A stretch of 32,000 bases of DNA from Haloquadratum walsbyi C23. GTDB lineage: Archaea; Halobacteriota; Halobacteria; Halobacteriales; Haloferacaceae. The number at the start of each line of letters is the position of its first letter. Position 1 is the stretch's first letter. The stretch lies in assembly GCF_000237865.1 (NCBI RefSeq), contig NC_017459.1, positions 540,001-572,000 on the forward strand, written 5' to 3'. The notes beneath the pieces are model-generated. The model was not told the DNA's origin, made no database searches, and saw only the letters and a program-made list of their open reading frames with translations. This document shows positions 1-32,000 of the stretch, piece after piece. The position numbers were made by a program, and so were the translations under genes.

Positions 1-540
1 CCGAATCGAGGACAATGTAAATATCACTCGGGAGAACCCAATATAGATTTTTTAGTCTTCAGAGGACCATCTGATGATGTCATATGAGTTCTGTGTCTGG
101 AGCGGTCCCCGGTACTTGCTCATGAGTTGGTGACGCCCTTTGTTGAACTCAAACTGCCTGGATGCCGATGACCGAACAGTCCTGTAGTGAGTCGAGAGTC
201 GGAACACCATCCGATCCTGACAAAGAATACACTCGAAGAATCTAAAGAATACAGCGAGAGTTCCACGGGTTATTTATCCCATGTTAGTTTAAGAACTTTT
301 TTTGAATGCCCCACGCTTGGTGGCGTGGAGAAATCGCGCTGCTTTCCGTTTAGAGATGATAGGCTGCGGGCAGATTATCGACAACTACTCGGCGGAAACC
401 ACAAAAAAATCTTATTTGAGTCGGCTCTCAGTGCTGATATAGCTTCGACGAACTGCGGGCACCCCTTCCGGCGAACAGTATCAAATCACAGGAATGACTC
501 ATATAATCGCTTGTCTTAATCAGATAACTAAATAAATAGG

Positions 541-552
541 CATATATATACC
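541..552 (+). promoter_or_regulatory. TATA-box-like element upstream of the TAXI receptor gene (leaderless-type geometry)
   Basis: The run 'catatatatacc' lies about 24-32 nt upstream of the ATG at 574. No Shine-Dalgarno-like purine block lies between them, which fits the haloarchaeal leaderless promoter layout. Confidence 0.4.
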
Positions 553-573
553 TACATACAAAAATACAGTACA

Positions 574-1581
574 ATGACGTCAGATCAGACTCGACGACGC
601 TTTATATCGGTAGTTGGTGCAGCAGGTATTACAGGTCTCGCTGGTTGTAGCGGGGGCGGCGATGCCGGTGATGAGGGATCCGAGACAGAAGCCGCTGAAT
701 CAACGGAGGCAGACAGCGGGAATGAAAACACACGTCTGAGCTGGCACGCCGGTGGAACCGGTGGAACATATTTCCCTCTCTCAAATGAATTCAAGACGGT
801 TGTTGAGGATAACACCGACTTTTCTTTGAATGTCCAATCAACCGGTGCAAGCGTTGAAAATGTTGGTAGTCTCACCGATGGATCCGCAGACTTTGCACTT
901 ATTCAGAATGATATTGCATTCTTTGCGAAGAATGGAACAGGTATCGATGCATTTGATGGAAACCCTATCGAGAATCTCCGTGGCGTTGCTACACTTTATC
1001 CAGAGACAATTACAGTCGTCACACTCGCTGATAGTAACATTAGCACACTCTCAGATTTAAGTGGGAAAACAATTAATACAGGTGACCTTGGGTCAGGCAC
1101 CCAGGTTAATGCGAATCAAATTCTTGAAGCAGTCGGTATCACAGAGTTCACCGAACAAAATGCTGGCTTTTCACAAGCATCAGAGCAGTTAGCGAACGGC
1201 GATATTGACGCCGCTTTTGTTGTCGGTGGGTGGCCAGTTGGTGCAATTGAGGATCTCGCAACAACAAATGATGTTCAAATCGTCCCGATTCAGGGTGAAA
1301 ACCGTCAGACCGTTAAAGGTGCGGCCTCGTGGTTTGCCGATGATACCATTCCTGCAGGAACATATAATGGCGTTGACGAGGCGACTGAAACGATAGCTGT
1401 TCAGGCAATGATTGCAACGCGCGCTGGGCTTGATGCTGGCACCGTTGAGACTGTTACAGCGGCACTGTTTGAGAACGTCGATGCGCTCACGATTAAAACT
1501 GAGTTTATCTCGACTGGCAGCGCACAGGATGGAATGTCGATTGAACTACATGAAGGGGCAACAGCATTCTTCGAAAACTAA
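574..1581 (+). CDS. TRAP transporter solute-binding receptor, TAXI family, with a twin-arginine/lipobox signal
   Basis: 335 aa. The N-terminus 'TRRRFISVVGAAGITGLAGCSGG' is a Tat motif followed by a lipobox Cys. 'GGTGGTYFPLSNEF' and 'ADFALIQNDIAFFA' are typical TAXI/Imp-like receptor motifs. A DUF1850 gene and a fused TRAP permease follow. Confidence 0.9.
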   Translation: MTSDQTRRRFISVVGAAGITGLAGCSGGGDAGDEGSETEAAESTEADSGNENTRLSWHAGGTGGTYFPLSNEFKTVVEDNTDFSLNVQSTGASVENVGSLTDGSADFALIQNDIAFFAKNGTGIDAFDGNPIENLRGVATLYPETITVVTLADSNISTLSDLSGKTINTGDLGSGTQVNANQILEAVGITEFTEQNAGFSQASEQLANGDIDAAFVVGGWPVGAIEDLATTNDVQIVPIQGENRQTVKGAASWFADDTIPAGTYNGVDEATETIAVQAMIATRAGLDAGTVETVTAALFENVDALTIKTEFISTGSAQDGMSIELHEGATAFFEN

Positions 1582-1646
1582 CACTATCATCTCTCAGATA
1601 AATAATCTCATTGGTTCATTACCAATCTAATTAATCAGTTAGATAG

Positions 1647-1655
1647 TTTTATTTT
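1647..1655 (+). terminator. Possible oligo-T termination/attenuation signal after the receptor gene
   Basis: 'ttttatttt' lies 66 nt after the stop codon. It is preceded by a 6-bp inverted repeat, attggt/accaat, at about 1609-1625. Archaeal RNAP terminates at T-tracts. Confidence 0.3.
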
Positions 1656-1876
1656 GACCACTAATAATATACTTTAATTGATAGACATATCTTGATGATA
1701 CGAGCGCACAATCAGGCTATGAGTGATAGTATGGAATTATCTTGGGTCACACCTCAATAATTTGTTATGTTACAACATCACTTCTGGAGGCATTTGTCTT
1801 ATACATGCGTAGAGATCATTAAATCTAAAAACAAGTCAACACCAGCGACAAGCCGATAAAATAAGACAAATCACGA

Positions 1877-2371
1877 ATGCAGCATACGACAAACATACGA
1901 TTTATTACTGGATTACTCGTCATTGTTCTTCTTGCTTCCACAATAGGAACATCAATAGCACCAGGATTTGTTTTGATCATTGAAGATATTGATACAGACG
2001 AGACATACATTCGTCACCCAGTTGACAATGGAACAACATTTGCTGTTGAATATACTCACAGTGTTGAGAAAACACGCGTCTATGACGAATATCAAGTCTC
2101 TGGTCAACAATTTGTCAATACGCGAATGGAATTCGAATCATATGGCTGGGGACTTCCAGCTACCGCTAATGTGACAAATCGCAATGGAACGTTTGTATAT
2201 AACCCTTCAGGTCCAATCACAACAATGTCTGAACTTCTTTTATCACCTGGTCGGATCGCGAATCACACACTCATCGTTAACAATGAACGTTATAATCTTG
2301 TCACCCAGACAAACGCGAATGACGTCCGAATTCATATCGAACGCCAATCCCCGATGGAACGAGTTGTATGA
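1877..2371 (+). CDS. DUF1850 domain protein (TAXI-TRAP associated)
   Basis: 164 aa with one N-terminal TM helix (FITGLLVIVLLASTIG) and a 'YTHSVEKT' motif. It sits in the canonical position between TAXI receptor and fused permease. Its stop overlaps the permease start (ATGA at 2368-2371). Confidence 0.75.
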   Translation: MQHTTNIRFITGLLVIVLLASTIGTSIAPGFVLIIEDIDTDETYIRHPVDNGTTFAVEYTHSVEKTRVYDEYQVSGQQFVNTRMEFESYGWGLPATANVTNRNGTFVYNPSGPITTMSELLLSPGRIANHTLIVNNERYNLVTQTNANDVRIHIERQSPMERVV

Positions 2372-5076
2372 GCGCTGACACACCTTCTGATAATCCTCGC
2401 TCTTCGACAGAGACGGACAATGATAATGTAATACAGTCTGCTTCAGATACCGAGGATACAACGGAACTCATTGACGAAATTGAGCGACGACGTTCACTCA
2501 CTGGTATTGCAGCTGTTATTACAGCGGCAATTGGTGTGCTTTTCTCAATCTTTCAATTATTACTAGCCGCACAGAGTTTCACGATAACACTCTGGGCACC
2601 GATTGTGGGAACAGTCAATATTTCATTACAGCTACTACAGGCAAATGCTATTCATGTGACATTCGCGCTTGTACTTACTTTTCTGTTGTTTCCAGCAACG
2701 ATGGGAGAAGGTTTCATCTCACAAACATTCAGTCGCGCACACGCCACTATTGTTGAGACGCTGGGTGAGTCAAATCCACTCTCGAAGGTAATTACTCATC
2801 TTGCGACTGTTCTCCGGTGGGCATCTCTCGACCCAAATCGCCGTCGCATCACCCCATTCGATGTCATCAGCATTATTGCGGCTATTCTCACAACGACGTA
2901 TTTCATCACCGACTTTGAGGAAATACAGCGAATGCGTGTGTTTGGTCTTGAGTCAGGGCGTCCAGTTGTTGAAATCTATCCCATACTCGACCCAGTACTC
3001 GGTGGACTTCCGATTATCGGTGACATCTCGTATGCATTATTATTAGGTGTTATAGGTATTCTCCTTGTTCTTGAGGCGACACGGCGAACCCTTGGACTCC
3101 CATTAATGTTGATCGTTGCGACATTCATTATTTATGCTCGGTGGGGATATCTCATCAGCACAACGACACCGTTGTTAGGATTACTTGCCATCCCTGAGTT
3201 GACGTGGCCAGACATTATCCAAAACCTCTGGTATAATACTGAAAATGGTGTATTTGGGATTCCGGTCACCGTCTCGGTCAGTTTTATCTATATTTTCATT
3301 TTGTTCGGTGCATTCTTAGAGATGAGTGGCGCTGGTCAGTGGTTTATTGATCTTGCATATGCGCTCACCGGTCGTCGAAAAGGTGGTCCAGCAAAAGCGA
3401 GCATTCTTGCTAGTGGATTCATGGGAACGATTTCAGGATCTTCAATTGCCAACACGGTCACAACGGGTGCATTTACAATTCCATTGATGAAACAGTCGGG
3501 ATACTCTGCTGAGTTTTCTGGTGCTGTTGAGTCATCATCATCATCAGGCGGACAAATCCTCCCACCAGTGATGGGTGCTGCTGCGTTTTTGATGGTACAA
3601 TATACTGCCACCCCATTTGCAGATATTATTATCCTTGCGACAATCCCTGCGGTTGTGTTTTTCTTTGGGGTGTGGGTGATGGTCCATCTCAAGGCTGTTG
3701 AAGAGGGAATTGGTGGTGTTGATGCAGCAGAACTCATTTCACTCCGCGAGCATCTGCTTGATGGATGGTATTATATCATCCCGATTGCGTTGTTGTTATT
3801 CTATTTGATCATTGAACGACTCTCAGTTTCTCGTTCAGCATGGTTTACCCTTGTCTCACTTGTCGCGCTTATCACACTCGTCGGTGCATATAATAAAGAT
3901 ACTCGTGGCGTGCTCACGCTGTCACTCGCGACTATCATCGGCGTAGAATTACTCTCACACAGTTTTGCCGGCGTTAGCGTCGTTGAGTTTATCTCTGGTA
4001 CACGTGCAAATGCTATGCCAGCAAGCGTCGCAATAGATGCTGTCCTGCCCCGGATTGGTTGGTATATAATAGCAGCAAGTATACTCACACTTCTGTATAA
4101 ACCAAAGGCAGTATCTGCACATCTCGAATTGAATCCATCCGTTTTGAATACTGTTGAGGATGTCTCATCACGAACAAACGCCAATATTGGTGATTATCAA
4201 CTATTCCGACTAGGCGCGTTCATATTTGAATCAATGGAGAATGGTGCCCGGACTGCTGTCCCCGTTGTTATTGCTGTTGCCGCAGCGGGAATCATTCCAG
4301 GTGTCATCAGCGTGTCTGGATTGGGACCTAATCTTACATCATTACTTCTTGTGCTTTCTGGTGGCTCCGTGGTCATTATGTTAGTTGTGACTGCCTTTGC
4401 AAGCATCCTTCTTGGCATGGGGATGCCGACAACAGTTACATACATTATCCTTATCTCGATGCTAGCGAGTCCACTTGTTGAGTTTGGAATTCCACTGCTG
4501 GCAGCACACCTATTCATTCTATACTTCGGGGTAATCGCTGATATCACGCCCCCAGTTGCTGTTGCTGCTTATGCTGCTAGTGGAGTTGCAAAATCAGACC
4601 CATTCGAGACGGGTCTAAAAGCATTCTCACTCTCATTGAACAAAGCAATTGTTCCCTTCGCGTTCGTGCTGGCGCCTGGTATCGTCCTATTACGTAAAAA
4701 ATCAAACGCTGCAGAACTCCCTCTCCGTGAGCGATACCGCGTGATTGAGTTTGCAGATCTTCTCGATTTATCATATGCTATTCCAGAGATTGCAATCCCG
4801 ATTATCGGTGTATTTATTGGTGTCGTCGCTTTGGGCGTCACTGTCATTGGGACATTATACACAGAGGTATCAACGATTGAGCGAATAGGCTTCGCAACGA
4901 GTTCACTGATTTTGATGTCTCCACAACTCCTCTGGACGCTTATCATCGATATTCTGACCCTCCTTGGGACAAGCCTCATGATGACTGGGTCAGTAATTGA
5001 ACTTATTCTCCGCGGGATTGGACTTGCTCTATTCGTTATCTTGGCTACGCGAAATCGGAAGGATGCAGCAATATAG
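2368..5076 (+). CDS. TRAP transporter fused permease (DctQ/DctM-like small and large domains fused), TAXI-associated type
   Basis: 902 aa and polytopic, with more than 15 hydrophobic segments. 'ASGFMGTISGSSIANTVTTGAFTIPLMK' and 'GGQILPPVMGAAAF' are DctM-type motifs. It is translationally coupled to the DUF1850 gene. Confidence 0.9.
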   Translation: MSADTPSDNPRSSTETDNDNVIQSASDTEDTTELIDEIERRRSLTGIAAVITAAIGVLFSIFQLLLAAQSFTITLWAPIVGTVNISLQLLQANAIHVTFALVLTFLLFPATMGEGFISQTFSRAHATIVETLGESNPLSKVITHLATVLRWASLDPNRRRITPFDVISIIAAILTTTYFITDFEEIQRMRVFGLESGRPVVEIYPILDPVLGGLPIIGDISYALLLGVIGILLVLEATRRTLGLPLMLIVATFIIYARWGYLISTTTPLLGLLAIPELTWPDIIQNLWYNTENGVFGIPVTVSVSFIYIFILFGAFLEMSGAGQWFIDLAYALTGRRKGGPAKASILASGFMGTISGSSIANTVTTGAFTIPLMKQSGYSAEFSGAVESSSSSGGQILPPVMGAAAFLMVQYTATPFADIIILATIPAVVFFFGVWVMVHLKAVEEGIGGVDAAELISLREHLLDGWYYIIPIALLLFYLIIERLSVSRSAWFTLVSLVALITLVGAYNKDTRGVLTLSLATIIGVELLSHSFAGVSVVEFISGTRANAMPASVAIDAVLPRIGWYIIAASILTLLYKPKAVSAHLELNPSVLNTVEDVSSRTNANIGDYQLFRLGAFIFESMENGARTAVPVVIAVAAAGIIPGVISVSGLGPNLTSLLLVLSGGSVVIMLVVTAFASILLGMGMPTTVTYIILISMLASPLVEFGIPLLAAHLFILYFGVIADITPPVAVAAYAASGVAKSDPFETGLKAFSLSLNKAIVPFAFVLAPGIVLLRKKSNAAELPLRERYRVIEFADLLDLSYAIPEIAIPIIGVFIGVVALGVTVIGTLYTEVSTIERIGFATSSLILMSPQLLWTLIIDILTLLGTSLMMTGSVIELILRGIGLALFVILATRNRKDAAI

Positions 5077-5104
5077 CTGATAAATTAGCTATACTCAATG
5101 AATA

Positions 5105-5177
5105 TGATACTGTCTCAAGAGTAAACAGAGATTGACAGTCACTGACAGTATAATATAATTTCTCCTTGTGATACTGT
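5105..5177. promoter_or_regulatory. Cluster of ACTGTC/GACAGT repeats (candidate operator) upstream of the photolyase-family gene
   Basis: TGATACTGT occurs directly at 5105-5113 and 5169-5177. ATACTGTC (5107-5114) has a perfect inverted partner, GACAGTAT, at 5144-5151. TGACAGT is duplicated at 5133-5139 and 5143-5149. A TATA-like 'tataatataat' overlaps at about 5150-5160. Confidence 0.3.
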
Positions 5178-5225
5178 TTTCCCGACGGATTCATATCGGT
5201 TACTCGCTTTCATTCATATGTATTG

Positions 5226-7385
5226 ATGAGCGACGACGCCGGAGTTGATAGCGATATCACATCGGTTCCAGTATTATCAGACATCCCTACTCCCACCGAG
5301 GCAACCACCACCGACACCGATGTTGACCCTGCGACAGCACCATCTGATGTGAATGGCTGCGTCGTCTGGCATCGTAAACACCTTCGAACCGCTGACCATC
5401 GAGCCCTCGCGAATGCTGTTGCCGATGCAGATATTATCTGTCCGCTGTTTGTATTTGACCCAACGTTCTATGATAATGATGGATTAGCATGTGATGCCCG
5501 TATCAGATTTTTGCATGAAGCCGTTGATAGCCTCAATCAACTATATGAAAATTCACCGACACAGTCAATCACACATCAAGCATCTGCGTCACACGATTAT
5601 CTTGCCGAAGAGACACCTGTTGAACCGCAGCAAATCCAGTCTATCACTGGGGAATATCAAATAAGCGCAGATTCAGATTCGGGTTCAGATTCGACTTCGA
5701 ATACACCGCTGAAAACAAATAACAGCGAGAGCGACACAATACAATCATCACCAAGAGCATCTGAATATTCATCAGGACTGACAGTTGGTTACGGTGATCC
5801 AGTAGATATTCTCTCACACTTTGTCGATCGTGGATGGTCGATATTGACGATGGAAACGCCGACAAGTCGGTATGGCAAACGTCGTGATACCCGTGCTCAA
5901 TCAGTTTGTGGTGATGCTCTGAGATTTATCTCTGGTGATGGGCTCATACGTGACGCAGAATGGTCACGGGCAAATTGGAAGAACCATATCACTGAGTGGC
6001 TATCGGCTGAACAGCATACGCCTGAGTGGAGTGGGAATACAACACAACTCACAATCCCAACAGGTATTACGCCATCAGTCGTCGAAAAGACACATAAAAT
6101 TAATCCAGCAAAAAAGATGGTTCCGACCGGCACACATCGTGCCGCAACGACGCAACTGCGAGCATTTGTCGATCAGATTGGATCGTATCCAAGCAATATT
6201 TCTGCACCGCAAGATGCCCGAACAGGAACAAGTGGGCTTTCGCCGTATTTTAATTTTGGACTACTCTCAATCCGCCAGGTGCATCAATATGTGAATAATA
6301 ATACGCCTGAGTGTCGTGGTCGACGAATGTTTACGAGCCGGTTGATTTGGAACTGTCACTATAATCAGAAACTTGCCGATTGGGCAGGATGGACCGACCG
6401 TGCCGTCAATCCTGCATTTGAGGAATTCAATGCAGACCGTCATAACCCAGCGCTGGTTGATGCATGGAAACACGGACAAACCGGGTTTCCGATGGTTGAT
6501 GCTTCCATGCGATGTCTCCGCGAAACTGGCTGGTTGAACTTCAGAATGCGTGCAATGTGTGTATCCATTTTCACACACATTCTCCAACAACCATGGTGGA
6601 TTGGTGCCGACTGGTTTCATCATCATCTCATTGACAGTGATGTCGGCATCAACTACACACAGTGGCAGAGTCAGGCTGGTTTGATTGGTAAACCATCTCA
6701 GCGGGTGTATAATCCGCGAAAACAAGTCCGTGATCATGACTCTGATGGAGAGTGGATCACCAAATGGGTCCCTGAATTATCTGACCTCCCTGCACAGCAT
6801 TTTCCTCGACCTGAGCGAACACCACTTGCAGTTCAATCTGAATGTAATGTAATTATTGGCGATGACTATCCACGACCGGTCGTTGACTTTGATGCCCGTC
6901 GTGAAACATTCTGGTCGCGGTATGAGCGACGACGTCCTGAAGCAGCACGTGAACTCGCCCGTCCAGAAATTGCGAAACGAGCTTCCTTTTCTGGCGGTTA
7001 TGACGCTGCACAAGCAATTGCACAACGTTATGCCGTGGACGAGTCTGATAATGAAGCTGATAATATACAGCTATCATTTTCTGAGATTACGACTATTGAT
7101 ACAAACAGCGATTCCACGGGTGAAAATACCCCTGCGATCAATGAGCTAAATGATACAGCTCACACCGTTCCTGACTCATCGATGACGCTTCAAAAGTCAG
7201 TTATCTCAATTCCAACAGGCACTGGTGACTATGCTGGTGAGCCTTCTCCAGACGATCGTGAGGCTGTTTCAAACGCAGTAGATCTCTCAACGACAGACAA
7301 GACTGGTGACTCAAGTAATGATAATATAAACACGGATAGATCAACTGAAACGGATGAACAAACAACGATTGAAGGATTTATGTGA
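5226..7385 (+). CDS. phr: Deoxyribodipyrimidine photolyase / cryptochrome family protein with internal low-complexity insertion and acidic C-terminal extension
   Basis: The N-terminal alpha/beta domain shows 'VVWHRKHLRTADHRAL...PLFVFDP'. The FAD domain shows 'TGTSGLSPYFNFGLLS', 'WKHGQTGFPMVDASMRCLRETGWLNFRMRAM' and 'HLIDSDVGINYTQWQ'. The ORF track starts at TTG 5223; ATG 5226 is the more likely start. Confidence 0.85.
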   Translation: MSDDAGVDSDITSVPVLSDIPTPTEATTTDTDVDPATAPSDVNGCVVWHRKHLRTADHRALANAVADADIICPLFVFDPTFYDNDGLACDARIRFLHEAVDSLNQLYENSPTQSITHQASASHDYLAEETPVEPQQIQSITGEYQISADSDSGSDSTSNTPLKTNNSESDTIQSSPRASEYSSGLTVGYGDPVDILSHFVDRGWSILTMETPTSRYGKRRDTRAQSVCGDALRFISGDGLIRDAEWSRANWKNHITEWLSAEQHTPEWSGNTTQLTIPTGITPSVVEKTHKINPAKKMVPTGTHRAATTQLRAFVDQIGSYPSNISAPQDARTGTSGLSPYFNFGLLSIRQVHQYVNNNTPECRGRRMFTSRLIWNCHYNQKLADWAGWTDRAVNPAFEEFNADRHNPALVDAWKHGQTGFPMVDASMRCLRETGWLNFRMRAMCVSIFTHILQQPWWIGADWFHHHLIDSDVGINYTQWQSQAGLIGKPSQRVYNPRKQVRDHDSDGEWITKWVPELSDLPAQHFPRPERTPLAVQSECNVIIGDDYPRPVVDFDARRETFWSRYERRRPEAARELARPEIAKRASFSGGYDAAQAIAQRYAVDESDNEADNIQLSFSEITTIDTNSDSTGENTPAINELNDTAHTVPDSSMTLQKSVISIPTGTGDYAGEPSPDDREAVSNAVDLSTTDKTGDSSNDNINTDRSTETDEQTTIEGFM

Positions 7386-7482
7386 TGGTTAATTGGATTT
7401 TCAGCGATAACACTCATTGCTAACATCATATACCAGTGCTGTATGAAACCCAGTGGTAACATGAACAACACAATAATCTGAG

Positions 7483-7492
7483 CTTTTATATC
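7483..7492 (+). promoter_or_regulatory. TATA-box-like element for the small zinc-ribbon ORF
   Basis: 'cttttatatc' is centred about 30 nt upstream of the ATG at 7518. Confidence 0.35.
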
Positions 7493-7517
7493 GTCAGCAA
7501 TCTATATTATATCTAAT

Positions 7518-7673
7518 ATGCTTGGGCTCCGATTTTTCGCCTGTAATGTCTGTGAGACTGTGATGGCTGCTCCAGTGGAACCATCTCAATGTCATGATTG
7601 TCATGATGAAGATATTGCTGAAATCTCTGAGATGCTCCAATCAGATGCCTATTTCACGAGAGCACAGAATTAA
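7518..7673 (+). CDS. Small zinc-ribbon protein with two CxxC pairs, 51 aa (absent from the ORF track because it is under 60 aa)
   Basis: My own translation is MLGLRFFACNVCETVMAAPVEPSQCHDCHDEDIAEISEMLQSDAYFTRAQN*. It has CxxC-12 residues-CxxC, net acidic composition, an ATG start, a TAATAA stop, a TATA-like box at about -30, and no competing gene on either strand. Confidence 0.55.
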   Translation: MLGLRFFACNVCETVMAAPVEPSQCHDCHDEDIAEISEMLQSDAYFTRAQN

Positions 7674-7856
7674 TAAAATTCTAACACTATTCTCTGCATC
7701 ATCAAGTTCAAACTCACAATCCAATAAATGATATGTTCGTTTCATGTACAGATTCTCAAGGCGACTGCCTCGGGACCCCAAGGTAGATTCACAACTCACC
7801 ATGACAACTCATCTTCATTATACTACACCTTTTCATTAATCTACCGTGATCAATAA

Positions 7857-8261
7857 TTGACATCAGTGGACAGTAAATACCGAGATGGAATCCTTGCGGT
7901 GATAGCCAGTGGGGCTCTTATTGGGGCTGCACTAATACTCAAGACCGAATCAGGCGTGAATACTGAATTGACTGCGACTATTTTCACCATATGGCCGGCT
8001 ATGATAGGTATATTTGGGATGATTGCGATTGAATTGATATGCTTATACAATCCAAATCGAACACAAGCAATCTGGAGTCGTCGCTCCATCCAATTCAGTA
8101 GTGTTATACTTGTTATTATCGCAGGCGGGTTCGCACTTGTGAGTGACATTCAGTGGATATTCACAGCACTAGTCTGGGGGCTTACTGCATATTTGATATT
8201 ACTAATTATTGTCATTGTTCTGGGCACGAATCCGCTTTTAGGATTAGTCTCCTCTCGGTGA
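7857..8261 (+). CDS. Small integral membrane protein (about 4 TM), function unknown
   Basis: 134 aa with four clear hydrophobic helices. The start is uncertain: TTG 7857 per the track or GTG 7866, and the first in-frame ATG lies well inside TM2. The antisense ORF 7850-8149 is less protein-like. Confidence 0.55.
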   Translation: MTSVDSKYRDGILAVIASGALIGAALILKTESGVNTELTATIFTIWPAMIGIFGMIAIELICLYNPNRTQAIWSRRSIQFSSVILVIIAGGFALVSDIQWIFTALVWGLTAYLILLIIVIVLGTNPLLGLVSSR

Positions 8262-8424
8262 AAGACATAGATCGGTCTCAATGAAAATACAGATCAACGG
8301 ACGTCCCGGCTGGACGCGACTTCGTCGTTTATCAAATGCAATTACTGAAGACTCATCAGCAACTTAATCGTTCATACCGCATGCAGTCACAGGCTGCTGA
8401 GGTACTGATCTCACGCTACTTCGA

Positions 8425-8856
8425 CTAGGTGTGGCTATTCACAGCTGGCGTAGCTGTGACACTCACTGTTCGTGTTCGGGGACCGTCGCACTCAATCAGA
8501 AGGACTGATTGCCATGTGCCCGTTGTGAGTTCACCGTCTTCGATCGGAATTGTTGCGCTCGCTCCAATGAGCATCGCACGGATATGCGAATCAGCGTTTC
8601 CATCAATTTCATTATGCCGCCAACCAGTATCATCAATGAGTTCATTAAGTGCTGTCTCAAAGTCACTTTGTAGTCGTTTCTCGGCTTCATTCACGGTTAT
8701 AGCAGCGGTTGTATGTTCAACAAACACTGTTATGATGCCCGTCAGGTCATCTGGTACAGCGGCATGGACTTGCGCCGTGATATCTGTGACCGACAGTTGA
8801 TCTTTTGTTGATATCTCAAACCGTGTTTGTGCCTGTGAGCGCTGCATCGTCATCAC
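8425..8856 (-). CDS. YjbQ/UPF0047 family protein (secondary thiamine-phosphate synthase-type)
   Basis: 143 aa. 'ITVFVEHTTAAITVNE', 'GNADSHIRAMLIGASATIPIEDGEL..GTWQSVLLIECDGPRTR' match the UPF0047 signature. Confidence 0.9.
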   Translation of the reverse strand: MMTMQRSQAQTRFEISTKDQLSVTDITAQVHAAVPDDLTGIITVFVEHTTAAITVNEAEKRLQSDFETALNELIDDTGWRHNEIDGNADSHIRAMLIGASATIPIEDGELTTGTWQSVLLIECDGPRTRTVSVTATPAVNSHT

Positions 8857-8858
8857 TC

Positions 8859-9413
8859 TTATATCATCTTGATGAGTTCTGTTGCAGCCTCATTGACGTC
8901 ATCTTCATTCTCAACGAGGTGGATTGGAACATTCACCGAACTTGCATATTGCATTCCAGCCGTCCGATTGAGATCCTGTTCAAATTCAATCGTTACGTCA
9001 CTTGTGGACCCATACGTACGCTCGCTTTTTTCACGGCGAGTCTGTATTGTTCCTACCTGCGCTTCAACCAGTACAAACTGATCTGGGGCTAACTCGCGGA
9101 GAACATCATCAGGAAGCCCTGGAAGGTATCCAGCGTCAGTCCTGACAGCCAGATGCGTTGTCAATAACACAGACATCTCTTGTGTTGCATCAGCAACATA
9201 CTCACTCGCACGACGCTGCAACCGTAGCGTCTCCCGACGCTCAAGCTTACCAAGCTCAGCCCGGCTTGTCGCAAGGTCGTCCATAGCAGCCTGCTCAAGC
9301 ATCACATCACCAAAGTTGATCAATTGATACTCATCAGTAAGCTGGCGACGTGCTGTTCGCACAAGCGTTGACAGTCCAACTCCGGGGACACCAGCAATAA
9401 TTGTTATAGACAT
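8859..9413 (-). CDS. Archaeal-type adenylate kinase (AdkA-like) family protein
   Basis: 184 aa. P-loop 'GVPGVGLST', 'FGDVMLE', 'THLAVRTDAGYLPGLP' and 'DQFVLVEA' parallel methanogen/Sulfolobus AdkA motifs recalled from memory. It is 2 nt upstream of yjbQ. Confidence 0.75.
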   Translation of the reverse strand: MSITIIAGVPGVGLSTLVRTARRQLTDEYQLINFGDVMLEQAAMDDLATSRAELGKLERRETLRLQRRASEYVADATQEMSVLLTTHLAVRTDAGYLPGLPDDVLRELAPDQFVLVEAQVGTIQTRREKSERTYGSTSDVTIEFEQDLNRTAGMQYASSVNVPIHLVENEDDVNEAATELIKMI

Positions 9414-9425
9414 GTTAATTCTAAT

Positions 9426-9716
9426 TTAAAAATGGACAATCTCATCATCATCTGTGTTTGAGGAGATTCCGCTTCGGTCATCGTAGTACTTCCGTCCAAT
9501 GAAAGCATCACCAACACAAGTCAATAATGTGTCATACAACTCATCTGCATGTGTAAATTGTTCAACCCCGGATCGTCCAAGGATGGCTTCGATACTTTCA
9601 TCATCACCGTTCGGTGCTTCAAGTTCCTGCTCACCAATCAATTCAATAACCGTCTCACAGGAGGTCGGAAACTCTAATTCGCGAACAAAAAGGTCCCGAG
9701 TCTCTGGTAATCGCAT
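9426..9716 (-). CDS. Small acidic conserved haloarchaeal protein (DUF5789-like by recollection)
   Basis: 96 aa. 'LEFPTSCETVIELIGEQELEAPNG' and 'AFIGRKYYDDR' resemble the DUF5789/DUF2795-type small proteins. It lies 12 nt upstream of the AdkA-like gene on the same strand. Confidence 0.55.
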   Translation of the reverse strand: MRLPETRDLFVRELEFPTSCETVIELIGEQELEAPNGDDESIEAILGRSGVEQFTHADELYDTLLTCVGDAFIGRKYYDDRSGISSNTDDDEIVHF

Positions 9717-10436
9717 CGTATACGCGAATCATTCTCACCCAATTGTAAAGCATTACCGGGTTATATCTTGTCGAATGTTATTATAAATATATATAATTCA
9801 CGAAATATGCTATATGATGCATGTGTATATATTCATGTTAATTCCCCCTGTGGTCAGTAATACGGCATCATAGATATACGTCTCAATCCATGTAAAAATC
9901 AAAATATAAATATCCCAATCAATTTCTGGGGCATGATGATGAATTGATATTGCTGGTGGTACATCAGACGACAAACGTGTATATTTTACTCTCAGATAAG
10001 ATTATCACTGAAAGAGTAATCAACCTCCAGAAGCAATATCACAACTACAATCATAATCATAACAATACCAATCAAGATCTTGGTGGACACATCATAGCTC
10101 GCCCTTGTAGAGACAATGCCCAATGAAGAATATGAGCATGCAGACCAGAACCAGAGTATCGGGTCAATTTGAAATGTTGCTTTGAATACTACGGACTATA
10201 TATGTGTAAAAATCGTATCAAAAGAACCTCACGACTTCGATCGTGACCGGATGTCATCTCTCGGAATGTAGTCGATATGTGCAACGATCGCTAAGTAATA
10301 ATCCTTTGATAAATAAAACAGATACATAACATCCGAAAGCCAACAAGTACATTGCACCTCGATAATCTTACCCCGCCCGTATCAATTGATTCTGAGTACC
10401 GCTTCATCACTATCTCACCAATTATAAATATATACT

Positions 10437-12245
10437 ATGGCTGATTCACGTCCCACCGCGCAATCACAGGTTGATAATGAGACTGATGACGGTATTCCAA
10501 AGCAGGGTGAGGTGGTGCCTGAGCGGTTCTCTTCAGACGAAGTCTTTCAACGAATTGTCGCTGATGCTGATCATGAGGTTACTTCAAGCGTTCGTGAATT
10601 GTTTTTCAGCGCCCTGGCGGCTGGATTCGCAATTACAATTACCTTCTTAGTGTATGCATCAATGTCGGCGACAACCGAGACACCACTAGTCGCCGCATTA
10701 TTATACCCACTTGGATTTATTTATATCATTATTGGTGGGTATCAACTGTATACCGAAAATACACTCCCACCTGTTGCACTAACGCTTGAACGACTCTCAT
10801 CGGTTCCGACATTACTTCGACACTGGAGTATTGTACTAATTGGGAACTTCCTCGGCGGTGGAATTGGGGCGCTTGCATTAGCTTACGGTGGTGTCTTTAG
10901 CCCTGAAGCGACTTCGGTTGCTGTTGATATCGCGCAAAAGGGTATTTCAACACCTCCAGAGCAATTGTTCTTCAAAGCGGCGTTTGCAGGATTCATTGTT
11001 GCTGGTGTCGTCTGGCTTGATTTTGCCGCTCAGGAAACCATTTCTCGGCTTTTTGTTGTTTACATTGCGTTCTTAGCGATCCCATTGGGTGATCTGTTCC
11101 ATGTTGTGGTTTCATTTACTGAGGCTGTATTCCTTATTGCACATGGAGGTGTCGGAGTCATTGCCGGCTTTGGCGGATTTGTCCTTCCCGTTCTACTTGG
11201 CAATACCATTGGTGGGGTCTTACTTGTCACTGTAGTCAATTATTATCAAACGAGTGAACGTCGACTTGAGATTGATCAATTTACCAATGTCCGACGGCTG
11301 TCCTCTCGGGAGATGTTGCTTGGAAATGTCGCTGGGAGATCATATGTCCCTGTCATTGATACACTTGAGAACTTTACTCGCGATCCTGATTCGTTTCGTG
11401 TACTTGTCCCCATTGCAAACCCTCGAACAGAGACTGAGCTGGTTGAACTTGCCGCTCGACTCGCATCAGCACGGGATAACGGTCGTGTTCATGTTGTCCA
11501 TGTGATTCAAGCGGACAAAAATCTCGTTCTTGACCACGAACACGATCGTCGAGATGAAATTACAGCGCAATCTGAACAGTTACTTGATGGGATTGAGTCT
11601 ATTGTTGATCAGCGCAACGCCAGTTTTGAATCGTCAACAATCGTCTCACCGCGATCATTTGAGGAAATCTTTGACTTCGCCGCACGAACCCGCCCAGATA
11701 TGGTCGTTATGGGGTGGGGTGAAGAGAAGCTATGGAATAGTGCGCGAGCGGAACGACCAATTGATGAACTTACCAATCGCCTACCCTGTGACTTTTTAAT
11801 TGCAAACGACCGTGGGCTTGATTGCTCTGATGTGCTTCTTCCAACTGTTGGTGGTCCTGACGCAGCACTCGCTGCGGAAACGGCGCATGCGCTTCAAGAG
11901 ACCGGTAAATCAACACTTTCGCTCCTCACTGTTGTTGATAATCCAGATGAACGGGCTGCAGGTGAGCAGTTCCTTGATGATTGGGCTGAGACACATGATA
12001 TCAGCGATGCCGAACGAATTGTTGATGTCACCGGTGACGTTGAGGCAGCAATCGAGCGTGAAGCGAAGGAAAGCACAATGGTGATGCTTGGGGCAACCGA
12101 GCAGGGACTTCTCTCCCGATTACTTTCGAATTCATTACACATGCAGGTCGTAAACAAAGTTGACGCCAGTGTAGTTCTTGCAGAACGTCCACACGAGCGC
12201 TCACTTACACAGCGACTCATTGGTAGTGGACGACGGGATCAATAA
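10437..12245 (+). CDS. Formate/nitrite transporter (FNT) family channel, YfdC-like branch, fused to two C-terminal universal stress protein (USP) domains
   Basis: 602 aa. The FNT core has 'FSALAAGFAITITF', 'YPLGFIYIIIGGYQLYTENTL', 'GNFLGGGIGA' and 'LGDLFHVVVS'. Two USP-like alpha/beta modules follow: 'FRVLVPIANP...PDMVVMGWG' and 'VLLPTVGGPDA...STMVMLGATEQG...ASVVLA'. Confidence 0.85.
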   Translation: MADSRPTAQSQVDNETDDGIPKQGEVVPERFSSDEVFQRIVADADHEVTSSVRELFFSALAAGFAITITFLVYASMSATTETPLVAALLYPLGFIYIIIGGYQLYTENTLPPVALTLERLSSVPTLLRHWSIVLIGNFLGGGIGALALAYGGVFSPEATSVAVDIAQKGISTPPEQLFFKAAFAGFIVAGVVWLDFAAQETISRLFVVYIAFLAIPLGDLFHVVVSFTEAVFLIAHGGVGVIAGFGGFVLPVLLGNTIGGVLLVTVVNYYQTSERRLEIDQFTNVRRLSSREMLLGNVAGRSYVPVIDTLENFTRDPDSFRVLVPIANPRTETELVELAARLASARDNGRVHVVHVIQADKNLVLDHEHDRRDEITAQSEQLLDGIESIVDQRNASFESSTIVSPRSFEEIFDFAARTRPDMVVMGWGEEKLWNSARAERPIDELTNRLPCDFLIANDRGLDCSDVLLPTVGGPDAALAAETAHALQETGKSTLSLLTVVDNPDERAAGEQFLDDWAETHDISDAERIVDVTGDVEAAIEREAKESTMVMLGATEQGLLSRLLSNSLHMQVVNKVDASVVLAERPHERSLTQRLIGSGRRDQ

Positions 12246-12357
12246 CTCAGCCATCCCCTTTACCGGACAATAACTGATTCCCTAGAATATATTTGATGTA
12301 GTTGTATCCCTGTTCGAACTCATAAGAGCTAATGAGCTGTATCAATTGATAGCCGAC

Positions 12358-12798
12358 ATGGCACAGAGACGTCCAAGACGACCATGGGTTGTGCTCCTTC
12401 TTGGTATGCTTGCCACTGGGCTTGGGCATATCTACCTCCGGCGGTGGGTTCGCGGAATTGGTTGGTTCGCAGCGACTATCGCCGTCTCAGCGCTTTTTAT
12501 TCCACCAGAGGCGATTCAGACAATCTGGAGCGCCAATAGTGATATCAGCACATTTGCCCCTGCCATTGGCGTTGCACTCGCAAGTGTTGCTGATGCATAC
12601 GTACTCGCTCGAAACGACCAACGCTCATGGGATGACCCATCCACGGCCGGGTCTCTCCCCGATTCAGACACTGGTGATGGACCGCCATCATGTCCAAACT
12701 GCAGTCGTGATCTTGATACTGACATTGATTTTTGCCCATGGTGTACGACGAAACTTCCATCAGACATCGAAACAGATGCAAACTCGAATATCGAGTGA
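12358..12798 (+). CDS. Membrane protein with C-terminal zinc ribbon
   Basis: After the start MAQRRPRRPW there are two to three TM helices, followed by 'CPNCSRDLDTDIDFCPWC'. The track start is TTG 12346; ATG 12358 is more plausible. Confidence 0.7.
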   Translation: MAQRRPRRPWVVLLLGMLATGLGHIYLRRWVRGIGWFAATIAVSALFIPPEAIQTIWSANSDISTFAPAIGVALASVADAYVLARNDQRSWDDPSTAGSLPDSDTGDGPPSCPNCSRDLDTDIDFCPWCTTKLPSDIETDANSNIE

Positions 12799-12804
12799 GA
12801 TATA

Positions 12805-13629
12805 CTATTTTGATTGATCAAACCGAAGTGGGCCCGAGGGTGCGGTCTTGGATCCATCGTGATTATTCGCCCCCCCGTTGGCATCTTCTCCATACGTTGA
12901 ATGAAGAGTTCCGGCAAGCATACCATCACGCCGAAACACCACATATACGATTACGAACGATTTGGTTGCCGGTTCAAGAATAAAAACAGCACGTGGTTGT
13001 GTTGACTCAGGCGACACAGATACGGACGCAGCCTCCTCTTCATCAATTCGACGAATTAGTGGCTCAAGCGGCGTTATGCCGGTTTGAAATTCCCTGATGA
13101 GATTCCGAGCGCCCTGTTGTTTAGCGAATACATATAATGCGCCATTTGGCTTTGCGTCAGTTCCACGCGTCAATCGACTTCCCATTCCCTCACCTTCAGC
13201 AACTGCATTATTCCATGTCGATGTCGCTGCTTCAAAGATTCCAGTTATATCCTCATAAAATATAAATTCAGTCTCAGCGATTATATCGACTGCAGCGATT
13301 TGTGGACCGTCAACTGTCCATTTAATCGTTGCCTCGATGAGATATCCAGCGGCAAGTGTATCAACCGCTGATTGAATTGCGGTATCATGTGCGTTTATAT
13401 CAATATATACTGGTTCAAACTTATCGATTGATACTGCGTTAGCATCATGTTGCGATGTCTCTTCATCTATCATCATATTATTACCATCGGTATCCGTCTC
13501 ATGTGCATCTGCGTTTACGCTTGAATCTTGTAGCTCCTCATCCGTCTCATCACATGCAATAAGGACGAGCTGAGTCGACTCATGTGGATAGCCAAGAACC
13601 CGATATCGCGCTGTCGTCGTCAAACCCAT
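12805..13629 (-). CDS. Acidic hypothetical protein
   Basis: 274 aa with haloarchaeal acidic composition and no TM or signal. It is the longest ORF at this locus, and the overlapping ORFs in other frames (12516-12944, 12732-12983) are basic and not protein-like. Confidence 0.6.
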   Translation of the reverse strand: MGLTTTARYRVLGYPHESTQLVLIACDETDEELQDSSVNADAHETDTDGNNMMIDEETSQHDANAVSIDKFEPVYIDINAHDTAIQSAVDTLAAGYLIEATIKWTVDGPQIAAVDIIAETEFIFYEDITGIFEAATSTWNNAVAEGEGMGSRLTRGTDAKPNGALYVFAKQQGARNLIREFQTGITPLEPLIRRIDEEEAASVSVSPESTQPRAVFILEPATKSFVIVYVVFRRDGMLAGTLHSTYGEDANGGANNHDGSKTAPSGPLRFDQSK

Positions 13630-13830
13630 GCAGATAGATATATGATGGATTATCTTGAGGTCACGGGTTAACTACGTCCCTCTGGGTGGAATGCTCACCA
13701 TATTGTATTCATGATCAGGGAACACTGGTGAAAATCCAATATTTATTTTCACATATTTATGATATATTTATACTCTTCGTCTGACAGTAACGCCGAAATG
13801 ACTACATAATGGCCGCCCGATTGTGCTGAC

Positions 13831-14319
13831 GTGTCAGTTGACGCGTGGGCAAGTCGATCAGAAGGAGTGATGCAGTGGCTTGAACTCGGTGCGGCATATT
13901 TCCTTGTCGTACTATTTGCGATTGGCGTCTTTGATCTCGGGATTTCACTGTACGAACTCATTAATTCAGGCGCATTCACCGACCCAAACAGCCTTATCGA
14001 CCTTATTGATACAGTTTTAGTACTGTTGATTATCGTTGAGGTGTTTGAGACTGTTGTTGCGTCTAGTCGACGTGAACCAGTTGTTCGGATTGTGATTAAC
14101 GCTGCACTCATCGCCATTGCACGAAAAGTAATCAGTTATCGACCATCAGAATATGAATCTGTGCAGCAAGCATTCATTGCTGCGGCATCATTTACGCTAT
14201 TGCTCGTTTCGCTTATCGGTGCTCTCTATGCTATCCGCCGGATAACCAGTCTCGGTATTGATAAAGCTAACAGAGATATGAAAACTCCTGAAGCCTCAAA
14301 ATATCGAAGTGAGGAATAA
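13831..14319 (+). CDS. PsiE-like (phosphate-starvation-inducible E family) membrane protein
   Basis: 162 aa. 'LIDLIDTVLVLLIIVEVFETV' and 'VINAALIAIARKVI' are PsiE-type motifs, and there are 4 TM helices. The start is either GTG 13831 or ATG 13870. Confidence 0.7.
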   Translation: MSVDAWASRSEGVMQWLELGAAYFLVVLFAIGVFDLGISLYELINSGAFTDPNSLIDLIDTVLVLLIIVEVFETVVASSRREPVVRIVINAALIAIARKVISYRPSEYESVQQAFIAAASFTLLLVSLIGALYAIRRITSLGIDKANRDMKTPEASKYRSEE

Positions 14320-14396
14320 CCGGGAGGAAATAAATTAAAAAAATGCTGGGTGTGCTGTATCTATATCTATATTTATTCATGGATAACACGTAATTA

Positions 14397-15446
14397 TCAT
14401 CGTGAAATTCCCTCCGTAGTGTCTGTATCACGAACAGCTGCTACCTCCGCTGGTGTAATGGCAGCTATATCTCCCTTAATCGTCCGTTTTAGTGCCGCGG
14501 TCGCAGCACCGGTCGCTAATGCATGTTCAATATTGCTACAAGTAGTACCATTATGACCATCGTTGAGTTTTTGCGTAAGAAACCCCCCGACGAAGGCATC
14601 ACCAGTTCCGACTGCATCAATCGTTTTAGCGTCGTATACTGGTTGTTCAAAAACGGTATCATTACATAAAGCAACTGCACCGTTCTTTCCTCTTGTCAAA
14701 ATAACCGTCTCAAGATTAAATGTCGATGCAAGATCACGGACAATTGATTCCGGGTCAGCACTCCGATCTAAACATGTATTGACATCACGCTCTGCTCCAA
14801 TGAGAATATCTACATCTGGGAGCAGTGATTGATATGCGTTTTTTGCCATAGTAGTGTTCCACAACTTTGAGCGATAATTGAGGTCAAATGCAGTTTTCGT
14901 CCCAGCTGACTGCGCTATCTGTAGAACTGTTTCGACTGTCGTCTGTAATGTTTCAGATAGAGCTGGTGTAATTCCACTCACATAACATATTGACGCTGAC
15001 TTAATCATTTCAAGAGATATTTCTGCAGTAGTCAGTGTCGTTACTGATGACCCTGCTCGGTCATACTGCACCGTATCACCCCGAGGCTTTCCCCCGGGTT
15101 CAAAATAGTAGGTTCCAACTCGGCCGTCATCATCATGATCCCATATGATATCAAGTTCAACATCATAACTCTGAAGCGCTGTGGTAATACGACGTCCAAG
15201 TGGTGATGCAGGAAGTTTTGATATCCAACCAGTCTGGCATCCAAGTTGTGACGCCACCGCAGCAACATTACTTTCTGCCCCACCCACATGAACATCAAAT
15301 TCATTTGCTTGAGTAATCCGAACACCGGGTGGTGGTGACAACCGAAGCATGGTCTCGCCAATTGTCACAATATCAAGAGCGGTGTCCACACTCGCGTCTG
15401 TACTGCTATCCACATCCGCTGTCTTGCCCATGTTAGATTCGCTCAT
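14397..15446 (-). CDS. kdgK: PfkB-family sugar kinase, 2-keto-3-deoxygluconate kinase-like
   Basis: 349 aa. 'IVTIGETMLRLSPP', 'HVGGAESNVAAVASQLG' and the C-terminal 'DAVGTGDAFVGGFL' form the PfkB signature. Confidence 0.8.
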   Translation of the reverse strand: MSESNMGKTADVDSSTDASVDTALDIVTIGETMLRLSPPPGVRITQANEFDVHVGGAESNVAAVASQLGCQTGWISKLPASPLGRRITTALQSYDVELDIIWDHDDDGRVGTYYFEPGGKPRGDTVQYDRAGSSVTTLTTAEISLEMIKSASICYVSGITPALSETLQTTVETVLQIAQSAGTKTAFDLNYRSKLWNTTMAKNAYQSLLPDVDILIGAERDVNTCLDRSADPESIVRDLASTFNLETVILTRGKNGAVALCNDTVFEQPVYDAKTIDAVGTGDAFVGGFLTQKLNDGHNGTTCSNIEHALATGAATAALKRTIKGDIAAITPAEVAAVRDTDTTEGISR

Positions 15447-15506
15447 ATATTCCCGTTCTCGGATGGTACTACAATAGTGTTATTCTGTGAAATCATCCGT
15501 TAATAC

Positions 15507-17825
15507 TCATTCTAATCGACGATCTTTGTGTCCTGGGTAATCACGCTCAAATCGCGCATCAAGCTCAGTACGATCAAATTCAATAAGAACCGGTCGACCG
15601 TGCGGACAGGCATATGGATTTTCGCATGTGTCAAGTTGTTCAAGCAAATTAACCGTTGATCCCTCAGTGAGTGCTGTGTTTCCAGTCAATGATGGATAGC
15701 ATGCAAGATCGGCGAGAATATCATCAGTTAATGTCTTAATTGTTTCACTTCTATCATGACTGTTGAGAGATTCGGCTGTCTCAGCGAGCACATCACGAAC
15801 CAGTGCCGGGTCAAGAGCTGATGCAAAGGCTGCAGGGACTGCAGTGACGACAATATTATCACCATCACCGTCTGTAACGCGGAAGCCGACTCGTTCAAGC
15901 GCATCGGCATACTCCTCAACTTGAGCGGACTCACCAGCAGTAAGTTCGATTTTAACTGGTTCGGCGAGCGCTTGTGTTGTCACCGTCTCAGCAAGTGTCG
16001 CTTGAAGTTGCTCATAATTGATCCGCTCATCAGCAGCATGCTGGTCAATAAGCACGAGTCCATCGTCTGACTCTGCAATAATGTATGTTTCATCGATCTG
16101 TCCAAGAATTCGCAGCGATGGAAGTGATTCAACAGTCGGTTCAAGAGTTGCCACATCTCCACCGAGGTCATGCTGCACCGATTGCTCATTGACACTGTCG
16201 TTCGGATCGGCTTTTTCTGATTGGTTTTTATTATGGTTATTACCCGAAACGACAGCATCACATTCCTCTCCAGCGCCTTTATGACCGTTATCAACATCTT
16301 CAGTTGATTTCGACTGGCTCTGAACGGTTGTATCAGCAGTTGCATTGGGAGTGCTTGCTTCAATAGTCTCAGATGATTGCGATGACTGCTGATTTATTGA
16401 TGAATCAATATCGGCATCTTCACTCCGACGATTATTATCAACTGTCCATGCAGCGTCGCTTCTCGGGTCAACGTGGCGTGCTGTTTCACTATCTACATCT
16501 GCACCCTCTACTGTTGTATCACGGCTTGAATCAATCGACGTCTCTCTTTGTTGATCTTTGTCGCCGACATCACTCTTTGTTATGTCTGTCCTCTCATCTT
16601 CGGCATCTGATTGGGCTTGGGTTGTATTTTTGATATTATTATTTGGCTCCGACTTTTCTGCGCTTGTATGAACTGACGTCTCAGTTATTTCATTATTATC
16701 GACGTTAGTGTCATCATTAGCACTCTTTGTTGTCACATCAGGCGATGACTGAGTAATCTCGGTCTCTGCAGGTGCACTTTGTCCACGAGGTGCTCGTGAG
16801 CGAATCAGCCCGGCGGATAATAATGCCTCACGTATTGCATTTGTGACAGCATCTCGAACACCGGTCTCATTATCAAATCGTACTTCCATCTTGCGTGGAT
16901 GGACATTGACATCAATTGATCCTGGGTCAATATCAAGAAACAACAGAGCGAATGGATATCGATTCGCAGCCAACTGGTCACCGTATGCATTGATAATCGC
17001 CTCTCGCAGCGCACGTGCTTCCACATACCGTCCATTAATAAATGTCGAAAGATATTGCCGTGTGCTTCGTGTTGTCTCTGGATGTGAAATCAACCCCTCA
17101 ATCGCTGTAATACGGTCACTTTCGATATCTCCGGTAGTAATCGATATCATCGACTCTGCGACCTCTCGCCCATACACTGATAATACCGCCGACTCAAGAT
17201 TTCCCCGCCCGGTTGTAGCAAATACCTCACGATCATTATGTTCAAGTGTAATTGCAACATCCGGATTTGCAAGCGCATAGTGGGTAACGACCGTGTTGAT
17301 ATGGTCGAATTCCGTCGCGGTGGTCTTGAGGAACTTTCGTCGTGCAGGTGTATTGAAAAATAAATCGCGTATCTCGACTACTGTTCCCTCTGGACAGCCT
17401 GCAGCTTCAACGTCAACGACGGTTCCACCTTCGATATGGAGTTCAGTGCCTCGATTGCCATCGCGTGGTTTTGTCCGGATTGTCATCTTTGAGACCGCAC
17501 TGATTGTGTACAATGCTTCACCACGGAACCCTAATGTCCCAACACCGGACGCAAGATCATTGATATCGTCGATCTTACTCGTCGTATGCTCTTTGATTGC
17601 ACGCTGAACAGCATCCTCATCCATTCCAATACCGTCATCGCGAATACGAATTCCGTCTGCTCCTCCTGACTCAACAGCAACAGAAATACGTGTTGCATCA
17701 GCGTCAAGACTGTTTTCTATAAGTTCTTTGACAACTGACGCTGGACGCTCTACAACCTCACCAGCAGCAATCTGTCGAACTGTCTCTGTATCAAGCGCAG
17801 TGATTGCATTTTCGTTACTACTCAT
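15507..17825 (-). CDS. mutL: DNA mismatch repair protein MutL (endonuclease-motif-bearing type) with a very long acidic linker
   Basis: 772 aa. GHKL ATPase motifs are 'ELIENSLDA', 'DDGIGM', 'GFRGEAL' and 'NTPARRKF'. The C-terminal domain has 'DQHAADERINYE' (DQHA-x2-E-x4-E) and 'CPHGRP'. Confidence 0.95.
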   Translation of the reverse strand: MSSNENAITALDTETVRQIAAGEVVERPASVVKELIENSLDADATRISVAVESGGADGIRIRDDGIGMDEDAVQRAIKEHTTSKIDDINDLASGVGTLGFRGEALYTISAVSKMTIRTKPRDGNRGTELHIEGGTVVDVEAAGCPEGTVVEIRDLFFNTPARRKFLKTTATEFDHINTVVTHYALANPDVAITLEHNDREVFATTGRGNLESAVLSVYGREVAESMISITTGDIESDRITAIEGLISHPETTRSTRQYLSTFINGRYVEARALREAIINAYGDQLAANRYPFALLFLDIDPGSIDVNVHPRKMEVRFDNETGVRDAVTNAIREALLSAGLIRSRAPRGQSAPAETEITQSSPDVTTKSANDDTNVDNNEITETSVHTSAEKSEPNNNIKNTTQAQSDAEDERTDITKSDVGDKDQQRETSIDSSRDTTVEGADVDSETARHVDPRSDAAWTVDNNRRSEDADIDSSINQQSSQSSETIEASTPNATADTTVQSQSKSTEDVDNGHKGAGEECDAVVSGNNHNKNQSEKADPNDSVNEQSVQHDLGGDVATLEPTVESLPSLRILGQIDETYIIAESDDGLVLIDQHAADERINYEQLQATLAETVTTQALAEPVKIELTAGESAQVEEYADALERVGFRVTDGDGDNIVVTAVPAAFASALDPALVRDVLAETAESLNSHDRSETIKTLTDDILADLACYPSLTGNTALTEGSTVNLLEQLDTCENPYACPHGRPVLIEFDRTELDARFERDYPGHKDRRLE

Positions 17826-18340
17826 GACGAACGTTCAGGCTCTGGACCGATATCTGCTTCAGGATCTGATTCAACACTTGATTCGGATTCTGCCGGTGAA
17901 TCAACACTACGTGATTCTTCAGTACTGATTGCTGTGCACTGACCTTGTCCAGTCGCAACGATATTGATAGCTGTGCGCTGAGCCTCACTCACCTGATTCT
18001 TTGCGGCGGTCGGTGAGAGCCACGTCGCATCGGTGTGTTCATGACTCAACTGCACTTCCTTGGAATTGACAGTACAATCATAATATACAGCAAACCGACC
18101 ACAATCGTCGTCATTCCGCCATGCAACGGCATGGACGGGTTGTCCGATTGTCGCATCAAGTCCGGTCTCTTCGGTAATCTCACGATGTACTCCATCGACG
18201 GCGTCCTCATGTCTCCCCAACCGTCCACCTGGCAGTTCCCATTCACCATCGCTAGAACGAGCCATAATGAGCACTTCCTTATCAGGGGCAACAATCACTC
18301 CTCGAAGGCTAACCGTCGCTTCCAAATGATCTTCAGTCAT
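17822..18340 (-). CDS. Nudix hydrolase
   Basis: 172 aa with a perfect Nudix box, 'GRLGRHEDAVDGVHREITEETGL' (G-x5-E-x7-REUxEExGU), at about 18158-18226. Its stop overlaps the mutL start (ATGA at 17822-17825). Confidence 0.9.
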   Translation of the reverse strand: MTEDHLEATVSLRGVIVAPDKEVLIMARSSDGEWELPGGRLGRHEDAVDGVHREITEETGLDATIGQPVHAVAWRNDDDCGRFAVYYDCTVNSKEVQLSHEHTDATWLSPTAAKNQVSEAQRTAINIVATGQGQCTAISTEESRSVDSPAESESSVESDPEADIGPEPERSS

Positions 18341-18757
18341 ATATTCCCATTATTACTATCATATTTGATATTCTACTCCGATTAGAAACTCCAGGGATAC
18401 CGCCTCTCTACGCGAGTCACCGTGGTTGTCAGAATCTTCCGCAAAATTTGCGTTCTGATTGATTTACACTGGGTCTGTTCAGTGATATATGTATATCTCT
18501 CGGTATTTACAACCGCTTTTGCTCCTGAATTTACGCAAGATATTACATTCAATTGCATGGTCTATTACAAGGAGAGATACAAATCCATCAGATACAATAG
18601 TTCAAGTTTTGATATGCTTAATTATTATTGGTTTAGACGATTAGTTGACACGTCCTCTTGACTACTCTCAACATCGTTACATACCTTCCGCAGTTAGTTA
18701 TGTGTCGCTTCTGATTGCATCTATTTCAGCGAAGAAGCACGAATCACCAGGTATAAT

Positions 18758-19642
18758 TCACATCGTCAATACTTCAGTGTCAGGCGTTGCCCGGATGACA
18801 AACACATCAGCTTCAGTCGCTAGTGATGGGATATACACATTTGTATCGAGATCCTTCCGCCCTTCAGGAACAAGATTTCCAACCGGTAAGTACGCAGTCT
18901 TCACTGGTACATCATCAGTATTTTTAAACTGGACAGCCACTTCAGCTTTTGCCCCCTCTCCTTGATTATGGACAGTTGCTCTAATACGCGCTTTTTCAGC
19001 TTGGAGTGCCTCAACTGATTTTTGATTGCCGTCTTGATAGAACGCGTATTCGCTGACAACAATGTTGTCGACTGGATCGGATTTAATATATCTAAATAGC
19101 CGATCGCCCATGTCCTCGACGAGTTCTTCCATCTCGCTATCATCAACAATTGTCTGCACCGGATTCAGTGCTGCTCGGAGACTCCCCGCAGTAACCTTTC
19201 GATTACTCGTTGACTTCTTTAATTGCTCATATTCGGTAAGGAATGAATTCATTTGCGAGGGCAGTTCGCCATCAAAGTACTCCTGCAATGTTTTTATTTC
19301 ACTATCAAAATTGATCTGTTTCGGCAAGGGCTTATTCGGCTTTCGCGAAACGCTGTCTGGAACTCCACTTGCTGTCTGCTCTTCTTCTGATTCCACGAGA
19401 ATACTAGCTCGTGATCCGAAGTAACCGAGAAGGTCTAATACCATTCCTAACATCAAAGTAATGATGGTGACAGTGACAACGGCTGCTGCGAAGAACCGAC
19501 CGATTGTTCCAGGAAATGCGAAGATAAAAATCGCAATAAAGAGGACGGTAACGCCACCAACAGTCAAAAGAAAGGCTGCAAAGTTAGGTCCGGCACCTTC
19601 GTCCATAAGTTGCTGTGCTGGCCCTTGCTGCTCGCTACTCAT
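18758..19642 (-). CDS. Two-TM membrane protein with a soluble C-terminal helical plus beta-sandwich-like region; function unknown
   Basis: The track ORF runs to 19714, but the ATG at 19642 (MSSEQQG...) overlaps the stop of the upstream 91-aa ORF as ATGA, so I take 19642 as the start (294 aa). The TM helices are 'FAAFLLTVGGVTVLFIAIFIFAF' and 'FFAAAVVTVTIITLMLGMVLDLL'. The C-terminal 'RIRATVHNQGEGAKAEVAVQFKN...' looks CARDB/Ig-like. Confidence 0.7.
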   Translation of the reverse strand: MSSEQQGPAQQLMDEGAGPNFAAFLLTVGGVTVLFIAIFIFAFPGTIGRFFAAAVVTVTIITLMLGMVLDLLGYFGSRASILVESEEEQTASGVPDSVSRKPNKPLPKQINFDSEIKTLQEYFDGELPSQMNSFLTEYEQLKKSTSNRKVTAGSLRAALNPVQTIVDDSEMEELVEDMGDRLFRYIKSDPVDNIVVSEYAFYQDGNQKSVEALQAEKARIRATVHNQGEGAKAEVAVQFKNTDDVPVKTAYLPVGNLVPEGRKDLDTNVYIPSLATEADVFVIRATPDTEVLTM

Positions 19643-19914
19643 GCGTTTGAACCTGCTCCCTGTCGGAGTGTTTGTGTTGCAGTATATGTCATTGTCAACA
19701 GATGCGAAAGCCACAGTCCAACTGTGACGCCAAATAGAGTTCCAGCGCCCATGATTCGGAGCTCCATTCCAAGTGGCGCAAATGAGACCGCAGCTGTCAG
19801 TGTTCCAAAAACGACCATCAGTCCATATTGTATCTTCGTTAGCGGGTCGATATTCGTAAACATCGATTTCATATGTGTCTGAGAAGTACGCCGACCACTT
19901 ATACTATCGGTCAT
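19639..19914 (-). CDS. Small two-TM membrane protein, function unknown
   Basis: 91 aa with hydrophobic helices 'IQYGLMVVFGTLTAAVSFAPLGM' and 'IMGAGTLFGVTVGLWLSHLL'. It is translationally coupled to the downstream gene and divergent from the 19995 operon. Confidence 0.6.
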   Translation of the reverse strand: MTDSISGRRTSQTHMKSMFTNIDPLTKIQYGLMVVFGTLTAAVSFAPLGMELRIMGAGTLFGVTVGLWLSHLLTMTYTATQTLRQGAGSNA

Positions 19915-19994
19915 TAACTGGAGACAACCGAAATTTATAGAAGATTAGTGTATTCTAGGACAACATTTAGTAATGCGGACAATAAGACATCTAT
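19915..19994. promoter_or_regulatory. 80-nt divergent promoter region with back-to-back TATA-like boxes
   Basis: 'aaatttatag' (19931-19940) reads 'ctataaattt' on the minus strand and lies about 20-27 nt from the minus start at 19914. 'tttagtaa' (19966-19973) lies about 22-29 nt upstream of the plus ATG at 19995. Both genes therefore look leaderless. Confidence 0.4.
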
Positions 19995-21101
19995 ATGATT
20001 CGTCCCGTTGATGCAGAGACAATACAGGATATTTGCCGGGACGTAGCCTTGGATAACTACGGCTTCCTGTATGTTAATGATCATAAAGAGTATATCCAAA
20101 CGGAGTATGAAAGTGCCGAGACGGGTCTGAGAACCGCAGGTACCGTGTCATTATCCGATATTAAACAGACGTTACAAGACGATACTGGCAGAAATGGATT
20201 TGAACGTCGACGAAATGGTGTGTATTATTTTAACTCGTTCAATTCACGCGAAGGTTATCGGGTGAGTGATGAATTGAAGAGTATTTTTACATACGATTTT
20301 GTCGTGAATAAACAAACAATCGAATCACGATTTGATATCGCCCCTGCTGATGTTGACTTTTTTGCATCTGAACTTGCGAATGAGGATTATATCCGGCGGA
20401 TTGCTGCCGGTGAGCGTGCTTATTATGTCAGCGGTCCCCGATTGAAAGATGAAACCTCAGGCGATGCGAGTGTTGACTCACGTCTAAATGAAGAAGCAGA
20501 ACATGGCACGATATCTCACACGGACTTAGAACGAGTTATTGACGTTGCTGCGACGAGCGATGTCATTCGATTTTTTGAGAAGAATGACTTCATTGCCGAT
20601 ATTGATGATGAATATGTTGTCAAAAGTGCACTCGACGATTATGCTGCTCATCTTGCAAATGCAGTCAGTGAAGATTCGATTGAAGAATTCGGCGATATTG
20701 GGATTCTTCCACTTTCTGAATTCCAACAAGTAATTGAGAATGAGATCAATGACCGCTTTGATGTTCTCAAACATCTTTCACATGGTGATACATCCGAACT
20801 GCTTGAATTAGTTCGTGAACACATAGCAGCGAATAATGGACTTACTGTTGATAGAAAATTAGCAATCGATTCTGAACAGTTCGAAATTTATGTAACTCGC
20901 CGGGCGACGCAGATACGCGATGATATTGAGAGTGAACAACAACCACCGAGTCCAAGTGCGTATCGTGACCATGGGTATCCACAGATTGAATCGATTGAAG
21001 TAACAGATTCACAGCCAGTCAATCAGCATCTACGTGAGCATATCAAGGAGAAATTTGATACACTGGTCAATGAGCGGTTCTCCGTTGAGAGTGACGTATA
21101 A
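19995..21101 (+). CDS. Acidic hypothetical protein with repeated winged-helix-like modules
   Basis: 368 aa with no TM or signal. At least three segments follow a helix-helix-wing pattern, for example 'ADVDFFASELANEDYIRRIAAGERAYYVSGP' and 'HTDLERVIDVAATSDVIRFFEKNDFIADIDDEYVV'. The fold assignment is an inference only. Confidence 0.7.
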   Translation: MIRPVDAETIQDICRDVALDNYGFLYVNDHKEYIQTEYESAETGLRTAGTVSLSDIKQTLQDDTGRNGFERRRNGVYYFNSFNSREGYRVSDELKSIFTYDFVVNKQTIESRFDIAPADVDFFASELANEDYIRRIAAGERAYYVSGPRLKDETSGDASVDSRLNEEAEHGTISHTDLERVIDVAATSDVIRFFEKNDFIADIDDEYVVKSALDDYAAHLANAVSEDSIEEFGDIGILPLSEFQQVIENEINDRFDVLKHLSHGDTSELLELVREHIAANNGLTVDRKLAIDSEQFEIYVTRRATQIRDDIESEQQPPSPSAYRDHGYPQIESIEVTDSQPVNQHLREHIKEKFDTLVNERFSVESDV

Positions 21102-21208
21102 GCATGGACTAATATGAAACTGTACCTCAATATATCACATAACAGATCTATTATCCCGAGTAGCTATATCAGATAAACCCACGTGGTCAAATTAACCAAT
21201 TTAACATC

Positions 21209-22273
21209 ATGCCACAAACATACAGCGACTTTACCATTACAGAACAGGGCGGCCATCAATACATCATTGCACAACCGAAGGCAGAACATCAAGAACCAGT
21301 CCGGTTTTCTGGCGAACTTAAAGAGACAGATGATATTGATGCGACATTTCGAGATGTAATTAAAAGCCTTATTCAACAAGACCTTTCTGAAGCTTTGAAT
21401 CTTGAGTCTGGTTCCGGCGGATCAATTGGTCGAGATGACGTTGTTGAAACGCTGATCAATGCAGATTCTCCAGTTCCAATTAATTCTGAGCAACAAGCGG
21501 AGGCGATTGTTGATTACTTTCTCACAAATGGGGTGCTTCAAGAAGCCGACAGTGGTTCAGAAGTAGTTGTCCTTTCAGATCCGGAGTCACTAGCGGAGAT
21601 TGCGACCGAGAGTGGCGATAATGACGATACAGCGATGTTGCTTAATTGGATGTCCGCTATCGAAGGATGTACCACAAAAATTCAAGAGACAAACGACACG
21701 ATTGAAGAAGTTGAGGCTGAGCTCCGCGAACAAATGGGTAATGTAGATGTCTCTGGGAAACTTCGCGAGTATCAGCAAAATCAAAAGGAGGTCGCACAGC
21801 GACTCATGAATGTCACGAACGGCGGTGAACTCAATCGCTCAGATCTAAGTGCTGATGAACAAGCAGAATATGATCGACTTGAACACCGAATGTTCCATCT
21901 TGAGTCGATGATTGATGCAGTTGGTGCTGGTGGAGATCTTGATCAAGAAATCCAAGAGATGACAAATAAACTCTCAATGCATATGAGCAATCTCTCTGAT
22001 ACGCAAGATGCACTTGAGGTGCAACTTACGCGTCTTGAGCGGGTTTATCGCGTCAATGATGAAATAAACTACGAGCAGGCAAAGAAAATGGCTGAAAAAC
22101 TCTCAAGTGTTGCATCGGCGGTTGCTGGTGTTTCGGACGCCGATACACTCGCAGAAGAAACAGATACAATCGGTCGCGCCTCCGCAATTCTTGAGCAAAC
22201 TGGGTCAACTGAAGAGATGGCACAGACAGCAAGCACCGATACTGGGACGACCAGTTACGAACAAGGGAATTAA
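21209..22273 (+). CDS. Acidic coiled-coil hypothetical protein
   Basis: 354 aa. The N-terminal ~130 aa looks globular. The rest is long heptad-like helical sequence ('IEEVEAELREQMG', 'DALEVQLTRLERVYRVNDEINYEQAKKMAEKL'). There is no TM or signal. Confidence 0.7.
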   Translation: MPQTYSDFTITEQGGHQYIIAQPKAEHQEPVRFSGELKETDDIDATFRDVIKSLIQQDLSEALNLESGSGGSIGRDDVVETLINADSPVPINSEQQAEAIVDYFLTNGVLQEADSGSEVVVLSDPESLAEIATESGDNDDTAMLLNWMSAIEGCTTKIQETNDTIEEVEAELREQMGNVDVSGKLREYQQNQKEVAQRLMNVTNGGELNRSDLSADEQAEYDRLEHRMFHLESMIDAVGAGGDLDQEIQEMTNKLSMHMSNLSDTQDALEVQLTRLERVYRVNDEINYEQAKKMAEKLSSVASAVAGVSDADTLAEETDTIGRASAILEQTGSTEEMAQTASTDTGTTSYEQGN

Positions 22274-22282
22274 TCCCAGGTA

Positions 22283-23248
22283 ATGTACGCTCAGTCGCTT
22301 CTCGGCAGTGTACGACGACTTACGCTCCGCAGTAAGTACCTGCTCAATCAGCGACAGCTAAACGCGGATTCTCTTATCGCAACTGGACGTCAGTTTCTCA
22401 CAACACTTAGTACAGTTGATGCACTTATTGTCGAGGCGACTCCACTCCCAGTGCTCGTTCCGGGAGATGATTACACCACGCTGTCTCGCAGTGACAGCGT
22501 CACCCTCGAAGTGAATGTATCTGACTACACAAAATCGAACAAAGATACCTCAGACATGACCGACGACACCGAAAGTAGAAAATATAACAAAACTAATGTC
22601 GATCTTGATAAAATAACTCAGGAAATCCTTTCTGGCGAGCAACAGAATATGATGGATTCAAATCATATTAGTGACATCAACACGATCGTTTCATCTTATG
22701 ATAACTCCGATGAGCGTAATAATGATAGCGGTGATGATACCACTGCGTCTGCTCATTCTGGAGTATCAACAGCACCGTCCAAACGCGATGAGGGATTGAT
22801 TGCTACTCTTGCTGCTCACCTCTCGATGAACGGATCCCTTCGGATTAAAGCACTGAATGAAAGTATAAAGCAGCGCGCGCGTCGGTCGCGTCGTGTTCAT
22901 ACCTCACCGATGAACTCACAGTTTCGGATTCCACTCACCGACGATGGTCCAGGTGCGCACAACTGGCGACCCGTCATTCGAACCCTTATTGATCGATTTG
23001 ACACACTTGTTCCACTGTGTGAACAGATTATCAGCCGACTCTATGATGTTTCACCAGAATCGGTTGCTACTCAATTATGGAGAAGTGCCGTTGATACGCT
23101 TTCCGAGATGCGAACTGTCCTGAAAATACACCTTGCCAAACAGGAGCGACTCCGACGATTGTATGATCGCCCATCACGGCAACCGGCTGAGTTTGCCGTG
23201 CAGACAGTTAATCAACTCACAGGAATCGACGTGAGGACCGACCAATGA
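22283..23248 (+). CDS. Hypothetical protein (helical ends, disordered acidic/Asn-rich middle), translationally coupled to the AAA+ ATPase
   Basis: 321 aa. It starts 9 nt after the previous stop, and its own stop overlaps the ATPase start (ATGA at 23245-23248). The helical termini are richer in Arg/Lys than those of its neighbours. Confidence 0.7.
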   Translation: MYAQSLLGSVRRLTLRSKYLLNQRQLNADSLIATGRQFLTTLSTVDALIVEATPLPVLVPGDDYTTLSRSDSVTLEVNVSDYTKSNKDTSDMTDDTESRKYNKTNVDLDKITQEILSGEQQNMMDSNHISDINTIVSSYDNSDERNNDSGDDTTASAHSGVSTAPSKRDEGLIATLAAHLSMNGSLRIKALNESIKQRARRSRRVHTSPMNSQFRIPLTDDGPGAHNWRPVIRTLIDRFDTLVPLCEQIISRLYDVSPESVATQLWRSAVDTLSEMRTVLKIHLAKQERLRRLYDRPSRQPAEFAVQTVNQLTGIDVRTDQ

Positions 23249-24963
23249 GTAGTACACTCAATCTTGACCCATTGACAAAGACTGATCGACCGACCTCACA
23301 TATCACCGTTCAAAAGCGTAAAATTGGACCGACAGATCTGATTGCAGTTGAACACGGCACGACAAAAGCATATTTTCGCGTTGACCGAAAGCAGGAGGTA
23401 ATGAGTAATGACCTTCGAAATGCAGTATACCTACATGAAAATGCTGCCTCAGTGTTTGGTGGTATTGACCATAGCCTCCCATTCCGGATCCATACCGATG
23501 TTCGAACCAGTGAGGTACCGACATGCGATGAAGCGGTGATTGCTAATGATAATGTTAACGCTGATAAATTATCCACGCACCTTGCTTCTGAGCGATTTCT
23601 CCTTCATCATGGTATTGAGGAAGTGACTAGGCTTGATGGACATCTCGTCTCTTTTGATATCGTTGAGACAACTCCGCAGGGCTATCCAACAGTCATGATA
23701 ACGGATGAAACAGACATCGAGGTTATTGATGAAAGTGAGGCCGCAGCACGAAAATCACAGGCAGGTGATGCAAGAAATAGCCCCGGAGGGGCAACTCCTC
23801 CCACTCCCGGTAATAATCCTCCTCCTTCGAGAGCGTCTGATGCGGGCGAGATGGACGTTGATATTGATATTTCCCCTGAAAAACCAACGGTTAGCTTCGA
23901 AGAGGATGTTGCCGGTCTTACTGAGATTAAACAGACAGCCCGAATGCTCCTTGCGTTGTTCGATCCAGAAACACGAGAGAGCGTCATCACACGTTATGGC
24001 GAGAACTTCGGCGCTCGGGGGGGGCAGTTACTTCTCTATGGTCCCCCCGGGTGTGGAAAAACGCTTGTTTCGGAGGCTATTGCGTATGAAGCAGCGAATA
24101 ATACCAATATTGAGTCTGAATACGGTGAAGTGCAGTTTCTTCCTGTCAAAGGTGGTGACATTCTCTCGCGGTACCCTGGTGAGGCAGAACGCCGAGTTGA
24201 GGCAGTCTTTGAAGAGGCACATCGTGCTGCACAAAATGGGTTTGCTGTCCTATTTTTTGATGAAGTTGAAACGCTTGTAGCCGACCGAAGTGATGATAAC
24301 TTACAACGGCATGAGCGTTCGCTCACAAATGCGTTTCTCCAAGAGATGGGCACAGACAAGATTGAAGATAATCTATTAGTTATTGGTGCAACAAATATGC
24401 CATTTAGCATCGATCCCGCTGCGGCACGCCGCTTCCCACTTCAGCAATTTATTCCACAACCCGGTCCAGAAGTGATGGGTGAAGTATGGGAAGCAGAACT
24501 GTCTGACCTGCAAGCAGCAAACGATGCTATCGAACTTGATTATAATCGTCTTGGTGAGGCATCCGTTGGATACACACCGGCTGAGATTGCCGACCGTGTT
24601 CTTGGAACCGATCTCCAGCGTCAATTGATTAAGAGTGTTGTTGATGATAACACAGATGCGATTATCCCAGATACGGAATACTTTCTTGACCGCCTTCGTG
24701 AACATCGTCCAAAGACGATTCGTCAGTTTGTCACGAGTGTTCGGAATGAGGCTGATGCACTTGAGGGCTATCCTGAGATGCGAGATTATGTCGCTGATCA
24801 AGCTGACCGACTTGGTCTTTCGATGCAACATGGTAGCACCTCTGGAATGAGCGATGCGGCTTCTGACCCCACCGCACTGTTTGAAGAGTTGGTCGCTGCA
24901 GACGAACAATTAGCCGGAGATGCTGACGATGGCTCCGAGTCTCAATCTGATAGGGAAAAATAA
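23245..24963 (+). CDS. AAA+ ATPase with one AAA module and a Cdc48-type N-domain (CDC48 subfamily-like)
   Basis: 572 aa. Walker A is 'GPPGCGKT' (24040-24063) and Walker B is 'VLFFDEVE' (24247-24270). The pore-loop region is 'LSRYPGEAE'. The SRH is 'GATNMPFSIDPAAARRF'. The N-domain segment 'LVSFDIVETTPQGYPTVMITDETDIEVIDE' parallels p97/VAT '[10 protein letters not shown]...'. Confidence 0.95.
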   Translation: MSSTLNLDPLTKTDRPTSHITVQKRKIGPTDLIAVEHGTTKAYFRVDRKQEVMSNDLRNAVYLHENAASVFGGIDHSLPFRIHTDVRTSEVPTCDEAVIANDNVNADKLSTHLASERFLLHHGIEEVTRLDGHLVSFDIVETTPQGYPTVMITDETDIEVIDESEAAARKSQAGDARNSPGGATPPTPGNNPPPSRASDAGEMDVDIDISPEKPTVSFEEDVAGLTEIKQTARMLLALFDPETRESVITRYGENFGARGGQLLLYGPPGCGKTLVSEAIAYEAANNTNIESEYGEVQFLPVKGGDILSRYPGEAERRVEAVFEEAHRAAQNGFAVLFFDEVETLVADRSDDNLQRHERSLTNAFLQEMGTDKIEDNLLVIGATNMPFSIDPAAARRFPLQQFIPQPGPEVMGEVWEAELSDLQAANDAIELDYNRLGEASVGYTPAEIADRVLGTDLQRQLIKSVVDDNTDAIIPDTEYFLDRLREHRPKTIRQFVTSVRNEADALEGYPEMRDYVADQADRLGLSMQHGSTSGMSDAASDPTALFEELVAADEQLAGDADDGSESQSDREK

Positions 24964-24969
24964 TCACAT

Positions 24970-27900
24970 ATGTCTGAACACTCCTCAACCGCATCAACTG
25001 GCATCGATACAAACCTCACAGAGTTGACGACACTGTCTCTTGGAACAGACGCAATGATAGCTTCCGATATATCGACAATTGCTGTCACGGCGCCAAGCGG
25101 TCATACTGCACTCATTGAAGCCCCTACACAGAACGCTGGAGAAGATATGCATCTTCCTCCGAATGAGACTATTCAGACTATTTCGATTGGTGATAGCACC
25201 ACTGCCCCTGTTATTGACATTGCGCTTGATCGGTATGTATTCTCATTATCCGGAACGACCGTCCAAGCATCCACATCGAGTGGTGTTGAGTTATGGTCAA
25301 CAACCGTCCCAGCGGCGCAATCGCTTACCACGCTCAACACTGACGGTGTTCTTGCCTGTCTCACTGAAACTGGAACAATAATCGGGCTTGATGCTGAAAC
25401 CGGAACAGAACTATTCAGTGTTGACCGACCACATGCAGAGGTCTCGGAACCTCAAGCTATCACGGGTGCTGAAGGGTATCTAGCCATTGGTGCATGGTCA
25501 TTCCTGGTTGTGTTTGACTCAGCGGGTAACTGCATCCTTGAGAAAAATCTTGACGGCACAATCAGCGACCTTGCAGTGCTCTCTGATGCTGTTGTTGTTA
25601 CTCTTCAACATGGTAATATACAACGTGTGTCATACTCAAACGGTGATATCGAGTGGTCACAGCATACAACAGCTAACGATATTGATGGGACCGCAACAGG
25701 AAGTGTGTATGCAATTACGGATAATCATATCACCCATCTTGATGTTGTTGGACGCGCCGATTCGGTTATTAACACTGGTGGTGATCAACTCATGGCGACA
25801 GCAGATCCGACAGTATTGGTTACAACCGATGGAGGCACACAGTCAGTATATCAACAACAGACTGCGACCGAACCGGCGGTCACAGCGACGCTGCTAAGCG
25901 ATACTATTCGTTCTGATGATTCAATACGGTTTCAAATTGAGAATACAGGAACAGCAAACGTATCAGGTAATGTAAAAATCCAACCACCCAAAATGGCACT
26001 TACACTGGGGTCACCGACACCATCGACAGTATCGCTTACACCCGAAGAAGCAGCAACCGTCGCCGCTCCGATTCGTGAACTCCCCTCAGACTCACCATCT
26101 CAATCAGTCACAGTCGATCTATTTATTGACGAGCTAAAAGTTGTGAGTGAGTCTATCAAACTCGCCACACAGTCACCATCATCTGTTGAGACAACTGACG
26201 GTAACTCTGGAGAAAATACCCCAGCGAGCAGTTCAAATCCGATGCATGATACCGATACTGACACTGCTACTGATGCTGTTGAGAAGAACGTCAAGGGCTC
26301 ACAGACTCAAGATTCTATTTCATCATTGCGTAATAAATCATTGTCAGAGTCGTCTACTGACACTCAAATTGAGTCTCCTTCAGAGAACGCCCGTACATCC
26401 GTCGATACATCTAATGAGAATAAGAATGCTGCACAAGTGGATGCGAATTACTCAAATAAGCGTTCTCGTCCATCGCAGTCTGAGTCAACAAAAGCTATCG
26501 ACGCCGCAACAGCGAATGCACAGAGTGGAGAGATAACTACACAGACGAGCATAGCGGCTCAATCTCAGTTATTTGATGATATCGAAACGTCAGTAGACAT
26601 TGAGGCAATTAGAGCCGATCATGCCAGTATCTCTCTCACCGTAACGAACCAATTGGACACTGAGGCAACAATCAGCATTGAGACCGCACAGACTGTTATT
26701 GACGCTGGTGAAACCTCAACACTGCAGACTTCGATTACATATCCCTCCAGCGATGAAATGGGCGATGAGACGGACCTATCATCATTATCATCGACGGTGC
26801 CGACACTTGCCGTAACAGTTGAGGGCAAAACTGAGGAACGAGCACTCATGCCAGATCTTTCTCTTGAGCGACCCTCAATTGATATCACTCCAACTGGCAG
26901 TGTGACGACCCCATTCATCGATATCATTCTCTCGATTCCTTTCGACGTGAGGTTCACTGATAAGCTCTCAGTGATGATTGGTGACACCGAGTTTATACGA
27001 CAAATTACTGTCGATGGTCCAACGAAATTTTATTTTGCTCTCCCAATCTCTACGGCGGTAGTGACGATAGGGACAGTAATCGAGGTTGCTGCGACCCTTG
27101 GTTCAGAGTCAGATACCTCTCTCAGTCATAAAGCACAAATCGACGCAAGCGAGTGGATCGATATTGACTCCGATAGCAAACATGCTACACACTCAGAAGC
27201 CCCCTCATCATCTACGTCTGTCGATCAAGAGATAGCACATCCACTTTCTCCTATTGATGTTGAGTCGGAGACACAGACTATTTCTGACAGCGATGAAATC
27301 GTAAATGCAGATTCAAGCGAATCTTCGATAAGTGAGACAGTTACCAGCGATGATCACCTGCAGGAACTACCAGCAACTACTGCGGATGAGTCGAATAAAG
27401 AGTCGGAGCTACCTCCTAATCAGCAATCTAATGTTACCGTTGCGGAAAAAGAAGCCACCGATGCAGAGCAATCCGCCAGGACAGATATCGAAACGAATCG
27501 AAGTAAACATAACCGAGATGATATATCAGATACATCCACTGATGATACCGATGGTAGCACGACACGTTTAGATCTTTCAAGCGCTCGCAACGCTGGCGCA
27601 AATGATCTGACTGGTGAAAATACACAGCCACATATTACGTCAAACTCTGACGACAGGGGCAAGACTGGCGACGAGCACACTGGAAGAAAAGATGATGTTA
27701 ATGATTCAGACAATACAATAGATTCAGACTCGGATTCAGACTCTGATTCTCAAACAACATCTGAACAGAGCGCTCAAAGCTCGGCAGAATCGGAATCCCC
27801 AGTCGAGTGCACCCGAGTCGTCCCTGATACAGTTCCGTATGGTCACCGATTTGAGGAGTCTATCGTGATCACTAATACTGGTAGTCGGACGATTGAAACT

Positions 27901-28929
27901 GCCAGCATTTCACTCGCAGAGACATCTCTCAATTTAGATGCGATTGATCCAGGCGAGCAGTCGACGGTAACTCGAGCACACGCCGGATTCGATCCTGGTA
28001 GTTGGAATCTTGAACCAGGGCAAGTTATTATTCCAGATGCAACTGTGGATATTCCGCAAAAATCAATTGATATTCAGCCGAATCCGATGAGTGACACTAG
28101 TGCCGACACAAAACAAGTTGCCTCATCTACCGCTAATGTTGACCCATTTATTGCGTATGTCACGCTACATGACGGCATTATACAGTTTGAATGTCATAAT
28201 CTTGGCTCAAGCCCTTGTGATCTCACATCGTTGGCTGCAGATTCTCCTGATAATAATGCCAGTACTATTTCGTGGTCATTTGATGATCCTCCAGTGCTTG
28301 ATGCAGGAGAAACAACACAATTCGAGTGTGGGGGCGGAGCAGACACTGAGAGTCTTACGCCACCGTTCACCGCCCGCATTCGATATCGCCGTACTATCCC
28401 CGAAGATGATCATGAATCAACGCTCGAACATACCACTCTTGCGATTCCTCAAACGGCAGCCGCGACCGGCGGTGATACCCCACTCTCGCTATCAGTCCAA
28501 CCAGAATCTCAACCAGTTATTGATGAGCATAACACAGTCGCCTGTACACTCACGACAGATGCATCAATAACTGATGTAGTTGTCGAGGCAACAGGTGATA
28601 TTGTCGCACCATTGTCTGTTGGTGAGCGAAGTCTTGGAAGGGTTAAAAATGGACGGACAAACAGACAGCTATTCGACATAACCCCACAGCAGGGTCCGAC
28701 AGCATCATTTCATGTTCGCGTAAGTGCAACGCTTGATGGAAGTTCATTTTCACAGCACTATCGCATCACTGGTCCAATTGAGCGCTCTGATTCATCAAAT
28801 CTAGACGAATCAGCATGGCAGGTGGTCCCGGTAGCTGACACAGAGACAGCAGAAGCAGAAGCAGAAACAACACCTCCAAATGTCCGAGTTACGACGACGC
28901 CTCAGGTTCAATCAAAAAGTCACCACTAA
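24970..28929 (+). CDS. Giant acidic protein: N-terminal PQQ/BamB-like beta-propeller, several beta-sandwich (CARDB/Ig-like) modules and two long disordered acidic regions; no signal peptide
   Basis: 1319 aa. Propeller-blade-like repeats include 'GTIIGLDAETGTELFSV', 'VVVFDSAGNCILEKNL' and 'GNIQRVSYSNGDIEWSQ'. Beta-sandwich-like segments include 'IRFQIENTGTANVSGNV', 'ISLTVTNQLDTEATISI', 'IVITNTGSRTIE' and 'FECHNLGSSPCD'. Low-complexity stretches lie at about 26170-26600 and 27150-27800. Confidence 0.85.
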   Translation: MSEHSSTASTGIDTNLTELTTLSLGTDAMIASDISTIAVTAPSGHTALIEAPTQNAGEDMHLPPNETIQTISIGDSTTAPVIDIALDRYVFSLSGTTVQASTSSGVELWSTTVPAAQSLTTLNTDGVLACLTETGTIIGLDAETGTELFSVDRPHAEVSEPQAITGAEGYLAIGAWSFLVVFDSAGNCILEKNLDGTISDLAVLSDAVVVTLQHGNIQRVSYSNGDIEWSQHTTANDIDGTATGSVYAITDNHITHLDVVGRADSVINTGGDQLMATADPTVLVTTDGGTQSVYQQQTATEPAVTATLLSDTIRSDDSIRFQIENTGTANVSGNVKIQPPKMALTLGSPTPSTVSLTPEEAATVAAPIRELPSDSPSQSVTVDLFIDELKVVSESIKLATQSPSSVETTDGNSGENTPASSSNPMHDTDTDTATDAVEKNVKGSQTQDSISSLRNKSLSESSTDTQIESPSENARTSVDTSNENKNAAQVDANYSNKRSRPSQSESTKAIDAATANAQSGEITTQTSIAAQSQLFDDIETSVDIEAIRADHASISLTVTNQLDTEATISIETAQTVIDAGETSTLQTSITYPSSDEMGDETDLSSLSSTVPTLAVTVEGKTEERALMPDLSLERPSIDITPTGSVTTPFIDIILSIPFDVRFTDKLSVMIGDTEFIRQITVDGPTKFYFALPISTAVVTIGTVIEVAATLGSESDTSLSHKAQIDASEWIDIDSDSKHATHSEAPSSSTSVDQEIAHPLSPIDVESETQTISDSDEIVNADSSESSISETVTSDDHLQELPATTADESNKESELPPNQQSNVTVAEKEATDAEQSARTDIETNRSKHNRDDISDTSTDDTDGSTTRLDLSSARNAGANDLTGENTQPHITSNSDDRGKTGDEHTGRKDDVNDSDNTIDSDSDSDSDSQTTSEQSAQSSAESESPVECTRVVPDTVPYGHRFEESIVITNTGSRTIETASISLAETSLNLDAIDPGEQSTVTRAHAGFDPGSWNLEPGQVIIPDATVDIPQKSIDIQPNPMSDTSADTKQVASSTANVDPFIAYVTLHDGIIQFECHNLGSSPCDLTSLAADSPDNNASTISWSFDDPPVLDAGETTQFECGGGADTESLTPPFTARIRYRRTIPEDDHESTLEHTTLAIPQTAAATGGDTPLSLSVQPESQPVIDEHNTVACTLTTDASITDVVVEATGDIVAPLSVGERSLGRVKNGRTNRQLFDITPQQGPTASFHVRVSATLDGSSFSQHYRITGPIERSDSSNLDESAWQVVPVADTETAEAEAETTPPNVRVTTTPQVQSKSHH
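27721..27750 (+). repeat. (Asp-Ser)x5 coding microrepeat inside the giant ORF
   Basis: 'gattcagactcggattcagactctgattct' encodes DSDSDSDSDS. Synonymous codons alternate (tca/tcg/tct, gat/gac), so the repeat is maintained at the peptide level and is not a pure slippage tract. Confidence 0.8.
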
Positions 28930-31609
28930 TTGCTTCTTCTGATTCTTGAGCGTATCGATAGATGGCTCGAAGTTCAAGACTAACGATAATGAGAAATCCG
29001 AACCCAACAGCACCAGCAAGCCCGTATGAGAGTAGCCGCCCGCGTGATAATCGCTGATCAAACGCTGATTGTTCCTCTCGTGCTGTTGTTGCTTGTGCTG
29101 TTGCCCCAGCTGCGTCAAACTTCTCTGTGGCTTCAGCATACGCCTGTGTGATCATTTGCTGGCGTGCATCAACCCGGTCAAGTGCCCCAATCCAGAAAAT
29201 CGGCTGCCCACCAATAGATGTAAGCGTCACTGCTGAAAGATTTGCTTCCGCTTGTCGTGCACGCTGGAGATTATCATTCCCCTCGCTGACAAGCGTGCTA
29301 TATCTCTCGAATGCTGTTTGTGACTGCTGTTGGAACTCATTCGCATCATCTGTATTTCCGGTAAGTGCTGCTAATCGCGCTAGTTGACGCTGTGTTTGTG
29401 CTGTGGTGAGCACAGCGGTCTCGTTATTCTGTGCACGGTCCTGATAGTATGCCCGCTGTTCATCAATTGCGGTTGCAAGCGATTCATCGGCAGCCGATGC
29501 TGCCGTCTCAATTCGATTTTTGACTGGCGTTGTCTCAATTCGGGTTGATGCTGTTTCGAGTGTTCTATACGCTGCCGCTGCCCGAGTAAGTGACCGCTGT
29601 GCAGCAGTATAGTTGCCAGCAGCCTGCTGTTCACGCGCGATTGTGATTTGCTCAATGATCAATACTGAACTTCGACCGGCTGCGCTGACTGTTGTTATAT
29701 CTCCTCTCGCCGTATCTGATCTTTCATCACTTCCCTCACGAAGTCTGTCTGCTAACGCTTCCATTGCTTCTGCTGATTCTGTTGCAACGACTGCGCGGTC
29801 ACTTTCTTCAGGAATATCAGATTCTTGAAGCGATTCGACTGTTGCAGTGAAATCAATCGGTCGGGGAGTCGCTGTAATTGTGATTGTCTCAGTGTCGACA
29901 TTTGACCCTGTAATTTCATATCTCCATGTATACGTGGTGAAGAACTCCGCTCGCGTATCAAACTGTAATGTGGTCACAAACGGTGCTGAGTCACCAGCCT
30001 CAAGTGATGATGGTCGTTCTTCGACGCGAAGCCACCCACTATCCGGTCCAGACACCTGTTCAATATTGAACCGACGGACATCTTGATATCCCAGTCGCTC
30101 GCTGATATCGGTACTCCGCGTGACACGCTGGGTTGCAACAACCTGCCCGTATGTCACATCGCTTTGCCCGGCTTCTATGTCCGTCTCGTGGTCGACAGTC
30201 ACTGTTGAGGATGTTGTTGTCTGTCCTGGCTCGGCAGCATCGATACTGACGTCAAGCCGCCGATCTCCTTCATCTGCAGTTGCACCAGCTGCCACCGAGA
30301 CCTCAACACTCTGTGTTGATTGTGCTGAGATTGTGTCTGGTGCTGAGACAATATCTGCACGCAAACCGCTCCCGCTCACTGACGCATCGACATCCTGAAT
30401 ATCCATTGGGAGATCACCACCATTTTCCACAGCGACACGAACAGTCTCACTGAATGACTCACGCTCTGCCTGCGGTTCGTCAAATGAAATAATCTTATTA
30501 CTTGCCCCGACAGCACCGTAGTATGCTGGATATATAACCCGTGCATCAAATCTGAGATTCGCACTCACGCCGTCCGGATCTGCGGGTCGGAACGTAGCTA
30601 TCCACTCAAGTTGCTCATATTGTTCAGCATCGTCACTTGCCTGAATTGACACACTTCCATCGTCAGACCCTCCTGCAGAGATTCGATTTGGCGGTGATAA
30701 AGAAAGTGATCCATCCCCACTCCGGCGTGTGTAGTCGACATCAATATCTTCGACTGATTCATCACCACCCTCCTCTCTGAGTGTAAATGATTCTTCTGTC
30801 GACTCGCCTATGAGAACATCACCAAGATCAATCGTTCGATCCGACGCCGAAAGAACTGGTGCCTTGATAATCGCAACATTAATTCCAAATGACTCTGAGC
30901 TACCAGTTGAGTCAGAAACTATCACATCAATTGTGTATGTTCCTTCTGAGACCGAGTCTGAGGCGGTGATTTGCGCATTCACCGATTCACGAGAGCCCGC
31001 TCGAATCTCTCCAGGTGAAGTGAGATCAACACGAATCCCTGATGGGCTATTATCGACTGATGCTGAAATCCCTGTCATAACGCCATCACCCACATTTGGT
31101 ATCTCAACATCAACCGTGGCTGACTCAGTTGATCTACCCTTGAACTTAATTTCAGTGCGCTTTCCATCCACCGACCCAAAGCGTGGCTCTAACACATTGA
31201 CATCAACTGAGAGACTCTCAGAATATGATCCGCCACCACTGACATCAACCGTCGGTCTAAAGGAGTATGTTCTTTCGTCTGCACCACTTCGCGCTGTTGC
31301 TCTATATTCAATTGTGTACCGCTGTCCATTCCGAACGGTAAATGAGCTAGCACTCTGTAATTCAAATGTCACGTCACCACCTGCCTGGTCCTCACTCCGC
31401 GGTGTGACACTTGCCGTTCCATTTGCATTCGCGGTGAATGTATAGCTCAATCTCGTTGAATCGCTATCATTGTCTTCAGCTGATTGAATCTGTACCGTGC
31501 CACTTTCTGCGGCGGTTGCAACACCTCCCGCAGCAATCATCGATATAATGAGAAGAGCAATTACAGCTACCTGCAAAGTGGCACTTTGACATCGGCTCAA
31601 CTCACCCAC
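28889..31609 (-). CDS. Large membrane-anchored surface protein: N-terminal signal/anchor, beta-sandwich array, Ala/Gln/Thr/Arg-rich helical stalk, C-terminal TM helix
   Basis: 906 aa. The start is GTG 31609 (alternative TTG 31600). The N-terminus is 'LQVAVIALLIISMIAAGGVATAAESG'. About 570 aa of repeated beta-sandwich-like sequence follows ('TVDVEIPNVGDGVMTG', 'YTIDVIVSDSTG', 'VRVAVENGGDLPM'). Then comes a helical region of about 270 aa, then 'LLSYGLAGAVGFGFLIIVSLEL' and an acidic tail. Confidence 0.85.
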   Translation of the reverse strand: MGELSRCQSATLQVAVIALLIISMIAAGGVATAAESGTVQIQSAEDNDSDSTRLSYTFTANANGTASVTPRSEDQAGGDVTFELQSASSFTVRNGQRYTIEYRATARSGADERTYSFRPTVDVSGGGSYSESLSVDVNVLEPRFGSVDGKRTEIKFKGRSTESATVDVEIPNVGDGVMTGISASVDNSPSGIRVDLTSPGEIRAGSRESVNAQITASDSVSEGTYTIDVIVSDSTGSSESFGINVAIIKAPVLSASDRTIDLGDVLIGESTEESFTLREEGGDESVEDIDVDYTRRSGDGSLSLSPPNRISAGGSDDGSVSIQASDDAEQYEQLEWIATFRPADPDGVSANLRFDARVIYPAYYGAVGASNKIISFDEPQAERESFSETVRVAVENGGDLPMDIQDVDASVSGSGLRADIVSAPDTISAQSTQSVEVSVAAGATADEGDRRLDVSIDAAEPGQTTTSSTVTVDHETDIEAGQSDVTYGQVVATQRVTRSTDISERLGYQDVRRFNIEQVSGPDSGWLRVEERPSSLEAGDSAPFVTTLQFDTRAEFFTTYTWRYEITGSNVDTETITITATPRPIDFTATVESLQESDIPEESDRAVVATESAEAMEALADRLREGSDERSDTARGDITTVSAAGRSSVLIIEQITIAREQQAAGNYTAAQRSLTRAAAAYRTLETASTRIETTPVKNRIETAASAADESLATAIDEQRAYYQDRAQNNETAVLTTAQTQRQLARLAALTGNTDDANEFQQQSQTAFERYSTLVSEGNDNLQRARQAEANLSAVTLTSIGGQPIFWIGALDRVDARQQMITQAYAEATEKFDAAGATAQATTAREEQSAFDQRLSRGRLLSYGLAGAVGFGFLIIVSLELRAIYRYAQESEEAISGDFLIEPEASS

Positions 31610-32000
31610 GGAGCATCGCCCCCAGAAGTAATGAATCGCCGCGCGTGGCAGCTGTCATATCACGTTGCCACAAGGCTACCCGCCAGCCGATGATTCCGAT
31701 GATAATCCCAGTAATAGTACTATACCCAAGAATAAGTGTCGTACTCGCGACTGCCAGTGTATCACGCCGTTGGGCAGCAGCTGATTGTGTTGACTGCACC
31801 GTTTCAAGACGCTCTGTCATCTCATGTTTTTCAGCGATTTCGGTTGCTTGGTCCGCGTCATCAACAGCTTCCGTGGCGGATCGATACTGCTCAAAAACTC
31901 CGGCACCGTACGCACTGATCGCGGTTCCTGCTCCATCGCAGTTTGAGCAGGCCGAAATAAATGTCTGCGCTGAAGCGACAGATGCGTTTAATTCGTCGCG
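31602..32000 (-). CDS. 3' end of an upstream ORF truncated by the window edge; helical region plus C-terminal TM anchor, with the same C-terminal plan (helical stretch then TM helix) as the 906-aa protein
   Basis: I translated the minus frame by hand and it stays open from 32000 down to the TGA at 31602-31604: '...RDELNASVASAQTFISACSNCDGAGTAISAYGAGVFEQYRSATEAVDDADQATEIAEKHEMTERLETVQ...LILGYSTITGIIIGIIGWRVAL...'. The track shows only the part from the internal Met (31602-31820). The stop overlaps the GTG start of the 906-aa gene. Confidence 0.6.
   Translation of the reverse strand, partial: RDELNASVASAQTFISACSNCDGAGTAISAYGAGVFEQYRSATEAVDDADQATEIAEKHEMTERLETVQSTQSAAAQRRDTLAVASTTLILGYSTITGIIIGIIGWRVALWQRDMTAATRGDSLLLGAMLRG

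Follow-up and report, generated by a model that had tools for sequence, protein, structure and literature searches.

The five-gene operon of Haloquadratum walsbyi C23 analysed here is, essentially beyond doubt, the cytoplasmic operon of the Halo_adaptin ESCRT-like system of Halobacteria, a system that is already known, solely as a computational prediction (Makarova et al. 2024, mBio 15:e00335-24; PMC10936438). The window, i.e. the whole stretch of 32,000 nucleotides under analysis, is H. walsbyi C23 NC_017459.1:540001-572000, and the locus (HQRW_RS02535-02575) served as the exemplar of the system in the study of Makarova, Tobiasson, Wolf, Koonin and colleagues. The identity is essentially certain and without any difference, because the ATPase encoded by ORF4 has the same sequence as WP_014555335.1 / CCC39489.1, the gene coordinates in Table S2 of that study are those of the window raised by 540000, and the same parts are described there; the flanking MutL and NUDIX genes likewise agree with its tables. 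The published labels are wH for ORF1, wH plus coiled coil for ORF2, putative ESCRT-III for ORF3, Vps4-like ATPase with a VAT-N domain for ORF4 and propeller/Ig "adaptin-like" protein for ORF5, with membrane/Ig proteins and a CetZ-like tubulin named as neighbours; as arCOGs had also been assigned to four of the five genes, the first-pass annotation erred in calling the machine undescribed. We regard this system, working by an ESCRT-type mechanism, as the best explanation of the operon, with somewhat better than even chances, the mechanism itself being a plausible inference. The features are:

19995..21101, + strand: ORF1 (A1), tandem winged-helix protein, 368 aa (AF2, Foldseek; arCOG from Tables S1/S2 of PMC10936438)
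21209..22273, + strand: ORF2 (A2), globular N-terminal domain (aa 1-~145), coiled coil and acidic tail, 354 aa, arCOG11741 (family alignment)
22283..23248, + strand: ORF3 (A3), small helical-propensity protein, 321 aa, labelled ESCRT-III-like, arCOG15282, in PMC10936438 (alignment, ATGA overlap)
23245..24963, + strand: ORF4 (A4), AAA+ ATPase, 572 aa, arCOG01307 "Vps4" (exact match to WP_014555335.1; PF00004)
23245..23739, + strand: ORF4 N-domain, aa 1-165, predicted Cdc48/VAT/p97/NSF-type double-psi barrel and beta-clam (AF2, Foldseek)
24970..28929, + strand: ORF5 (A5), propeller and Ig-like giant, 1319 aa (PF13360, 7-genus alignment, KD scan; Tables S2/S3 of PMC10936438)
28889..31609, - strand: ORF6 (B4), membrane protein, 906 aa (with the RefSeq start 883 aa, ending at 31540)
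31602..32000, - strand: 3' part of B3, membrane-anchored protein of 398 aa, arCOG12846, cut by the window end

Re-reading of the sequence gave the same five plus-strand ORFs (368, 354, 321, 572 and 1319 aa), coordinates and intergenic gaps (107, 9, -4 and 6 nt) for operon A as the first-pass annotation. ORF3 and ORF4 overlap in an ATGA (caATGAgt, 23245-23248) that is preceded, 9 nt upstream, by a Shine-Dalgarno-like GTGAGG, which agrees with the translational coupling proposed for this junction. The Kyte-Doolittle scan detected no TM or signal segment in ORF1-4 and no TM segment in ORF5, merely one weak hydrophobic stretch (aa 688-711), as expected from the first reading; ORF3, described there as more basic, is the least acidic protein of the operon (pI 6.3, versus 4.1-4.5 for the others). 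The order A1-A2-A3-A4-A5 was retained at every locus examined in 10 haloarchaeal genera (Haloquadratum, Haloarcula, Halopenitus, Halobiforma, Halorussus, Halorubrum, Natronomonas, Halobacterium (pHS2), Natrinema and Halobaculum), even where the proteins are no more than 22-35% identical. Since each genus has different genes on either side, the five genes stay together as one block. This synteny is far beyond chance: the homologues are not scattered, the outcome that a gene-neighbourhood search had been proposed to probe, and operon A is both conserved and tightly coupled.

The five genes are nevertheless half of the unit, because a convergent operon B, which extends past the end of the window and codes for a divergent CetZ-like tubulin GTPase as well as five membrane proteins whose large Ig-like regions are extracytoplasmic, is conserved together with them in most genera; the "compact five-gene cytoplasmic machine" thus stands as an operon but not as the whole. 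Apart from its novelty and this completeness, the architecture first proposed was borne out, with its parts list of a winged-helix repeat protein, a coiled-coil protein, a more basic helical protein, a Cdc48-N/AAA+ ATPase and a giant of propeller and beta-sandwich domains. The layout recurs in 10 genera and, where the retrieved DNA reaches far enough, comprises 11 genes in two convergent operons, the Halobacterium salinarum plasmid pHS2 (operon A: OE_RS12000-12020) being among the loci with this layout; operon B convergently adjoins operon A in nine of the 10 genera, and in Halopenitus operon A has no adjacent operon B. ORF6, the last gene of operon B, overlaps ORF5 by 41 nt at its 3' end and is the convergent neighbour of A5 in nine genera; its product is type-I-like, with Ig-like domains and a long helical region between an N-terminal signal/TM and a C-terminal TM, lies for the most part outside the cell according to the KD scan, and is the second "adaptin appendage" protein of PMC10936438. 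B3 has the full coordinates 571602..572798 (Table S2, PMC10936438), and past the window end follow B2 (a 1096-aa polytopic Ig protein), the CetZ-like tubulin (410 aa), up698 and up373. To the published description we add that two more membrane genes upstream of the tubulin gene appear to be part of the unit, and that B3 and B4 have their Ig-like bulk on the extracytoplasmic side. The tubulin homologue scores above the PF00091 threshold and conserves GGGTGNG and a C-terminal helix/tail; it is very divergent (E 5.7e-6) from its closest solved relatives, 4B46 and 4B45 (presumably CetZ1 and CetZ2 of H. volcanii).

Also new with respect to the published system are distant variants with extra tubulin paralogues and with MoxR and VWA genes. 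One metagenomic variant contains all five genes, and in a second, L013, A1-A4 are present but a tubulin gene replaces ORF5. In very distant variants (22-39% identity) A1-A4 are still linked to tubulin-family genes, with one to three tubulin paralogues nearby, one of them directly after the ATPase gene in place of ORF5. Mrr_cat, MoxR and VWA genes adjoin the distant variants.

Several features might suggest a mobile accessory island (a defence or plasmid-maintenance module) instead of a cell-biological machine, i.e. the patchy distribution among genera, copies on haloarchaeal megaplasmids (that on pHS2 is flanked by ISH8, ISH6 and TnpB elements), the Mrr_cat, MoxR and VWA neighbours of the distant variants, and weak PADLOC matches of the AAA core to IetA and TRIP13. 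However, these PADLOC matches reflect generic AAA similarity, the partner proteins match no defence model, PHROGs gave nothing specific, the 11 genes include no nuclease, integrase or toxin, and the H. walsbyi locus has the native composition already remarked on in the first-pass annotation as well as housekeeping flanking genes, and we consider such an island very improbable. That the operon resembles no proteasome, gvp, pilus or defence cassette, as first suggested, is in line with the PADLOC result.

ORF5 begins with a PQQ/WD40-like beta-propeller (aa ~1-300; PF13360 E 1.4e-7), followed by several Ig-like beta-sandwich domains with hypervariable low-complexity linkers between them; in the 7-genus alignment WSFL is invariant and VxNxG Ig-like modules are repeated, and the "adaptin" similarity is below Pfam detection. 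Such domains (PQQ propeller, CARDB-like Ig modules, S/T/D-rich linkers) are typical of archaeal surface proteins, no Sec/Tat signal was found in ORF5 of any of the seven genera, its gene directly follows that of the unfoldase, and operon B codes for one polytopic membrane protein plus two bitopic ones whose Ig-like domains are extracytoplasmic, all of which would fit a non-classical export or surface-structure assembly pathway, in which the AAA+ protein would unfold ORF5, which would pass through B2 to be displayed on the envelope together with B3 and B4. We think this unlikely, however, given that B2 has no homology to known translocons or secretion ATPase partners, that ORF5 gives way to tubulin in variant L013, and that the winged-helix protein, the coiled-coil protein and the tubulin would be left without a role.

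The ATPase ORF4 consists of an N-domain (aa 1-165), a low-complexity linker and one AAA+ module (aa ~212-520) with a single PF00004 match (aa 262-404, E 1.3e-27). All motifs are intact (Walker A GPPGCGKT, Walker B VLFFDE, pore loop SRYPGE, SRH ATNMPFSIDPAAARRF) and do not vary within the family; judged from its sequence, ORF4 is a catalytically intact AAA+ ATPase with the single module first reported. The Cdc48-N fold was undetected by sequence methods (Pfam CDC48_2 at E 0.0026, below its cut-off; no match of a family profile in the PDB at E<=10). The AlphaFold2 model of aa 1-165 (pLDDT 91.4, pTM 0.86) matched VAT-N (1cz4, E 1.2e-7), p97-N, Cdc48-N and NSF-N in Foldseek over the full length (E ~1e-7, TM 0.54-0.70), and modelling thereby confirms the Cdc48/VAT-type N-domain called in the first-pass annotation. 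As in the Cdc48/VAT/p97 segregases, the double-psi barrel and beta-clam match throughout and the AAA module has its nearest sequence relative in VAT/p97 D2; here too the ATPase gene is accompanied by genes for dedicated partner proteins, in this case without UBX, Ufd1 or Npl4 homology. Unlike these segregases, ORF4 has one AAA+ module, not tandem D1-D2, and its SRH is of the RRF (Vps4/katanin) and not the RPGR type. By score ORF4 is equidistant from Cdc48-D2 (105 bits) and the NCBIfam CdvC model (103 bits), its closest PDB sequences are VAT and p97, and its SRH has the form "DPAAxRRF...IPQP", which we take to be the Vps4/meiotic-clade type. The tubulin-severing ATPases katanin and spastin also belong to the RRF type.

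A possible, though doubtful, alternative is a putative machine that, rather than being an ESCRT, would remodel the linked tubulin/envelope complex in the manner of Cdc48 or katanin. By means of its VAT-type N-domain and with ORF1-3 as adaptors, the AAA+ hexamer would extract subunits from a CetZ-like filament or from the membrane complex of operon B, or unfold them, and so control how an envelope-spanning cytoskeletal apparatus is assembled and turned over; ORF3 would be an adaptor or substrate. This alternative is consistent with the shared RRF-type SRH, with VAT and p97 as closest structures by sequence, with the full Cdc48/VAT/NSF N-fold, through which segregases bind adaptors or substrates, with the linkage of the A module to tubulin-family genes in nine of 10 genera and to one to three paralogues in distant variants (once in the place of ORF5), with the retained GGGTGNG and C-terminal helix/tail of the tubulin homologue, and with the absence of an ESCRT-III signal from ORF3. 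Against it, operon A of Halopenitus lacks an adjacent tubulin gene, the gene order is like that of ESCRT loci, and the published Vps4 phylogeny puts the ATPase within arCOG01307 (PMC10936438).

In the favoured ESCRT-type mechanism, ORF1 and ORF2 would assemble a scaffold at a membrane complex, where ORF3, proposed to be a diverged ESCRT-III-type polymer (PMC10936438), would form or cap an assembly; the ORF4 hexamer would dock via its N-domain, thread and disassemble this assembly with ATP and so recycle it, the propeller and Ig domains of ORF5 would select partners or cargo, and the tubulin homologue would position or shape the site, the predicted net output being membranes remodelled so as to sort proteins or form vesicles (PMC10936438). 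The gene order (wH, wH plus coiled coil, small helical protein, ATPase) and the overlap of the small ORF3 gene with the ATPase start mirror archaeal ESCRT-III/Vps4 loci (PMC10936438), and the apparent Vps4/meiotic-type SRH, the CdvC score (103 bits) and the invariant ATPase motifs also point to ESCRT. The AF2 model of ORF1 (pLDDT 87.4) matched UFL1 (E 3e-7), SelB, RPC62 and ESCRT-II 3cuq (E 0.02-0.06), the last of which may speak for ESCRT; however, UFL1 and SelB, not ESCRT-II, are the best structural matches, and these are generic tandem-wH scaffolds. Among 1.84e9 representatives, the ORF1 family accounts for just 49 clusters. ORF2 gave nothing beyond weak SMC-related and coiled-coil matches, and the published wHTH call for its aa 1-144 has an HHpred probability of 67 (PMC10936438).

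ORF3 is fast-evolving and of moderate helix propensity, with a conserved N-terminal helix and NWRPVI core and a low-complexity insert (aa ~62-168) specific to Haloquadratum; sequence searches retrieved homologues from Haloquadratum only, and the positional equivalents in other loci (200-245 aa) align. Its published ESCRT-III call has an HHpred probability of 33% (PMC10936438). We did not reproduce this assignment: nine family members had no Snf7/PspA match in Pfam at E<=10, the family profile retrieved no ESCRT-III, PspA or Vipp1 chain from the PDB at E<=5, and the hhalign probabilities were 0.09% for validated PspA and 0.12% for validated CHMP1B, with controls no lower. ORF3 as ESCRT-III, the hinge of the ESCRT mechanism, is thus unsupported here at the sequence level. 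Moreover, ORF4 has no MIT domain, the reader of ESCRT-III tails, by Pfam or Foldseek and is equidistant from Cdc48-D2 and CdvC, the adaptin similarity is invisible to Pfam, ORF6, one of the two "adaptin-like" proteins, is apparently mostly extracellular, Halopenitus has no adjacent operon B, and haloarchaea without ESCRT components still produce vesicles (PMC10936438), so that the ESCRT reading stands on weak ground.

The archaeal Cdv/ESCRT-III-Vps4 systems (CdvA-CdvB-CdvC; euryarchaeal "main" clade) share with this locus a small gene immediately upstream of and coupled to the ATPase gene, a single-module AAA+ with RRF-type SRH, winged-helix and coiled-coil partners and a membrane-associated context. 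However, the locus described here has a Cdc48/VAT N-domain in place of MIT, no detectable ESCRT-III/Snf7/PspA homology in ORF3, no CdvA, and an additional tubulin homologue and envelope operon, in a host that divides with FtsZ. The 410-aa tubulin homologue shares PF00091 and GGGTGNG with the CetZ cell-shape proteins (Duggin et al. 2015; Brown & Duggin 2023, PMC9856176) but is very divergent, lies outside the cetZ1/cetZ2 neighbourhoods and groups with "non-canonical" tubulin-superfamily proteins, off the main CetZ branch. The FtsZl1 proteins (Makarova & Koonin 2010, PMC2875224) differ in size (~1050 aa), in their vWA / protein-kinase / OmpA context and in lacking Cdc48-N/AAA+, wH or propeller-Ig partners, whereas both systems have a divergent tubulin-superfamily protein predicted to work with membrane proteins, and variants L012 and L013 likewise carry VWA and MoxR-type AAA genes.

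The locus consists of five plus-strand ORFs (ORF1-ORF5, also A1-A5; operon A), which were recovered at exactly the coordinates that the first-pass annotation had assigned to them.

Genes of operon A (window coordinates)
19995-21101, plus strand: ORF1, 368 aa
21209-22273, plus strand: ORF2, 354 aa
22283-23248, plus strand: ORF3, 321 aa
23245-24963, plus strand: ORF4, the AAA+ ATPase, 572 aa
24970-28929, plus strand: ORF5, 1319 aa

From ORF1 to ORF5 the junctions measure 107, 9, -4 and 6 nt; where ORF3 and ORF4 overlap, the sequence is caATGAgt, and a GTGAGG motif lies 9 nt before it. The sequence of ORF4 is exactly that of WP_014555335.1 (CCC39489.1), which is the example given for the Halo_adaptin clade of Vps4-like ATPases (arCOG01307), a clade without MIT domain but with a VAT-like N-domain, whose partners are two winged-helix (wH) proteins (arCOG11740, arCOG11741) and two propeller/Ig 'adaptin-like' proteins (Makarova et al. 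2024, PMC10936438). Table S2 of that paper lists for H. walsbyi C23 the genes 561209..562273, 562283..563248, 563245..564963, 564970..568929 and 568889..571540(-), and MutL at 555507..557825 (PMC10936438); because these coordinates equal window positions plus 540000, the window corresponds to NC_017459.1:540001-572000 and contains the exemplar locus of its Figure S7. The gene order arCOG11740 (wH), arCOG11741 (wH and coiled coil), arCOG15282, ATPase, propeller/Ig protein is found in the window, as are the VAT/Cdc48-type N-domain, the adjacent CetZ-like tubulin, a membrane protein and further Ig-domain proteins. The locus is thus almost certainly the Halo_adaptin exemplar, and the system is already described, computationally only, as a published prediction; a search of the literature from 2024 onward for 'Halo_adaptin' returned only Makarova et al. 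(2024) and its preprint. The first-pass annotation was right in its parts list and in its synteny but not in calling the machine undescribed, since locus, parts and conservation were published in 2024 with the same genome as example. As a discovery the locus therefore adds little, although its biology remains interesting; what is added here is that the ESCRT-III call is weak, that the unit comprises 11 genes in two operons, and that a full plasmid copy is usable for experiments.

Loci for comparison were gathered by a single-sequence locus search (4 genomes), extended through contigs encoding homologues and a plasmid collection. The order A1-A5 is kept in Haloquadratum (two strains), Haloarcula, Halopenitus (two species), Halobiforma, Halorussus, Halorubrum and Natronomonas, and also on megaplasmids of Halobacterium salinarum R1 (pHS2), Natrinema and Halobaculum; the same five-gene order thus occurs in 10 genera in total, and the genes flanking A1-A5 differ in every genus. 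Beside operon A lies, in 9 of the 10 genera (the exception being Halopenitus), a convergent operon B with a tubulin gene. The conserved unit is therefore an envelope-spanning one of 11 genes in two operons, tightly linked to a non-canonical tubulin, and the 'compact five-gene cytoplasmic' set of the first-pass annotation makes up half of it. This comparison shows that a soluble five-protein set around a single-ring AAA+ protein, predicted to be active and to bind adaptors or substrates through its N-domain, is conserved, and that it is genetically coupled to envelope-spanning membrane proteins and the tubulin homologue.

Operon A is flanked by ordinary chromosomal genes (TRAP transporter, photolyase, formate/nitrite transporter, PfkB kinase, MutL, NUDIX) in a window of uniform GC (~45%) that contains no tRNA or Rfam features. 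Directly upstream of the operon, a 318-aa membrane protein (window:18758-19714, minus strand; arCOG09100, weak CARDB match) is encoded, and H. walsbyi J07HQW1 has a second, partial copy of its gene (L001:3962-6197), which points to a local duplication in that strain, in the interval separating the NUDIX gene from ORF1. All four other proteins of operon A are more acidic than ORF3 (pI 6.3). A gas-vesicle, provirus or defence-island origin of the operon was rejected on the basis of the housekeeping flanks, the native composition and the absence of tRNA and Rfam features. A mobile or defence island is a very improbable explanation. PADLOC gave no system-specific defence match: the AAA core of the ATPase matched the IetA and TRIP13 models, ORF2 had one match (E 0.098), and ORF1, ORF3, ORF5 and ORF6 had none. 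Among 72,556 PLSDB plasmids five carry an ORF1 homologue, all of them haloarchaeal. The pHS2 copy (NC_010369.1:165445-183414) comprises the full 11-gene system on a megaplasmid and is preceded by ISH8A, ISH8B and ISH6 transposases and a TnpB gene.

Makarova et al. (2024) proposed that, of the archaeal ESCRT-like systems, Halo_adaptin has diverged furthest (PMC10936438), and an ESCRT-like mechanism that follows their published model appears to us the most likely one, with a probability that approaches but does not exceed an even chance. ORF1 and ORF2 would then form the scaffold of a site at which ORF3 assembles on the membrane complex, the ATPase would dock through its N-domain and take the ORF3 assembly apart using ATP, the propeller and Ig domains of ORF5 might serve to select partners, and the site might be positioned or shaped by the tubulin homologue, the net output being a membrane remodelled for sorting or to form vesicles. 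In favour of this mechanism, the operon mirrors archaeal ESCRT-III/Vps4 loci in its order of genes (wH, wH with coiled coil, small helical protein, ATPase) and in the translational coupling of the small gene to the ATPase gene. Against such a function it was noted that haloarchaea without ESCRT still make vesicles (PMC10936438).

The ATPase itself combines characteristics of two families. ORF4 contains one AAA domain (PF00004, aa 262-404, E 1.3e-27 in Pfam) with intact Walker A (GPPGCGKT), Walker B (VLFFDE), aromatic pore loop (SRYPGE) and SRH (ATNMPFSIDPAAARRF...IPQP); GPPGCGKT, VLFFDE, SRYPGE and ATNMPFSIDPAAARRF are essentially invariant throughout the family, full-length members of which, with 50-70% identity, are found in many haloarchaeal genera. 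The SRH of ORF4 has the double-Arg RRF form of Vps4, katanin and spastin (Vps4/meiotic-clade type) instead of the RPGR form of Cdc48, which favours an ESCRT-like function. For the N-domain, the Pfam model CDC48_2 stayed under the cut-off (E 0.0026), and a profile of nine sequences had zero matches in the PDB at E<=10. However, when 23 homologues were used to model aa 1-165 with AlphaFold2 (pLDDT 91.4, pTM 0.86), the resulting structure matched VAT-N (1cz4, E 1.2e-7), p97-N, Cdc48 and NSF-N over the full length in Foldseek (TM 0.54-0.70). The Cdc48-N assignment made by the first-pass annotation, although invisible to sequence methods, was thus upheld, and the modelled architecture is confirmed as Cdc48-N followed by a single AAA+ module. 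ORF4 therefore has the double-psi beta-barrel and beta-clam of the Cdc48/VAT/p97 N-domain but, with its single PF00004 domain, not their tandem D1 and D2 modules. With Vps4/CdvC it has the single AAA+ module, the intact Walker motifs, the aromatic pore loop and the RRF-form SRH in common, whereas the N-terminal MIT domain of these proteins, which binds the MIM motifs of ESCRT-III, is replaced by the Cdc48/VAT N-domain, and Pfam found no MIT domain in ORF4; the lack of this normal reader of ESCRT-III tails counts against an ESCRT-like mechanism. The match to the CdvC model of NCBIfam (103.0 bits) would support such a mechanism, but CDC48, of which only the D2 part matched (105.0 bits vs a cut-off of 803 bits), scored about the same, so that the AAA module is equally far from both models. 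In the PDB, VAT and p97 outscored Vps4B, but through two matched stretches as against one for Vps4B (95 bits). In the published tree ORF4 belongs to the Halo_adaptin clade of the Vps4 family, and its Cdc48-type N-domain was used to argue that Vps4 evolved from Cdc48 (Makarova et al. 2024, PMC10936438).

The ESCRT-III assignment of ORF3, which is pivotal for the mechanism, was not reproducible in independent tests. ORF3 evolves fast, and a homologue search retrieved Haloquadratum proteins only; its positional equivalents in other genera (200-245 aa) are nevertheless alignable, with an N-terminal helix and an NWRPVI core in common. The length of the H. walsbyi protein (321 aa vs ~215 aa elsewhere) is inflated by a Haloquadratum-specific, S/T/D/N-rich low-complexity insert of ~110 aa (aa ~62-168; window:22466-22786). 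Helix propensity in the family, a crude measure, ranges from 0.28 to 0.54, the N-terminal helix being conserved. Nine family members had no Pfam match to Snf7 or PspA_IM30 at E<=10. Among the PDB chains that the family profile matched at E<=5 there was no ESCRT-III, PspA or Vipp1, only coiled-coil or designed-repeat noise. In hhalign, E. coli PspA and human CHMP1B (sequences checked against PDB 4WHE and 8V2Q) aligned to the family with probabilities of 0.09% and 0.12%, respectively, no better than the 0.14-0.24% of the negative controls, and the HHpred probability reported for ORF3 as ESCRT-III was itself 33 (PMC10936438). These results from Pfam, PDB profile and hhalign argue against an ESCRT-like mechanism. 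On the plasmid of Natrinema sp. SYSU A 869 (L015:15995-23653) A3 and the ATPase form a single in-frame fusion (P0111, 765 aa). As Rosetta-stone evidence this fusion was downgraded, because two ORFs stand in place of each of A1 and A5 in the same copy, which is probably decaying or mis-sequenced and so makes the fusion weak evidence of a physical link between ORF3 and the ATPase.

The ORF2 and ORF3 families have a motif in common, 'beta-strand (VVVL/RIPL), loop, invariant NW, helix', aligned by hhalign over 121 columns:

NW-helix motif
window:21554-21733: in ORF2, aa ~116-175
window:22916-23017: in ORF3, aa ~212-245

As a likeness between the two families this was rejected as not significant (hhalign probability 0.24%), and the sequence motif could reflect either common docking or chance.

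ORF1-ORF3 had nothing usable in Pfam, NCBIfam, PADLOC or PHROGs, and a hydropathy scan found no TM or signal segment in ORF1-ORF4. The AlphaFold2 model of ORF1 (pLDDT 87.4) is a chain of winged-helix units, for which Foldseek placed UFL1 (E 3e-7), SelB and RPC62 on top; the ESCRT-II chains 3cuq_A/B and 2zme, ranking 17-30 (E 0.02-0.06, low TM-scores), add weakly to the case for an ESCRT-like system, but the TM-scores are low throughout, which points to a generic tandem-wH scaffold. An HHpred probability of 95 against 3CUQ_B was reported for this protein (PMC10936438). The ORF1 family is small (49 clusters among 1.84 billion representatives). According to the family alignment, the N-terminal part of ORF2 is globular and conserved, and a coiled coil and an acidic tail come after it; its profile retrieved only coiled-coil or designed-repeat noise from the PDB.

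In ORF5 a PQQ-type propeller (PF13360, E 1.4e-7) precedes several Ig-like modules of the 'VxNxG' kind, and the linkers between these are hypervariable. The greater length of the Haloquadratum protein (1319 aa vs ~1000) goes with lineage-specific S/T/D/N-rich low-complexity inserts at aa ~390-530 and ~750-960, and a short tandem repeat of 12 nt (27721-27749) lies inside one of the ORF3/ORF5 inserts. The protein has a single weak hydrophobic stretch in the hydropathy scan, and no signal peptide was found in its family in seven genera. For the 'adaptin' label, Makarova et al. (2024) reported HHpred probabilities of 91 (TRAP-beta) and 77 (alpha-adaptin) at aa 1175-1275 (PMC10936438); an Ig-like fold of this kind is common. 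In Pfam, neither ORF5, nor its C-terminal 179 aa, nor ORF6 matched adaptin or TRAP-beta, and that this similarity is invisible to Pfam weighs against an ESCRT-like mechanism, as does the extracytoplasmic position of one of the two 'adaptin-like' proteins. ORF6 (B4; window:28889-31609, minus strand) is convergent to ORF5 and overlaps it by 41 nt at the 3' ends (28889-28929), which could lead to transcriptional interference between the two operons; the orthologous pair of Haloarcula rubra overlaps by 38 nt, and other genera have a gap. The longest ORF6 reading frame (906 aa) has a GTG start and an 8-nt overlap with the stop of B3, the gene upstream of it; the RefSeq product is shorter (883 aa, start at window 31540).

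Operon B, which lies tail-to-tail with operon A, comprises in the H. walsbyi locus L009 the genes up373, up698, Tub410, B2 (1096 aa), B3 (398 aa, extending beyond the window end) and B4 (906 aa). All products except Tub410 are membrane proteins, five in number: B2 is polytopic, and for both B3 and B4 the hydropathy scan shows a signal/TM at the N-terminus and a TM segment at the C-terminus, which would place their Ig-like bulk outside the cell. Tub410 (410 aa) is a soluble, very divergent tubulin homologue (PF00091, 40.9 bits vs a cut-off of 33), whose orthologues retain the GGGTGNG signature and a T7-like xIDxxD motif. Among solved structures it comes closest to 4B46 and 4B45 (H. volcanii CetZ1/2), at E 5.7e-6 only; this weak match sets it apart from CetZ proper, and Makarova et al. 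(2024) likewise placed it outside the main CetZ branch (PMC10936438). Typical cetZ1/cetZ2 neighbourhoods, FtsZl1 (Makarova & Koonin 2010; proteins of ~1050 aa in a vWA/kinase/OmpA context) and the arCOG01314-type secretion system of Makarova 2015 were all rejected as matches for the locus.

The persistent linkage to a tubulin gene brings in a second explanation, in which the ATPase, with ORF3 as its adaptor, would remodel the linked tubulin or envelope complex in the manner of Cdc48 or katanin. We regard this main rival of an ESCRT-like mechanism as possible though doubtful, and a non-classical export role for ORF5 as improbable. The remodeller explanation gains from the most distant members of the ORF1 family, found on metagenome contigs of high GC and acidic proteome (L012:1-17743, L013:1-21221), in which the A1-A4 module (22-39% identity) is linked to one to three tubulin-family paralogues, so that the linkage is even multiplied. 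These paralogues are mutually dissimilar, those of 523 and 582 aa having long acidic N-terminal extensions, and one of 406 aa directly follows the ATPase, at the usual position of ORF5; Mrr_cat, MoxR-type AAA and VWA genes are located nearby. A more specific and rather unlikely version dispenses with ESCRT altogether: a single-ring AAA+ protein with a Cdc48-type N-domain and an arginine collar of katanin/spastin/Vps4 type, with ORF1-ORF3 as adaptors, would remodel the tubulin, severing, extracting or recycling the co-encoded non-canonical CetZ-like filaments at the envelope-spanning Ig-protein complex, and ORF3 would be a lineage-specific adaptor, not a diverged ESCRT-III. If true, this would be the first prokaryotic AAA+/tubulin remodelling pair. 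Halobacterium salinarum R1 is genetically tractable, and the full copy on its plasmid pHS2 makes the competing models directly testable.

The genes up373 (373 aa) and up698 (698 aa; together L009:248-3462) lie directly upstream of the CetZ-like gene; the corresponding stretches elsewhere are L014:30837-33107 (pHS2) and L013:16174-19364. Homologues of the 698-aa protein with ~30% identity are encoded beside the tubulin gene on pHS2 and in L013; the 373-aa protein has a sequence match in L013 only, and pHS2 encodes a positional equivalent of 352 aa. The Natrinema and Halobaculum plasmid loci end inside the gene that occupies the place of up698. The presence of these relatives near tubulin genes elsewhere suggests that operon B probably has six genes; the published neighbourhood table ends at the tubulin gene (Makarova et al. 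2024, PMC10936438).
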